From an uncultured Planctomycetota bacterium (GTDB taxonomy: Bacteria > Planctomycetota > Phycisphaerae > Tepidisphaerales > Tepidisphaeraceae), in assembly GCA_963841915.1 (NCBI GenBank), contig CAWJEN010000004.1:64001-128000 (forward strand): a stretch of DNA of 64,000 bases, given 5' to 3'. Within the stretch, counting starts at the first letter, position 1. Each line of letters begins with the position of its first letter. Both the position numbers and the translations under genes were made by a program. Positions 1-64,000 of the stretch are shown here, one piece after another. The notes below the pieces were generated by a model that ran no database searches, was not told the origin of the DNA, and saw only the letters and a program-made list of their open reading frames with translations.

Positions 1-1005
1 GGTCATCTCGTCGTGGATCCACTTGTACGTCTTTTCCATGCCGTCTCGCAGGGCGACGCTTGGCTCCCAGCCGAGGTACTCCTGGATCTTCGTGTTGTCG
101 CTGTTGCGGCCCCGCACACCCTTGGGAGCGTCGAGGTTGTAATGACGCTTGAGCTTGATGCCGGCCAGGTCTTCGACAATGTCGACAAGCTGGTTGATGC
201 TGACAAGTTCGCTGCTGCCGAGGTTGATCGGCTCAAGAATGTCGCTGTCGGTGATCTTGAGCACGCCCTCGACGCAGTCGGTGATGTACATGAACGAGCG
301 GGTTTGCTCGCCATCGCCCCAGATCTCCATGTCTAGGTCGCCGCTGAGCTTGGCTTTGATGACCTTGCGGCACATGGCTGCCGGAGCCTTTTCACGGCCG
401 CCGTCGTAGGTGCCGTGCGGCCCGTAGACGTTGTGGAAGCGGGCGACGCGGGTGCGCAGGCCAAAGTCCTCGCGAAAGTGGCGGCTCATGCGTTCGCTGA
501 ACAGCTTCTCCCAGCCGTAACCGTCCTCGGCGTCGGCGGGATAGGCGTCCTCTTCTTTCAATGCCGTCACGTCGGCATTCGTCTGCTTTGTCGCGTTGTA
601 GACGCATGCCGAAGAGCTGTAGAAGAAGTTCTTCGTCCCCGCGTCCTTACCGGCCATGAGCATGTGCGTGTTCGTCAACACGCTCAGCATGCACAGAGCC
701 TTGTTGTTCTCGATAAAGCCCATGCCGCCCATGTCGGCAGCGAGCTGGAAGATCGTGTGCGAACCCTCAGCCGCCTCGCGACAGGCGGGCAGCTCCTGCA
801 GGTCCAGCACACGGCTGTCGACGTCGTCAAACTTCTGGTACCAACCCTCGAACGGCTTCTTGTCGACCGCACGCAGGTTGGTGAACCCCTTTTTGCGAAG
901 GTCGGCCACGAGGTGCCCGCCGATAAAGCCGCCCGCACCGCACACGAGAATGAGGTCGTCCTTGCTCGGATGGGCGTCGGCGTTGGCAGCGTTGTCAATC
1001 AGCAT
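1..1005 (-). CDS. NAD-dependent epimerase/dehydratase, GDP-mannose 3,5-epimerase-like (3' end runs off the window)
   Basis: Manual translation from ATG at 1005: MLIDNAANADAHPSKDDLILVCGAGGFIGGHLV...FQLAADMGGMGFIENNKALCMLSV...FFYSSSACVYN...LRDGMEKTYKWIHDEMT. Has GxxGxxG and the AADMGGMGFI motif of GME-like SDRs. Missing from the ORF track because there is no stop codon in the window. Confidence 0.88.
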   Translation of the reverse strand, partial: MLIDNAANADAHPSKDDLILVCGAGGFIGGHLVADLRKKGFTNLRAVDKKPFEGWYQKFDDVDSRVLDLQELPACREAAEGSHTIFQLAADMGGMGFIENNKALCMLSVLTNTHMLMAGKDAGTKNFFYSSSACVYNATKQTNADVTALKEEDAYPADAEDGYGWEKLFSERMSRHFREDFGLRTRVARFHNVYGPHGTYDGGREKAPAAMCRKVIKAKLSGDLDMEIWGDGEQTRSFMYITDCVEGVLKITDSDILEPINLGSSELVSINQLVDIVEDLAGIKLKRHYNLDAPKGVRGRNSDNTKIQEYLGWEPSVALRDGMEKTYKWIHDEMT

Positions 1006-1143
1006 GTTTTCTCTTCGTCAGGTGCGAGGGGTTGGTTGGCCCAAAGGTGGTGGTCCGACATTATGCGACCCCTCGGTGGCCGCGGCAAAGGACCAAACGT
1101 TACGGGGCGTCGCAAGGCCGCTTAAACTTCTCCTGGAGCCGCC

Positions 1144-4044
1144 ATGCCTGATGAAAAGCCTGTCCAGAACGTCAACGACGAAGCGTCACCAGCAGCCACG
1201 CCATCGGCGCGACCTCGCCGACGTTGGCTGAGGCGTCTGCTCTGGTCGGCCGGTCTGGTGGTGGTGGTGCTGGTGGTCCTCGTCGCGTTGTTGCCGACAC
1301 TCTTGAGCACTGGGCCCGGCACCCGCTTCGCCGCCGGCCTCGCTCAGCGGGGCATCAACGGCAACGTCAAGATCGACGACCTCGATATCGGTTGGTTCAG
1401 CGGCACGACCGCCCGCGGCGTGGTGGTCGAGGACGCGCAAGGCGTTCGCGTGGTCGATGCCAGCCTGCAAAGCGACTTGACCGTACTTGGCATGCTCCGC
1501 GGCGTCACGAGCGGCAACCTGCAGCTCAGCGACACGATCATCACGGCCAGCCTGCCGAGCGTGAAGCTCTACCCGGACGATTCGACCAGTCTCGACCGCC
1601 TCGTCGCTTCTGACGACGACAGCGAATCGACGATGAAGGTGTTTGGAAACTTCAAGATCGCCCGCTTCGACGCAACGGTTCAGAAGGTTGACGCACAAGG
1701 TCAGCCGCTTCGCAACGAGCGGGACGAGCCCACGCCGTTCGTAAGCGTCGACGTGACTGACGGCCTCGTCACGCTTGACGGCGACGCGATCTCGAACGAG
1801 GTGCCGATGACGGTAAGCATCAACGGCAGTCCTGCTGGCTCGCTGGCGGTTAAGGGTACAGCCGACGCTGCCGAGGGCGCGGCGGATCAGCGAATCACCC
1901 TGAAGGACGTGAACCTTGCCGCCCTGGCCACGGTGGCAGAAGCGTTCGGTGAGCCGCTCGGCCTTGACGTTGCCGGTGTCGCAAGTGGTGATATCGCGGT
2001 CGACACGGCATCAGGCAAGGCGGCCGGAACCATCATCGTCGACGAGTTGGCGATCGCGCCGACAGACGGCACCGGCTACTCGGCGGCACGCGTGACGCTC
2101 GCTATTGACGGTCAGACTGACGGCCGACAGACGCTTTCGCTCACGACGCCCGACGGCAAGGCAACCGTGTCAGCCGTCGCGTCGGCAGCTGACTTTGCGG
2201 CGGCGAGTGAAAGCGACACCACCGTCGGCGGGCCCATCGCGTCGCTTCGCGATATCGAAGTTGAGGCTGACTTTCCCTACGCCAAGGTCAATGGCGGCGG
2301 CGCGTCGATCGGCGGACTCGACATCACGTTCTCTGTCGACTCTCAGCCGTTGCAAGCAGCCTTCAACGACTTCGTCGCGGTCAACGGGCTTGAATACGGG
2401 GGCACGATGGAGGGCAGGCTTCGCACGCGTGTCATGAACGGCAGTCTTGCCGCCCGACTCGTGTCAACGGTGAGCCAACTGCTCGTGAACGAGCCGGACG
2501 CGCAGCCGCTGAAGGTTGACCGGGCGGAGCTCGTACTCGTTTTTAAACCACAGCCGAACGGCACGATTTCCGACAGCATCATCGACCTGACGGTCTACGA
2601 CGCGGGCGAAGAAGTCGCGGTCGTGCAGGCAAACATCGCATCACTCGAAGGTAAGACACAGTCGGTAGAGAGCATCGACCTGACGCGCGTCGAACTCGTT
2701 GACTACGCGCGAGCCAAGGACATGCTCGGCGGCTTCGCGCAGCTGCCAGAACTCGAGAGCGACCTCGGACCGATTGCTCTTACAGGCACTGTGAGCTTTG
2801 ACGGCTCCGCCGGGACGCTCACAATCGAATCGCCCGTCGTCTTCACAAGCGATGGCAACGAATTGGCGAAGATTGAGGGCACCGCAACGATGCCGGAAGT
2901 CGGACCGACGTCTGCGGCATTGCAGGTGACGGTGACCGACGTTGCCGCGGCACGCCCGATCCTGAAGTCCTACGGCATCGACGCGCCGACCGACCTCGGC
3001 GGGTCGATCAGCATCGTCACAAAGATGAACCTCGACACCAGCGGCGAGACGATGACGGCCGACGGCAACATCGACCTCACGCTGCAAAACGTCGTTCTTC
3101 CCGGTGCGAACGTCAATGGCTCGCTTCGGCTTCTCGCTGATGGTGAGCAAATGAGGGTCGCAGAAGCGGCGACGCCGCTCACGCTCAACGGCGGCAGCGT
3201 GACGCTTGATGGTGCCATTTACGACCTTGCCAGCTCCCGTCTCGAGCTGCAGGCCGGACCGCTCGTCAGTGGCGTGAGCCTCAATCCGGTGCTGGCCGAC
3301 ACGCTCGGGCAGTACATCAGTCCGTTCCTTACCGAGCCCGAGTCGGCAGACGGCCTGCTCGACATCGGCCTCGCATCGGCAACGCGAATCGACCTAACTG
3401 ACCCGAAAGCGTCTGACCTGACCGCCACCTTCGGCATCCGCAACTTTTCGGTGACGAACGACGCCATTGCACAATTGGCGGACAATGCGACAGGCCAAAT
3501 TCGCGAGGAGCTGCTCAAGCGGATCGGGCCGGCCGGCCGCATCCCGGGGCTGAATCTGGACGACACGCTTCGCGACAAGGTCGACCTTGGCGACGACCTG
3601 CGGCGAGAGCTGGGTACCATCCGCGGTGCGATTGTCGACTCGAGGCTGACGCTTCGAAACGGCGTCGTCTCGACGACGCTCACCATCAACGCCCGCGACC
3701 CAAGGGCCAAGCGGGCCGACGATGAGAGCGTGTATCCGCTCACGTTCACCGGCGACGTCAATGTCGAGACCTTTGCCCTGAGCACGTCGGCGACGGTGCC
3801 GGTCGAACTCATCGAGAAGTGGTCCGGCGAGAGCCCGTCCGACCTCGTGAAGCTCGTCGGTGACAGGCCGTTCCGCAAGATCGCGCCCGACGGCGTCAAG
3901 CTCGCCTTCGGCGGCACCACGCAGCAGCCGACGATCGACGTACGCAACTCCATCGCCGCCATCGCACCACGATTTGTCAGTGCCGTCCTCGACAACGCCG
4001 GTGGCAATCTGCTTCAGGACGGTCTACGCGGCCTGTTCAAGTAG
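1144..4044 (+). CDS. Large membrane-anchored AsmA/TamB-like beta-rich protein
   Basis: 966 aa; N-terminal TM helix followed by LPTLLST..G, then a long beta-rich body; GGAG SD upstream. Confidence 0.6.
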   Translation: MPDEKPVQNVNDEASPAATPSARPRRRWLRRLLWSAGLVVVVLVVLVALLPTLLSTGPGTRFAAGLAQRGINGNVKIDDLDIGWFSGTTARGVVVEDAQGVRVVDASLQSDLTVLGMLRGVTSGNLQLSDTIITASLPSVKLYPDDSTSLDRLVASDDDSESTMKVFGNFKIARFDATVQKVDAQGQPLRNERDEPTPFVSVDVTDGLVTLDGDAISNEVPMTVSINGSPAGSLAVKGTADAAEGAADQRITLKDVNLAALATVAEAFGEPLGLDVAGVASGDIAVDTASGKAAGTIIVDELAIAPTDGTGYSAARVTLAIDGQTDGRQTLSLTTPDGKATVSAVASAADFAAASESDTTVGGPIASLRDIEVEADFPYAKVNGGGASIGGLDITFSVDSQPLQAAFNDFVAVNGLEYGGTMEGRLRTRVMNGSLAARLVSTVSQLLVNEPDAQPLKVDRAELVLVFKPQPNGTISDSIIDLTVYDAGEEVAVVQANIASLEGKTQSVESIDLTRVELVDYARAKDMLGGFAQLPELESDLGPIALTGTVSFDGSAGTLTIESPVVFTSDGNELAKIEGTATMPEVGPTSAALQVTVTDVAAARPILKSYGIDAPTDLGGSISIVTKMNLDTSGETMTADGNIDLTLQNVVLPGANVNGSLRLLADGEQMRVAEAATPLTLNGGSVTLDGAIYDLASSRLELQAGPLVSGVSLNPVLADTLGQYISPFLTEPESADGLLDIGLASATRIDLTDPKASDLTATFGIRNFSVTNDAIAQLADNATGQIREELLKRIGPAGRIPGLNLDDTLRDKVDLGDDLRRELGTIRGAIVDSRLTLRNGVVSTTLTINARDPRAKRADDESVYPLTFTGDVNVETFALSTSATVPVELIEKWSGESPSDLVKLVGDRPFRKIAPDGVKLAFGGTTQQPTIDVRNSIAAIAPRFVSAVLDNAGGNLLQDGLRGLFK

Positions 4045-4068
4045 GGTGACATGACTCAACGGCTCGAA

Positions 4069-4091
4069 GCTGCGACCCTGCGGATCGCAGC
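4069..4091. terminator. Hairpin between convergent genes
   Basis: GCTGCGA-ccctgcgga-TCGCAGC inverted repeat; no clear U-tract. Confidence 0.3.
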
Positions 4092-4112
4092 CCGAACAAG
4101 CGGGTAGAGCCC

Positions 4113-5144
4113 CTACTGGATCTCCCGATCCATCGCCACCGCGATCTTCTTGCACTGCTCGACGAGGTCGGCGAACTGCTCACCGTTGAGCGACTGGCCG
4201 CCGTCGGTCATGGCGTGGCTGGGGTCGGGGTGCATCTCGACGATGATGCCATCCGCACCGGCGGCGATGGCGGCGCGGGCCATGGGCGTCACCAGGTGGG
4301 CTTTGCCCGTGCCGTGGCTCGGGTCGACCAGCACCGGCAGGTGGCTCAGCCGCTTGAGCTCGGGCACGATCGCCAGCGGCAGCGTGTTGCGGACGTAGTC
4401 CTCGAACGTGCGGATACCACGCTCGCACAGGATCACCTGCTCGTTGCCCCGGGCCAGGATGTATTCGGCAGCCAGGAGGAACTCTTCGAGTGTCTGGCTC
4501 ATGCCACGCTTGAGCAGCACCGGTTTTCGCTGCTCACCCACGGCAGCGAGCAGATTGAAGTTCTGGCAGTTGCGGGCGCCGATCTGCATGACGTCGGCGT
4601 ACTGACAGACGAGCTCGACCTGGTCGATGCTCATAACCTCGGTCACGATGCCTAGCCCCGTCGCCTCGCGGCTTTCGGCGAGGATTTCGAGCCCCTTTTC
4701 GCCGTGGCCTTGGAAGCTGTAGGGGTTAGTGCGTGGCTTGAAGGCTCCGCCGCGAAGGGCGACACCGCCGCCTGCTTTGACGAGCTTCGCCGACTCCATC
4801 GTCTGCTCCGCCGACTCGACGCTGCACGGACCGGCGATGATCGGGATGGCCGTCCCACCGATCGAGCCGCCGAGGGTTCCGCCCAGCGGCACAAGCGTCG
4901 TCTCGCCGTCGACGCGTGTCTCGCGACTGGCCATCTTGTAAGGCGCCAGCACGGGCTTGACGTCGTCGACGAAGCTGAGGCTCGCCAAGCGGCTGCCGTC
5001 TTTGAAGCGTTCGTCGCCGACGCAGGCAATCACCGTTCGTTCTGTACCGGCGATAACGTGTTCTTTGAGACCCATCTCGTTCACCAGGCTGACTGCCTCG
5101 GCGACTTGCTGCTCGGTCGCGTGCGGCTTGAGGACGATGATCAT
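4113..5144 (-). CDS. aroF: 3-deoxy-7-phosphoheptulonate (DAHP) synthase, type I-beta with N-terminal regulatory domain
   Basis: MIIVLKP start with GGAG SD; IAGPCSVES, RGGAFKPRT, LKRGMS, LCERGIRTFE, VDPSHGTG motifs. Confidence 0.95.
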   Translation of the reverse strand: MIIVLKPHATEQQVAEAVSLVNEMGLKEHVIAGTERTVIACVGDERFKDGSRLASLSFVDDVKPVLAPYKMASRETRVDGETTLVPLGGTLGGSIGGTAIPIIAGPCSVESAEQTMESAKLVKAGGGVALRGGAFKPRTNPYSFQGHGEKGLEILAESREATGLGIVTEVMSIDQVELVCQYADVMQIGARNCQNFNLLAAVGEQRKPVLLKRGMSQTLEEFLLAAEYILARGNEQVILCERGIRTFEDYVRNTLPLAIVPELKRLSHLPVLVDPSHGTGKAHLVTPMARAAIAAGADGIIVEMHPDPSHAMTDGGQSLNGEQFADLVEQCKKIAVAMDREIQ

Positions 5145-5436
5145 CTCGGGCTCCTGGAGGCGGTGGTGTAGAGAAGGGCGGCATGTCAGTCGAAACAAAC
5201 GCCCCGCAGGCCACTGCGGCCTCCGGGGCAGGCGTTCGTCCGAGATGCTTAGGTGCAGCTAGAACGCGTCGGCCCCGGGTCGGCAAAAGCCGCCCAGCCA
5301 GGGCCAGAACGTAAAGCTGCGGTCGGTCACGAGCCTTTTGATACACGGCCGAAGCCTCAGAAGCAAGCACAGACCTCCGATTCGAGCGACGCGGACGTTT
5401 GCCGCTGGCGGGTCCTCGTCGCTAAGCTGGGCTGCT

Positions 5437-5904
5437 ATGCACCGCCGGAACCGTCTGCTGACCCTCGCCTGCCTCTCCGCCACCCTGCTTGTCGCCGGTT
5501 GCGGCTCTGACGGAGCCGATGGAGCACCGGCGACCGAGCCCGTGCAGCCGACGACACGCGCGACAACCCGGGCCAGCCAATCACCGCTGGCCGGCAACTG
5601 GCAGGTCACGCTCGTGCCCGAAGCCGCGACCGCAGGCGTGACGTCACCGACCATGACCGCCATGCTGGAGGTTGGCGACTCCAACCTCAGCGGCACCGTC
5701 GGTGAGACCGACATCAACGACGGCAACGTCGTCGGTAACACGCTCTCCTTCGAGACAAACGGCCTGACCTACACCGGCGTCAGTGGCGACGAGGTGTCCA
5801 TCGGCGATCCGATCATCTGGAAGGCCACCCTCTACGAAGGCGACAAGCTCGTCGGCACCGCCACCAGCAACGGCGTCGAAAGCTCCTGGGAAGCCACACG
5901 GTAG
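5437..5904 (+). CDS. Hypothetical lipoprotein
   Basis: MHRRNRLLTLACLSATLLVAG-C lipobox, Thr/Pro linker, small beta domain (LAGNW). Confidence 0.7.
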   Translation: MHRRNRLLTLACLSATLLVAGCGSDGADGAPATEPVQPTTRATTRASQSPLAGNWQVTLVPEAATAGVTSPTMTAMLEVGDSNLSGTVGETDINDGNVVGNTLSFETNGLTYTGVSGDEVSIGDPIIWKATLYEGDKLVGTATSNGVESSWEATR

Positions 5905-6497
5905 TGAGCGACTTTCCCGACATCGATCAGCTCAAGCAGCCGATCGCCTTCGAAGCAGAGCTCGGCGGGCGATCGCTCCGCATGACCAGCACGTGGGGCC
6001 TCTTCAGCCCCCGGGCCATCGACGACGGCACACGCCTGCTGCTCGATAAGTTCAAGCCGCTTACCGACAGCGACGACACCTTCGACCTCGGCTGCGGCTA
6101 CGGCCCGCTGGGCCTGGCCTTCGCGGCGGCGTGTCCGAAGGGTCGCGTGACGATGGTCGATCGCGACTTCCTGGCCGTTCACTACGCGAGTCACAATGCA
6201 CAACTCAACGGCCTGACGAACGCGACCGCACGCCTCGGCAACGGCTTCGACGGCACGCCGCCCGACGACCTGTACGACAACGTCGTCAGCAACCTGCCCG
6301 CCAAGACCGGCAAGGAACTCCTGCACATCGTCCTGCACGACGCCCACCGCCACCTCAAGCCCGGCGGAAGGCTCTGCGTCGTCACCGTCACCGGCCTGCG
6401 TCGCTTCATCGAACGGCACATGAAGGCACAGTTCGGCAACTACGACAAGCTCAAGCAGTCCCCCGGCTACACCGTGGCCGTAGCGACCAAATCCTGA
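5904..6497 (+). CDS. Class I SAM-dependent methyltransferase (MTS / RsmC-like small domain)
   Basis: GLFSPRAIDDGTRLLL, DLGCGYGPLG, VVSNLP motifs. Confidence 0.88.
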   Translation: MSDFPDIDQLKQPIAFEAELGGRSLRMTSTWGLFSPRAIDDGTRLLLDKFKPLTDSDDTFDLGCGYGPLGLAFAAACPKGRVTMVDRDFLAVHYASHNAQLNGLTNATARLGNGFDGTPPDDLYDNVVSNLPAKTGKELLHIVLHDAHRHLKPGGRLCVVTVTGLRRFIERHMKAQFGNYDKLKQSPGYTVAVATKS

Positions 6498-6555
6498 GCC
6501 GACTTGTTGCGCCGCGGCGGCCAAATGGATCGGTGGCGGTCGGCGGGGCGTGCGA

Positions 6556-6571
6556 TGTTCCACGTGGAACA
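6556..6571. promoter_or_regulatory. parS site (ParB-binding centromere) 1
   Basis: Perfect 16-bp palindrome TGTTCCACGTGGAACA in an intergenic region; matches the widespread chromosomal parS consensus. Confidence 0.85.
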
Positions 6572-6630
6572 TTGAGAGCCCTCGCCAGAGATCGTGGCAA
6601 GGGTTGGGAACCATCGGCCGACGCTCAAAT

Positions 6631-6646
6631 TGTTCCACGTGGAACA
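6631..6646. promoter_or_regulatory. parS site 2
   Basis: Identical second copy of TGTTCCACGTGGAACA, starting 75 bp after the first. Confidence 0.85.
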
Positions 6647-6802
6647 CTTTCAGGGGGTCGACTCCGTCGGCGGGTCGTCCAGAGTGCGAAGGCGGTGCGT
6701 CACGAATTGCGGTCGCCGGCCGATCGTTTGCGGCCGCGGCGGGTGACTGGTACGACTCCGTAACGCATGCGCCCTGGCGGCCGCGGCGGCGCAGCGCCTG
6801 CC

Positions 6803-7784
6803 TCATCGCGATGCCGCGTACCAGTCGACCGTCTGCTTCAGCCCGTCTTCAAAGCTGACGATCGGCTCGTACCCGAGCACCTGGCGCGACTTGTCGAGAC
6901 TCGCCAGCGAGTGCGGCACATCGCCGGGTCTTTCGGGCTGGTGGACAGCCGTCAGGTCCGGACGGTCGAGCGCCTGGGCCATCGTCGCGGCGAGCTGGGC
7001 CACCGTTGCCCGTTCGCCGATGCCGACGTTGAAGACTTCGCCCACGAGCGGCTCGGCGTGCCGGGCCGCCAGCAGGTTCGCGTGAACCACGTTGTACACG
7101 TGCGTGAAGTCGCGTGACGCGCTTCCGTCGCCATAGATCGTCGGCTGCTTGCCGGCGAGCAGGTCGCGGGCGAAGGCGGCGATTACACCGGCGTACGCGC
7201 TGTTGGCGTTCTGCCGCGGACCGAAGACGTTGAAGTACCGCAAGCACGCGGCATCGAGGCTGTAGCACGACGCATAGGCCCGGGCGTATCCCTCGCCGGC
7301 CAGCTTGGCGGCGGCGTACGGACTTTGCGGCATCGCCGGCATCGACTCCACCTTCGGCAGCGTCGGCTGGTCGCCGTACTGCGCTGCTGCTGGCCGAGTA
7401 GACCACCCGCGTCACATTCGCTTTGCGGGCAGCTTCGAGCACGTTGACGGTGCCGGTCGCGTCGGCAGCGTGGTAGGCGACGGGGTCGCTCACGCTGGCC
7501 GGTACGCTGACTTTGGCCGCGCAGTGGAAGACGAGGTCGCTGCCGATGGTTGCACGGTCGCACGACTCGAAACTGCTGATGTTGCCGCGAACGACGTTGG
7601 CATCGACGTATGACTTGGCGTTACCGCCGCTGCCGTCGTCAAGGATGCGCAGGCGAGCCCCGAGCGTGGCCAGCGCTTCGCAAAGGTGCCCACCGATGAA
7701 GCCGAGCCCGCCGGTGACCAGGATGTGTCGCCCGGCAAAGGCGTCGCCGTGGAGTTCCTTCCAATCGACGGCTACGTCTGACAC
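6803..7784 (-). pseudogene. UDP-glucose/UDP-GlcNAc 4-epimerase-like SDR, split by a one-base insertion near 7379
   Basis: The N-half (VTGGLGFIGGHL...YSASSSA) and C-half (YGDQPTLPK...SPYAAAK...LRYFNVFGPRQ) join into one intact enzyme if one base at about 7379 is removed. Confidence 0.85.
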
Positions 7785-7831
7785 GCGGGCAGCCTAGGGC
7801 AGGCGTCGGGACATCCCGCTACCGTCCTGCG

Positions 7832-8995
7832 GTGAAGGACGCGACCGACAGCCTCGATGTGCTGCACGTCACGCCCCGGCTCGGGCGGTGCGGCGGCGGG
7901 GTCTGGCAATTCGTCAGCGACCTCGCCCTTGCCCAGGCCGAGTCAGGCCAGCGGGTGGCGGTTGTGGGTCTCGACTGCGACGGGCTGGACCAGGATGCCA
8001 AGCTGCTCCGGAGTCATCACCGCGTCGAGCTGCACGTGGCAAAGGCATCGCTGTGTCCCGTTAAAGCGCTCGGATATTCGCGGGATCTCGAACGGCAGAT
8101 CGATGCGCTGGCGGCACGGGCCAAGCTCATCCACGCCCACGGCGGCCTGCGGATGTGGACGCTGTCACCCGTCCGCCGGGCGGCAAAGCGACACGACGTG
8201 CCGATGCTCCTTGCCCCTCACGGCGGCCTGTACCCGTGGATGCTCGGCCGCAACCGGCTCAAGAAAAGGCTCCTCTACCACGTGCTCGACCGGCGAAACC
8301 TGGCAGCCGTCGACCAACTTCACGCGACGTGCGAGCAGGAGCTTGGGTACTGCCGTGACTACGGCCTGACGCAACCTGCCGCCGTCGTGCCACCGGGTGT
8401 GCGAGCGCTGCCCGAGGGCGACAACAAGCGGTTCCTGAACGGACATCCAAACCTTCGCGGCAAGCGTTTGTGCGGATTTTTAGGCTACTTTGACCGAAAG
8501 AAGGGCTTGCTCCGATTGGTTCGGGCGTGGGCGAAGACGCAGCCGGACGACTGGCATCTTGTAATTGCCGGCCACGATCAGGGCGGGCATCAGGCGGAGG
8601 TGGAGGCCGAGATCGAGCGACTCGATATGCGCGATCGCGTGACGATCCTCGGGCCGCAGATGGCCCAGGCCAAGAGCGATTATCTGTCGTCACTGGACCT
8701 GTTCGTGTTGCCCACCGACTGGGAAAACTTCGGCGTCGTGCTCGGCGAGGCGTTGTCGCTGGGCGTCCCGATCGTCACGACCACGAACACGCCTTGGCAG
8801 TGGATCAAGACGGCAGGCGTGGGCTGGTTCATCGAGCCGACGGAGGAAGCGCTGGTGGCGTGTCTGCGAGAAGCCACAGGGCAGCCGCGGCGTCAGATCG
8901 ATCGAGCGGTTGTGGTGCAGCGGCTGTCGTGGGCGCGGTCGGTCGAGGCGCTTCGGGAGGCGACGGATGCGCTAGCGGAGGCGAAGAACAGATGA
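7832..8995 (+). CDS. Glycosyltransferase family 4
   Basis: GGGVW N-terminus, HAHGG, RKKGL, LFVLPTDWENFGVVLGEALSLGVP (E-x7-E). Confidence 0.9.
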   Translation: MKDATDSLDVLHVTPRLGRCGGGVWQFVSDLALAQAESGQRVAVVGLDCDGLDQDAKLLRSHHRVELHVAKASLCPVKALGYSRDLERQIDALAARAKLIHAHGGLRMWTLSPVRRAAKRHDVPMLLAPHGGLYPWMLGRNRLKKRLLYHVLDRRNLAAVDQLHATCEQELGYCRDYGLTQPAAVVPPGVRALPEGDNKRFLNGHPNLRGKRLCGFLGYFDRKKGLLRLVRAWAKTQPDDWHLVIAGHDQGGHQAEVEAEIERLDMRDRVTILGPQMAQAKSDYLSSLDLFVLPTDWENFGVVLGEALSLGVPIVTTTNTPWQWIKTAGVGWFIEPTEEALVACLREATGQPRRQIDRAVVVQRLSWARSVEALREATDALAEAKNR

Positions 8996-9112
8996 CAGTG
9001 TCGTGCTTACCACCGCGTGTTGCGTCAGATTGCGTGGTGGGTGCTGACCGCACCAACACACCGGCGGTCCGTGGGACCGCTGGTCTGCGGGTGCGTGAAG
9101 CTCACCACTTGC

Positions 9113-9625
9113 TCAATGCTGCAACAAGGCACGCCATACATCGAGCATGAACCACTGCACGGCAAGCAAGGTCACGGCTGTCAAGATGAACACGCTGAGC
9201 AGCAGACGGCGACGCCACGGCTTGGACTGAGCGGCATCGACGGCTTGAGCGACGACGGACTGGGGTCGGAGCCGCTGTTGCCAAGCTTGCTCGACACCCG
9301 CCAGCACGCGGGCGGCGGCGGCGGGGGCGATGCCAAGGACGTCTGCCTGGCGGAGCAGGCCGTCGCGGTCGTCGGCGTCGAGGCCACCTGTCGCCGGGTC
9401 CGTCCAGCGAGTCAGCCGTCGTGTGGCAGATTCGGCCAGCAGACGGACGGCGCGGTCACCGGCTGTCGTGTGTTGCTTAGGCCGAAGCGAGGCAAAGCTG
9501 CCCGTCACCGCGTTGCCGACAATCGCGGCGGCTTGATCTGACAGACGTTCTGCGGCGAGCTTTTGCCGATGCTCGGCCAGCGCCTGGACGTGGGAGTTGA
9601 TGTGGGGCGTAGCGGCCGGCTTCAT
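9113..9625 (-). CDS. Hypothetical protein with C-terminal TM helix
   Basis: 170-aa ORF filling the gap; GGGGA SD upstream; hydrophobic C-terminus after RRR. Confidence 0.6.
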   Translation of the reverse strand: MKPAATPHINSHVQALAEHRQKLAAERLSDQAAAIVGNAVTGSFASLRPKQHTTAGDRAVRLLAESATRRLTRWTDPATGGLDADDRDGLLRQADVLGIAPAAAARVLAGVEQAWQQRLRPQSVVAQAVDAAQSKPWRRRLLLSVFILTAVTLLAVQWFMLDVWRALLQH

Positions 9626-9723
9626 GAGTTCCCCTGACGCGTTTGCATCGGCACAATGCAGCAGCGACGCGCCGTGCGTCGCTTTATGGGCGGGGTGCCC
9701 CGAGTTGTCCGCTACGCTGCATC

Positions 9724-10632
9724 ATGAGCACCGAACCTACTCCTGCCGGTGCCCGTCGCGGCAAGTGGCTCAAGACCATTGCCGTGGTCGGCCTGCTGGT
9801 CCTGGCCGCCGCCGCCGGCTTTGCCTACTACACTTGGTCCTCGGCCTCGGCTGTGCCGGATTATTATGCCAGGCAACGACTTAGCGGAGACGAGCGGCTC
9901 GAAGCTATCGCCAGCGTCGAGCGCAAGTTCGGCAACCTGCAGGGCAGCCTGGGGCAAGCTTTGGCCTCACAACAGACCAGCCAAGCCGCTGAGGCCGTAG
10001 AGCCTATCGAGCTGACCTTTGAGGCGGCAGAGCTAGATACGTACTTCGAAAAATGGCTTGAAGACAACGATTACGGGGAGGCGTTCGGCAAGTACATGAC
10101 CGACCCGCGGCTGCTCATGAACGAGGGTCGCCTCGTGCTCGCAGGTCGTGCGACGCTGCCGGCGGTGGGGCAGTCTGTTGTGTCGATGCACTTTTTGCCT
10201 TCGGTCGGGGCAGAGGGTAACGCGCAGATCGAGCTCGAAGCGGTTTACGCCGGCGTGGTGTCGCTGCCGGACTCGGCGGTGCAGCCGATGCGGGACAAGG
10301 CGGCGCAGGCCATTGAGAACCGGCTGCCGACGTATCTGGAGAGCGCGGCCATCAACGACGACGGTTCGGCCAACCAGGCGGCGGTCGACCTGGCCATCGA
10401 TCGGCAGCTTGCGCGGATTCTCGATGATCTGCCGGTCGAGGACTTCATCCTCTTTCCGCCGTTGCTGAACCGCGGCCCGATCGCGACGCGGGTGACGGCC
10501 ATGACCATTGAAGACGGCATCATGACGCTGCGTCTTGTCCCACTGACGAGCGAAGAGCGGCTGGCGTACATTGAAGCCATTAGAGCCGACCCGACTGACG
10601 CGGTGGACGTCGATGAGTTGGTCGCCGGGTAG
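9724..10632 (+). CDS. Hypothetical membrane-anchored periplasmic protein
   Basis: N-terminal TM followed by VPDYY; start preceded by TACGCT-N5. Confidence 0.7.
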   Translation: MSTEPTPAGARRGKWLKTIAVVGLLVLAAAAGFAYYTWSSASAVPDYYARQRLSGDERLEAIASVERKFGNLQGSLGQALASQQTSQAAEAVEPIELTFEAAELDTYFEKWLEDNDYGEAFGKYMTDPRLLMNEGRLVLAGRATLPAVGQSVVSMHFLPSVGAEGNAQIELEAVYAGVVSLPDSAVQPMRDKAAQAIENRLPTYLESAAINDDGSANQAAVDLAIDRQLARILDDLPVEDFILFPPLLNRGPIATRVTAMTIEDGIMTLRLVPLTSEERLAYIEAIRADPTDAVDVDELVAG

Positions 10633-10651
10633 AGGTGGCTATGTTGTCGGC

Positions 10652-11335
10652 GTGTCCGTGGAGCCTTCTGCATCAGTGCCCGCCAAGGCAACCACGTTCG
10701 ATGATCGCAGTCCGGAGAACATGACGCGGTTCTACCGCTTCATCCAGATACTGTCGAACGGGCTGGGCAAGGTGTTTGTCCAGTTCAAGGCGATCGGGAC
10801 CGAGAACGTGCCGATGGAGGGTGGCGTGCTGATCATCAGCAACCACCAGAGCAACCTCGATCCGCCGCTGCTGGGTATGGGCCTCAAGCGGCCTGTCGCG
10901 TTCTTGGCCAAGAGCCAGCTGTTCAAGTACAAGGCGTTCGCGAAGTTCATACGCGCGCTCAATGCCTTCCCGGTGAAGCTCGGGGCAGGCGACATAGGTG
11001 CGATGCGAGAGTCGATCCGGCTGCTGCAGGCAGGTTGGATTCTGAACGTCTTTGCGGAGGGATCGCGGACATTCGACGGCGACTTGCAACCGGCGCAGAA
11101 GGGTGCCGGCCTGCTTATCCGCAAGTGCGGCGTGCCCGTCGTGCCGGCGGTGATCGACGGGTCGTTCCAGTCGTGGCCGCGAGGGACAAAGTTCCCGAAG
11201 ATGTCGAAGATCACGGTGGTGTACGGGCCTGCGGTGGACCTGTCGCACATGAAGGCTGACGAGATTCGTCAGTGGATTGACGAAACGCTGGGCCAGATGC
11301 TGAGCGATTTGCGCAGCGGAAAGACGCGCCCGTGA
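10652..11335 (+). CDS. plsC: 1-acyl-sn-glycerol-3-phosphate acyltransferase (alternative start 10721)
   Basis: SNHQSNLD (HxxxxD), FLAKSQLF, VFAEGSRT motifs. Confidence 0.88.
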   Translation: MSVEPSASVPAKATTFDDRSPENMTRFYRFIQILSNGLGKVFVQFKAIGTENVPMEGGVLIISNHQSNLDPPLLGMGLKRPVAFLAKSQLFKYKAFAKFIRALNAFPVKLGAGDIGAMRESIRLLQAGWILNVFAEGSRTFDGDLQPAQKGAGLLIRKCGVPVVPAVIDGSFQSWPRGTKFPKMSKITVVYGPAVDLSHMKADEIRQWIDETLGQMLSDLRSGKTRP

Positions 11336-11712
11336 GTGATCGTCTCAGCGAGTTGACAGCGGCTGTGCTGCAGTTCCGCGAGGAGCGGGATTGGAAGCAG
11401 TTTCACAACCCCAAGGACCAATTGCTGTCGCTCGCACTCGAGGCGGCTGAGGTGCTGGAACTTGCGCAGTGGAAGGAGGGAGACGAACTCGAGGCTCACC
11501 TGCGTGAGAAGCATGAGGATTTGGCGGACGAGTTGAGCGACGTGCTGGCGTGGGTGCTGCTCATCGCCAGCGACCGCGGCATCGACCTGGGCGAAGCGTT
11601 TGCAGCCAAGCTGGTGAAGAATGCCCGCAAGTACCCGGTCGCCCGTTCTCGCGGCAGGGCGACGAAGTATGATCAGCTAAAGGGCTCAGGCGGCCCTTCA
11701 AGTGACACATGA
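11332..11712 (+). CDS. MazG-like nucleotide pyrophosphohydrolase (dCTPase-like)
   Basis: FREERDWKQFHNPK, EAAEVLE, DELSDV, KNARKYP. Confidence 0.9.
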   Translation: MSDRLSELTAAVLQFREERDWKQFHNPKDQLLSLALEAAEVLELAQWKEGDELEAHLREKHEDLADELSDVLAWVLLIASDRGIDLGEAFAAKLVKNARKYPVARSRGRATKYDQLKGSGGPSSDT

Positions 11713-12191
11713 CGCTCACGCTCGACAAGCCGAAGGTCCTGACGCCGCCGTTGGTTGCGGTGCGGGCGACGGCAAACGCCCGTCTCATTGCCGCCGTGGT
11801 CGCCGTCGCTTGCCTGGCGCTCTTTGCAGCCGCTGCCTACCTCACGCCGGACCCGGCCGGTGTCGGCACGACGACGCGGCTCGGGCTCGAGCCCTGCAAC
11901 TTTCTTAAGACCACCGGTATCCCGTGCGCTGGCTGCGGGTTGACGACCGCGTTCAACCACGCTGTTCGCTGGCAATTTGCCAGTGCGTTCTACGTGCAGC
12001 CGCTCGGGGCGGTGTTGGCGTTGCTGGTGCCGATCGCGTTCTGGATTGCTGCGGCCGTCGCTGTGACAGGCAGACCGATTCATAAGCTCGTCACCCGCGC
12101 GATCGGCGGCCGCGGGGTAAATGTCATCGTCGCCTCGGTCGGCTTCGGCATCTTCGCTTGGGGCTGGAAGATCGTCACGACGCTCGCCTGA
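11709..12191 (+). CDS. DUF2752-like membrane protein
   Basis: LGLEPCNFLKTTGIPCAGCGLTTAF motif plus TM helices. Confidence 0.8.
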   Translation: MTLTLDKPKVLTPPLVAVRATANARLIAAVVAVACLALFAAAAYLTPDPAGVGTTTRLGLEPCNFLKTTGIPCAGCGLTTAFNHAVRWQFASAFYVQPLGAVLALLVPIAFWIAAAVAVTGRPIHKLVTRAIGGRGVNVIVASVGFGIFAWGWKIVTTLA

Positions 12192-12194
12192 AGC

Positions 12195-13214
12195 TCATGC
12201 CTCGACCGGCTCTGCCTTTTCACGTGCGCGGAGCACTTGCGTCACGCGAAGGGCCTTGTTCCCGCGAAATTGACCGATCTTGCCGGTGAGCTTGTTGCGG
12301 CCCTCGATATCGATGACCACGGTGCCGGTAATGGGTTTGTCGGTCGTCAGCACGTCGCCGACCTGCAGGCCGAGCAGGTCGCTGAGGGTCATGGTCGTCT
12401 TGGCCAGCGTCGCCCGTAGCTCCACCGGGGCGGCGGCGAGGCCTTCTTTGAGTCGTTCTTCACCCGCATCACCCGGTCCGCGGCGAGTTTCATAGGTGAA
12501 CCAGCTTTGCTGGCTGACCCGGCTCATGATCGGCTCCATCGCCTGATACGGGATGCAGAGGGCCATCGTACCGGCCCGGTGGCCCATCTTGATCTCGAAG
12601 CCGACGACGACAACCGTCTCGTTCGGCGGCACGATTTGCACGAGCTGAGGGTTGCTCTCGAAGTCGACGACAGAGAACGTCGCCGGGATGATTTGGCTCC
12701 AGGCCTCGCCGAGGTGGTGCGTGATGCGGTCAGTGATGCGTTGGATCAGCCGTTGCTCGATCTGCGTGAGCGGCCGCTGTGGGATGAACAGGTCGGCGTT
12801 GCTGCCGCCCAGCAGGCGGTCGATGATCGGGTAGACGATGAGCGGGCTGATCTCGAGACAGAGCTGGCCGTTGAGCTCTTCGCTGCCGAGTAGGTTGAAA
12901 CACGTCGGATTCGGCAACGAGTGGACAAACTCGCTGTAGGAAAGCTGCTCGATGTGGCTGACGTTGACCTCGACGATGGTCCGCAGGTAGCCGCTCAGGC
13001 TTGCTCCGAGGTTGCGGGCAAAGGCGTCGTGGAGGGTTTCCAGGGCCCGTGCCTGCTCCTTACCGACGCGTTCGGGTCGCTTGAAGTCGTACGACTGGAC
13101 CATGATCTCCGCAGAGGAGACCTCTTGGCTTTCGGCCGAGCCGAGGTCGAGCCCGCCGCCGTCAACGGCGCTGAGCAGGGCATCGATTTCACTTTGGTCT
13201 AGTACGTCTGACAA
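12195..13214 (-). CDS. fliM: Flagellar motor switch protein FliM
   Basis: DVLDQSEIDALL CheY-binding N-terminus, YDFKRPERV, C-terminal SpoA domain; GGAGG SD before TTG. Confidence 0.95.
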   Translation of the reverse strand: MSDVLDQSEIDALLSAVDGGGLDLGSAESQEVSSAEIMVQSYDFKRPERVGKEQARALETLHDAFARNLGASLSGYLRTIVEVNVSHIEQLSYSEFVHSLPNPTCFNLLGSEELNGQLCLEISPLIVYPIIDRLLGGSNADLFIPQRPLTQIEQRLIQRITDRITHHLGEAWSQIIPATFSVVDFESNPQLVQIVPPNETVVVVGFEIKMGHRAGTMALCIPYQAMEPIMSRVSQQSWFTYETRRGPGDAGEERLKEGLAAAPVELRATLAKTTMTLSDLLGLQVGDVLTTDKPITGTVVIDIEGRNKLTGKIGQFRGNKALRVTQVLRAREKAEPVEA

Positions 13215-13365
13215 CGCGTCGACCTCCTGTCGGCGGCGGGGAAGGCAGGCGCGTCCGTGCGCCGTCCAACTTCATTATCGGTCGTCCGTGCCAGATGGCA
13301 ACAACGAGCGTCCGGATAAACAGTCTCCACCTCAGCCGCCTCGACCCAACGACGATGCCCAAGGC

Positions 13366-14727
13366 ATGAAAGCGCCTGCTCAAGCACCCGCCGGTGCCTC
13401 CGACACGCCGCAGGCGGGGCGTTCGATGAGCCGCAGCATTGCCCACCAGAAGCGGGCCCACCAGATTATCCCCGGTGCCGCCCATACCTACGCCAAGGGT
13501 GACGACCAGTACGCCCTCGGTTTGGCCCCGGTTATCTCACGCGGCGACGGGTGTCATGTCTGGGATCTCGACGGCAACGAGTACATCGAGTTCGGCAGCG
13601 GTGTCCGCAGCGTCACGCTCGGGCACAACCATCCACGCGTCAGCGAAGCAGCCGCCGCGACGCTTCGCAACGGCACCAACTTCGCTCGTCCCGCCGCCAT
13701 CGAGCTGGAGACTGCAGAGACCTTCCTCGACTGCGTCCCGTCGGCTCAAATGGTCAAGTTTGCCAAGAACGGCAGCGACTGCACGACCGCCGCGGTCAAA
13801 CTCGCCCGCGCCGTCACCGGGAAGAAGCTCGTCGCCGTCTGCTCGTCGCAGCCGTTCTTTTCCGTCGACGACTGGTTCATCGGCACCGTCAACATGGCCG
13901 ACGGCGTGCCTGACGAAGTGGCGAAGCTCACCGTCCAGTTCCCGTTCAACGACCTCGGGGCACTCGAGACGTTGCTGGTCATTCGCGGCCACGACGTTGC
14001 GTGTGTGATGCTCGAGGCCGAGCGGGATGAGGTGCCGGAACCCGGCTACCTCGCTGCCGTCCGCAAGCTGTGCGATCGGCACGGCTGCCTGCTCGTTGTC
14101 GATGAAACCATTGCCGGTTTTCGCCTGAGCGTCGACGGAGGACACGGGCTGCACGCGATGGACCCGGACCTGACGACCTGGGGCAAAGGCATGGCCAACG
14201 GCTTCAGCGTTTCGGCCCTTGCCGGTAAGCGACAATTCATGGAGCGGGGCGGCCTGACGACGAGCGACGAGCGCTGCTTCCTGTTGAGCCTGACCCACGG
14301 CGGCGAGACGCACTGCCTGGCGGCGGCGATGGCGACGATGGCCGAGTGCCGCGACACCGACGTACCGGCGAGGCTCGCCCACGCCGGTCGCAGGTTGGCC
14401 GATCAGGTCGACGCCGCCGCCAAGGCAGAGGGCATCTTCGAGTACTTTCACTCCCAGGGTCATCCTTCGAACCTCGTGTACGCGACGAAAGACGCCGACG
14501 GCAACCGCAGTCAGTTGTTCCGCACGCTGTTCCTGCAGGAGTCGGTGAAACGTGGCCTGATCGCGCCGAACCTGGTTGTATCTGCCGCCCACGACGACGC
14601 AGCCATTGATCGCGCCGCCGAGCTGATTGCCGACGTGCTCCCAACCTACAGAAGGGCCCTGGAAGATGGCGTCGAGCATCACCTCGTTGGCCGCCCGGTG
14701 AAGCCGGTATTCCGCCGATTCAACTGA
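13366..14727 (+). CDS. Class III PLP aminotransferase, glutamate-1-semialdehyde aminomutase-like (start uncertain)
   Basis: HTYAKGDDQY, WDLDGNEYIE, KFAKNGSDCT, VDETIAGFR, WGKGMANG (PLP lysine). Confidence 0.85.
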   Translation: MKAPAQAPAGASDTPQAGRSMSRSIAHQKRAHQIIPGAAHTYAKGDDQYALGLAPVISRGDGCHVWDLDGNEYIEFGSGVRSVTLGHNHPRVSEAAAATLRNGTNFARPAAIELETAETFLDCVPSAQMVKFAKNGSDCTTAAVKLARAVTGKKLVAVCSSQPFFSVDDWFIGTVNMADGVPDEVAKLTVQFPFNDLGALETLLVIRGHDVACVMLEAERDEVPEPGYLAAVRKLCDRHGCLLVVDETIAGFRLSVDGGHGLHAMDPDLTTWGKGMANGFSVSALAGKRQFMERGGLTTSDERCFLLSLTHGGETHCLAAAMATMAECRDTDVPARLAHAGRRLADQVDAAAKAEGIFEYFHSQGHPSNLVYATKDADGNRSQLFRTLFLQESVKRGLIAPNLVVSAAHDDAAIDRAAELIADVLPTYRRALEDGVEHHLVGRPVKPVFRRFN

Positions 14728-14793
14728 AGATGGCTTGGCTTTCACTGCATTTGTGTAGTATCAACAGCGAGGCGGCTGAAGTACATCAAGGGA

Positions 14794-15141
14794 ATGTCTA
14801 AGCCCCTTCCCATCGACCACGTGGCCGTCCCGTCGAACGACATCAAGCGAAGCGTCACCTACTACAGCGAAACTTTCGGCGGCAAGGTGCTCTACCAGGA
14901 CGACACGTGGGCGTTCCTGCAGATGGGCGACGTCAAGCTCGCGATCGTCACCCCCAGCGAGCATCCGCCGCACGTGGCGCTGCGGGTCTCAGCCGACGAA
15001 CTCGAACGACGGCACAAGGAAACGGGGGCGACACTCGACACCCATCGCGACGGTACGAAGGGGTTGTACCTCAAGGATCCCGACGGCAATGCCGTCGAAC
15101 TCATCTGCTACCCCGAAGGTGACACACCTTACAACGACTGA
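14794..15141 (+). CDS. VOC/glyoxalase family protein
   Basis: IDHVAV, HVAL, YLKDPDGNAVELI. Confidence 0.85.
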   Translation: MSKPLPIDHVAVPSNDIKRSVTYYSETFGGKVLYQDDTWAFLQMGDVKLAIVTPSEHPPHVALRVSADELERRHKETGATLDTHRDGTKGLYLKDPDGNAVELICYPEGDTPYND

Positions 15142-15219
15142 CCCGGCGGCCGTGGCCTTACCTGATCTTCACGATCGATGTGTTGTCGCGAGCGACGGCA
15201 AGCTGGTACAACGGCTTGC

Positions 15220-15798
15220 ATGAACGCTGCCCTTGTCATTGTGCTTGTGATCGTCGGCCTGCTCGTGGTGGTCGGCCTCGTCGCCGGCCTCTGGGCAGTT
15301 GGGGCTTACAACAAGCTCGTCGGCCTTCGCGAGGGCGTCCGGACCGGCTGGTCACAGATCGAGGTCCTCCTCAAGCGACGGCACGACCTTATCCCGAACC
15401 TCGTCGAGACCGTCAAGGCCTATGCCAGCCACGAGAGCGGGACGCTCGAAGCCGTCATCGCCGCCCGGAACGGTGCGGTGTCGGCCAAGGGCATCGAGTC
15501 GCAGGCGTCGGCGGAGAACGAACTCAGCGGTGCCCTCGGCCGCCTGTTCGCCGTCAGCGAGAACTATCCGGACCTCAAGGCCAACCAGAACTTCAGCCAA
15601 CTGCAGGGCGAGCTGACCACCACCGAGAACGGCATCGCCAGTCAGCGTCAGGCGTACAACAACACGGTGCGTCAGTACAACGAGACGATCCAAAGCGTCC
15701 CGACGAACTTCATTGCCGGCCCGTTTGGGTTCGAGGCCAAGCCGTTCTTCGAAGTCACGACCGAGGCCGAGCGTGAAGCACCGAAGGTGTCGTTCTGA
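15220..15798 (+). CDS. lemA: LemA family protein
   Basis: YNKLV, WSQIEVLLKRRHDLIPNLV, ENYPDLKANQNF. Confidence 0.93.
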   Translation: MNAALVIVLVIVGLLVVVGLVAGLWAVGAYNKLVGLREGVRTGWSQIEVLLKRRHDLIPNLVETVKAYASHESGTLEAVIAARNGAVSAKGIESQASAENELSGALGRLFAVSENYPDLKANQNFSQLQGELTTTENGIASQRQAYNNTVRQYNETIQSVPTNFIAGPFGFEAKPFFEVTTEAEREAPKVSF

Positions 15799-15859
15799 GT
15801 CCGGTGGCTGTGCCTGCACATCGAGCGCAAGCCGTCGTCACTTTCGAGAGAGTCATCAC

Positions 15860-17539
15860 CTATTTGAACTCTGCCGCGGCGTGGGCGAGTAGTTCTTTGG
15901 CTTGCGCTCGCGTGGTCTTCGTGATGGTTTTACCGCCGATCATGCCGGCGAGTTCTTCGAGGCGGTCGTCGCCCTCCATCAGGCGGACTGTTGTCCGCGT
16001 GTCATCGGCCTGCTGCTTTTCGACCACAAGGTGCCGGTCGGCGTAGCTGGCGATCTGCGGCAGGTGCGTGATGCACAGCACCTGGTGCTGGTCGGCGAGC
16101 CGACGGAGCTTGTTGCCGACCACACTGGCCAGCCGCCCGCCCACATTGGCGTCGATCTCGTCAAACACCAACACGCTGACCTTGTCTTCCTTGGCCAGCA
16201 CCTGCTTGATGGCGAGCATGATGCGCGATAACTCGCCACCGGAGGCGATCCTGCGGAGCGGTTGCGGGTCGAGGCCGGGGTTGAGCTGGGCGACAAACTC
16301 GGCCGCGTCGCTGCCGGTCGGGCCATGCGTGTCGAGCGGGGCGACGTCGACGCGGAAGGTCGCCTTTTCCATGCCGAGTTCGTGCAACTGCTCGTCGATG
16401 ACGGGTCCAAGTTTCCTGGCGGCGGCCTGACGCTTCTTTCGCAACGTGGCCGCCTGCTTCTCGAGCTTGGCCTGCAGCGGCGCGAGCCTCGCCTCGAGCT
16501 CGCCAAGATTCTCGCTCTGCGACTTCAGGTCGGCGATTTGTTCCTTGAGCTTGGAGTGAGCAGCCAGAGCCGTTTCCATCGTGCCACCGTATTTGTGGAG
16601 CACGCGATGCAGGGCCGTCAGCCGCTCGTTAACCTCTTCCAGCTCTGCCGGGTCAAGATCGAGCTTGCCCATGTAGCGGGATAAGTCGCGTGCGGCCTCT
16701 TCAAGCTGGATCGAGCTGTTTCGCACGTTCTCCGCGATCGGCAGGACGGCCGCGTCGAGCGTGCCGAGGTCGTCGAGCGTGCGGACGATGATCTTGAGCC
16801 GGTCGACGATCGCGCCGTCGGCGTCGTACAGCTCCGAGGCCGCCTCTGCAGAATCGGTCTTGAGCTGTTCGAGGTTTTCTAGCACACCAGCCCGGCTCTG
16901 CAGCGTCTCGAATTCCGTCGGATCCAGCGCCGCCGCCTCGAGTTCGCCGGCCTGGAACGTGTAGAGCTCGAGCGTTTGCTCCCGCACCTGCCGCCCACGC
17001 GTCAGGTCGGCAAGGCGTTTACGGGCAGTCTGGAGCTGGTCGAAGGTCTGCCGATACGCCTCGCGGTCCGTGCCCGTCGCAGCAAAGCCGTCGAGCACGT
17101 CGAGTTGGTTGGCCGGCTTGAGCAGAAAGGCCGAGTCGTGCTGGCCGTGGACGTCGACGAGCAGTTCGCCGATGTCACGGAGCTGGGCGAGCGTGACAGT
17201 CGAGCCGTTGACGCTGACCCGCGTGCGGCCGGTCTTGAAGAGGCGACGCTTGAGGATCAGGCCGTCATCCTCGGCATCGTCCAGCGGCAAATCGAGAACG
17301 GCACGCACCTTCTCGAGCATGGCCGACGAGACATCGAAGACGCCCGTTACGCGACCTTCGTCAGTTCCCTTTCGCAACAGATCGGCAGCGCCCTTCAGGC
17401 CCAGCAGCACGTTGACCGCTCCGATGACAAAGCTCTTACCCGCACCGGTCGCGCCTGTGAAGCAGTTCAGCCCGGGCACGAGTTCGACCCGCGCCTCGGC
17501 GATCACCGCGAGATTAACGATGTGCAATTCTCGGAGCAC
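15860..17539 (-). CDS. recN: DNA repair protein RecN
   Basis: TGATGAGKS Walker A, VHGQHD, IASGGELSR, FDEIDANVGG, CITHLPQIA. Confidence 0.96.
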   Translation of the reverse strand: MLRELHIVNLAVIAEARVELVPGLNCFTGATGAGKSFVIGAVNVLLGLKGAADLLRKGTDEGRVTGVFDVSSAMLEKVRAVLDLPLDDAEDDGLILKRRLFKTGRTRVSVNGSTVTLAQLRDIGELLVDVHGQHDSAFLLKPANQLDVLDGFAATGTDREAYRQTFDQLQTARKRLADLTRGRQVREQTLELYTFQAGELEAAALDPTEFETLQSRAGVLENLEQLKTDSAEAASELYDADGAIVDRLKIIVRTLDDLGTLDAAVLPIAENVRNSSIQLEEAARDLSRYMGKLDLDPAELEEVNERLTALHRVLHKYGGTMETALAAHSKLKEQIADLKSQSENLGELEARLAPLQAKLEKQAATLRKKRQAAARKLGPVIDEQLHELGMEKATFRVDVAPLDTHGPTGSDAAEFVAQLNPGLDPQPLRRIASGGELSRIMLAIKQVLAKEDKVSVLVFDEIDANVGGRLASVVGNKLRRLADQHQVLCITHLPQIASYADRHLVVEKQQADDTRTTVRLMEGDDRLEELAGMIGGKTITKTTRAQAKELLAHAAAEFK

Positions 17540-17548
17540 GACGTTGCC

Positions 17549-17938
17549 TCAACCGACGCTTGCGCCCGCCTCGATCTGCCCGTGTGGGCCGACGACGACG
17601 ACCGTCTGATGCGCATCATCACTGGCGGCAAGGAGCATGCCTTGGCTGACTTCGCCGCGCATCTTGCGTGGGGCGAGGTTGGCCACGACGACAATCTGTT
17701 TGCCGACGAGGTCGTCGGGCTCGTAGATGCCGCGAAGCCCGGCACAGATCTGGCGTCCTTCGGGCGTGCCGTCATCGAGCTGCAGTTTCAGCAGCTTGTC
17801 GGCATTGGGGTGAGGTTCGCAGCTCTTGACGGTGGCGACGCGCAGGTCGAGCTTCAGAAAGTCGTCGATTGTGATCTGCGGCTTACCGGTCGGCTCGGCC
17901 GGGGCCGGTAATGGCGTGGGGGGAGTGGCGTCGCTCAT
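17549..17938 (-). CDS. metG: Stand-alone methionyl-tRNA synthetase C-terminal (tRNA-binding OB-fold) subunit
   Basis: ITIDDFLKLDLRVA, HPNADKLL, VANLAPRKMRGEVSQGMLLAA. Confidence 0.85.
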   Translation of the reverse strand: MSDATPPTPLPAPAEPTGKPQITIDDFLKLDLRVATVKSCEPHPNADKLLKLQLDDGTPEGRQICAGLRGIYEPDDLVGKQIVVVANLAPRKMRGEVSQGMLLAASDDAHQTVVVVGPHGQIEAGASVG

Positions 17939-17951
17939 GACGCAGCGTAGA

Positions 17952-19314
17952 TCATTCATTCGCAGGTGCCATCCGAACGAAACCACTTTGCACGATTGGC
18001 GTCGGCGGATTGGCCGGCAGGATGATGGAGAACGTCGCGCCGCCTCCGGGCTCGCTCTCGACTTCAAGCCTCGCCTCGAGCAGATCGGCTGCGCAACGGG
18101 CGATGAACAGGCCAAGCCCCGAACCGCCTGAGGTGTGGCTGCCAGCGCCACGATGGAATCGGTCGAAGAGTGTGGATGCCTGCCCCTCGGCGAGGCCGGG
18201 ACCACAGTCGCAGACGCTGATACGGGTACCGCCATCGTCACCGACGGACTCTTCGTGCTTCAGGGTGATTGGTCCCGCATCGCCGGCATACCGGATCGCA
18301 TTTCTTAGGAAGTTCAGCAGGATGCTCGTCAGCAGGTCGGGGTCCGTCTCGACAAGGACCGTCGGCTCACAGCTGACGAACACGACAGCTTTGTCCGTAT
18401 CCTCATCACCGCAAAGGTCTTCTGCAAGAACGGCGTCTGCCGATCGCGCGACGGCTCTTGCGACGCCGGCCATCAGAGGTGCCAGCTCCACCTTCCGCGG
18501 TTTGACTGTCACCGCCGCCGCACCGGCCCGAAGACGCTCGGCCTCGAGCACTCGCGTCATCGTGTGCAGCGTCCCGTCAATTAAGTGACGTGCATCAGTC
18601 GCGTCGCGGGCAAGCTCGCCTGCCTGCTCGGTCGAAAGATCGTTACTCGCAAGCCCGCGGCTGATGAGCCCGAGCGAGAGGGTCGCGCCGCTCAGTGCTC
18701 CTCGAAGATCATGCGACAATGCCGCCAGGAAGCGGCTCATGGCCTCTGCCTCCAGACGCGCCCGCTGCTCCCGCAGGTCGGCAAAGCTCACGGCCGACGC
18801 TGCACCGAGTTCATCGAGCAGGGCGTGAATCAGATCCGACTCCCGCGAGTTCGGTCGACGTCCTAACTCCTCGCGCAGAGAGTATTTGACGCTGTGACGC
18901 AGCACCGCGTTGCCGACGAGCAGTTCACCCGTCGTGAAGTCCTGCCCGTATCGAGCGACTGCGTGAGCGGTGCCTGCGAGTCGAAACTCGACGGCCGGCC
19001 GCACGCGACGATCGGCCTCTCCCACTTCAGACTCCGGCCGGATGATGCGGACCATGGCGTCGATGCACGTCACCAGGTCGTCCAGTACGCCCGCATCAGT
19101 CAAGCCCTTCGTGCTGGCGACAGACTTGCGAAGGGCGTCGACGTGCCGCGCACAAATCCTCGCCTCTGAGGCTTCTACGCGCCTCGGCCAATGCGTGACG
19201 TTCCTCCTCGTCCAGCTCATCAAGGAGTTCGAGGACTACATTGTGACCGATGGGCGAAGAAACGTCCGTCGAAAAGTCGCTCACCACGCCCCCGGGTTGG
19301 ATGATTGTTTGCAT
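17952..19314 (-). CDS. Cytoplasmic sensor histidine kinase; probable one-base frameshift near 19179
   Basis: H-box ALSHDLRGAL, N-box NFLRNAIRY, DCGPGL, GGSGLGL. The upstream ORF 19096..19314 joins in frame (..RHALAEA|VEASEAR..) if one base is removed. Confidence 0.75.
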
Positions 19315-19399
19315 GGCGGTAGCGGAGCAGGAGGTGTCGACTGGAGTACGCGCGTTTATCGAGCGGGGTGTCCGCGACTGCTACGCCAATGGGAGTCAA

Positions 19400-20161
19400 T
19401 TAGTTCCGGCTACTGCGGAAAATCACCCAGAGGATTTTCGTGCCGGCCATGAAGGTGCCGCGGACGGTTCCCGTGATCTTGCTGACGCCGATCCGCTGGC
19501 GGTACTTTGCGGGAACTTCGCGACAGCGAAGGCCGAGCTTGGCCGCCTTGACCTGCATCTCGACCGTCCAGCCGTAGGTCGTGTCGGCCATCTTCATCTG
19601 TTGCAATGCCGCCCATGAGACGCACCGGAACGGGCCTAAATCGGTGAATGTCTCGCCGTACAGCTTGCGGATCAGGAAGCATGCCAGCTTGTTGCCAAAG
19701 ATCGCCTGCGGGAGCAGGGCACCCTTGGGCTGCCTGGTCAGCATCCGACTGGCCAGCACCAGGTCGGCCTCACCTGCGACGACGGGGCCGACCACCTCGC
19801 CGAGCTGGTCAGGGTGGTCGCTGAAGTCGGCGTCGATGAAGGCAACGGCCTGCGGTGGATCCTTTGCAATTTCCGCTAATGCCGCCAGACATGCTGACCC
19901 GTAACCCTGTTGGGTGGCCGGTACGACGGTCGCGCCGAACTTGCGGGCGACATCTGCGGTGTAATCCGTCGAGTTATTGTCCGCTACGACGACGCGGCAG
20001 TGCCAACGCTCGGGCAGTGCGTCAATCACGCGGCCGATGCTCGCCTCCTCGTTCCACGCCGGAATGACAACGGCCACGTCGGCCCGCTCCGACTTGACGA
20101 CGCTGGTGGTTCGTACGTCGGCTTGGTCGAGCGCGGCCATAAGAAAGGTTATGGCCGTCAT
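19400..20161 (-). CDS. Glycosyltransferase family 2 (DPM1-like polyprenol-phosphate glycosyltransferase)
   Basis: VIPAWNEE, DNNSTD, GYGSAC, FIDADFSD, TDLGPFR, RIGVSKITGT. Confidence 0.9.
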   Translation of the reverse strand: MTAITFLMAALDQADVRTTSVVKSERADVAVVIPAWNEEASIGRVIDALPERWHCRVVVADNNSTDYTADVARKFGATVVPATQQGYGSACLAALAEIAKDPPQAVAFIDADFSDHPDQLGEVVGPVVAGEADLVLASRMLTRQPKGALLPQAIFGNKLACFLIRKLYGETFTDLGPFRCVSWAALQQMKMADTTYGWTVEMQVKAAKLGLRCREVPAKYRQRIGVSKITGTVRGTFMAGTKILWVIFRSSRN

Positions 20162-20218
20162 CGAAAGAAGTTAGATTGCCATTGTACGGCAGAGTGGGAT
20201 GGCTTACGCTTGCAGGCC

Positions 20219-20653
20219 GTGGCAAGTCGCCGATCCAGCTTCGTATCGCATTGCCGCGTGATTGGTGGCACGGTGCTGGTTTGGACGGCGACGCTGGCTT
20301 ACCTGTTGCTCCCAGCTGCAAACGCCGTCCACGCGGTTGCACACACTGCCGAGCATCACGACGAGCATGTGGCGGTCGACGACGTTGCGGATGAACCAGC
20401 TTCATCCCACGGATCCGATTCATCCCACGGATCTGCGTCGCATGAAACACCGTCACACGATCATTCGGATGAGTCGTGTCAGACGTGCTTGCTCCTGACC
20501 AACGCCGGCAGCCTCGCGACGATCGGCATCGTGGCCCCGGCCGTTCTGCCGGACCCGCCGACCTTCGCGGCTGAGTTAGTCATCGTCGAATGCGTTGCCT
20601 GCGACCGTGCCACGCCCGCGCAGCCGCGTGGACCGCCTGCCATTCTTCTTTAA
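20219..20653 (+). CDS. DUF2946-like His-rich CxxC protein with C-terminal RGPP motif (putative metal-sensing leader/arrest peptide)
   Basis: Hydrophobic signal-like N-terminus, 10 His in about 45 residues, CQTC and CVAC, ends PAQPRGPPAILL*. Start at GTG 20219 inferred. Confidence 0.75.
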   Translation: MASRRSSFVSHCRVIGGTVLVWTATLAYLLLPAANAVHAVAHTAEHHDEHVAVDDVADEPASSHGSDSSHGSASHETPSHDHSDESCQTCLLLTNAGSLATIGIVAPAVLPDPPTFAAELVIVECVACDRATPAQPRGPPAILL

Positions 20654-20795
20654 CGTCAGCCGGGCGATTCTGCCAAGGCTGCGTCTGCGTGTCGTTGGTT
20701 CGCCCGAGCCGCTACACGTCCCTGCTGAGCTTGCGTTGGCCGATCACATCACGTGATGTTGCTGCGCCGCTTTCGCCTCTCGTTTGAGACACATC

Positions 20796-21599
20796 ATGAA
20801 CACTCGCCTCCACCGGGCCGGCTTCACGCTGGTCGAGTTGCTCGTCGTCATCGGCATCATCGCGTTGCTCGTCGGCATTCTCCTGCCGACGCTCGCCAGT
20901 GCTCGCGTTTCCGGCCAGGCAGTCGTCTGTGCCAGCAACATGCGACAGCTCGGGACGGCCATCACGCAGTACTGCGATGACAACGGCGAGCGATACCCGC
21001 AGGGCAGACACGATTCGGGGACTAATGCCTGGAATTCGTGGATTCACACGCTCTCGCCATACGTCGGCGATGTCGACGAGATTCGCCTGTGCCCGGCTCA
21101 CGAGCGTGGGCATGAGTGGCTCGACGACAGCAACAACACGCTCACCGTCACGCCTGAAGGCGACTCCTACACGACAGGCAAAGGCACGAGCTACAAGCTC
21201 AACATCTACATCATCGAGCCGGTCGAGCGACAAGTTGGCCTGACCTTCCTCGAGGTGGCTGATTTCACGCGGCGCTCCACGATTCCGAGTTCGACTGAAG
21301 CGATTCTGGCCTTCGAGACGAGCGATCGCATCGTTGAGTACGACGAGGCGGCCGACCACACGCACAGCAACGAATGGTTCTTTTCTGCCGACGCCAATGA
21401 CCGTTGGCAAGCGGTGCTCGACGACATCCAGCCCGATCGTCACGCCACGACCACCACGCCGGATCGCGACGAGGGACGCTCGAACGTCCTGTTCGCCGAC
21501 ACGCACGTCGCCCCGCTGCAGGCGGGCAAGGTCCGGCAGGACATCCGCGACAACTTCAACTTCGCCTACCCGCCCGGCCACCCGACCTCCCCGAACTAG
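20796..21599 (+). CDS. Prepilin-type N-terminal cleavage/methylation domain protein (DUF1559 / H-X9-DG-like)
   Basis: [35 protein letters not shown]-terminal RH...SNVLFADTH; internal DHTH. Confidence 0.9.
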
Positions 21600-21605
21600 C
21601 ACGCC

Positions 21606-22607
21606 ATGCGCACCCTCACAACCTCCCTTGCTGTTCTCGCTACCACGACCGCTGCCAGCGCCATCGACATCCGTCTAGCCAGCGGCGTCGTGCCTCTGAC
21701 CTTCGCAGTCGAGACCCAGATCCCCGGCTCGCAGCCGCTCGATAACGCCCACGTCGACGTCCAAACGCCTTACCAGGCAGGCGGCTCGTTCGGCAGCCGC
21801 TACCAGACGGTCGGCACCGAACCCGCAGGCACCCCGGGTGACAGCCACCTTGTTGTCAATCCGACCAATCGTCTCAACCTCGACGCCGGTGGCCTTGCCA
21901 ACTTCGACTTCATCGGCGCGACGCCCGACGAAGATTTCTGGCTCCTGCCCCAGGGGCAAAGGCCCGGCGGGTTGAACTACCTCTACCTCGGCGTTGCCGC
22001 CGACGCCGTCTCGCAGGGGGCCCGCAACGAGATGGTGCCGTGGAATCCGCAGGATGCCCGCGTCTCCAGTACACCTAACCGCTGGATCGAGTGGCAGCTC
22101 AGCGACGTGCAGTCGCCCAGCGGCAACGGTGACTTTGCCGTGTTTCAACTTTCCAGCGGAGGCGGCAGCACCGTCTTCATGAGCACCGTCGACAGCATCA
22201 CCAGCGACGACCAGCTTTGGATGGCAGCCGGCAGCCACGGCCATTACAACTGGTCCTTCACCGAGCAGGGCGTATGGACCGTCGAAATCAGGGCCTTCAC
22301 CCGCGTCGACCTCGATGTCCTGCCGGGCGACGCCAACCTGGACGGCACGGTCAGCATCCTCGACTTCGCCATCCTGCGGGCCAACTTCGGTAGCGGCAAC
22401 AGTGCCTTCAACCTCGGCGACCTCAACGATGACGGCGTCGTCTCGATCCTCGACTTTGCCATCCTGCGGGCCAACTTCGGCACGAGCCTGACAATCAGTC
22501 AGCTCGCAGCCGTGGACGCCTGGTACGCCACCGTCGTGCCGGAGCCGGCTTTAGCCGGAACCCTCCTTCTGGCCGCAGGCGCATCACTGACGCGTCGGCG
22601 GGTCTGA
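21606..22607 (+). CDS. PEP-CTERM surface protein with TIGR03769-like His domain and dockerin-like duplicated Ca-binding repeat
   Basis: Signal peptide; HVD ... WLLPQ ... YLGV ... HGHYNWSFTEQGVWTV; two GDxNxDGxVSILDFAILRANFG repeats; VPEP-TM-RRR. Confidence 0.8.
   Translation: MRTLTTSLAVLATTTAASAIDIRLASGVVPLTFAVETQIPGSQPLDNAHVDVQTPYQAGGSFGSRYQTVGTEPAGTPGDSHLVVNPTNRLNLDAGGLANFDFIGATPDEDFWLLPQGQRPGGLNYLYLGVAADAVSQGARNEMVPWNPQDARVSSTPNRWIEWQLSDVQSPSGNGDFAVFQLSSGGGSTVFMSTVDSITSDDQLWMAAGSHGHYNWSFTEQGVWTVEIRAFTRVDLDVLPGDANLDGTVSILDFAILRANFGSGNSAFNLGDLNDDGVVSILDFAILRANFGTSLTISQLAAVDAWYATVVPEPALAGTLLLAAGASLTRRRV
22356..22480 (+). repeat. 35-bp intragenic direct repeat (22356-22390 and 22446-22480) encoding the dockerin-like pair
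   Basis: ATCCTCGACTTYGCCATCCTGCGGGCCAACTTCGG twice, one mismatch. Confidence 0.85.
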
Positions 22608-22655
22608 TGTTCTGTTATCGCTTATTTCTCAATCCGTCTTCCGGAGACCCTGAAC

Positions 22656-23363
22656 ATGCACGCTTCCACCATCATCGCCCTCGCCGCCGCTTCTGCGGCA
22701 ACACCCGTCCTTGCCCAGACCAACCTTGACGGCGGCCACTTCGACATCGAAGTCGAGACCGTCTTTGGCCCCAACGGAACCGTCGAGGAGATCGAGCTCA
22801 TTCTCGCTAACGAGGACGAGGGCAACCCGCCGTTCCCGTCCATCGGTGAGCTCGAGGCCGACGAGGCCGTTCTCGTGCCCGGCAACATCCGCACGCAAGG
22901 CACCGCACTCGGTGGCATCGCAGCCGGCTCGACCGTCTACTTTGTTCCCGAGCAACAGGACTTCGAAACCCTCTGGCTCGGGATCGGTAGCGAAGAAACT
23001 GGTGCCGGCGTGATCGTCGAAGATCAATACGTCCTGAATCTTGTCGGTTACACCGGCCCGGGCACCTTCGTCGTCAGCCAGGCCAGCCTCGGCGGGCCGA
23101 TCATCAGCATCGACACCAGCGACGGCCTCACAGGCGATGCGCTGATCGCCAGCACCGTCGGTGACAGCCACTACGACTTCGCCTTCGACACCATCGGCAC
23201 CTACGAGCTGACGTTCGAAGCAACCGGCACGCTCACTCCCGCCTTTGGCGGCGGTAATGTCTCGGCAATCTCCACCTACACGTTCTCCGTTGTGCCCGAG
23301 CCGACCACGGCAGCAATGGTCGGTCTTGCCGGCCTCGCCATGCTCCGCCGTCGGCGGGCCTGA
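22656..23363 (+). CDS. PEP-CTERM surface protein with TIGR03769-like domain
   Basis: Signal peptide; LDGGHFDIE ... YFVPE ... LWLGIGSEE ... SHYDFAFDTIGTYELTFEATG; VPEP-TM-RRRR; GGAG SD. Confidence 0.8.
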   Translation: MHASTIIALAAASAATPVLAQTNLDGGHFDIEVETVFGPNGTVEEIELILANEDEGNPPFPSIGELEADEAVLVPGNIRTQGTALGGIAAGSTVYFVPEQQDFETLWLGIGSEETGAGVIVEDQYVLNLVGYTGPGTFVVSQASLGGPIISIDTSDGLTGDALIASTVGDSHYDFAFDTIGTYELTFEATGTLTPAFGGGNVSAISTYTFSVVPEPTTAAMVGLAGLAMLRRRRA

Positions 23364-23375
23364 ATTGCACACGGA

Positions 23376-23449
<74 letters not shown>

Positions 23450-23457
23450 GAAAGAAC

Positions 23458-23489
23458 GGGGCCGCCACTGTAGTCACAGCGGCGGCCCC
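23458..23489. terminator. GC-rich hairpin between the peptidase gene and the tRNA
   Basis: GGGGCCGCCaCTGT-agtc-ACAGcGGCGGCCCC; followed by GTTCTTT on the minus strand. Confidence 0.55.
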
Positions 23490-23511
23490 TGTCACGTGCG
23501 GCCTGCGCGTC

Positions 23512-24840
23512 TCAGCGAAGGTAGTTCCGCCATGCCTGGACGAGGCCTTCGTAGTTGACGCCGTACAGCTCTTGCAGCAGTGCTTCCGTCTCTTCGCCGG
23601 CCTTGATGCGGTCGACCATCTGCACGAACCGGGCCGGATCTTCGTGGTACAAGGCGGCCGTCATCGTGTACATGACCGGGTACAACTCTGCACCAGGCAT
23701 GTAGCTGTCGTCAAACAGCCGCTCGAGGTTGTCGTTGCTGCGGGCGAACTGCCTGGCGGTTTCGATCGCGTTCGGCCGCTGCATGACGTTCTCGGCCAAC
23801 ATCTCGGCCAGCCCTTCGTTCATCCACCGCGGAATGTGGCGTTCGCCTCTATAGCGGGCCAGAAACGCATGGACGAACTCGTGCGTGAGCGTGCGGGCCC
23901 AGCGGATCCGTGCCTGCTGCAGGCCGACCTGATTGGTCGCTGACGGCTTGCTCATGACGAGCTTGTTGAGCCCACCGGGACGCGACGTGTGGTAGCCGGC
24001 AACCGTGTCACTGGCCTCAAACCGATCGAACTCCCGCGCGTAAGCGATCATGTCCTTCGATGAATGAAACATGTAAACGGGCATGCGTCCGACGAAGACT
24101 GTGTCGTCCTCGGCCACGTGAAACTCTCGGGCGAGCAGGGCGTACGCGTCTTCGAGTCGGGCCGTCAGCCACGCGTCGTCGATCGGGTCCCAGTCGGTGT
24201 AGATGACAAAGTGCGGCGTGTAGACCTGGCGTAGCCGCAGATTCAACTGCTTCGAGGCATCGAGCGCCTCGACCTCCGCCAGCCGCTCGGCCTCGGCGGC
24301 CGCTTCAGGAGTCACCGGTAAGAACTTCGGCGGCAGCTCCTGCTCGGGCGGCGTGAGCACCTCGACCTCAGGCAAGGCCGCGTCGGTATCCGGGACGATT
24401 TCGGCAGGTGGAAATCCGCGAAGCGTGTTCAACGGCCGGGCAAGTGCCGCGTCGATGTCTGCCTCTCGATCCGGGGCGAGGCGGCGGGCTCGCGATGCCG
24501 CCCGCGCCGCTTCCTGCTCCGCCCCGATGTCACGACCGAAAACGATCAGCGTGATCCAATCGTCGGCATCTGTCGGCTGGCCCCGCGCCCGCATCACCGC
24601 CAGAAATGCGCTGGAAGGCGAGACGTCGGCCCAGGCGATCTGTCGCTCCTCGCCATTCACGACAAGCGTCATTCCGTCATCATCGATGCCTGACAAGCCG
24701 CCGATGACGCGTCGCGCGTCGGCCGGCTCTGCGGGAAGCGTCACTGCCACCCGGACCGGCGGATCAAAGGTTTGCGGCTCGACACCTTTGGCGGTGCAGG
24801 CGGTGAGCAACACGAACAGCAGGGCGATGCGGAAAGCCAT
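23512..24840 (-). CDS. Secreted gluzincin-type (peptidase MA-like) metalloprotease
   Basis: Signal peptide; THEFVH (HExxH) and PRWMNEGLAE. Confidence 0.8.
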   Translation of the reverse strand: MAFRIALLFVLLTACTAKGVEPQTFDPPVRVAVTLPAEPADARRVIGGLSGIDDDGMTLVVNGEERQIAWADVSPSSAFLAVMRARGQPTDADDWITLIVFGRDIGAEQEAARAASRARRLAPDREADIDAALARPLNTLRGFPPAEIVPDTDAALPEVEVLTPPEQELPPKFLPVTPEAAAEAERLAEVEALDASKQLNLRLRQVYTPHFVIYTDWDPIDDAWLTARLEDAYALLAREFHVAEDDTVFVGRMPVYMFHSSKDMIAYAREFDRFEASDTVAGYHTSRPGGLNKLVMSKPSATNQVGLQQARIRWARTLTHEFVHAFLARYRGERHIPRWMNEGLAEMLAENVMQRPNAIETARQFARSNDNLERLFDDSYMPGAELYPVMYTMTAALYHEDPARFVQMVDRIKAGEETEALLQELYGVNYEGLVQAWRNYLR

Positions 24841-24881
24841 CGTCCGCACTTTACCACGACCGACTACCCTCTGCCGTCACC

Positions 24882-26492
24882 ATGCCGGACGCCGAGCCAA
24901 GCAACATGCCCCGCCTGCCAATGGTGCTGCTCGCGGTCGTTGCGCACGGACTGCTGTCTGTCTTTGCGTACGCACCGTTTGATCAGTTTTATCTGGCCTG
25001 GGTTGCGGTTATCCCGTTGCTGTGGTTGTCGGCAACAGCGACGACGCCGTTGCGGGCGTTCGGCCGCGGCTACCTTGCCGGCTTCACATACTTCTGCGGG
25101 AACCTTTGGTATCTGTGGTTCATCGGCTTCTGGCCGATGCTCGGCACGTTCGTCTACCTCGCCCTGTTCAATGGCCTGTTTGCTGTCGCATGGCGGCCCT
25201 GGGCACAGCGTTCGAGCGTGCTCGTCACCGGCCTGATGGCGGCGGTGATGTGGGTGGCGGTCGACTACCTGCGGGCAATGCTGCCATTCGGGTTGCCATA
25301 CATCTTCCTCGGGCACACACAGTTGCCGCTGCTGCCGGCCGTGCAGATTGCCGACACGCTTGGTGCGTACGGCGTGACGTTCCTGGTCGTGCTCGTCAAC
25401 GCCTCGATCTACTTCGCGTGGAAGCATCGGCGGCAGGCCAAGCCGACTGGCCTCCTTTCTGTCACTACTGGTGTCATCGTCGCGTGCACCGCCTACGGCT
25501 TCCTGCGTCTGGGTGAGCAAGACTTTACCGAGGGCCCGCAAATCGCACTCGTTCAGCCAGACCTGCCGCTGCTGAACACGGAGCCGCCCGACGACGTTGC
25601 CCTGATGGCGTGGTTGATCGACGCCTCCCGCGACGCCGCCGATGCGTCGGAGCTTGACCTTGTCGTCTGGCCTGAATCTTCGACACCGGCGATCAATGTC
25701 GAGTCTCGCCGCTTCGGTCTCGGCGGCGACTACGGCTCACTCATCGCGGTCACGCACGGGGCAATCTCGTCTATCTCGGCAGGCGGACCCGACTTCCTCG
25801 TCGGTGGCAGCTACCGGCTGTGGGAAGTCGATGAGGATCGGCTTGTCCAAGCCGTCGATCGTCGCAATGCCGTTTATCACTACGCGGAGGGGCAGCAGTC
25901 GCAGGACCGTTACGACAAGCGCGCCCTCATGCCGTTCGGCGAATACATCCCGCTGAGCAGCGCGCCGCCGCCATTGTCTTTCGTGTACGACTTCTTCAAC
26001 CTGTTTAACCCCTGGGGCGGCGACTACAGCCTGACACCGGGCAAGCGAGAGGTCGTCTTTGACATCAACGGCACCCGCGCCGTCACGCCGATCTGCTTCG
26101 AAGACATCTTGCCTTGGCGGACGCGAGAAATGGTGTATCAGGACGGGTTCAAGGCGGCGGACCTCATCGTCAACGTCACCAACGACGGATGGTTCCGCGG
26201 CAACCAGATGGCACAACACCTCCAAGCGGCGGCGTTCCGCTCGATTGAGAACCGCGTGCCGATGGTTCGCAGCGTCAACACCGGCGTCAGCGCGTTTGTC
26301 GACCCGGACGGCAGGATCGCCTCGCAGCTTCCCGCCGCCGAGGCCGGCGTGCTCGTCGGACGGCCGATGTTCGACACGCGCACCAGCCCGTATGGTCGCA
26401 TCGGTGACGCGTTTGCTGTCATCTGTTCGACGCTGAGCGTCATCGGAATCATCGGTCTCCGGCTTAAGACTAGGAAAAAGACTCTAGCATGA
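24882..26492 (+). CDS. lnt: Apolipoprotein N-acyltransferase (start may be 24906)
   Basis: Multiple TMs; VVWPES, YDKRALMPFGEYIP, ICFED, NVTNDGWF, RSIENR, RSVNTGVS. Confidence 0.95.
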   Translation: MPDAEPSNMPRLPMVLLAVVAHGLLSVFAYAPFDQFYLAWVAVIPLLWLSATATTPLRAFGRGYLAGFTYFCGNLWYLWFIGFWPMLGTFVYLALFNGLFAVAWRPWAQRSSVLVTGLMAAVMWVAVDYLRAMLPFGLPYIFLGHTQLPLLPAVQIADTLGAYGVTFLVVLVNASIYFAWKHRRQAKPTGLLSVTTGVIVACTAYGFLRLGEQDFTEGPQIALVQPDLPLLNTEPPDDVALMAWLIDASRDAADASELDLVVWPESSTPAINVESRRFGLGGDYGSLIAVTHGAISSISAGGPDFLVGGSYRLWEVDEDRLVQAVDRRNAVYHYAEGQQSQDRYDKRALMPFGEYIPLSSAPPPLSFVYDFFNLFNPWGGDYSLTPGKREVVFDINGTRAVTPICFEDILPWRTREMVYQDGFKAADLIVNVTNDGWFRGNQMAQHLQAAAFRSIENRVPMVRSVNTGVSAFVDPDGRIASQLPAAEAGVLVGRPMFDTRTSPYGRIGDAFAVICSTLSVIGIIGLRLKTRKKTLA

Positions 26493-27490
26493 AGCGACTG
26501 TTTCCCATCGTGTTGGTGCTCGCACATCTCGTCGCGGCCGGATGTCAGTCGGTTGGTGTGTCGGCGAGCGACGTGCCGCTACCGCCGCCGGTGTTGGCGA
26601 CGCCGGTCGATGATGCGCTTGTCGAGCGTGCAGCCGAAGTCGTGCGTGAGGCGGCGGTGTCGCAGGATCCTGCCCGCCGAGCCAACGCCGCCGAGGCCGC
26701 CGAGTCGCTGCCACGTGACGAGGCGGCACAGGTCATCGTGCCGATGCTTGTGGACGAAAATGCCGTCGTTCGTTTCGCGGCCACGCTCGCCGTCGGTCGT
26801 AATCGGCTAAGCGGGCCGGGCGTCAACGACAAGCTGATCGAGCTTGTCCGCGGCGGATCGCCCAACGGCCGCCTGGCCGCAGTCTTTGCCCTGCACCAGC
26901 TCGGGAACACGTCGTTCAGCCAGTCATTGGCCAGGGCGACAAGGGTTAGCGATCCAGTCGTTCGCTCCCACGCGGCCCTGACGCTGGGGCTCACCGGTGA
27001 CCGGTCGGCTACTCGCGTCCTCGAGCCGTTGCTCAAGGACGCCGACGCCCGGGTTCGCCTGACCGCGGCGGAAGCACTGTGGCAACTCGGCAGCGACAAA
27101 GGGCTGAGCCCGCTGCTTGGCGCCAGCGCCAGCGGCTACAGCGACGACAGCGTCATCGGCACCCTCGCCCTTGGTAGTCACCCGGATCAGCGGGCGATCA
27201 CGAGCCTCGAAGGCAAGCTCAGCGACGACTACCCGGAAGTCGCCCTCGCCGCCGCCCGGGCACTTGGGCGGCTCGGCAGCGACCGCGGCTACGTGGTGGC
27301 CGTCGAGCATGCCGACAGCAAGCTGCCGTTGCGACGCGGCCTCGCCGCTGCGGCATTCGGCGACATCGGTCGCACCGACACGCAGCCGTTACTCGACAAG
27401 TTGCTCGACGACGAGAACGAGAACGTCCAACTCATGGCAGCGACGTCGATCCTGCAGATCGCCCGCACCGGCGGCGGGGCGGCTGAGTGA
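26489..27490 (+). CDS. HEAT-repeat lipoprotein
   Basis: LVAAG-C lipobox; repeated VRxxAAxALG units. Confidence 0.85.
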   Translation: MKRLFPIVLVLAHLVAAGCQSVGVSASDVPLPPPVLATPVDDALVERAAEVVREAAVSQDPARRANAAEAAESLPRDEAAQVIVPMLVDENAVVRFAATLAVGRNRLSGPGVNDKLIELVRGGSPNGRLAAVFALHQLGNTSFSQSLARATRVSDPVVRSHAALTLGLTGDRSATRVLEPLLKDADARVRLTAAEALWQLGSDKGLSPLLGASASGYSDDSVIGTLALGSHPDQRAITSLEGKLSDDYPEVALAAARALGRLGSDRGYVVAVEHADSKLPLRRGLAAAAFGDIGRTDTQPLLDKLLDDENENVQLMAATSILQIARTGGGAAE

Positions 27491-27999
27491 TCCGCCTGCT
27501 CGGCATCGACCCCGGCACCCGGCTGACGGGCTACGGCGTCATCGACTACGACCCGAGCAACCCGCTGCGGCCCGACCTCGTCGACGCCGGCGTCATTCGG
27601 CTCGACGCCAAGCAGCCGCTACACGAACGACTGCTCGAGCTCGATCGAGAGCTGGCCGACATCATCGCCGAGCTCAAGCCCCGCGCCGCCGCCGTCGAGG
27701 CGGTGTACGCCCACTATGAGCATCCGAAGACAGCCATCATCATGGCCCACGCGCGGGGCGTCATGCTGCTCGCCTGCGCCCGCGCCGGATTGGCCGCCCA
27801 CGAGCTTGCAGCCAATCGGGTCAAGCAGTCGCTGACCGGTCACGGCCACGCCGACAAGTCGCAGATGCAGCGGGCGGTGCAAGCGCAATGGAACCTGGCC
27901 GAACCACCCGAACCGCCGGACGTGGCCGACGCACTGGCTATCGCCCTATGCCTCGGGCGAAGCGGCGCGGTTGATCATCTGGCGGGTGACCTCACCTGA
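27487..27999 (+). CDS. ruvC: Holliday junction resolvase RuvC
   Basis: LGIDPGTRLTGYG, AVE, ARGV, TGHGHADKSQM, DVADALAIA. Confidence 0.95.
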   Translation: MIRLLGIDPGTRLTGYGVIDYDPSNPLRPDLVDAGVIRLDAKQPLHERLLELDRELADIIAELKPRAAAVEAVYAHYEHPKTAIIMAHARGVMLLACARAGLAAHELAANRVKQSLTGHGHADKSQMQRAVQAQWNLAEPPEPPDVADALAIALCLGRSGAVDHLAGDLT

Positions 28000-29371
28000 G
28001 CACCGACTCGTAAACGCGGGCGACCTCGGTCGCTGCGTCCTGCCACCGCATGCGTCGAACCTCGAATGCGCCGCGCTTGGACAACCCTTCTGCGTACGCG
28101 TCGTCTCCGAGCACCTTCAAGATCGCCTCTGCCATGGCAGCTTCGTCCCAGAAGTCGATTTTGATCACATGCTCGACAGCGCCGGCGAGGCCGCTTTGCC
28201 GTGAGATGATCGTCGGCACGCCGTCACGCATCGCCTCGAGTCCGACCAGACCAAACGGCTCACTCGCCGACGGCATAACAAAAACATCGGCCGCGGCAAA
28301 GAGCTGCCGAACGTCGTCTGGCCGCAGGTGACCGGCAAACAAAAACTGATCAACAATGCCCAGTGACTCTGCCAACCGTCGCGTCGGTTCGGCCTCAGGA
28401 CCAGCACCGGCAATGACGAATCGCGTGCCCGGCTCTTGCTCGAGCACCTTGGCAGCAGCCCGCACAAAGCCCTCGGGATTCTTCTGCTTGGCGAGGCGAC
28501 CAGCGAACATGACGACGCGATCGGCGCCGCCGAGACGCACGCTCCGCTCGACGGCGAACCGCTCGTCAGAGTCGGCGGCGTTGTGCACAACCGTGATCCT
28601 GTCCCGCGAGATCCCGTACCGATCGGCCACCACGTCTGCGGTGAAACTGCTTACGCACACCACCGCGTCGGCCCCGCGTAACCCGTCGGCCTCGGCCGCC
28701 AGCACACGCGGATCGGCCAGCTCACCGGCACGATCGTGTTCCGTCGAGTGGACATGCGCCACGAACGGCACGCCGAGCTTCGCCGCCGCCTCGTGGCCCG
28801 CCTCGAAGGTCAGCCAGTCGTGAGCGTGCACAACATCGAACTTCCGACCCTTTGCGGCGGCGTGTTCGGCGAGCTGAACGGCTGGGCCGGTGAAGTCGCG
28901 GGCATGCTCCGAAGGGTCCGCCGGGGCCGCGACATCGGCGCGGCGCGTCACGGGCCAGCGCCCGCCGGTTGGCCGCGACGGAGTAGCCGTCGGTGCGCTT
29001 GGCATTGCACCACTCGCGTAGGCACCAACCGCTTGCTGCCCGACGCCGCGGAAGCCGACGTTCTCGAACCCGTCGAGGTCGAGCCCGAGATCATCGCCAG
29101 GTTCGTCAGGCTGCATCGGATCGGCATCGCCCGCCGCGAAGCCGCTCTTGCCGGGCTTGGGCATGACGAAAAGCACCTGATCGCCTCGTCGGCTCATCGC
29201 CCGGGTCAGGCCGTAGAGGGCCACACCCACGCCACCGGTCACGTGTGGCGGAAACTCCCAGCCGAACATGAGCACATCGTGCGTGTCCGGCTCGGCCGGC
29301 TTTGCAGGCCGCTGCACGCTGGCATCCATGCCGGCTTCAATTTCGTCCATAGGTTGAGTGAGATTCGACAC
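27992..29371 (-). CDS. Glycosyltransferase family 4 (glycogen synthase-like)
   Basis: MFGWEFPPHVTGGVG, HAHDWLT, HVHSTE, MPSASEPFGLVGLEA. Confidence 0.88.
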   Translation of the reverse strand: MSNLTQPMDEIEAGMDASVQRPAKPAEPDTHDVLMFGWEFPPHVTGGVGVALYGLTRAMSRRGDQVLFVMPKPGKSGFAAGDADPMQPDEPGDDLGLDLDGFENVGFRGVGQQAVGAYASGAMPSAPTATPSRPTGGRWPVTRRADVAAPADPSEHARDFTGPAVQLAEHAAAKGRKFDVVHAHDWLTFEAGHEAAAKLGVPFVAHVHSTEHDRAGELADPRVLAAEADGLRGADAVVCVSSFTADVVADRYGISRDRITVVHNAADSDERFAVERSVRLGGADRVVMFAGRLAKQKNPEGFVRAAAKVLEQEPGTRFVIAGAGPEAEPTRRLAESLGIVDQFLFAGHLRPDDVRQLFAAADVFVMPSASEPFGLVGLEAMRDGVPTIISRQSGLAGAVEHVIKIDFWDEAAMAEAILKVLGDDAYAEGLSKRGAFEVRRMRWQDAATEVARVYESVLR

Positions 29372-29405
29372 GTTCTGCGCAAGCTATGTCAGCTACGGCT
29401 AGACG

Positions 29406-29775
29406 TCAATCTGACTGGTCGTTTCGCATCTCGCGAAGCCGGTCGAGCAGCCTCGTAATTTCCCACTGGGTCTCTACGGGCGCAGTCACGACGAGGCCGC
29501 CTTGGCCGTTGCGTTCGATGGTTGAGGCGCCTTCGACATCCCATTCGGTCGAAGCGACCGTGTCCTTCAGCAACAGGACGACTTCATCTATGTCTGCATC
29601 ATCGTACTGCGGCTCCATCTCCGGTTTGACTAAATCAACTTCCGGAGGGAAGCAGATCATCATCGGGATTCTGAGCATGCTGACGTCATGCAACGAGGAA
29701 GGATGAGGTTGCTCCCTCTCCGACCCCGCGGGCAAGGACGCGGCGAGAGCCAGTACCAAGAGCGTGCAGAGCATG
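29406..29775 (-). CDS. Small secreted protein resembling a secretin N-domain-like module
   Basis: Signal peptide; LLKDTVASTEW..GGLVVTAPVETQWEITRLLDRLR pattern. Confidence 0.5.
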
Positions 29776-29840
29776 AAATGCTGGGTTGTAGACAGTTCTT
29801 CCAGCGGCAGCAAGACCGATTTTCACTCTAGCGGCTTAGC

Positions 29841-32483
29841 CTAACCCGCTTCGCCTCTCCAAGCTCTGCGAAGTATATCAACAGTCGTCGATTCACCACT
29901 TTTCAGGGAAAATGTCGGCGTCGTAACGACAGAGCCGAGCCTTGTCGCGACGACTGCGTCGCCGAAGGTCAGGTCGCGCCCGGCGAGCACGTAAGTCGTC
30001 AGCGGCTCCTCGAACGAGGCATCTTCGTGCTCGAGCTCGACGCCGAAGTCACCGCCGATGGCCATTTCGGCGACGGCGGTGAGCCAACCGCCGTCGCTCA
30101 CATCGTGGGCGGCCGTGACGCCGCCGCTGCGGATCAGGCGGCTGACTTCGAGGTGGGCCTGCCAGCGGTCGTCCAGCGAGTCGCCGGAGGCTGCGACGAG
30201 GTAGAGCGTGTCGCCGGCTCGCTTGAGGTCGCTTGTCACACAGTTGCGGACGTCCTCGGTGATGCCGAACGCGCTGATGAGCAGCGTCGGCGGGATGCGG
30301 GTCGTCACGCCGGTCTTGGCGTCGGTGTATTGGTTGTGCAGCGAGTCCTTCCCGCTGACGAACGGCGTCTGCCATGCCAGGGCGACGTCGCGGCAGGCTT
30401 CACAGGCGAGGACGAGGGTGCCCATGGCCTCAGGCGAGTCGGTGCCGGGCCAGCAGAAGTTGTCGAGTAGGGCCAACCGGTGCGGGTCTACGCCGACGCA
30501 GATGGCGTTGCGCACGGCTTCGTCGATGCTGGCGACGCTCATGGCGTAGGCGTCATCGGTAACGTGCGGAGCAAGGCCGCAGGCAATGACGACGCCGCGG
30601 TTCGAGCCTGCCTTAGGCCGAACGACTGCGGCATCTGCCGGACCGATCTGCAGCGGCCCGACGAATGGCTTGACAATCGTGTTGCCTTGCACCTCGTGGT
30701 CGTACTGCCGGACGATGCGGTGCTTGCTGGCGACGTTGGGGTGAGCGAGCACCCGAAGCAGGGCGGCATCGATCCCGTCGCCGCTGCCGCCCGCATCCTG
30801 CAAGTGATGAGCGCGGGTCACATTGGGGCCGGAGCTAGTCCGAACGGTCGCCTCCCGCGTCGGCATCGGGATGCCGTCGTGAAGGAACGCCATCGACATG
30901 CGGGCGACCTCGGTTCCCTGCCACGTCAGCCGTAGCTCCGGCTCGCCTTGGGACCCGAAGGTGCCAATCGGAGTCGTCTCGACGTCGTGCTCGTCTGATA
31001 GGGCCAACAGCTCGCTGAGCGTGTCGGAGGGCACACTCAGAACCATCCGCTCCTGTGCCTCGCTGATCCACACCTCGTCATACCGCAGCCCGGCATACTT
31101 CAACGGCACCTTCTCGAGTTGCACCTCCGCCCCGACGGCTTCGCCCATCTCGCCAACCGCGCTTGACAAGCCACCCGCACCACAATCGGTAACGGCTGTA
31201 AATAACTTGCGGTCACGGGCGATGAGCAGCACGTCAGCGACCTTCTTCTCAGTAATCGCGTTACCGATCTGGACGGCGTGGCTGAACTCGCTGCCGTGCG
31301 TGTCGGTCAGCTCGGCACTGCTGAAGGTCGCCCCGTGGATGCCGTCGCGACCGGTCCGACCGCCCATGACGACCACGTGATCTCCCGGCCGCGCGGCCTT
31401 GTCGATCTTGTCCCGCGGCAGGATGCCGACACAGCCGCAAAATACGAGTGGGTTGTAGCGGTAGTCGTCGTGGTAGACGACGGCGCCGTTGACGGTGGGA
31501 ATGCCCATTCGATTCCCGTAATCCCGGACGCCACCGACGATGCGGTCGAGTCGCGGGTCGCCGTGCTCGACGCAGAAGACGTCGGTGTTGGCAACGGGTC
31601 GCGCACCGAGACCGGTGCCCAGGACATCACGGACGACGCCGCCGGTGCCGGTCGCTGCACCGCCGTAAGGCTCGATGGCGGAAGGACGATTATGCGTCTC
31701 TGCTTTGAAGCAAACGCCGTCCTCGTCGTCGAAGGCGATGACGCCGGCGTTGTCGACGAAGACGCTGAGGCAAAACTCGTCGCCGCGCTCGGCCATGATC
31801 TGCATCGTGCTGGCAAAGATCGTCTCTTTGATGATGTTGCCGTAGCGACGAAGCTGACGGCCGCCTTCATCGCGGACGATGACCTCGCTCTTGAGCGTCT
31901 TGTGGACGCAGTGCTCGCTCCAGGTTTGAGCGATCGTTTCCAGTTCGCAATCCGTCGGCTCGCGGCCTTGGCTCTTGTAGAAGTCACGCACAGCCCGCAT
32001 CTCGTCGAGGCTGAGGAACAGGTGACCGTCTCGGCTGAGTCGCTGCAGCGCTTCGTCGTCGAGCGTCGTAAGCGTGACGTGCCGCAGCTCGAAGGGCGTC
32101 TGCGGCGGGTGCGGCAGGGCAGCCGGAAGAAACGGAACCGCATGCACCTGCTCGATGACGCCGTTAACGACGCTGGCGTCTTCGACTGTGCGGCCGGTCA
32201 TGACGCTGGTGACGCTTAGCCCGCGGCGGCGCAGTGCCTCCTCGACAGAGCCGGCGGCCGGGTCCATGACGCCCGGCTTAAACCAGACTTCCGTTGCCCC
32301 GGCCTCGGGTGGCGTTGCATGCAAGGTCGCGGTATCACGGATGCCGTCGGCCAAGAGTGGCAGGACGAGCGACTCGACGCGGTCCCGAGGCTCGCTGGTC
32401 TCGATGAGGTAAAGCCGCCGCGACCCATCGCCGCGGACGGGGGCGGCGTCGATGCGAAAGACTTGGGTCGCGGCCTGGCTCAT
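29841..32483 (-). CDS. purL: Phosphoribosylformylglycinamidine synthase subunit PurL with PurS-like N-terminus
   Basis: KPGVMDP; QTWSEHCVHKT, KAETHNRPSAIEPYGGAATG, GRDGIHGATFSS, DCGAGGLSS, ISEAQERM, SGKDSL, HDVSDGG. Confidence 0.95.
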   Translation of the reverse strand: MSQAATQVFRIDAAPVRGDGSRRLYLIETSEPRDRVESLVLPLLADGIRDTATLHATPPEAGATEVWFKPGVMDPAAGSVEEALRRRGLSVTSVMTGRTVEDASVVNGVIEQVHAVPFLPAALPHPPQTPFELRHVTLTTLDDEALQRLSRDGHLFLSLDEMRAVRDFYKSQGREPTDCELETIAQTWSEHCVHKTLKSEVIVRDEGGRQLRRYGNIIKETIFASTMQIMAERGDEFCLSVFVDNAGVIAFDDEDGVCFKAETHNRPSAIEPYGGAATGTGGVVRDVLGTGLGARPVANTDVFCVEHGDPRLDRIVGGVRDYGNRMGIPTVNGAVVYHDDYRYNPLVFCGCVGILPRDKIDKAARPGDHVVVMGGRTGRDGIHGATFSSAELTDTHGSEFSHAVQIGNAITEKKVADVLLIARDRKLFTAVTDCGAGGLSSAVGEMGEAVGAEVQLEKVPLKYAGLRYDEVWISEAQERMVLSVPSDTLSELLALSDEHDVETTPIGTFGSQGEPELRLTWQGTEVARMSMAFLHDGIPMPTREATVRTSSGPNVTRAHHLQDAGGSGDGIDAALLRVLAHPNVASKHRIVRQYDHEVQGNTIVKPFVGPLQIGPADAAVVRPKAGSNRGVVIACGLAPHVTDDAYAMSVASIDEAVRNAICVGVDPHRLALLDNFCWPGTDSPEAMGTLVLACEACRDVALAWQTPFVSGKDSLHNQYTDAKTGVTTRIPPTLLISAFGITEDVRNCVTSDLKRAGDTLYLVAASGDSLDDRWQAHLEVSRLIRSGGVTAAHDVSDGGWLTAVAEMAIGGDFGVELEHEDASFEEPLTTYVLAGRDLTFGDAVVATRLGSVVTTPTFSLKSGESTTVDILRRAWRGEAG

Positions 32484-32654
32484 GCGCCGCCAGCATAGAA
32501 GTGACACAGCCCCGCTCCTAGTCCGCGGCAAGATGGTGCCGGGGCAAGTCCAGGTACCGTGGCGGTGGGTCTTCGGCCCCCGTATCATGCCGCGCCGCTG
32601 CGCCAGCTCCTGACGCCCCTTGCCTTCGCTTTGCCTGAGACTTCTACTGCCGAC

Positions 32655-33218
32655 ATGCTGCTTCTGGACCCCCAGCGCGACACGACGCTGGCGACTTGGG
32701 CCGACGTCTACGCCATCCGCACGTACAGAAGCGATGACGCATCAACCGTCCGTCAGCTCTACACCGCCGGCCTGCTAGGCGGACAACTTGCCGCCAACGA
32801 CAGCGGGCTTGACATCGACGATATCGAGACGGCCTATCTCGACGACCCCTTGAACCACTTCTGGGTCGCTGAAGTTGCGCCGGGACGTGGTGGCAGGGCG
32901 GGCGAAGCAGACGGCACCGTCGTCGCCATGATCGGCGTGCAGCATCACGACGAGGGAGTCGGCGAGATCCGCCGGCTGCGCGTGTCAGAGTCGCACAAAC
33001 GTCGCAGGCTCGGGAGCCGACTGCTTGATACGGCGCTGCGATTTTGCCGTGACAATGGATGCCTTAAAGTCACGCTCGACACCTTCGTCGAGCGATCAGC
33101 GGCAGTGAATCTGTTCGAGCGTCATCAGTTTCGCCACGGCAAAACCCGTCAGCTCTACGGGAAAGACACGCTCTACTTCTACTTTGATCTCTACGCCCAA
33201 GGTGAGGACAACGCTTGA
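32655..33218 (+). CDS. GNAT family N-acetyltransferase
   Basis: EIRRLRVSESHKRRRLGSRLL, AVNLFERHQF. Confidence 0.85.
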   Translation: MLLLDPQRDTTLATWADVYAIRTYRSDDASTVRQLYTAGLLGGQLAANDSGLDIDDIETAYLDDPLNHFWVAEVAPGRGGRAGEADGTVVAMIGVQHHDEGVGEIRRLRVSESHKRRRLGSRLLDTALRFCRDNGCLKVTLDTFVERSAAVNLFERHQFRHGKTRQLYGKDTLYFYFDLYAQGEDNA

Positions 33219-33799
33219 ATCAAACTGCACCCGACGCTCATCGGCTCCTTGACAACGCCTGCGAGGAATGGCGTGCGATGCTCGAAGGCGTGAGAGCGCT
33301 TGGGCCTGACCTGGCGGCGGCGTGTGTCCTCTGCGGTCAGTGTTGGGACAACGGCGGCAAGCTGCTCGTGTGCGGTAACGGCGGCTCCTGTGCCGACGCG
33401 ATGCACCTTGCCGAAGAACTTGTCGCTCGGTTCCAGAAGGACCGCCGAGGCCTGGCTGCCATCGCGTTGACCGATCCGACCGTCATCACGTGCGCAGCCA
33501 ACGACTTCGGGTTCGACAAGATTTTTTCACGCCAAGTCGAGGCACTCGGACGGCCGGGTGATGTGCTCATCGGCCTTACGACGAGCGGCAACAGCCAGAA
33601 CGTGCTCAACGCCTTCGACACCGCCCGCACGATCGGCATGAAAACGATCGCCTTCCTTGGCAAAGGTGGTGGCAAGGCCAAGAGCACATGCGATGTCGAG
33701 CTGATCGTCCCGGCTGACACGGCACACCGCGTGCAAGAAGGGCACAAGGTGTTGTTCCACACGCTCTGCGAGTGGGCCGACGCCTACGCCGAAGCCTGA
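33215..33799 (+). CDS. gmhA: Phosphoheptose isomerase (SIS domain)
   Basis: CGNGGSCADAMH, ANDFGF, FSRQVEALG, TTSGNS, RVQEGH. Confidence 0.93.
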   Translation: MNQTAPDAHRLLDNACEEWRAMLEGVRALGPDLAAACVLCGQCWDNGGKLLVCGNGGSCADAMHLAEELVARFQKDRRGLAAIALTDPTVITCAANDFGFDKIFSRQVEALGRPGDVLIGLTTSGNSQNVLNAFDTARTIGMKTIAFLGKGGGKAKSTCDVELIVPADTAHRVQEGHKVLFHTLCEWADAYAEA

Positions 33800-33803
33800 G
33801 TGA

Positions 33804-36734
33804 TCAGACGGTCTGCTCTTTGGCCATCTGCGCGATCGCGTGGCCGTTGCCGTCGATGGTCATGGCCTCCCGCACAAACCGCTTCTCTTCGGCGGCGTGT
33901 GCCTTGGCACTGCCGACGGCCGGGCTGGCACTGGCTTCGCGGCCGACGTAGCCAACGAGTCGGTCGGGGAACATGCCACGCAGCCGCGGCTGGGCAAAGC
34001 TCCACGCGCCACGGTTTGCCGGCTCTTCCTGGCACCAGATCAGCTCACCGGCCTTGGCGTACCGCTTCACAGCCTTGCGGATCTCGTGCTTCGGCCACGG
34101 GTAAAGCTGCTCGACACGAACAACCGCCACGTCCTCGGCCCCGGCCTCGTCGCGGGCGGCGTCAAGGGTGTAGAACGCCTTGCCGCTGCACAGCAGCACC
34201 CGGCGGACGCTCTCGGGCTTCGACACCTTGACATCATCGATTACAAGACTCAGGCCGCTGTCGGTAAAGTCACCGATCGAGCTGGCAGCCTCGGGCTTCC
34301 GCAGCAGGCTCTTGGGCGACATAATGATGAGCGGCTTGCGGAACTTCCGCAGAATCTGACGCCGCAGCAAGTGAAAATACTGCGCGGGCGTGGTCGGTAC
34401 CGCAACCTGCAAGTTGTGCTCGGCAGCGAGACTCAGGAATCGTTCCAGGTATGCATTGGAGTGCTCAGGACCCATGCCCTCATAGCCGTGCGGCAGGTTC
34501 ATGACGAGGCCGTTCATGTAGCCCCACTTGCTTTCGGCTGCGGCAATAATCTGGTCAATGATGTTCTGAGCACCGTTGACAAAGTCGCCGAATTGTGCCT
34601 CCCAGATCACCAGATTCCGCGGATCGGCAGAGGCAAAACCCCACTCGAAGCCAAGTACAGCCTCTTCGCTGAGCATCGTGTTGATGATCTCGAAGCGACC
34701 CTGATTCTCGTGCCTCGCACCGCCACCGACGTATTGCAGCGGGCGGTACCGCTTGCCGTTCTCGACGTCGTGCAGGACGGCGTGGCGGTGGCTGAACGTG
34801 CCGCGTTCGACATCCTGGCCGGTGAGGCGGACGCTTGCACCGCCTAGCAAAAGACTACCGATGGCGAGCATCTCACCGGTGCCCCAGTCGATGTTCTCGC
34901 CGCTTTCGACCGCCTCGACTCTGGCTTCGAGCAGCTTCGAAAGCTTGGGATGCACGCTGAAGCTGTCGGGAATGCGATTGACGCTGCCGACGACGGTTCG
35001 CAGGACTTCGCGATCCACGGTCGTGTCGACGCCCCATTGGGTGTAGTCGGTCGGGGCGCGACCCATGCCGCGCCAGACACCGCTGAATGAGGGTGTTTTG
35101 CCGCGATATTTCTCGACGCGTGCCGCCTCGCGTGACTCCTTGAGCGTCGACAGCACATCGTCCTTCATCGCCTCCAGCGCCGCCTTGTCGACGACACCTT
35201 CTTTTAGAAGCTGGCTCGCGTAGAGCGTCCGGACGCCCTTGTGCTTGCGGATTTTGGCGTACATCAGCGGCTGCGTGAACGAAGGCTCGTCGGCCTCGTT
35301 GTGGCCGTACTTGCGGTAGCACCACAGATCGATCAGCACGTCCTGCTTGAACCGCTGACGGAACGCGACCGCCAGCTTCGTGACGTGATAGACGGCCTCC
35401 GGGTCGTCACCGTTGACGTGGAAGACGGGCGCCTGAATGCTCTTGGCGACGTCGGTCGGGTAGGGCGTGAATCGGCCTTGCTTGGGAGGCGTCGTGAAGC
35501 CGATCTGGTTGTTGACGATGACGTGAATCGTCCCGCCTGTGCGGTAGCCGAGCAGCTCGCTGAGGTTAAGCGTCTCGAAGACGATACCTTGACCCACAAA
35601 CGCCGCATCGCCGTGCAGGCAAACGGGCACGACCTTTTCCCGGTCGCCGTCGAGGAGCCAGCGTTGCTTGCAGCGGACGATGCCCTGCTGAATCGGATTG
35701 ATGAGCTCGAGGTGACTCGGGTTAGGCAGCAGGCTGACCTTAACATCGTGATAGTCGCCACCCGAATCGGGTTTTACGCGTCGCGTGTTGGCAAAGCCGA
35801 GGTGGTACTTGACGTCACCGTCGCCATAATCGGCAGCTTCATCCTCGCTCTTGGTGATCGTGCCGGCAAACTCGGCCAGCATCGTCTCGTAAGGCTTGCG
35901 AAGGACGTGTGCGAGCACGTTGAGGCGTCCGCGGTGGGCCATCGAGCAGATCACCTGTTCACCACCGAGCGGGCCGCTCTGCTCGACAACGCCGTTGAGT
36001 AACGGCACAAGCGACTCGCCGCCTTCGAGGCTGAACCGTTTGGCACCGACAAAAGCCTTATGCAGAAACTGTTCGAACTCCTCTGCCTGCACAAGCTGGC
36101 GGAGCACGTGCTTCTTCTGCTCGGCATCAAGATTCGGTCGATTCAGCGCCGGCTCCATCTGCTCCTGGAGCCAACGCCGTTGTTCACGGTCGGCGACGCC
36201 CGTGAACTCGACACCGATGGTGCCGCAGTAGGTTTGTCGGAGCTTGGCGATGAGGTCGCCGAGGGTGCCGTCGGTCTCACCACAGAAGCCGCCTTTGCCG
36301 ACATAGGTTTTCATATCGACGCCATCGAGCTCGAAGTTCTCGAGTGACAGCATCGGGTGGCCCGGCCGTTCGTCTGGCGATTCGAGCGGGTTGAGGTGTG
36401 CCTCGAAGTGCCCGAACTCGCGGTAGGAGTGAACGAGGTCGTAGATGCCGATCGCTTTGGCGACTTCGGCCTCTTCAGGTTGGCCTGGAAGGTCAACGTC
36501 ACGAACGTCGGCCGACTGAAGCTCGACGTCACCACCTTCGCCGCCTCGCATCGAAAAGCCGGCGAAGAACGCCTGCCACGTCTCGTCGAGACTCGCCGGA
36601 TCGCTGAGATATTGCTGATACCGCTCTGCCAGGTACTCGGCGTTGTCGCCTGCGGCAAAGTCGACGACTCGGTTTGCGGCAGGGCCGACGGTGGGTTGGA
36701 GTGAAGGGGCTTCTTGCTCGTTCTGCGACTTCAT
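33804..36734 (-). CDS. sucA: 2-oxoglutarate dehydrogenase E1 component
   Basis: KRFSLEGGE, MAHRGRLNVL, GDVKYH, NPSHLE, HGDAAFVGQG, GQDVERGTFSHRH, WEAQFGDF, QEEPANRG. Confidence 0.97.
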   Translation of the reverse strand: MKSQNEQEAPSLQPTVGPAANRVVDFAAGDNAEYLAERYQQYLSDPASLDETWQAFFAGFSMRGGEGGDVELQSADVRDVDLPGQPEEAEVAKAIGIYDLVHSYREFGHFEAHLNPLESPDERPGHPMLSLENFELDGVDMKTYVGKGGFCGETDGTLGDLIAKLRQTYCGTIGVEFTGVADREQRRWLQEQMEPALNRPNLDAEQKKHVLRQLVQAEEFEQFLHKAFVGAKRFSLEGGESLVPLLNGVVEQSGPLGGEQVICSMAHRGRLNVLAHVLRKPYETMLAEFAGTITKSEDEAADYGDGDVKYHLGFANTRRVKPDSGGDYHDVKVSLLPNPSHLELINPIQQGIVRCKQRWLLDGDREKVVPVCLHGDAAFVGQGIVFETLNLSELLGYRTGGTIHVIVNNQIGFTTPPKQGRFTPYPTDVAKSIQAPVFHVNGDDPEAVYHVTKLAVAFRQRFKQDVLIDLWCYRKYGHNEADEPSFTQPLMYAKIRKHKGVRTLYASQLLKEGVVDKAALEAMKDDVLSTLKESREAARVEKYRGKTPSFSGVWRGMGRAPTDYTQWGVDTTVDREVLRTVVGSVNRIPDSFSVHPKLSKLLEARVEAVESGENIDWGTGEMLAIGSLLLGGASVRLTGQDVERGTFSHRHAVLHDVENGKRYRPLQYVGGGARHENQGRFEIINTMLSEEAVLGFEWGFASADPRNLVIWEAQFGDFVNGAQNIIDQIIAAAESKWGYMNGLVMNLPHGYEGMGPEHSNAYLERFLSLAAEHNLQVAVPTTPAQYFHLLRRQILRKFRKPLIIMSPKSLLRKPEAASSIGDFTDSGLSLVIDDVKVSKPESVRRVLLCSGKAFYTLDAARDEAGAEDVAVVRVEQLYPWPKHEIRKAVKRYAKAGELIWCQEEPANRGAWSFAQPRLRGMFPDRLVGYVGREASASPAVGSAKAHAAEEKRFVREAMTIDGNGHAIAQMAKEQTV

Positions 36735-36962
36735 GATCGGTGGCGGCTGCGGGCGATGGACGCCCCGGTTGGCGACGACAGCAACGCGTAAGGTCACGTC
36801 TCCACAGCCTGCAACGCTGCGGCGTCCGCGCCGCCTCGGAGGGTCGGCCGACCGCCACGCGTTAGACAACGCTGCAACGTCACCTTCGCGACCCGAACCC
36901 TAGCACACCGAAAACGAATCGGCCGTGTGCGATTCGCAACAAAATCCGCGTCGCTGACCTGC

Positions 36963-37355
36963 TCACCGCCGGGCAATCAGGCCACCGACCACAAGGGCAA
37001 GTACGGCTCCCAGACCGGCTGCCGGAACCGTCAGCGGTTGCTGTGGCTCGACCTCAAATTCCTGCAAAGCAGTGGGCGCGGCCTCCACCGTCACGACCGC
37101 AGGTGACACAACTGCCACTGGCACCTGTGGAGAAGCCATTGACGCTGAAACTCCCACAGCCGCGACCGGCTCCAACGCGAACAGGCGTCCCGGCAACACG
37201 TCACCAGCGTCGGCAAAGACAAGCTTGACGTCAGCCCGATCCTGTAGCTGTTGCCAACCGTCAGACCCCGCAGCGGCATGTTGCGATCCTGCCGTTACCA
37301 AGCCCGCAAAGGCTGCAGCCAAGAGACATCGTGTGCTGAGTTTCGAACGTTGCAT
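36963..37355 (-). CDS. Small secreted protein with PEP-CTERM-like C-terminal anchor
   Basis: Signal peptide; ends VPAAGLGAVLALVVGGLIARR*. Confidence 0.5.
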   Translation of the reverse strand: MQRSKLSTRCLLAAAFAGLVTAGSQHAAAGSDGWQQLQDRADVKLVFADAGDVLPGRLFALEPVAAVGVSASMASPQVPVAVVSPAVVTVEAAPTALQEFEVEPQQPLTVPAAGLGAVLALVVGGLIARR

Positions 37356-37590
37356 GCTTCTCCCTGATCAAGCAGCCGGCTGGCTGCAGTGCATTCCCGG
37401 CGATGCTCTCGCAAAGCCGGTGCCGCGGCAGGCGTCGCCGGGGCATATTCAGGAGATCTTCATCCGCCACCGCTTTAGCACGTTCGGCGGGCGATCCGAA
37501 GCAGGGACTATAACAGAGGCGGTGCTCGATCCGATTGCATCCTGCTTATCGGACTGACATCGCGGCCGTACCTGACGCATTCGGCAGCAG

Positions 37591-38619
37591 TCAAAGTGAT
37601 CGGAGAAAACGCACATCGTTTTCGACGAAGTGGCGAATGTTGCCAACGCCGTACTTCCGCATGGCGATCCGTTCGACGCCGAAGCCGAATGCCCAGCCGG
37701 TGTACAGATCAGGGTCGATGCCGCACGCGGTCAGCACGTTTGGGTGCACCATGCCGCAACCGCCCAGCTCGATCCACTGCTCGCGATCGGGGAACCACAC
37801 GTCGCATTCTGCCGACGGCTCGGTGAACGGGAAAAAGCTGGGCCGTAGGCGGACCTGGGTGTCGTGACCGAAGTACGCCCTAACGAACTGCAGAATCGTC
37901 GACTTCATGTCAACCATCGTCACGCCTTCGTCGACGACAAGGGCCTCGAGCTGGTGAAACATCGACAGGTGCGTGTCGTCGTGCGTGTCCGGCCGATAAA
38001 CGCGGCCGGGAATGACAATGCGGATCGGCGGCTCCTGCGACTGCATTGTGCGGATCTGCACCGTGCTCGTCTGGGTCCGCAGGAGCGACCGACCACCCGC
38101 GCCGGGTCCGCCGTCGGCTGCATCATCGACGTAGAAATTGTCGAGCGGATCGCGGGCCGGGTGACTTTCGGGGATGTTGAGGGCGACGAAGTTGTGGAAC
38201 TCGTCCTCGAGTTCGGGCCCGCTGCCGACGTCGAACCCCATGCGGCCGAACAGCTCGCTCAGCTCGTCGACCACCCGCAGGACAGGGTGACGCCGCCCGA
38301 CGGCAGGGCGGTCACCAGGCTCAGTGACGTCGATGACAGGCGCCTCATCGCTCGTCTCCAGCGACGACTTCTTGGCGTCGTAAGACGCCTGCACCTCATT
38401 CTGCAGCTTATTGACCTCTTGCCCCAGGGCAGGTCGATCCTCTTTCGGCACGCGGCCAAGCAGCTTCATCAGGTCGCGGATTTCGCCGTTCTTACTGAGG
38501 AACCTAATGCGAAACGCCTCGACATCGTCAGGCGTTGCGGCGGCACCGATGGCGGCGTCGGCCTGGTCACGCAGGCGCTGAATTGTTTCTCGCGGGTCGT
38601 CCGTCGTGGCGGCGGGCAT
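37591..38619 (-). CDS. pheS: Phenylalanine--tRNA ligase alpha subunit
   Basis: HNFVALNIPESHPARD, LRTQTSTVQ, PGRVYR, FHQLE, RPSFFPFTEPS, GWAFGFGVER. Confidence 0.97.
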   Translation of the reverse strand: MPAATTDDPRETIQRLRDQADAAIGAAATPDDVEAFRIRFLSKNGEIRDLMKLLGRVPKEDRPALGQEVNKLQNEVQASYDAKKSSLETSDEAPVIDVTEPGDRPAVGRRHPVLRVVDELSELFGRMGFDVGSGPELEDEFHNFVALNIPESHPARDPLDNFYVDDAADGGPGAGGRSLLRTQTSTVQIRTMQSQEPPIRIVIPGRVYRPDTHDDTHLSMFHQLEALVVDEGVTMVDMKSTILQFVRAYFGHDTQVRLRPSFFPFTEPSAECDVWFPDREQWIELGGCGMVHPNVLTACGIDPDLYTGWAFGFGVERIAMRKYGVGNIRHFVENDVRFLRSL

Positions 38620-38666
38620 GCCGCAGCGTATGGCACGCCCACCAGCCCAGCGTGTACGATGTCGTC

Positions 38667-39314
38667 GTGCGTGCGGACAACCTCGGCATCCTCCCGTATC
38701 GCGAAGCCTGGCAACGCCAGGAGGCCGCCCACGCCGAAGTGCTGGCAGGCGGTGAGGAACGGATCTTCTACGTCGAACATCCGCACACGCTGACGGTCGG
38801 TCGACGGGCGGAACTCGGCCGCTCGCACATCCTCGCCGACGAAGGGGAGTTGGAGCGGATGCACGTCGAGGTCGTCGACAGCGATCGCGGCGGTGATGTC
38901 ACCTACCACGGGCCCGGCCAACTCGTCGCTTACCCGATCATCCGACTTGCCGACCGCCGCATGAGCGTCGGGTCGTACATGTGCGCGTTGCAGAAGGCGG
39001 TGATCGACGCCATCGGGGAATTCCACGTCGTCGGCAACCTGAGCGACGGCTTTCCGGGCGTCTGGTGCCAAGACAGCTCGATCGACGACCTCGCCAAAGT
39101 CTGTGCCGTCGGCGTCCGTGTGCGGCGGGGCGTGACGATGCACGGCCTGGCGCTCAACGTCGAGCCTGACTTGTCGAAGTACCACCTCATCGACGCCTGC
39201 GGCCTCGGCAAGGCGGTGACGAGTCTCAAGCACCTCCGCCACGATGACGCTCCGTCCATGGCGGCCGTGCGGACGGTGCTGCACGTCAAGCTCTGCGGGC
39301 GATTGTCGAGCTGA
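38667..39314 (+). CDS. lipB: Lipoyl(octanoyl) transferase LipB (start inferred)
   Basis: VEHPHTLTVG, DRGGDVTYHGPGQLVAYPI, KVCAVG, HGLALNV, ACGL. Confidence 0.95.
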   Translation: MRADNLGILPYREAWQRQEAAHAEVLAGGEERIFYVEHPHTLTVGRRAELGRSHILADEGELERMHVEVVDSDRGGDVTYHGPGQLVAYPIIRLADRRMSVGSYMCALQKAVIDAIGEFHVVGNLSDGFPGVWCQDSSIDDLAKVCAVGVRVRRGVTMHGLALNVEPDLSKYHLIDACGLGKAVTSLKHLRHDDAPSMAAVRTVLHVKLCGRLSS

Positions 39315-39358
39315 GGCCACGGCGGGAGTGCTATTTGGCAAATCGGCTCACGTTGACC

Positions 39359-40195
39359 ATGCTGCCTCGCGTGACGGAGCAGATCGAATCGAAGCAGCCC
39401 CTTGTCGTACCGCCGCCGCGGGATCCGCTGACGCGCAAGCTCGACACGGTCTTGCCCGACGGCTGGTGGCTTTGGCTGCCGATGGCGACGTTCCTGATCG
39501 TGCTGGCGATCGGGCCGTACACCGAGCCGTATCTCGGCGAGTTCGGCAGCTACGTCGCCGCCTACACCGCCCGGACATTGCTAGTCGGTGGCATGCTCAT
39601 CTGGCTCTGGCCGCGGCTGATGAGCGAGGTCGTCTGGTCACACACGGGCGTGGCAGTCGTCTTTGGCATTGTCGGGGCAATCCAGTGGATCGGCATGGAC
39701 AAGCTCCTGCTCGCGGCTCAGGACGCTTTCGCTCCCGAGGAAGACTCTCCTTTCCAGCTTCTATTCTCCATCGTCGGAACGGTCGATCCTGCCGACGGGT
39801 ACAACCTGTTCGAGCAGATCTCGTCGCCCGTGTGGCTCGTGTTGTTCATCGCAATCCGCCTGCTCGGCCCGGTGCTGGTGGTGCCGGTGATGGAAGAGCT
39901 GTTCTGGCGGGACTGGCTGTGGCGGGGCTTCATTGCCCCGGCCAACTTTCGCCTGGCCAAGGTGGCCGAGTGGGACGCGGGTGCGTTTATCTTTACGAGC
40001 GTCGCCTTCAGCCTCGTTCACCCGCAGCGACTCCTGGCCGTCGTATGGGGTTTGCTGGTCGCTTGGCTGCTCGTCCGCACGCGAAGCTTGGGGGCGTGCA
40101 TCATTATGCATGCGGTCACGAACCTGCTCCTCGGCCTGTGGGTGCTGCTCATCGGCCCGTACTTCGGGTTGAACAACGAGTGGTATTTCTGGTAG
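39359..40195 (+). CDS. CAAX prenyl protease-related CPBP intramembrane protease (PEP-CTERM-associated type)
   Basis: VVPVMEELFWR, FSLVH, HAVTNLLLGLWV, ends WYFW. Confidence 0.85.
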   Translation: MLPRVTEQIESKQPLVVPPPRDPLTRKLDTVLPDGWWLWLPMATFLIVLAIGPYTEPYLGEFGSYVAAYTARTLLVGGMLIWLWPRLMSEVVWSHTGVAVVFGIVGAIQWIGMDKLLLAAQDAFAPEEDSPFQLLFSIVGTVDPADGYNLFEQISSPVWLVLFIAIRLLGPVLVVPVMEELFWRDWLWRGFIAPANFRLAKVAEWDAGAFIFTSVAFSLVHPQRLLAVVWGLLVAWLLVRTRSLGACIIMHAVTNLLLGLWVLLIGPYFGLNNEWYFW

Positions 40196-40218
40196 GCCGC
40201 CTGTGTTAGCATACGAGC

Positions 40219-41055
40219 GTGCTTCGGATGCTCCCGCTACTGCTGTTGATGTTCGTGACGACCGCTGACGCTGCCGACGAGCCGAACGCAGAGCCGGAAA
40301 CGCTTGTCTATCGGCAGACGCCGCAGGGCGAGCTGGAGATGAGCGTGCTGCGTCCAGCCACTGTTGAAGGGCCGCTGCCGGGCGTGGTGCTCTTCTACGG
40401 CGGCGGCTGGATCGGCGGCAAGATCGGACAGTTCGACGGTCAAGGACAATGGCTCGCCGACCGCGGCATGGTTGTCATTCAACCGGCGTACCGCACGCGG
40501 AACGGTCACGGCACCACGCCTTTCGAAGCCGTCGAGGACGCCTTTGCCGCCTTCCGCTACGTCCGCGAGAACGCTGATAAGTTCGGCATCGACCCCGATC
40601 GCCTTGCCGCCGGTGGTGGATCGGCCGGTGGCCACCTTGCTGCGGCGCTCGCGACGCTCGACGCCAAGACGATGGGAGCCGGCGACGCTGACATTGACCC
40701 GATGCCGAACGCGCTGGTTTTGTTCAACCCAGTCTACGACAACAGCGAAACCGGTTACGGCTACGAACGTGTCAAGGAACGCTGGCAGTCGTTCTCGCCG
40801 ACGCACAACCTCAACGACAAGATGCCACCGACGCTCGTGATGCTCGGCGACGAGGACCATCTGATCCCCGTCGCCACGGCCGAAGCCTTCCGCGATGCTC
40901 AAAAAGCGCTCGGGGTTCGCAGCAAACTCATTATCTACGAGGGTCAGAAGCACGGCTTCTTCAACTACGCCTCCAGCCCCGAAAGCTTCGTCGCCACTCG
41001 ACAGGCGATGGGCGAGTTCTTCGCGTCCCTTGGCTGGATCAAACTTACTGATTGA
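40219..41055 (+). CDS. Secreted alpha/beta hydrolase (esterase)
   Basis: Signal peptide; YGGGW, GGSAGGHL, GDED, HGFFN. Confidence 0.88.
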   Translation: MLRMLPLLLLMFVTTADAADEPNAEPETLVYRQTPQGELEMSVLRPATVEGPLPGVVLFYGGGWIGGKIGQFDGQGQWLADRGMVVIQPAYRTRNGHGTTPFEAVEDAFAAFRYVRENADKFGIDPDRLAAGGGSAGGHLAAALATLDAKTMGAGDADIDPMPNALVLFNPVYDNSETGYGYERVKERWQSFSPTHNLNDKMPPTLVMLGDEDHLIPVATAEAFRDAQKALGVRSKLIIYEGQKHGFFNYASSPESFVATRQAMGEFFASLGWIKLTD

Positions 41056-43195
41056 GTGCAGATGCAAGGTCAATCGGGGCCGCACTCCAGGGGTGACATC
41101 GTGAATCAAGCTCGTCACCGGCGAAGGTTTCCCAGAGAGTCGTCGCCCCGGCGTCGAGCATCGGCTGCCACAGGGCCTTGACCCGCGCGACGGCGAGGTC
41201 CAGCAGGTCATATCGGCGAAGGGCGGCAATGCCGTAGATCCAGAAGTAGGGCCCGAGTGTCGCTTCGTCCGGCTGCGGGTGCTGCAGCACGCGGACAAGC
41301 AGCCGTTTCGCTTCGGCGTCGTCGCACCAGCCGGCCAGAACGGCCCAAACGTTCGTCTGCTGACTGACTTGTGAAAGTTGCTTCCCGTCAAGAACACCGT
41401 CAGCGAAAACGTCACGACCCATATCGAAGAAGAGCGATGTTGCGGCTACGCGTCGACGGTCCACGCGTTGCCGAAGCGCTGCCGCCCGGGCGTCACGGCC
41501 GTCCTGTTCCTCCAGCTCGGCCAGGGCCAGTTCCGTCATCGACAGCAGCGCCTGCAATGCGGCGTTGATTCCGCGGCGGTCAATGCCCGGCTCGCCGACA
41601 TTGTGCCAGCCCATGCCGGCGTGGTCGAAGAAGAGCTTCTGGTTGCCCGTGCCAACGGGCTCAGTCTCCTCGCGGTCAAACTCGGCTTCGACCTTGCCAC
41701 CGCCTTGCAGTTTGGCAACATCAACGCCGCAGATGCCGTCGTCGTTCATCTGTCGCTCGAACCAGCCATAGAGGTTGCGTGCTGCGGGCAGGACATCGTG
41801 TGCGGTTGCAAGGTCGCTAGTCGCCGCCGCGTAGTCGCGGGTATAGACGACGGCAAGCAGCACATAGTCGAGCAGTACTTGTGGAAAGGCAGAATAGACG
41901 ACGGTGCGGATCAGTCCGCTCTTCAGCGGCCGGGCGAACTGCTCCTTTACCAGCCGCTTCCATTGCGACGCGTCGCCTGTGAGTTCGTACGTCCACCGCG
42001 CGATCGGGTGACCGTCGCCGACGTAGCAAGCCTGTTCCCGCGTCGGACAATCCAACGGCACCTCTTGCAGCCCAACACGCACGGTGCGGATACACAGCGA
42101 CACCACCTCATCCAACGCCGCGTCACCCGTTTGAAGTGTCGGCCACGGCAAGTCCGCTGTCGACGCCTCGACGCCGACCGATGTCACCCGCACATCACCC
42201 TTGAAGCCGCGCAGCATCAGGCAAACGTACCGAAAACCTGAGTACCGGATCGCGGCGTAGTCGACGCGTCCGGCGTGATCTGGTGGCACGGTGATGCGGT
42301 TGGCGTAGCTGCCACCCTTCATCATGAGTTGCGGCCTCCCGCGGCCGTCGAGCGACTCGGCGAATCCGACATCGATGGTCCCGCCGCCTCGGCAGACGAG
42401 GCTGAAGGTCGGTTCACCGACGTGTTCAGCCCCGAGGTCGAAGACGAGCGCAACATCGCCCGCGACGATCCAGCCGTCATCGTCTTCCGGCACCATCTCT
42501 CGCAGCGTCCAGCCAGCGTTCATGAGCGAAAGGCCGTAGGCCGCAGTCTGTTTGCCGCCCTCGAGCGGCTGGCCGTCGGGGCCGATTCCGATCGGGTGGG
42601 GCGGCTCGTCGATGTCGAACACCGCCAGTAAGGTCTTCGCCTCGTGCGTCTCGTAAACCAGCGTCGGCAGTGGGTTGATGCCGACGTCGACCGCCCACTT
42701 CGGCGGGGCGGCTGCCTTTGCTTGCGGCCAGTGGTCATCGTCGTAGGTCGGCAACTGCCATCCGATCGGATGGTCGGCCAGTCGCAGGTGTTCGACCTGA
42801 TCCAGCACGCCAGTCCGCCGCGGCGTCGTTTCGTCGTAGCCGGTGCGGTCAGTCGCCCGCCACGCCACGTAAGGCCGCCCAATCACCTCGGCCCACAGCC
42901 CGACATGCCCGATCGGCACGCCCGCCAACGTCGGCAGCCCGGCGTCGTACACCAGCACGCACAAGACATGTACGCCGCTACCTAAGGCGTACTCGTCATA
43001 CAGCCGCTCCTCCGGATGGTGCGGCGTCGGCCCGCGTCCGGCGTGCCGGCCGTCGATCCAAAGCTGGTAGCGCCCTTCGCAGTACAACCGCAGTGTCGTC
43101 GCCTGCTGAAGGCTGACGCGGGCGCGGAAGAGTCGAACGGCCGGTGTCGTTTCGTCGCCGATCCAGAGTGGCGTCGGGTCGAAGTCGGTCTGCAT
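41045..43195 (-). CDS. Alpha-L-rhamnosidase-like glycoside hydrolase (GH78)
   Basis: VFDLG, GFRY, LDCPTREQACYVGD, GATTLWE, SRCHPWS. Confidence 0.85.
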   Translation of the reverse strand: MQTDFDPTPLWIGDETTPAVRLFRARVSLQQATTLRLYCEGRYQLWIDGRHAGRGPTPHHPEERLYDEYALGSGVHVLCVLVYDAGLPTLAGVPIGHVGLWAEVIGRPYVAWRATDRTGYDETTPRRTGVLDQVEHLRLADHPIGWQLPTYDDDHWPQAKAAAPPKWAVDVGINPLPTLVYETHEAKTLLAVFDIDEPPHPIGIGPDGQPLEGGKQTAAYGLSLMNAGWTLREMVPEDDDGWIVAGDVALVFDLGAEHVGEPTFSLVCRGGGTIDVGFAESLDGRGRPQLMMKGGSYANRITVPPDHAGRVDYAAIRYSGFRYVCLMLRGFKGDVRVTSVGVEASTADLPWPTLQTGDAALDEVVSLCIRTVRVGLQEVPLDCPTREQACYVGDGHPIARWTYELTGDASQWKRLVKEQFARPLKSGLIRTVVYSAFPQVLLDYVLLAVVYTRDYAAATSDLATAHDVLPAARNLYGWFERQMNDDGICGVDVAKLQGGGKVEAEFDREETEPVGTGNQKLFFDHAGMGWHNVGEPGIDRRGINAALQALLSMTELALAELEEQDGRDARAAALRQRVDRRRVAATSLFFDMGRDVFADGVLDGKQLSQVSQQTNVWAVLAGWCDDAEAKRLLVRVLQHPQPDEATLGPYFWIYGIAALRRYDLLDLAVARVKALWQPMLDAGATTLWETFAGDELDSRCHPWSAAPIDLASALNQ

Positions 43196-43222
43196 CGCAG
43201 CGATGATAACCAAGCCCCTTCA

Positions 43223-44623
43223 TCACGCCTTTGCCGCGGCAAACTCCGTCGCGTCATCCCACGCCCGAAGCTCATTGCGTACATCGTCCGGCAAACCGTT
43301 CCGCTCGGCACCGTCTGCATCCTGCTGGAGCGGGTCGACGGCCAGATCCCACGTGCGATGACTGTGACCCTTGCGATCGAGAATCTCGAGCGTCGTGGCG
43401 GTCCGGCGACCGATGTGTGTCTCCCCGACCTGCTCGATGATGCACGACGTCCCTTCGCCGCTGTCGCCAGCGAGCCGGTTGTTCATCGCGACGCCGCCCA
43501 TGTACTCGGGTACGTCAACGCCCGCCGCCGTCAGGAACGTCGGCGCGACATCGATAAGCGAACCGACGCCTGAATCGACGTGACCCGACTTGACGCCGCA
43601 GCCTTCAATCATCATCGGAATGCGGTAGCTTTCTTCGTGCAGCGTCCCTTTGCCAAAGAGGTTGTGACTCGCCAGCATGTCGCCGTGATCGCTGGTGAAG
43701 ACGGCGAGTGTCTTGTCAGTTTGTCCCGTCGCGTCGAGGGTCCGCAGCACCGTCGCCAGTGTGTCGTCGACCCAAGCCGTCGCCCCGAGGTAGAGCGCCG
43801 TCAGCTCCTCGAGCGACGCCGCGTCGGCATCGGCGATGTGCGGCATGCGGTTCAGGTAATGCCGAAAATCCCACAGGTACGTGCGGAACGTGCTGTCGTG
43901 TGCCGCGGCATCGAAGTCGCCTGGCACGTTGGCGCGCAGCTGAACGTCCGCCGGGTCCACCATCTCTAGATACTCGGCAGGCATGTCGGCCAGCGGCATG
44001 TGCGGCGGACTGATGTTGTAGTACAAGAACCAAGGCTGTTTCGAGGCCGCCTCGTTCCTGAAGAAGTCGCACACACGGTCGCGTTCGTATTCGACGCTGA
44101 ACCCTTGCGGAGAAAATTCCGGGCCGCCGTTCTCGGTGAAGAGCTGTGCAGAATGGGCGTGGTGCGCCCGCGGGATGACATAGTCGTGGAACCCGAGGTG
44201 ATGCGGCCAGGCATCGACGTGCCACTTGCCGACCGCTCGCGTGTGGTAGCCGGCCTCTTTGAGCAGTTCGGGCATCGTCTTGTTCGGGAATGCCGCCCGG
44301 GTCGGCGGGGCGTAGGCGTCGAATGACCAGCCCTTCCGCTGCTCCAGCGAGTCGCCGGTGGTGTATCGAAGCACGGGGTTACGGGTCGTGCCGGTGGCCT
44401 GCCTCGCGTACTGCCCGCTCAGCACGACGCTCCGGGCGGCAACACAAATTGGGCAGTTGCTGACGGCCGTTTCGAATCTGGTACCGCGAGCGGCCATGGC
44501 ATCCATGGCCGGCGTCAACGGCGAGCCGTCGCGACGCGTCGTCGTCTGCCCATACGCCCCGACGTCGCACCAACGGAGCTCGTCGCACATGATGTACAGC
44601 AGGTTCGGGCGGTCGGCAGGCAT
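43223..44623 (-). CDS. Sulfatase (formylglycine type)
   Basis: RPNLLYIMCDELR, CVAARS (CxAxR), GKWH, PPHMP, TSDHGD. Confidence 0.9.
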   Translation of the reverse strand: MPADRPNLLYIMCDELRWCDVGAYGQTTTRRDGSPLTPAMDAMAARGTRFETAVSNCPICVAARSVVLSGQYARQATGTTRNPVLRYTTGDSLEQRKGWSFDAYAPPTRAAFPNKTMPELLKEAGYHTRAVGKWHVDAWPHHLGFHDYVIPRAHHAHSAQLFTENGGPEFSPQGFSVEYERDRVCDFFRNEAASKQPWFLYYNISPPHMPLADMPAEYLEMVDPADVQLRANVPGDFDAAAHDSTFRTYLWDFRHYLNRMPHIADADAASLEELTALYLGATAWVDDTLATVLRTLDATGQTDKTLAVFTSDHGDMLASHNLFGKGTLHEESYRIPMMIEGCGVKSGHVDSGVGSLIDVAPTFLTAAGVDVPEYMGGVAMNNRLAGDSGEGTSCIIEQVGETHIGRRTATTLEILDRKGHSHRTWDLAVDPLQQDADGAERNGLPDDVRNELRAWDDATEFAAAKA

Positions 44624-44681
44624 GGCGTGACCATATCCGCGAGCCGACTAGGCCTTGCTTCTGTGTCATGACAAACAACAG

Positions 44682-44709
44682 AAAGGCCCCGTCGCGTGGC
44701 GACGGGGCC
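44682..44709 (-). terminator. Rho-independent terminator of the outer-membrane protein gene
   Basis: GGCCCCGTCGC-gtg-GCGACGGGGCC stem followed by TTTCTGTTGTTT on the minus strand. Confidence 0.75.
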
Positions 44710-44741
44710 CCAGATAGCGGTCTGTAGCTGGCGAATCGTGA

Positions 44742-45263
44742 TCAGAGCACGACACCGACGCCGAGGCGGAACAGGAACGAGCCGTCGTCGAAGGCTTCGT
44801 CGGCCTCGTCGCCGTCCTCGAAGAAGAACTGGTACTCCACCTGGCCGAAGATGAACCAGTTATCTTCGATGAAGTACTTCACGCCGCCCTCGGGGCCGGC
44901 GAAGAAGGTGTCGGTGACGGCGTCGCCGTAGTTGTAACCGAGGCTGGCACCGATGAAGGGCTGCAGCTCGCCACCCGGATCGCCGAAGTGGTAGTTACCG
45001 AACAGCGCGGTCGAGCCGTTGGTGTTGGAGCCACCGAGGTCGTTGAAGCCGAGCGTCTGACGGACGCCACCTTCGAGCTGGTCGCTGAAGAAGTAGCCGA
45101 GCGTGCCACCGACGCGGATGTCGGTGCCGTTGACGTTGACGTCGGTTTGGGCAAAGCCGTCGAGGCGGATTTCGTAGTCGCCTTCTTGAAACTGCGCCGA
45201 AGCAGGCGCGGCAAGGGCGGCGGTGGTGAGGCCGGCGGCGACGAGGAGGGTGCGGTTGGTCAT
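44742..45263 (-). CDS. Outer membrane beta-barrel protein (OmpA/OmpW-like, about 8 strands)
   Basis: Signal peptide ending ASA|Q; alternating beta-strands (LGYFF, QPFIGASLGY, GVKYFI, FRLGVGVVL). Confidence 0.8.
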   Translation of the reverse strand: MTNRTLLVAAGLTTAALAAPASAQFQEGDYEIRLDGFAQTDVNVNGTDIRVGGTLGYFFSDQLEGGVRQTLGFNDLGGSNTNGSTALFGNYHFGDPGGELQPFIGASLGYNYGDAVTDTFFAGPEGGVKYFIEDNWFIFGQVEYQFFFEDGDEADEAFDDGSFLFRLGVGVVL

Positions 45264-45401
45264 GGTCAAGGTTGGGTTAGAGATGCGAATCGAAGCGTTA
45301 CCGCTCATCGTAACGAGTTTGCGGCCGATGCCGATCCGATGCATGTTGTATGTGCAAGGCGCAAAGGTGGGAACCAACCATTTTCGATGCGAGATTCCGC
45401 A

Positions 45402-46376
45402 TCAGCCTCTAAGCACCACCTCCGCCGCCGACCAGCCGGACCGCCACGCGTCGGCCACCTTGTCACCCAGTAGCCAGTCACCAGCAACGACTACGCGTCG
45501 ATCAGCCGTATGCAGGACAGGCCGACCGATAGGGTCTGCAGCCGACGCGTATCGCCATCGGTGGGCCGTTGCGTGCGTCGGCGATGTCGTCTTGCCGATA
45601 ATGTTGGCGACCTGTTTCGACGCCTCGCCTGCCACCTCATCGGGGAGTGCTTCGAGAAACTGATTCGACCAATTATGATTCATGTGTGCCACCCAACCAC
45701 CGGCTGCAACGCTAAACAACCAGGAGACGGCACCGCCCGTCACTCGCGCCGCATCGAATCCCGCTTCGTCACCGTCCGGCCAGGCCAGCATGACCGCCCA
45801 GGTCGGCCGCATCACGACGGCTGCTGCCTGATCGGAAAGATCAGTCTGCGAGTGGCGTAGCAACTCTGCGGTCTGCGGTGCCGGACAGGCGACAATGATG
45901 CTGTCGAAACCGTCGACGCTGTCAGTGTCGTTGAAGTCGAGGCGGCCGTCACCGACCGAGATGACGCGACGCTGCGGGTTGAAGGTGACGCCCGCCGTGG
46001 CCGCCAGGAACTTGCACACGCTGTTCATGCCCGGTGTTCCAACAAACCGAATCTCCGGCTGAGCCGCTTCGGGTAATCGCTCCTTCGGAAGCTCCATCAC
46101 TTGGCCCGAGTACGGCTCGATAAGGCCGGCCGCCTGCCATCGCTCGACTTCTACCGCGAATGCTGCATGCCCATCGGTGGTGAACAGCGTGACCCCGTGC
46201 GGGAAGCAAAGCTCGCCGAGCCCTTCGATGGTGGCGCGTCGGACGCTCATGCGGCCGCCTGGGCTGCGGGCCTTGTCGAAGATGTCGACGCGGCAGCCGG
46301 CTTGAGCAAGGCGTGCCGCTGAAGTCGTCGCAGCAAGGCCGCCCCCGACTACCGCCACACGTTTAGGAGCATCCAT
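45402..46376 (-). CDS. Renalase-like NAD(P)/FAD-dependent oxidoreductase
   Basis: VVGGGLA, FDKARSPGGRMSVRR, GTPGMN, HRWRYA, AGDW. Confidence 0.85.
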   Translation of the reverse strand: MDAPKRVAVVGGGLAATTSAARLAQAGCRVDIFDKARSPGGRMSVRRATIEGLGELCFPHGVTLFTTDGHAAFAVEVERWQAAGLIEPYSGQVMELPKERLPEAAQPEIRFVGTPGMNSVCKFLAATAGVTFNPQRRVISVGDGRLDFNDTDSVDGFDSIIVACPAPQTAELLRHSQTDLSDQAAAVVMRPTWAVMLAWPDGDEAGFDAARVTGGAVSWLFSVAAGGWVAHMNHNWSNQFLEALPDEVAGEASKQVANIIGKTTSPTHATAHRWRYASAADPIGRPVLHTADRRVVVAGDWLLGDKVADAWRSGWSAAEVVLRG

Positions 46377-46384
46377 GTCCGACG

Positions 46385-46786
46385 CTAAGCCCGCCTGCCG
46401 GACGGCTGTCTCACGACTCGACACCATGGGCACGCGCAGTCGCCCGTCGGCTTATGCTCCGGGCACTGTTCACTTGGGTCACGCGCTTTGTCGGCCACCG
46501 GGCACCCGCAGCCGGGTTCGGCCAAGGGGTCCACGAGATTACGCTTCGTCATCGGCCTGCCACAGTGTTCGGTGCCATTGTCGATGACGAGGAGCGGGCA
46601 CCCGCGACAGGCGGACCGTCGCTCCCGCCAATCTTCGGCCACCGCCATGACGCCGCCGTCCCGTGCCCGCGACTGCACATACTTGGCAGCAGCACGGCTC
46701 CAGACGCGAAATCCTTTAGCCCGATGACGCGTCTTCTGAAACGCAGTTTTTGATGAACCACCGGCACCACAACGCGAGCATGCCAT
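46385..46786 (-). CDS. Small Cys-rich hypothetical protein (putative metal binding)
   Basis: 11 Cys: CSRC, CRGCP, HCG, GCGCP, CP, CACPWC. Confidence 0.6.
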   Translation of the reverse strand: MACSRCGAGGSSKTAFQKTRHRAKGFRVWSRAAAKYVQSRARDGGVMAVAEDWRERRSACRGCPLLVIDNGTEHCGRPMTKRNLVDPLAEPGCGCPVADKARDPSEQCPEHKPTGDCACPWCRVVRQPSGRRA

Positions 46787-46895
46787 GTCTTTGCTATCGA
46801 CCAGGTGCGGCCTGACAGTCAAGGCCGCACACGGCGACGTTGGTCGCTACCGTGGATCAAGCCGCTGCCGATGACGGCTTGTTGTTCGAGAGGTC

Positions 46896-48671
46896 ATGCT
46901 ACTTCGCGACCCGCACCAGCTTCCCGCCCGAACCGCTGCCTTGTCGGCCGATGTGCAGCAGGGTCACGTCGATGCATTGCAGTACTCCTCCGACGTCTAC
47001 GGCTGGCGTCCGACGTGGGCCGACACCGTGCTCCGGGCTCGGCCGCTGATGATTAGCTTGTGGATTGTCATTCAGCTCGCCTCCTTCAACGGCATGTGGC
47101 GTGTCGGCCACGACTCGGCCCTCTATCGCAGCGTCGGCCACTCCTTAGCCATCGGCCACGGCTACGCCATCAGTGGCGAAGCTCATGACCACGTCTACCC
47201 GGGCCTGCCTTACCTACTGGCGGGACTCGAACGCGTCTTCGGTGCCGAAATCGCCTGGCCCGGCGTTCTGGCAATGCTGCTGTCGGCAACGCTGACGGTC
47301 GGCTTCGTCTATCTCCTCGCCCGCCGCATCCTGCCCGATTGGGCGGCCACCCTGGTCACCGCTGGAGTCGCCTTCAACTGGCGATTTATCCAACAGGCGC
47401 ACGAGCTCATGACCGACGCGCCGTTCCTGCTGGGCGTCGTGCTGGCGATGCTCGGCTTCGACCTGACGCGGCACCGGCGGACGCTGCTCGTCGGGGTCGC
47501 CGTCTCCGTCATCGGGCTCGCCCTGGCAGCGGTCATGCGGCCGACGGCCTGGGTGCTCTTTGCCTCGGCGGGCCTGTGGGCAAGCTGGCTCACGGTCCGG
47601 AACCTGGTCTCGCGTGATCCTGCGCGTCGCAGACGCGGTTACTGGTTCGGCGGCGTGGTCATCACCATCGGCAGCGTCGTGGCCGGGTTTCTCCTACTCG
47701 ATCCACGAACCGGCACGAGTGGCAGTTTCGGGCAGTATGAGCAGGAACTTATCGATCGCTTCTCCCTCTTCGTGGGCGACACCGATCGGCTCCGCGTGCT
47801 GCCACGAGCCCTTTGGACGATCGTCGACGACGACCTGCCGCGACTGTTCTTTGGCGAACGCGTTACGGGCCTCAACCCCTTTTTCACCCTCGCGCTTTTC
47901 GGTGGTGTCGGTCTGGTGGCCTTACGGCGGGACGATCCATCGAAGCGGCGACCGCTTTGGTCGCTGACGGTCGTGGTGTTGGTCGTCGTCTGCCTGTTGC
48001 TCAGCAGCGAGCCACGTTACTGGTTAATGGTGCTGCCGATCCTGTGGGCGGGCTGGTTGCTGGGCTTGATGCAGGGCGCCCGCAATTGGTTCAAGACGCC
48101 GCTCGGCCGTAGTCGCTGGGTGGCGGCTGGTCTGATCATGGTCTTCCTCGGCAATTCAATCAGCATCGTCAAGCTCATCATCGAGCAACGGTCGACGCCA
48201 TTCCTGGAGAGCTACAAGCAGGGCGAGTACGCACCGCTCGAGAAGTTTGCCACGACATTGCGAGCCGGCACGCAGCCGGGGGACGTCATCATTGGTCCAC
48301 ACGCATCGGTGCTGAGCTACTGGACGGACCGGCCCGTCATCGGCGCCCGCGAGATCGGGTTCGGCCACATCAGCGACACACCCGGTCGCATCAGGGCAGT
48401 CCGAGACAGCGGGGCCACGTGGATGGTGTTTCCGCATCAGCCTTACGACAACCGCGATGACAAGCTGTTTCGTCTGATCCGCCAAGGCCTCATCTACGCG
48501 GCGAACGAACGCGACGACGAAGCGATCACACTCGAGGTGATCGACCACAAGCAACGCAAGCGAACGTGGTGGGCGGCACCGTTTCAGGTCGACGAGCGGA
48601 TTCTACCTGACGCCGACCGTAAGCATTGGCCGGCCGGCGAGAGATTGCCGACGGACACGGGGGCCAAGTGA
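46896..48671 (+). CDS. GT-C fold (ArnT/PMT-like) membrane glycosyltransferase 1
   Basis: W..GHDSALY.S...L..GHGY, YPGLPYLL, MTDAPF, EPRYWL; many TMs; GAGG SD. Confidence 0.75.
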   Translation: MLLRDPHQLPARTAALSADVQQGHVDALQYSSDVYGWRPTWADTVLRARPLMISLWIVIQLASFNGMWRVGHDSALYRSVGHSLAIGHGYAISGEAHDHVYPGLPYLLAGLERVFGAEIAWPGVLAMLLSATLTVGFVYLLARRILPDWAATLVTAGVAFNWRFIQQAHELMTDAPFLLGVVLAMLGFDLTRHRRTLLVGVAVSVIGLALAAVMRPTAWVLFASAGLWASWLTVRNLVSRDPARRRRGYWFGGVVITIGSVVAGFLLLDPRTGTSGSFGQYEQELIDRFSLFVGDTDRLRVLPRALWTIVDDDLPRLFFGERVTGLNPFFTLALFGGVGLVALRRDDPSKRRPLWSLTVVVLVVVCLLLSSEPRYWLMVLPILWAGWLLGLMQGARNWFKTPLGRSRWVAAGLIMVFLGNSISIVKLIIEQRSTPFLESYKQGEYAPLEKFATTLRAGTQPGDVIIGPHASVLSYWTDRPVIGAREIGFGHISDTPGRIRAVRDSGATWMVFPHQPYDNRDDKLFRLIRQGLIYAANERDDEAITLEVIDHKQRKRTWWAAPFQVDERILPDADRKHWPAGERLPTDTGAK

Positions 48672-50359
48672 GTGCAGCTGTTCGCTGGTTGCGTCAAGCA
48701 GACGGTTTAGGCGTCGTCGCGCTGATCGTGTCGCTGCTGACGCTGTTTGGGCTTGTGCACAATCCTTGGTGGGTGCCGACCGGTGACAGCGAAGTCTTCC
48801 TAGTCACGGCTCGCAACTTCTACAACGGCGACGGGCTGACCTTTCTTGGCGATCCGCTGCGAGTCGCGCCGCCAGGATGGCCGATCGTGCTGGCCTTTCT
48901 CATGTGGCTAGGCGGCGGGCTCATCGCGGTACTGAAGCTGGCACAGATTGTGTTCATGATCGGCGGTCTGCTGCTCATGTACTTCGTACTGCGCGGCGGG
49001 CTCGATGCGTCGCCGAGACAGGCTGTCCTCGCGACGCTGCTCGCTGCCGTCTGCTCGCCGCTGTATCCGCTGACGTTCTGGTTGCACTCCGACGCGTTGT
49101 TCATGCTGCTCGCCGGTGGAGCGACGCTGGCCGCTGTGCGATTCGGCCGCGGCGAGGCCGTGGCATGGCTCGTTGCCGCCGTCGTGCTCGTAGCCCTCGG
49201 CATCGTCGTCCGCTGGGCAGGGTTCGTCTTTGCACCCGTTGTAGCGTTGGCGTGTCTCAGTGGTCGCCAACGACGTGGCATCGTCGGTATGTGCGTCGTC
49301 GGCCTCGCCTCGCTGATCTGGTTTGCCTTTCTTTACGGCATTGTGACCCGCGACGCGGCGGTCACCGCTCTGGCCGTCGCCGACGCACCAGACCTGCTCA
49401 TCCGCGAGCGACCTGACCTGTCACTGGTGGGCGAGTTGCTGGATCGGTTGACACGGCTTCCGAATTGGGTCGGCTGGACGTTCTTCGCACCAATGCGGTT
49501 CCTGGCCTTCGGCACACACGACATGGGCCAATTCATCAATACCTTCGTCGGCACCCTGGCCACGTCGCTCATCATCGTCGCCGCCGTTCTTGACGTCCGG
49601 CGTGGTCGCTGGCTTATGGCCGGCGTCTTGACCTACATCATTGCGCTCGCGGTGATCTGGCCGTTTCCGAATCCGCGGTATCTCGTTCCGGTCCTGCCGC
49701 TGGCGATCTTTGCCATCACAACGTCTTTGTCGAGACTGGCAACTTGGAAGGTTGGCCCGCTCTGGCGGACGCTGCGGTGGTCGTTCGTCGCCGCGTTGCT
49801 GGCCGTCAACGGCTCGATGTGGCTTGTCGACGTTTGGGTGGCGAGGGCATCGACGCCACGCGACTTCTACAACCGCTACGAGGCCGGTATCCACCTGTCG
49901 CTCCTGGAGTCAGCGTGGCGGCTTCGCAATGTCGACGGCAACGTCGCGTACAGCGGCCGCTACGAAAATCTTAACGAGCTGTGGGTCTATCACCATCCAA
50001 GACGCGTGATCGCCTATCTCGCCGGCCGTGACGCGTTGCAGGCTCCGATGATCAACAACGGCCGACGCGTCAAGGCGGCGCAGCAATGGTCGCGCGACAA
50101 CGACATCAGCTGGTACGTCCACCAGAATCCGACCGTCCCGGGCCGAGTCTGGCACTTTCGCCTGACGCCTGAGGAACACGGATTGGTTATGGGCGACCCG
50201 TCGCACTCGCTCATCGAGCAGTTCGAGCTGTACGAAATGCGGAATCACGCCAAGCCTGGCCACCCAGTGATGCTGTGGCTCGACGCTGCCGTCCCGCCAC
50301 CGCTGACTGACGAAGAAATTCAAGTCATTGCATGCCGGGTCCCGGATCTGGGCACCTGA
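48668..50359 (+). CDS. GT-C fold membrane glycosyltransferase 2
   Basis: W.PTGDSEVF..TARN...GDG, PPGWP, HSDALF, NPRYLVP; GTG start overlaps the previous stop. Confidence 0.75.
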   Translation: MSAAVRWLRQADGLGVVALIVSLLTLFGLVHNPWWVPTGDSEVFLVTARNFYNGDGLTFLGDPLRVAPPGWPIVLAFLMWLGGGLIAVLKLAQIVFMIGGLLLMYFVLRGGLDASPRQAVLATLLAAVCSPLYPLTFWLHSDALFMLLAGGATLAAVRFGRGEAVAWLVAAVVLVALGIVVRWAGFVFAPVVALACLSGRQRRGIVGMCVVGLASLIWFAFLYGIVTRDAAVTALAVADAPDLLIRERPDLSLVGELLDRLTRLPNWVGWTFFAPMRFLAFGTHDMGQFINTFVGTLATSLIIVAAVLDVRRGRWLMAGVLTYIIALAVIWPFPNPRYLVPVLPLAIFAITTSLSRLATWKVGPLWRTLRWSFVAALLAVNGSMWLVDVWVARASTPRDFYNRYEAGIHLSLLESAWRLRNVDGNVAYSGRYENLNELWVYHHPRRVIAYLAGRDALQAPMINNGRRVKAAQQWSRDNDISWYVHQNPTVPGRVWHFRLTPEEHGLVMGDPSHSLIEQFELYEMRNHAKPGHPVMLWLDAAVPPPLTDEEIQVIACRVPDLGT

Positions 50360-50392
50360 CACGAAGTTCCGGCCGACTTAACCTGCTGCACG

Positions 50393-52234
50393 TTGACCGA
50401 CGACGCCGAACAGCTTCAATCGCGACTCCACGGAGATCGACGCTGGTTTACGCTCGCCGCGGTCGGCACGTTCTTGACGCTGGCCCTGCAGTACAAGCTC
50501 CACTGGACGCCCGGCGGTGACAGCGACTTCTTCGTCAGCGTTGCCCGAAACCTCGCCCGCGGCGACGGCTACACCTACAACGGCGAGGGCGTGGCGATCA
50601 GCCCGCCGGGTTGGCCTTGGTTCCTGAGCGGTTTGATGCGGGTCATGCCCGACTTCGCCTTTCTGAACCTGGTGCAGAGCCTGCTCCTCTGGGCGGGCCT
50701 TTTGCTGTTCTACCCGCTTTGTCGGGCACTGACAGGCCCGCCCACTGCGGCCGTTGCGGTCCTGGTCACCGCGTTCCTTCACCCGGTCTACCCGCTGGCA
50801 GGGTGGATGCACTCCGAGCCGCTCTACCTCGTCCTTGTCAACGCGGCGGTGTGGGCGGGGCTGAGCTATAGCCGCGTCATGGGTCGAAACAGGTGGCTCT
50901 GGATCGCAGCGGCAACGCTCATCGCCATCGTCGGCATCACGGTGCGGTGGACGGGGTTGTTCCACTGGTTATTGGTGGCCTCCGCCTTGCTATCCGGCGT
51001 CGGACATCGGCGGCCGATGAGTATCGGCGCCGCTCGTCTAGGGCCGACCCTCGCCGCCGGCCTCATCGTGGCCGGCGCATTCCAGTGGTTGTTCACCACG
51101 ATGAAGGTGACGACGGACCTAGCCCGGCCGAGCTACACGCAGGTCGTTTCAGGAGAGCCTGAACAAATACCGACGCCGACGCAGCAGCTTGACGGCCCGG
51201 CGACGCTACCTGGCACGCTGGTTGATCCTGCCGGTGGCAGCCCGCTCGGAGCCGACAACCTGGGCGGTGTAGGCGCGGACGGATCCGCCGGTGTTGCCGT
51301 TCAGGAAGCCCTTGGGCACGGGGACTTCCTGGCCGACGGCCGGAGCCGAAGTCAAGCGGCCGAGTACGCGTCGCGGCTTTCAGCGCTTGGCACTTGGACA
51401 AGCTGGCTCCTCTGGTATCCGAGTCGATTCGCCAGCGGCCTCGGCACCGTCTCCATCGCCGTCGGTGCTGTCGGCTGGGTCGCGCTCGGCTTCTACGCCG
51501 TCGGCTGGCACACGCTCGGGCGGGAAGGGCGATGGCTCGCAGGTGGCGTGCTGGCTTACGTCGTTGTCATCGCACTTGTGTGGCCAAACCCAAACGCGCG
51601 TTACCTCGTGCCGGTCGCGCCACTGTTTTTGATCGTCGTCATGCTCGGGCTGCGAAGGCTCGGCAAGCTGTGGCCGATAGCAATGGTCACTTCGGTGCTG
51701 CTTGCGAACTTGCCGTTGTACCTGGTCGATGCTTACCTCTCGCGGGTGCCGGGCGCAGCGACCGTTCATTATGAAGCCGGCGACGCCGCGTCCCTCGCAG
51801 CCGCTTGCCAAGTTCTTCGTGATGCAGACATCAGCACCGGCGACGTCGTGGTGAGCGAGCGGTACGTCAACTTTGGCAGAGTCCGCCGCCTGCGGACCGG
51901 GTCGCGGAGCGCGCAGGTCCTGCTCGATGTCGACATTCGCGCGATTCCGCGGCAGGTACCCGATGTGCCCGAGTCCCCGGCCTTAGCGCGACACCTTAAG
52001 TCCGTCGGCGCGTCGTACTACTTCTTCCAAGAGCCGGCTGTGCCGTGGCGACTGTGGCACGTTCGCATGCCGATGTGGCTGCAGACGCGGCTCAGCAATG
52101 ATCCGGTTGCACGGAGCAGCGGCGGCTGGGAGCTGTATCAGCTCGACCGATCAGCTGAACGGCCGCGACTTGTGCGGGTTCCCGTCGAAGTCGACGATAC
52201 ATTCCGCTGGCCACGCCGTGTGCCGGGGCTTTAA
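50393..52234 (+). CDS. GT-C fold membrane glycosyltransferase 3
   Basis: WTPGGDSDFF.SVARN..RGDG, PPGWP, HSEPLY, NARYLVP; ends RVPGL, like RVPDL in paralog 2. Confidence 0.75.
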   Translation: MTDDAEQLQSRLHGDRRWFTLAAVGTFLTLALQYKLHWTPGGDSDFFVSVARNLARGDGYTYNGEGVAISPPGWPWFLSGLMRVMPDFAFLNLVQSLLLWAGLLLFYPLCRALTGPPTAAVAVLVTAFLHPVYPLAGWMHSEPLYLVLVNAAVWAGLSYSRVMGRNRWLWIAAATLIAIVGITVRWTGLFHWLLVASALLSGVGHRRPMSIGAARLGPTLAAGLIVAGAFQWLFTTMKVTTDLARPSYTQVVSGEPEQIPTPTQQLDGPATLPGTLVDPAGGSPLGADNLGGVGADGSAGVAVQEALGHGDFLADGRSRSQAAEYASRLSALGTWTSWLLWYPSRFASGLGTVSIAVGAVGWVALGFYAVGWHTLGREGRWLAGGVLAYVVVIALVWPNPNARYLVPVAPLFLIVVMLGLRRLGKLWPIAMVTSVLLANLPLYLVDAYLSRVPGAATVHYEAGDAASLAAACQVLRDADISTGDVVVSERYVNFGRVRRLRTGSRSAQVLLDVDIRAIPRQVPDVPESPALARHLKSVGASYYFFQEPAVPWRLWHVRMPMWLQTRLSNDPVARSSGGWELYQLDRSAERPRLVRVPVEVDDTFRWPRRVPGL

Positions 52235-52267
52235 GCAGTTGGCTTCAACCCGTCCGTACGCTGCGGC

Positions 52268-53281
52268 GTGGATCCGTTGTCTCAAGCTGTTGTCGGTGCT
52301 GCCGTCGCTCACGCCTTCGTCGGCCGAAAGCTGCCCCGCGCAGCGGCAGTCATCGGCGCATTAGCCGGAATGTCGCCCGACCTCGACATCTTCATCCCGA
52401 CTATCGGCGACCCGACGGCTGGTTGGGTCTGGCACCGCGGCCCGACGCACAGCTTCGTCGCCGTTCCGGTGCTGGCGCTGCTGACCACGCTCGTCTTCAT
52501 GCTTGTAAAGTCAATGCGGCCTCACAAGCTCACTGTCCTGACTGCGGCCGCATTGGGCGTCGCCACACACGCACCGCTCGATGCGCTGACGACCTACGGC
52601 ACCGTCCTGTTCTGGCCGTTCACCGACTACCGGGTTGCGATCGACTGGATGCCGATCATCGACCCGATCTTCACGTTCACGCTCGTCGGCCTGATGATCG
52701 TGGCGACGTGGCGAAAGCTGGTGCCGCTGAGCATCGCCGCGTGCGTGTTCGGCGGCATGTACATCGGCTTTGGTGCTTGGCAGCACGGCAGAGCGATGCA
52801 GGCAGTCGAAGCGCTCGCAGACGCCCGCGGGCACGTGCCGTCGCGGGTCTTTGCCATGCCGTCACCCGGGGCTCTGTCGGCCTGGCGTGGCCTTTACGAG
52901 GTGAATGGCACACTGCACGCTGACGGCATCTTCGTCCCTTACGTCGGAGAGACTCGCGTTCGCGTCGGGACGTCACGCGCCCTCAGCGCGTTAATCGGCG
53001 AGCCGGAAAGCGACAGGCGACACCACTTCGACACTTTCAGTTGGTTCAGCTTGAACACGCTTGTCCCGCCTGACGAGTCGAAACCGATGCTTGTCGGCGA
53101 CGGCCGCTACTCAAGCGATCCGGCCGGCTTTGTGCCGCTGTGGGGACTCGACTTCACCGGCGGCGGTGAGCCGACCCGCTTCAACGGTCGCGGCGACTTC
53201 ACCGTCGGCAGCCTGTTCGACGCGATGCTCGGCCGTGACGAGCGATACCTTCCGCTAGACACAGCGGCAACAACACGTTAG
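52268..53281 (+). CDS. Membrane metal-dependent hydrolase (YdjM / LexA-binding inner-membrane family)
   Basis: DPLSQ, PDLD, HRGPTHS, THAPLDALTTYG, IIDP. Confidence 0.88.
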   Translation: MDPLSQAVVGAAVAHAFVGRKLPRAAAVIGALAGMSPDLDIFIPTIGDPTAGWVWHRGPTHSFVAVPVLALLTTLVFMLVKSMRPHKLTVLTAAALGVATHAPLDALTTYGTVLFWPFTDYRVAIDWMPIIDPIFTFTLVGLMIVATWRKLVPLSIAACVFGGMYIGFGAWQHGRAMQAVEALADARGHVPSRVFAMPSPGALSAWRGLYEVNGTLHADGIFVPYVGETRVRVGTSRALSALIGEPESDRRHHFDTFSWFSLNTLVPPDESKPMLVGDGRYSSDPAGFVPLWGLDFTGGGEPTRFNGRGDFTVGSLFDAMLGRDERYLPLDTAATTR

Positions 53282-53291
53282 CGTGCTCCGC

Positions 53292-53852
53292 ATGACGGAC
53301 GCTCCAGCTTTACAGCAGCCACCCGGCAATTTGTCCAGCCAACCCGGCAAATCTAATGGTCTCTCCGTCGCCGCGCTCGTCGTCGGCATCGTGGGCGTCG
53401 TTTTGGCGTTCATCCCTTGCGTCAACATCATCGGCATGTTGCTGGGGCTGATTGCTCTCGTGCTCGGCATCATCGGATGGGTGCAGGCTGGCAAGGATCC
53501 GGCAGCCAAGAAAGGCACCGCCATCGCCGGAGTGGTCCTCGGTGTCGCAGCCATCGTAATAGCCGTCATTGTCAACACTCTCGTTAGTGCCGCTGTGACT
53601 ACCGCGGCCCAAAGTGCCGGCGGCAAAATCGGTCAGGGCATCGAGATGGCAGAAGCGACTACCGAAGCGGAGACGCTGTACGCAAAAGCGCGAGAAGCTG
53701 GCGTCGACGAGAGCAAGATCGACGCGGCCAAGGAGAAGTTCGATAATGACATGGCCACCTTCATGGCCGACTCCTTCGACAGCCGTGCCGAGGCTGAAAC
53801 TGCAGCAGCGGAGAAGCTCGACACACTGCGTGATGAGCTCGGTTTAGATTGA
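53292..53852 (+). CDS. DUF4190-like membrane protein with helical periplasmic tail
   Basis: SNGLSVAALVVGIVG ... ALVLGIIG ... KGTAIAGVVLG. Confidence 0.7.
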   Translation: MTDAPALQQPPGNLSSQPGKSNGLSVAALVVGIVGVVLAFIPCVNIIGMLLGLIALVLGIIGWVQAGKDPAAKKGTAIAGVVLGVAAIVIAVIVNTLVSAAVTTAAQSAGGKIGQGIEMAEATTEAETLYAKAREAGVDESKIDAAKEKFDNDMATFMADSFDSRAEAETAAAEKLDTLRDELGLD

Positions 53853-53872
53853 GTCGCGACGACCTTCAGACG

Positions 53873-54529
53873 ATGTATGCTGCACACGTCATTCTCGCCA
53901 CTGCATTGCTTGCTGTCGGTTCTGGCTGCGACAACGGTGATGATGTGGAGCTTGCCCGGGCATCCTCTGGCCAAGCTGCCACGCCACCGCCGATGGAGTT
54001 TCGCGTCGTCGAGAAGCACCTGGCGGCCGCGTCGGCGGTGCCGGTGCCGGGGGGCGTGCTGGTGGTTCGACCGCCGACTGGTTGGCTAAGCCTGCCGCCT
54101 TCGCAGATCAAGGACGAGTTGCCGCTCGCCAACTGGCTCTCGGGTGAGACGGCAACGTTTGCTGTTTTTGATCGCTCTTCCGGAACACCGGCGACGCGAC
54201 CTGCCTCAATCAAGCGGGGCGAATTTGTACTGAACGGCACGACAATCGAGCAACTTCTGTACGTCGGCCCGTCGACCACGACATTTACAATCCTCCTGCC
54301 GCCGCAAGACGGCAGGCGTGGAGAGGTCGAACTGACTGCTCCCAACGAACACTACCAGCGGTTGCTGCCCGTCATCGAGTCGACGATCGGCAGCCTCCGT
54401 TTTGATCCTGCAGAAGTCGATGCGAGTCCTTCGGCCTCGCCTGTCGATACACCTCTGCAGCACCTGTCTAGCGGCCTCAGCACAGTGCGGGCCGCACCTT
54501 TTTCTCTAGTTGGAGATGTCCGCACATGA
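53873..54529 (+). CDS. Hypothetical lipoprotein
   Basis: LLAVGSG-C lipobox-like sequence. Confidence 0.5.
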   Translation: MYAAHVILATALLAVGSGCDNGDDVELARASSGQAATPPPMEFRVVEKHLAAASAVPVPGGVLVVRPPTGWLSLPPSQIKDELPLANWLSGETATFAVFDRSSGTPATRPASIKRGEFVLNGTTIEQLLYVGPSTTTFTILLPPQDGRRGEVELTAPNEHYQRLLPVIESTIGSLRFDPAEVDASPSASPVDTPLQHLSSGLSTVRAAPFSLVGDVRT

Positions 54530-54873
54530 CTGACCTAGTTCTCGTCCCGGCCCGCCGCGTTCGCGCCGCCGCCACCCGCGTCATCGCAATGGCCCTCGTT
54601 GCCTGCGTGCTGCTCACCACCGCCACCGGCTGCTTCACGCAGTCCGTTCCCTTCGGCTCCGGTGGCACCGGTGCCAGCGAGCAGGAGTTCAACCAGTGGT
54701 TCGTCCTCTGGGGCCTGGTCCCGATCACCGAAATTGAGGAAGATGTCACTGCCGCCATTGGTGGCACAACGGACTACACGCTCACGAGCGAGTTCACCCC
54801 GATCGACTGCGTCATCAACATCTTCACGAGCGTCGTGACGGTCTACCGCAAGTCGATGATCGTCGAGAAGTAG
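54526..54873 (+). CDS. Bor/Iss-like small lipoprotein
   Basis: ATG-C lipobox; QWFVLWGLVP motif; GGAG SD. Confidence 0.65.
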   Translation: MTDLVLVPARRVRAAATRVIAMALVACVLLTTATGCFTQSVPFGSGGTGASEQEFNQWFVLWGLVPITEIEEDVTAAIGGTTDYTLTSEFTPIDCVINIFTSVVTVYRKSMIVEK

Positions 54874-54897
54874 CCTCGACACCACGACTTGAACGTA

Positions 54898-54937
54898 AAA
54901 GCAAGCTGCCGCGTCCTTGGACGCGGCAGCTTGCTTT
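54898..54937. terminator. Bidirectional rho-independent terminator
   Basis: AAAGCAAGCTGCCGCGTCC-tt-GGACGCGGCAGCTTGCTTT perfect inverted repeat between convergent genes. Confidence 0.85.
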
Positions 54938-54960
54938 CTCATCGTCCGCCAGCTTCAACT

Positions 54961-55455
54961 TTATCGAGAAGGTCCGGCGCTGGTTCGCTTCGACACCTTC
55001 TTCTTTTTCCGCAGGCTGTCACCCGCCGCGTCTCGGGCAGCTTCAACCTGTGCCTTGTCGTCGTAGTCACCTTCCGGCGGAAGCAGGTAGAGCCGGACCG
55101 TGCCCGGGTTGGGCGTCACAATAGCTCCGCTGACAATGTCAACGCCGGTGCCAATCAGCCCACCGATGAGGATGTTACCGAAGACGGCCGGATTGAATGC
55201 TGGCGTGATTTCACGGCTATAGGAGGCAAATCCGTCCCGCTCGATCCGCAGACGATGCCTATCCCGGCGGGCAACGCTCAGTGTTAGCGGTGTTTTGCCT
55301 TGAAACGCATCGTTCAGGTAAACTGATGCGCCTGCCGGCTCCGATTGAACCCGCACAGGCCGATTTGAGCCGCCGGTCATGATGGTCGCACACCCGCTGA
55401 GCGACAGTAAAAGTGCTACTGAAATGGCAAACAACGGCAACTTGCTGAGATACAA
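54961..55455 (-). CDS. PEGA-domain lipoprotein
   Basis: LSG-CATIMTG, SEPAGASVYLN..GKTP, GNILIGGLIGTGVDIVSGA; AGGAG SD before TTG. Confidence 0.85.
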   Translation of the reverse strand: MYLSKLPLFAISVALLLSLSGCATIMTGGSNRPVRVQSEPAGASVYLNDAFQGKTPLTLSVARRDRHRLRIERDGFASYSREITPAFNPAVFGNILIGGLIGTGVDIVSGAIVTPNPGTVRLYLLPPEGDYDDKAQVEAARDAAGDSLRKKKKVSKRTSAGPSR

Positions 55456-55582
55456 AGGTCTCTCCTAAAGTCGAAAGGAACAACTATGGCAACCCGCACC
55501 CGGGAACCTGCGGCCAAACCTAAGGCGTCGTATGGCCGCACGCAAGTAGGAGTGGCAACTCAGGCCGCCATAGTCTGCGGAC

Positions 55583-56761
55583 GTGCCACGACCTGATCAG
55601 CCTGTCCTGCCCGGCTCGACCATCGGCCTGCTCGGCGGCGGTCAACTCGGTCGCATGTTCGGCATCGCTGCGCGTCGCATGGGCTACCGCGTTCACGCAC
55701 TCGATCCGTCGCTCGATTGTCCGGCCGGTCAGGTAGCCGACGTGGAGATCAACCGCCCGTACGACGACATCGATGCCGCCCGCAACTTTGCAAACCACTG
55801 CGATGTGGTGACGTTTGAGTTCGAGAACGTGCCTGCCGAGACGCTGGAGCAGATCGAAGCCATCACACCGGTTCATCCTTCGCCGAACGTGCTGCACACG
55901 ACGCGGCATCGTCTTCGAGAGAAGCAGTTCCTCAAAGAAGAAGGCATTCCACACGCGGTTTGGAAGGCCGTGCATTCACCGGCCGAAGTGGTCGAGGCAT
56001 CTAAGGCGCTTGCAGAGGGCATCTTGAAAACCGCACTCTTCGGATACGACGGCAAGGGCCAGTCGCGCCTGCCGCCGCGGGCCCCGCTGGAGACAATCGA
56101 GGCCGCCTGGCAGAAGCTCGGCAACCCCGACGTCGCCGTCTTCGAGCAGCTCGTGCCCTTCGAAGCGGAGGTGAGCGTCGTCATCGCCCGAACAACAACC
56201 GGGCAGATCAAGGCGTTTCCTGTGGGTCGCAATGACCACGCCAGCGGCATCCTTGATGTCACCGTTGTGCCCAGCGGCTTCGGTGACGCGGTCGAGCAAC
56301 GGGCCATAGCTGTTGCGACGGACGTGGCTGACAAGCTCAGCGTCGTTGGGCTCATCGCTGTCGAGCTATTTGTCGTTCCCGACGAACACGGCGGCGGTGG
56401 GTACGACCTACTCGTCAACGAGATCGCGCCGCGTACGCATAACAGCGGCCACTGGACCTTCGACGCATGCGTGACAAGCCAATTTGAGCAGCAATTGCGA
56501 GCCGTCTGCGGACTGCCGCTCGGTGAAGTCACGCCCACACCCGGGGGCGTTGCGATGGCCAACTTGCTGGGAGACCTTTGGGAACACGGCGACCCCGACT
56601 GGGCGGCGGCATTGTCACTGCAGAACGTCAAGCTGCATCTGTACGGCAAGACGCAAGCCCGGCCCGGCCGCAAGATGGGTCACCTTGTCGCGACGGCCGA
56701 CACGCCCGAGAAAGCTAAACGAGACGTGCTCGAGGCACGAAGGCGACTCACAACCAGCTAA
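55583..56761 (+). CDS. purK: N5-carboxyaminoimidazole ribonucleotide synthase
   Basis: GLLGGGQLGRM, TFEFENV, GYDGKGQ, NEIAPRTHNSGH, HLYGK..RPGRKMGH. Confidence 0.96.
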   Translation: MPRPDQPVLPGSTIGLLGGGQLGRMFGIAARRMGYRVHALDPSLDCPAGQVADVEINRPYDDIDAARNFANHCDVVTFEFENVPAETLEQIEAITPVHPSPNVLHTTRHRLREKQFLKEEGIPHAVWKAVHSPAEVVEASKALAEGILKTALFGYDGKGQSRLPPRAPLETIEAAWQKLGNPDVAVFEQLVPFEAEVSVVIARTTTGQIKAFPVGRNDHASGILDVTVVPSGFGDAVEQRAIAVATDVADKLSVVGLIAVELFVVPDEHGGGGYDLLVNEIAPRTHNSGHWTFDACVTSQFEQQLRAVCGLPLGEVTPTPGGVAMANLLGDLWEHGDPDWAAALSLQNVKLHLYGKTQARPGRKMGHLVATADTPEKAKRDVLEARRRLTTS

Positions 56762-56812
56762 ATTCTGGCTGCCGGCTTGGCAGAGGCAATCACGTAGCAC
56801 ACACTGCACCTC

Positions 56813-58138
56813 GTGCCGTCCAGCGCCACCCGCAGCCGCCTGTTGCTCTTGCTGGCGACCGTTGTGGCAGTGTTAACCGCGGGACTCTGCCTGCAAGGGA
56901 TCCGCAAAGTGTCGGCGGGAGTTGAAGATCTCGCGGTATCGCAGGACGTTCGACAGGTCATCGGCCCGCCGATCGATCTGCGGCTGCGTTGGGTCGAGTG
57001 GCGGTACATCTTTGAACACGGGCAGAATCCGTTTGATGTCTACCTGGCCGATGAACCCGAAGGCCCGGTGGCAGGTGGCGCGGCTGCGATCGAGGAGCGT
57101 GCGCCCGAGTCGCTTGCGGTGGACAATATGTTGGGGCCTGTGTTGCGAGCGCCGTATCCGCCGTGGGCCTACCCGCTGGCGACGCCAATTTGGTCGCTGC
57201 CTTGGCCGATCGCCCGCCTGGCGATGGCGGTGGTGTCGGTGCTGTCAATTGGGGCCATTTCGTTGCACGCGTGGCGGACGGGCAGACGCGGGTTCCGACT
57301 CAGCGGGTTGTTGGCCATCGCCATTGTTGTCGGTGCGGCGCATCACTACACGGCACTGCGGCTGGGGCAGCCGACGCAGGCTGTCGTCGCTGCCCTTGCC
57401 CTGGCGGCGGCGGCGTTGCATCGGCGGTGGCATGTGGCGGCCGGCGTGCTCGTCGCGCTGGCCATGCTTAAACCGACAATCGCTGCGCCATTTGTTGTGG
57501 TCCTCATGGTCAGCGGCGCGTGGCGGTCAGTGGCCTCTTGCGGCATCACGCTTATCGTCTCGTCGTGCATCCCGTGGCTACTTACCGGCGTGACGCCTTG
57601 GCACATGGTGAGTCAGATGCGGCTGATCGCCGAGGCCATCGAAGTGGGCAAGGAAGGGGCTGCCGGCCCAATCGCATGGTTCATCGACGTCGGCCTGACA
57701 CCAGCCATGGCGGCCCGGGTGACGGCGTTGCTTGTCGTCGGGTTCTTTACAGCTTTGCTGTGGCGATTTCGCAAGCGGCACGTCTCGGTGCTGTTTGCCA
57801 TCGCGGCGTTGGGGTCGGTGTTGTGGACGCATCAAAAGCCTTACGACGAGCTCGTCATGCTCCTGATTGCAGGGCCGATACTCGGGTTGCTCGGTCGCAT
57901 GCTCGTTCGTTGGCGAGACGGTGAACGAGACCTGCCGTGGGCGGCGTTGCTGGTCACGCTGACGTATGTGCTGTCGATGGCGCACCTGGGCCTGCCTCAC
58001 GCTATCGGTGGCAGCGGGGGCGATGCGTGGGTTGCGGCGCAGATCGGCTGCTGGACATTGTGCGTCTCGTTGCTGCTCCTGGAGCGGCGACTGTTACGGC
58101 TGCGGGAACCGGTGCCGTCGACGCTGCTACCGCGGTAG
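56813..58138 (+). CDS. GT87/DUF2029-like membrane glycosyltransferase
   Basis: DL, YPPW, LGQ, LKP, YDEL motifs; polytopic. Confidence 0.75.
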   Translation: MPSSATRSRLLLLLATVVAVLTAGLCLQGIRKVSAGVEDLAVSQDVRQVIGPPIDLRLRWVEWRYIFEHGQNPFDVYLADEPEGPVAGGAAAIEERAPESLAVDNMLGPVLRAPYPPWAYPLATPIWSLPWPIARLAMAVVSVLSIGAISLHAWRTGRRGFRLSGLLAIAIVVGAAHHYTALRLGQPTQAVVAALALAAAALHRRWHVAAGVLVALAMLKPTIAAPFVVVLMVSGAWRSVASCGITLIVSSCIPWLLTGVTPWHMVSQMRLIAEAIEVGKEGAAGPIAWFIDVGLTPAMAARVTALLVVGFFTALLWRFRKRHVSVLFAIAALGSVLWTHQKPYDELVMLLIAGPILGLLGRMLVRWRDGERDLPWAALLVTLTYVLSMAHLGLPHAIGGSGGDAWVAAQIGCWTLCVSLLLLERRLLRLREPVPSTLLPR

Positions 58139-58230
58139 GATGCTGGCGGCCGATAATCTGTTCGCACCGTTGATCCGTCGCACGCGTGGGCAGTCTAAAG
58201 CCGGCCTCTCCACCACTGTCGCCACCACCG

Positions 58231-61200
58231 ATGCCAAAGCTCGCCACCCGCCGTCTCGCCCGCGCTGCCGTAGAAACCCTTGAAACTCGTCGCTTGCTCG
58301 CCTTCAGCGGTCAGAGCTTCGACCTGCCGCTCCGGTACGACTTCACCACCCAGGCGAACGGCGTCGAAGATGCGGCTGGGTTAAACGTCGGCTTCCCGAT
58401 CGTCCAGGGCAACGACAACAACGACGAGCTCGACTCCACGTTGATCGACCTGGACACAGCGGCAGGCCTGCTTCGCGTGACGTCCAGCGGCAACGCGACC
58501 AACGGTAGCAACTTCGGAGACGACAACTCGCTCGTCAACGGCCTGCAACTACCCTTCGACGCAACGAGCGACTGGCTCGTCCACACACGCGTCGCCTTGG
58601 CCGGTGACACGCTCGACGGCATCAGCGAAGGCTTCGAGCAGTTCGGCCTGATGATCGGGCCCAGCCAGGACAACTACGTCAAGCTCGTCTTCGCCCACGA
58701 CGGCAGCGACAACATCGTCCAGTTCCTGGTAGAAACGACAAACACGACGTCAACGGCCACCCGCTTCCCGCTCGGCGAAGGCGGGGCGACCAGCGACGTC
58801 GCCGCCGTCACGGGTGTCAACCTCGGCAGCGCAGAATACATTGACCTTTGGCTCGCCGGCGACGCGTCGACGGGCGTCATCTCTGCGCAATACCGCGTCG
58901 AAGGCGGCGTGTCGACCCGCTTCACCGAAACCTACACCGCCGTCGAAGGGCTGTTCCGCAGCCAGTCGCGGGCAGGCCTAATTGTCGCCCACAAGAACGA
59001 CGGCGACGCCATCACGGCCGAGTTCGACGACTTCGAGGTCACACGCGAGGCATTGCCCAACACGCGACCGGCCGTCGGTGAAGTGCGACCCGGCGACGAT
59101 GCCGACAACGTCTTTCGCGATGAGTTTGTCGCCGTTGACCTTGTCCTTCCCAACGCCAGCGTCAGCGGCGACACGCTGACGCCGGCCAATGTCTTCCTGA
59201 CCCGCGACAGCGACGGCCTTCGCGTGCCTTCCGAGATCAACACGACGGGCGGCGGTGATGCGATCGTCCTGACGCCCGACCGCGCGCTCGATGCTGACAC
59301 CGACTACACGTTCACGATCACCGGCGGCGTGACGGACCTGTTCGGCGTCGCCTTCGAGCCCTTCGAAAGCTCGTTCACCACCAACTTCGAGCTTAGCGGC
59401 CAAGGCGGCTCACTCGGCGGCGTCGCCTTCGAGCAGATCGACCTGCCCGCGGCCGACGGGACGATCTGGTCGAGCGTGACCATCGGCCCCGACGGCCGCC
59501 TCTATGCCACTGCCATCGATGGTGAGATCAAGCGATTCGACATCAACGCTGACGGCACGCTCGCCACGGGCGAGAGCATCACGAGCCTCACGGATGCCGA
59601 AGGTGCCGACCGCGTCGTCACCGGCCTCGTTTTTGCCCCGGACGCGACGGCAAGCAATCTCGTCGCCTACGTCACCCACACGCAGTTCAACGACGTCACG
59701 ACGAGCAACCCGAGCGAACTTGGCGACGACTTCACCGGCAAGCTCAGCCGCCTCAGCGGGCCTTCGCTCGGCACCGTCACCGACCTCGTCGACGGCCTGC
59801 CCCGCAGCATCCGCGACCACCTGACGAACCAGCCCGTCTTTGGTCCCGATGGCCGCATCTACATCGGCCAGGGGGCCAACAACGCGATGGGCGCTCCCGA
59901 CGCCGCCTGGGGTTTCCGCGAAGAACAGCTACTCAGCGGCAACGTCCTGGCCGTCGACATCGACGCCATTGAGGCAGGCGGCACCGCTATCAATGTCCGC
60001 ACCGGCAGTGCAGGCAGCTACGACCCGCTCGCCGACGACGCCCCCGTCACCATCTACGGCGAAGGCGTCCGAAACGCGTACAACGTGCTGTTCCACTCCA
60101 ACGGCAGCCTGTACGCCCCGACAAACGGCTCTGCCGCCGGTGGCAACACGCCGGCCGCGCCCGACGGGTCAGCCGTCGGCCTCAACAACGTCTCGCAGAC
60201 GCAAAACGACTACCTGTTCCGCATCGAAGATGGCGGCTACTACGGACACCCCAACCCGACGCTCGGCAACTATGTGCTCGGCGGTGGCAATCCTACTAGT
60301 GGCGCCGACGTCGCGCAAGTTGACGCCTATCCCATCGGCACGCTGCCCGAGGACAACTACGGCGGATTCGCCTACGACTTCGGCAAGAACCAGTCGCCCA
60401 ACGGTGCGATCGAGTTCAATGCCGACGTCTTCGACAACGCTCTCAATGGCAAGCTCATCGTCACCCGCTTCTCCGGCGGTGACGATCTCATTGTCCTTGA
60501 CGTCAACGACAACGGCACCGTCACCGGTGGCACGACCGGCATCCCCGGCTTCGACCAGCTCAGCGACCCGCTCGACCTCGTGCAAACCGCAGGCGGCAGC
60601 CTGTACGTCAGCGAGTACGGCTCGCAAACGATCACGCTGCTCAAGCCCGTCGCCACGGGCGGATCGGCCAAGGAAGCCAGCAAGCAGATCTTCATCGACG
60701 CCGCCGCCGGTGAGGGCGAGCTTCGCCCGCTCGTGATTCGCAACACCGGCACCGAGCCGCTCATCGTCAATCCCTACACGCTCGGCATCACCGGGGCCGA
60801 CAAGGACTTGTTCGAGTACGTCAACGCACCGACGACGGCCGTCACCGTGCAGCCCGGCGGGGCAGCATCGTTCGACGTCCGCTTCAACGCACCGGCCGAT
60901 GCCAACGTCGGCGACACGTTCACAGCCGTCGCCTTCGTGCGTACGAGCGATGAAAATGCCCCTGAGGTCGGCGCGACCGTCACCGGCTTTGTCAGGCGCG
61001 GCATTGATGGGGCCAACGAACCGTCGCTCCAGGACATCTTCGACCTCTATGACCTCGGCATCACGACGGGCGACCCCGATCCCGATACGACCGAGATCGA
61101 ACAGGACGAACTCGGCGGCATTGACGCACAGCTCTTCCGCCCGGCCGACCCGAGCAAGCCCATCGCGATCGAAGTGATCGGCAGCTACAGCCCCGAGCGC

Positions 61201-62841
61201 ACACCGGCCTTGAGCTTCGGCACCTACGAGCCCGGTAAGCCCGAGTCGCTCAACGTGCTCGGCGAAGTGCTTACCGCACAAGGCCTCGACCCAGTGACGA
61301 ACGCCGCACCGAAGTTCTTCGTCGACGGCACGTTCGGGCTGTACCTCAAGAGCCCTGCCTTCAACAGCGACCCGATCGACGACGGCATCTCCGCCGGTCG
61401 CGGCAGGGTCGTCTACTCCGAGGGTGTGCTCAACACCTGGGAGCCCGCCGCAAACGAGCGGGACAAGACGGGCGTCTACCGTATCGATGCGATCGATGAC
61501 GCACTTGCCGTCAGCTTCGAGGAGTTCGAGCTGGCCAGCGATTACAATGACCTTGTGCTTGTGATGCGGAACGTCGAGCCGGTAGCGGACGTCAACCGCC
61601 GCCTGGCGATCCAGGAGAACGGTGTCGACGAAGGGCTTGACCGGCTGATCTTCAGCGAGATCGACCCGGCCAATCGCGACAACACCAACGGCACCCAAGT
61701 CGTCCGAAACAGTCGCGACTTCGACCTCATTAACGCCAGTGCTTCGCCGCTCGTCATCTCGTCGATCGACGAGCCGGCCGGGTTCAGCGCCAGTGTCGCC
61801 GACACGTCCTTGGCGGCAGGTGAATCGACCACGCTCACGATCGACTTCGACGCCACGAGTGAAGGCACGCGCAACGGCGTCTACGAAGGCGACATCGACA
61901 TTAACTTCGTCGACGGCCTGCGCACCTTCAGCGTCGCCGTCGGCGGGTACTACATGCCCTACAGCGAAGACGACGTCGCCAGCGGCAACCGTAAGTCGAT
62001 CGAAGAGCCGTCGCTCAACGAGATGATGGAAGTCTTCGGCCTCACCACCGACGTCGGCACCGAGGCCCAGCGGCTCACCGGCACAGCCGACGCAATCGGC
62101 GACGAAGTGCTCAGCCAGTACTGGCGTGCCGCCCAGCAGGATTTGCCCGTCGAGGTCTACCAGTTGGCCGCGTTCCACAACACCAACTCGAGCGACCCGA
62201 TCTACTGGTTCCCCGAAGGCGGCAGCACGGACGAGGCGTCGGCGGCGAGCAATTCGACCGAAATCTTCCGCCACAACAACACCAGCAGCCAGTCGTTCCT
62301 GCCCGAAATCAACGGCGGCACGTCGCCGGCGGCTGGCAGCTTCTCGCCCGGTGCAGCCACTTTCGGCCTGCGTGTCGTCAACGAATACAGCGTCGACGAC
62401 TTCAACGACAACAACTCGCCGGGTGTGCCGGACGATCAGCACCTGTTCCGTTTCTTCCCCGTGAAGAACGCAAACGGCGAAACGGTCGATGATGCGTGGA
62501 TCGTCACGATGGACTTCACCGGGTTCAACTTCGACTACAACGACAACGTCTACCTCGTCCGCAACATGCAGCCGGCCGGTCAGGCCGCACCGCCTATTGG
62601 GCTCAACGCCACGCAGCTAAACGACGGTCGCGGGCTCGTCTTCTTCGGCCAGCCGACCGGCACCAACGGCGTCGGCGTCTTCCGCAGCGATGACGCAGGC
62701 AACACCTTCACCCGCGTCGCCACCTTCAGCGAGCAGGGCTTCTACGACGTCGAAGACGCCGACGATGACACCGTCATCCGCGTCGCTGGCCTCGACGCCG
62801 ACGGCAACGCCGGCACGTTCAGCGAAGTCCGGCTGGCTTAA
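58231..62841 (+). CDS. Large secreted multidomain protein (planctomycete LExRxLL leader, ConA-like, Ig-like, sugar-dehydrogenase-like beta-propeller, further Ig-like and DYND domains)
   Basis: ETLETRRLLA; GPDGRLY and GPDGRIYI, GLPRSIRDH, GVRNAY, YYGHPNP; DYNDLV and DYNDNV. Confidence 0.75.
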   Translation: MPKLATRRLARAAVETLETRRLLAFSGQSFDLPLRYDFTTQANGVEDAAGLNVGFPIVQGNDNNDELDSTLIDLDTAAGLLRVTSSGNATNGSNFGDDNSLVNGLQLPFDATSDWLVHTRVALAGDTLDGISEGFEQFGLMIGPSQDNYVKLVFAHDGSDNIVQFLVETTNTTSTATRFPLGEGGATSDVAAVTGVNLGSAEYIDLWLAGDASTGVISAQYRVEGGVSTRFTETYTAVEGLFRSQSRAGLIVAHKNDGDAITAEFDDFEVTREALPNTRPAVGEVRPGDDADNVFRDEFVAVDLVLPNASVSGDTLTPANVFLTRDSDGLRVPSEINTTGGGDAIVLTPDRALDADTDYTFTITGGVTDLFGVAFEPFESSFTTNFELSGQGGSLGGVAFEQIDLPAADGTIWSSVTIGPDGRLYATAIDGEIKRFDINADGTLATGESITSLTDAEGADRVVTGLVFAPDATASNLVAYVTHTQFNDVTTSNPSELGDDFTGKLSRLSGPSLGTVTDLVDGLPRSIRDHLTNQPVFGPDGRIYIGQGANNAMGAPDAAWGFREEQLLSGNVLAVDIDAIEAGGTAINVRTGSAGSYDPLADDAPVTIYGEGVRNAYNVLFHSNGSLYAPTNGSAAGGNTPAAPDGSAVGLNNVSQTQNDYLFRIEDGGYYGHPNPTLGNYVLGGGNPTSGADVAQVDAYPIGTLPEDNYGGFAYDFGKNQSPNGAIEFNADVFDNALNGKLIVTRFSGGDDLIVLDVNDNGTVTGGTTGIPGFDQLSDPLDLVQTAGGSLYVSEYGSQTITLLKPVATGGSAKEASKQIFIDAAAGEGELRPLVIRNTGTEPLIVNPYTLGITGADKDLFEYVNAPTTAVTVQPGGAASFDVRFNAPADANVGDTFTAVAFVRTSDENAPEVGATVTGFVRRGIDGANEPSLQDIFDLYDLGITTGDPDPDTTEIEQDELGGIDAQLFRPADPSKPIAIEVIGSYSPERTPALSFGTYEPGKPESLNVLGEVLTAQGLDPVTNAAPKFFVDGTFGLYLKSPAFNSDPIDDGISAGRGRVVYSEGVLNTWEPAANERDKTGVYRIDAIDDALAVSFEEFELASDYNDLVLVMRNVEPVADVNRRLAIQENGVDEGLDRLIFSEIDPANRDNTNGTQVVRNSRDFDLINASASPLVISSIDEPAGFSASVADTSLAAGESTTLTIDFDATSEGTRNGVYEGDIDINFVDGLRTFSVAVGGYYMPYSEDDVASGNRKSIEEPSLNEMMEVFGLTTDVGTEAQRLTGTADAIGDEVLSQYWRAAQQDLPVEVYQLAAFHNTNSSDPIYWFPEGGSTDEASAASNSTEIFRHNNTSSQSFLPEINGGTSPAAGSFSPGAATFGLRVVNEYSVDDFNDNNSPGVPDDQHLFRFFPVKNANGETVDDAWIVTMDFTGFNFDYNDNVYLVRNMQPAGQAAPPIGLNATQLNDGRGLVFFGQPTGTNGVGVFRSDDAGNTFTRVATFSEQGFYDVEDADDDTVIRVAGLDADGNAGTFSEVRLA

Positions 62842-62901
62842 GGCTCGGCCGGAGATCGCGAAGGCGCCTTTGCGAGCTCCGGTTCCGCCGTACGCTGCGG
62901 C

Positions 62902-64000
62902 ATGCGTTGGAGTCAGACCCTCATCCCGACCCAGAAACAAGACCCCGCCGACGCGACGATCGCGAGCCACAAGCTCCTCGTCCGCGGCGGCTTCGTGCGC
63001 CAGCTCCAGGCCGGTTCCTATACGTTCCTGCCGCTGGGCTGGCGGGTCATGCGGAAGATCATGGACATCATCCGTGACGAGATGGAAAAGGCCAGGGCGA
63101 CCGAGGTTCAGATGCCGGCCCTGCAGCCGATCGAGCTGTGGGACGAGAGCGGCCGAAACGAGAAGTTCGGCGACGACATGCTGCGGGCCGAGGATCGCCG
63201 CGGCAACGTCAACGCGCTGGCCCCGACGCACGAGGAGGCGGTGACGGAGATGGCGCGGGCTTATGTGAAGAGCTACAAGCAGCTGCCGTTGAACGTGTGG
63301 CAGATGCAGACGAAGTTCCGCGACGAGCCGCGGCCGCGAAGCGGTCTGCTGCGGGTGCGCGAGTTCATCATGAAGGACGCCTACAGCCTCGATAAGGACC
63401 AGGCGGGCCTCGACCGGTCGTTCGATCTGATGTTCGCCGCGTACAAGAACATCTACCGCCGCTGCGGCGTTCCGGCGATTGCGGTGGACGCCGACAGCGG
63501 CGCGATCGGCGGCAGCGAGAGCATCGAGTTCACGGTGCCGTGCGCGGCCGGCGAGGACATCGTCGTCAGCAGCGACAAGGGTAACTACGCCGCGAACGTC
63601 GAGAAGGCGGCGATCGGCGAGCGGCCGTGGAGCTTCGAGGGCGAGCCGACGGGCGAGCTCGAGGACGTGTCGACGCCGAACGCGAAGAGCATCGACGACG
63701 CCAGCAAGGCGATGAAGGTCAAGCCGCAGCACTTGCTCAAGTGCCTGCTGTTCAGCGTCGCCGGCGAGACGCTGAAGGCGACTTATGTTCTCGCGGTTGT
63801 TCGCGGCGATCACATGCTGAATGAGGCCAAGCTGCGAGCGATGCTCGAGAGCGAAAGCCGCGGCTCCGTCGCTCTGGAGCCGGCGAGTGAGCAGCAGGCG
63901 ACGCGCGATGGTTGGAAGCTTGGGTTCATCGGCCCGCACGCTGTCGTCAACCGCGATGACACAAAACTCGTTGTCGATCCCGACGCGGCGCAAGGTGTTA
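62902..64000 (+). CDS. proS: Proline--tRNA ligase (runs off the window)
   Basis: Manual translation: MRWSQTLIPTQKQDPADATIASHKLLVRGG...LAPTHEE...KFRDEPRPRSGLLRVREFIMKDAYS...DSGAIGGSES; not in the ORF track (no stop in window). Confidence 0.96.
   Translation, partial: MRWSQTLIPTQKQDPADATIASHKLLVRGGFVRQLQAGSYTFLPLGWRVMRKIMDIIRDEMEKARATEVQMPALQPIELWDESGRNEKFGDDMLRAEDRRGNVNALAPTHEEAVTEMARAYVKSYKQLPLNVWQMQTKFRDEPRPRSGLLRVREFIMKDAYSLDKDQAGLDRSFDLMFAAYKNIYRRCGVPAIAVDADSGAIGGSESIEFTVPCAAGEDIVVSSDKGNYAANVEKAAIGERPWSFEGEPTGELEDVSTPNAKSIDDASKAMKVKPQHLLKCLLFSVAGETLKATYVLAVVRGDHMLNEAKLRAMLESESRGSVALEPASEQQATRDGWKLGFIGPHAVVNRDDTKLVVDPDAAQGV

Follow-up and report, generated by a model that had tools for sequence, protein, structure and literature searches.

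Results

Layout of the Locus

The window is a 64,000-nucleotide stretch of a contig from an uncultured Planctomycetota bacterium, and positions 20219 to 23363 of its forward strand hold four co-oriented genes, each present as an open reading frame where an earlier note, made from the sequence alone, had placed it. The first encodes a DUF2946/CruR-type leader of 144 amino acids (20219..20653, + strand); it starts with GTG, and a second GTG at 20258 is an alternative start. A divergent glycosyltransferase gene lies upstream, and the leader comes first in the operon. An intergenic region of 142 nt (20654..20795, +), mildly richer in C than in G and without a significant fold or terminator-like site, separates it from the gene for a His-motif type IV pilin-like protein (20796..21599, +), of a DUF1559/H-X9-DG-like subfamily. 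Genes for two choice-of-anchor M proteins follow (21606..22607 and 22656..23363, both +). The convergent tRNA-Val(CAC) gene (23376..23449, − strand) marks the cassette boundary and is not a cassette member.

The Leader

All the features that had been read in the leader are there: a hydrophobic, signal-like N-terminus, a His-rich stretch after it, CQTC at residues 87-90, and RGPP at residues 137-140, four residues before the stop. The proposed likeness to DUF2946 also holds, with a Pfam score (PF11162) of 33.3 bits against a cut-off of 23.7 and CruR-type motif spacing; among eight related leaders, two passed this profile, two matched below the cut-off and four had no match. The CQTC codons (20477..20488, +) specify a conserved CxxC, a predicted metal sensor whose first Cys is invariant in 10 of 10 aligned leaders. 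The second pair that had been pointed out, CVAC, is not kept in the nine other aligned leaders and was dropped as a family feature. The RGPP codons (20627..20638, +) encode a predicted ribosome-arrest motif 46 residues after CxxC, and the corresponding spacing is 43-48 in 35 related loci (46 in 19 of them).

Around RGPP the excess of C over G is weak (41 C, 32 G) and in some relatives reversed. The 3′ end of the leader and the intergenic region fold no better than shuffles (z 0.62); no terminator was found after the leader and no promoter-like site on the + strand. Rho is present in 5 of 5 genomes of the genus, and the C excess of a Rho bubble is weak and inconsistent among relatives.

A pattern search of this organism's own genome gave 41 pilin-like ORFs; two carry both His motifs, and in exactly those two a CxxC...RxPP leader lies no more than 700 bp upstream, a coincidence indicating that the association is more than chance. 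At one related locus (L084), a CxP-type variant leader directly heads a ZnuA–ABC–pilin series. Adjacency of leader and DUF1559 genes is already tabulated in the source data of a 2025 paper, whose main text offers no interpretation of it, and in published source data CxxC/RAPP leaders precede genes annotated as zinc-regulated TonB receptors in 9 of 26 "zinc" rows. We regard it as fairly likely that the leader is a metal switch; that the metal it senses is zinc seems to us an even chance.

The Pilin and the Surface Proteins

The second gene had been described as prepilin/DUF1559-like with a DHTH motif. Its N_methyl score (27.4; cut-off 21.2) and DHTH at residues 187-190 bear this out, and its DUF1559 score (PF07596), from a match spanning residues 42-92 only, is 22.8, slightly below the gathering score of 23.3. 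The structure was predicted with a pLDDT of 89.8. A fold search by VIA gave the pilin 6xxd_A as best match (Z 5.7, rmsd 3.5, 121 residues aligned), and its top seven rows were all pilins; Foldseek returned no match at E 0.001, which does not show a new fold. H72 (codon 21009..21011, +) and the D187, H188 and H190 of DHTH (21354..21365, +) make up a predicted metal site. Unconserved His residues had been named as grounds for refutation; counted among matches picked by similarity to the query, these positions are near-invariant: across 142 homologues H72 is kept in 127, D187 in 125, H188 in 138 and H190 in 126, and in a second set H72, D187 and H188 are kept in 85 of 85 and H190 in 83 of 85. Judged by its sequence, the pilin is a distinct subfamily of DUF1559-type pilins with a near-invariant His/Asp set. 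The subfamily was single copy per genome in a search of the class. Pilin genes also adjoin unrelated PEP-CTERM genes (locus L031).

Both surface proteins were recognized by the choice-of-anchor M profile NF038134 (66.8 and 64.2; cut-off 55), as had been supposed; the TIGR03769 assignment offered alongside it fell short (23.3 and 24.5; cut-off 30.9), and with that profile below its cut-off and no ABC genes at the locus, the TIGR03769 anchored-repeat ABC system was not found here. Both had been called PEP-CTERM proteins, and TIGR02595 agrees for protein 2 (21.3; cut-off 16), with protein 1 just under (14.8). Protein 1 carries HxD (H49, D51) and, about 150 residues away, HxH (H211, H213), together with a dockerin-like repeat and a PEP-CTERM-like tail. 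Protein 2 has HxD and a DxH variant in place of HxH, and agrees only in part with the ZnuE/F/G-type pair; HxH is retained in 121 of 132 motif matches. Protein 1 is modelled with a pLDDT of 91.9, and fold searches with its domain gave no clear solved relative (none by Foldseek at E 0.001; best VIA Z 4.8), which is not proof of a new fold. Neither protein matched the ZepA/all3515 profile NF040463 at E up to 1. In several relatives, multiple domains stand in tandem. A contig search with protein 2 returned six loci, matching the PEP-CTERM tail region only, and was set aside. Anchoring by exosortase, another part of the earlier reading, is consistent with the exosortase present in 5 of 5 genus genomes; PilT and secretin are each present in all five as well, and a TonB receptor was found in none of the five.

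Pilin and surface protein 1 were predicted to form a complex with a score of 0.77, where the best of three controls, all of them unrelated proteins rather than other pilin paralogues, reached 0.02, the alignments coming largely from the same loci; of 157 solved complexes 116 score at or above the mark applied, as do 2 of 215 mismatched pairs, numbers that apply only roughly here. At least 70% of contacts are shared between runs, and the partner pLDDT is 87. At the core of the predicted interface is a pilin beta-hairpin, residues 144-153 (21225..21254, +; family consensus DPFG). On the pilin, H72 and D187-H190 are flanked by interface residues, which on the other side include H49 and neighbours of H211/H213; both His sites lie at the edge, and pilin H72, H188 and H190 themselves fall outside the confident contact list. 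On the strength of this model, it is likely that the two proteins bind each other.

Distribution and Zinc Context

For synteny, 122 loci were sorted at 60% pilin identity into 42 groups. Conservation of the neighbourhood, which the earlier note had named as a check, was found: the choice-of-anchor M gene adjoins the pilin gene in 38 of 41 groups with at least 500 bp of downstream sequence. A leader is present in 17 of the 40 groups with at least 700 bp upstream, and is of the CxxC type in 15 groups. The cassette occurs in 28 of 401 genomes of the organism's own class and in 10 of 401 genomes of a Verrucomicrobiota sample. The four genes form a conserved cassette.

As had been remarked, the locus itself has no TonB receptor or ABC transporter, but relatives' cassettes do carry metal ABC transporters, such genes lying nearby in 7 of 42 groups (one of these probably unrelated). 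Other neighbours among the 42 groups are ZigA-like genes (7), ZepA (2) and Fur-family genes (12), the last identified as Fur-family, with Zur a candidate identity; the relatives' ZigA scores 623 against a cut-off of 600, and all3515/ZepA 214.5 against 75. The palindrome TGCAA-N5-TTGCA occurs 16 times in 78 kb of upstream sequence versus once in 220 kb downstream (reversed control, 0). Of 40 groups, 15 have a perfect copy upstream, 9 combine the palindrome with a leader, and 17 have neither of the two. The palindrome matches a predicted Desulfovibrio Zur site (PMC545781), and the same palindrome stands upstream of zepA in Luteolibacter (PMC10957091 supplement); the text of a Zur review has no TGCAA motif. 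At one locus (G003) it lies between a Fur-family gene and an ORF for a COG0523-like GTPase. No copper family appeared among 72 neighbouring ORFs scanned, many of them without a Pfam hit, or among the neighbour families common to several groups. The ZigA, ZnuA-type ABC, ZepA and Fur-family genes and the Zur-type palindrome in relatives point to zinc, not copper, and we consider it very likely that the cassette is a zinc module.

Neither this locus nor the cassette in four relatives within the genus has the palindrome, and the organism's own genome has one perfect core, inside a gene. No zinc gene neighbours this locus, and a search of the genome found no COG0523; with no zinc marker of its own here, the locus takes its zinc reading from relatives. 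The leader-type control proposed earlier needs widening, in that many relatives also have the palindrome and control would not be by the leader alone. Since the two do occur together in those 9 groups, the leader may read a signal other than Zur's.

Discussion

We lean slightly toward the view that the cassette is a leader-controlled zinc-starvation module in which zinc is captured and handed off to the pilin. If the leader behaves like CruR, scarce zinc would leave ribosomes stalled at RGPP, blocking termination and keeping the operon on, and when zinc is present, metal on the nascent CxxC would release the stall and the operon would shut. To judge from ZnuE/F/G, the HxD/HxH sites of the exosortase-anchored proteins are likely zinc-binding; surface protein 1 is predicted to dock on the His-bearing pilin, which would take over the zinc and move it inwards by way of the type IV pilus machinery. 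The most speculative steps are the hand-off and import by retraction, the zinc reaching a periplasmic ZnuA-type ABC system whose genes would lie elsewhere. That the pilus carries metal is a tentative suggestion, somewhat short of an even chance, and the whole proposition, in which an arrest peptide senses zinc and runs a zinc importer that works through the pilus and crosses the outer membrane without TonB receptors, we hold to be doubtful.

The pilin of a zinc module could instead be an export or display adaptor that binds the surface protein so as to take it through the secretin or keep it on a fibre, with zinc entering via porins and periplasmic ZnuA. Such an adaptor would give the same synteny and the same predicted binding, and it suits both the pilin genes found beside unrelated PEP-CTERM genes (L031) and a genome with 41 pilin-like ORFs and, by pattern, about 113 PEP-CTERM tails. 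It would, however, have no need of an invariant His/Asp set, which only 2 of those 41 pilins possess and which sits at the edge of the predicted interface beside the partner's His site, and we think it unlikely. Quite unlikely, in our estimate, is an ordinary copper-sensing CruR heading a module that gathers copper (or Ni/Co), or supplying a copper input to a zinc module. The leader's motifs and spacing equal those of CruR (46 versus 45), CruR and CutF are copper-specific, this locus is without the Zur-type palindrome, and cupredoxin-type sandwiches are what the surface domain matches best, though weakly, by fold (Z 4.8 or less); yet a Z below 5 can be expected by chance, and it is ZigA, ZnuA/ABC-3, ZepA and Fur-family genes that recur nearby, not copper families in the neighbours scanned or shared. 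We give very little credence to a leader that monitors secretion or periplasmic disulphide formation, as SecM or ApdP might, rather than metal, and keeps the making of pilin and surface proteins in step with export capacity: its signal-like N-terminus, its coexistence with the palindrome in nine groups and the RAPP/RGPP peptides that also precede sec and thioredoxin/DsbA genes (PMC12992588) would agree with this, but the CxxC-to-RxPP spacing is the fixed one of the CruR class, and in its own genome the leader stands before the His-pilins and none of the other 39. The surface proteins could also do no more than hold zinc, as a sink or buffer for storage, competition or protection, and take no part in transport. 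ZnuF and ZnuG, which lower growth in the importer's absence (PMC12445094), and the tandem domains of several relatives would fit this, but it is very improbable: growth under zinc limitation depends on ZnuE, which has the same motif, and the surface genes are tightly linked to a dedicated pilin.

Zinc capture under leader control, with hand-off to the pilin, would bear on a wider question. PVC bacteria have dozens of pilin-like paralogues of unknown use, and the cassette gives one subfamily a candidate ligand, partner and residues, which makes pilin function testable with two small soluble domains. The cassette is also a possible trace-metal uptake route for a genus in which no TonB receptor was detected, and the leader a candidate zinc-responsive member of a class shown so far for copper only. 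Were the importer reading true, PVC DUF1559-like pilins would be substrate-specific carriers, each with its own surface protein, and the leader would be the first of the CruR class to act as a post-transcriptional switch for zinc. A literature search, mostly of papers outside subscription, found no description of a leader–pilin–PEP-CTERM zinc system, and the CruR paper's supplements have no DUF1559, N_methyl or PEP-CTERM entries.

Comparison with Known Systems

The leader most resembles CruR of Bordetella pertussis (Bp2923, DUF2946/PF11162), which has a CxxC-to-RxPP spacing of 45 (PMC9426467) and whose arrest is shown in PMC12992588. Both are operon-first genes with an export-signal-like N-terminus and some 45 residues from CxxC to a C-terminal RxPP, followed by a long intergenic region and metal-acquisition genes. 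Here, however, the motif is RGPP rather than RAPP, the C>G bubble is weak and the context is zinc. CruR's targets are a TonB receptor and a PepSY protein, in place of a pilin and PEP-CTERM proteins, and the copper-homeostasis genes downstream of the CruR class have no counterpart in the 72 neighbours here, with zinc-type genes in relatives instead. Both characterised DUF2946 leaders sense copper, and the effect of zinc on CruR's target is moderate only. The other, CutF of Rhodobacter capsulatus (bioRxiv 10.1101/2025.02.05.636593), is likewise a secreted DUF2946-type leader and controls the next gene by stalling; with copper it stalls at PPP, opens the ribosome-binding site of a stem-loop and switches on detoxification, whereas our locus has no significant hairpin and its targets look like acquisition genes.

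The surface proteins recall ZnuE, ZnuF, ZnuG and CmrA of Corynebacterium diphtheriae in having HxD...HxH about 150 residues apart, a surface anchor and a zinc context, a likeness drawn from the motif and NF038134. ZnuE/F/G, which bear this motif, bind zinc, although a shift with zinc persisted in triple His-to-Ala mutants, and ZnuF/ZnuG lowered growth instead of aiding it, ZnuE being the one needed under zinc limitation (PMC12445094). The planctomycete host is a diderm that uses exosortase (PEP-CTERM), not sortase; its second copy has DxH, and the partner is a pilin in place of an adjacent ABC transporter. ZepA (All3515) of Anabaena (PMC10957091) is also a PEP-CTERM exoprotein, serving zinc uptake under Zur; homologues occur in two related cassettes, and a verrucomicrobial zepA promoter has the same palindrome. 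Its domain differs, only the C-terminal strand and tail aligning, and it is proposed to work with an outer-membrane receptor, of which none was found in this genus. With the DUF1559/H-X9-DG prepilin-like proteins of PVC bacteria, finally, our pilin shares an N-terminal methylation motif, a pilin fold and a C-terminal H-X9-D(G/T)H-like segment; what sets it apart from them is its invariant His/Asp set and its fixed linkage to choice-of-anchor M genes.

Results

The cassette consists of four forward-strand genes, encoding a leader (20219-20653), a pilin (20796-21599), surface protein 1 (21606-22607) and surface protein 2 (22656-23363), and the ORFs, motifs and gene order described in an earlier note were borne out on re-examination of the window. 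A divergent glycosyltransferase gene (19400-20161) bounds it on the 5′ side and a convergent tRNA-Val gene on the 3′ side. As had been proposed, the leader matches Pfam DUF2946 (33.3 against a cut-off of 23.7). Both surface proteins pass as choice-of-anchor M domains (66.8 and 64.2 against 55); the TIGR03769 and DUF1559 assignments yielded matches, but with scores under their cut-offs. NCBI-named homologues are from Anaerohalosphaeraceae and Phycisphaeraceae, in agreement with a Phycisphaerae host. The reverse strand encodes a histidine kinase (17952-19223; HisKA, HATPase_c; no obvious sensor domain), which adjoins the glycosyltransferase gene and is also present at L019, and, beyond tRNA-Val, a secreted HExxH peptidase MA-like protein (23512-24849).

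That these genes belong together was also part of the earlier proposal, and the neighbourhood agrees: 122 pilin loci were clustered by single linkage at 60% identity into 42 groups, related loci not counting as independent, and the pilin has a choice-of-anchor M gene next to it in 38 of the 41 groups having enough flank. The complete four-gene order recurs in all 4 of 4 genus relatives, one copy having frameshifts; this G001 cassette (L019:5215-8074) has several, possibly sequencing errors from long-read assembly. Six related loci (L023, L033, L036, L042, L044 and L051) have a longer operon, in the order palindrome, His-rich membrane protein, Fur-family gene, leader, pilin and two surface genes; the membrane protein is unnamed, about 240 aa long, and matches nothing in Pfam or NCBIfam. 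Three Planctomycetia loci (L034:6301-7143, L037 and L038) instead lack the leader and pair an ordinary DUF1559 gene with a single, divergent choice-of-anchor M PEP-CTERM gene; at L037 a palindrome-like stretch between the divergent genes is visible by translation only.

A search of 1.84 billion representatives recovered a coherent pilin subfamily. In an alignment of the query and its top hits (200-330 aa; 9 of 151 removed for length), H72 is conserved in 127, D187 in 125, H188 in 138 and H190 in 126 of 142 sequences, the hits being chosen by similarity to the query. Within the class, at least 28 of 401 genomes have one copy of the pilin, and at least 10 of 401 genomes in a Verrucomicrobiota sample have a match to it, both lower bounds with only seven candidates scored per genome. 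In several marine relatives, pilins with the His motifs (His-pilins) stand two in tandem. The present pilin is modelled with confidence (pLDDT 89.8), and its best structural matches are type IV pilins, with modest Z.

The surface proteins bear the HxD...HxH bracket of Corynebacterium diphtheriae ZnuE, ZnuF, ZnuG and CmrA, a Zur-regulated set whose members shift with zinc, although His mutants did so too (PMC12445094). Across 56 aligned domains, H49 is found in 56, D51 in 55, H211 in 53 and H213 in 51. Surface protein 2 and its genus orthologues have DxH in place of HxH, as do 5 of 132 motif matches; this may mean another affinity or another metal. The modelled domain is a beta-sandwich (pLDDT 91.9) for which fold searches found no clear solved relative.

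A complex of the pilin head with the surface protein 1 domain, modelled in the presence of two zinc ions, scored 0.77, and the best control, in a set without other pilin paralogues, 0.02. Of 157 solved complexes 116 reach the score mark, as do 2 of 215 mismatched pairs, though these figures apply only roughly to the present pair. At least 70% of contacts agree between runs (partner pLDDT 87). Pilin hairpin 144-153 forms the interface core, with further contacts at pilin 71, 73-79, 185-186 and 192-193 and surface protein 1 48-49, 205-210 and 212, residues that neighbour both His sets. The predicted complex supports binding of the pilin to surface protein 1; a rival reading would make the pilin an export adaptor.

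In the leader, CQTC precedes RGPP by 46 residues. The distance is 45 in Bordetella CruR, where five added residues abolish regulation (PMC9426467), and 43-48 across 35 related loci (15 groups), 46 in 19 of them. The aligned related leaders show hardly any conservation between the two motifs, and CVAC, also noted earlier, proved private to the present copy. In our own genome both His motifs occur in 2 of 41 pilin-like ORFs, and a CxxC/RxPP leader stands at the same two. The second is a paralogous cassette (L166:2671-4532; G000:C6:1399671-1401532, minus strand), also kept in G019 (L169), with a CxxC/RGPP leader, a His-pilin and a PEP-CTERM protein weakly like choice-of-anchor M that has HxH at its predicted mature N-terminus and again later; this cassette may serve another metal. 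Cassettes of three groups are headed by a variant leader with CP replacing CxxC. At L084:2338-7683 and L069 such a leader, with RAPP, directly precedes ZnuA, an ABC ATPase, an ABC-3 permease, a His-pilin and a multi-domain choice-of-anchor M gene. Rho is present in the genus; C excess around the leader end is weak, and folding against shuffles revealed no hairpin standing out at the leader 3′ end or intergenic region.

Discussion

Several observations on relatives point to zinc. Recurring neighbours in the 42 groups are Fur-family proteins (12), ZigA-like GTPases (7), ZnuA/ABC-3 components (7, one doubtful) and ZepA (2). Upstream regions totalling 78 kb contain 16 copies of the palindrome TGCAA-N5-TTGCA, against one in 220 kb of downstream sequence and none for the reversed control. 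The palindrome fits both a predicted Desulfovibrio Zur site (PMC545781) and a putative site upstream of Luteolibacter zepA (PMC10957091). The zinc assignment of the present locus rests, by analogy, on these relatives. Leader and palindrome occur together in 9 of 40 groups, neither occurs in 17 of 40, and the palindrome is absent at the cassette in the genus, which counts against a simple regulatory picture. Since, in addition, the single Fur-family protein of our own genome (94% complete) is without the usual Cys motifs and COG0523 was not found there, we read the leader as the only evident metal control at this locus.

At low zinc, by extension from CruR, the ribosome would stall at RGPP and the operon would be expressed; the surface proteins would be anchored and bind zinc, and the pilin is predicted to dock onto surface protein 1. 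We speculate that the docked pilin could then retract, carrying metal inwards. At high zinc, metal on CxxC would release the stall and shut the operon. All five genus genomes (G000-G004), which are rich in pilin-like and PEP-CTERM genes, have an exosortase, secretins and three PilT-family ATPases over cut-off; no TonB-dependent receptor barrel was found in any of them (80-98% complete; control positive in 3 of 14). Our own genome also has a ZnuA/TroA-type ABC operon, at a separate site. The rival to uptake is that the surface proteins act as a sink, and the rival to metal control is that the leader acts as a secretion monitor. Copper is the rival metal, and no copper family appeared among 72 neighbouring ORFs scanned, many of them without any match.

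Arrest of CruR at RAPP has been demonstrated in vitro (PMC12992588). The source data of that study record DUF1559 genes as enriched after RAPP leaders (112 vs 68, adjusted p 1e-31) and a zinc-regulated TonB receptor downstream in 9 of 26 'zinc' rows; the word 'zinc' is absent from its main text as available. The link from leader to pilin is thus already catalogued in print, and we found no interpretation of it in the literature searched. Nor did we find there a description of the combination assembled in this cassette, the parts of which are themselves of known kinds.
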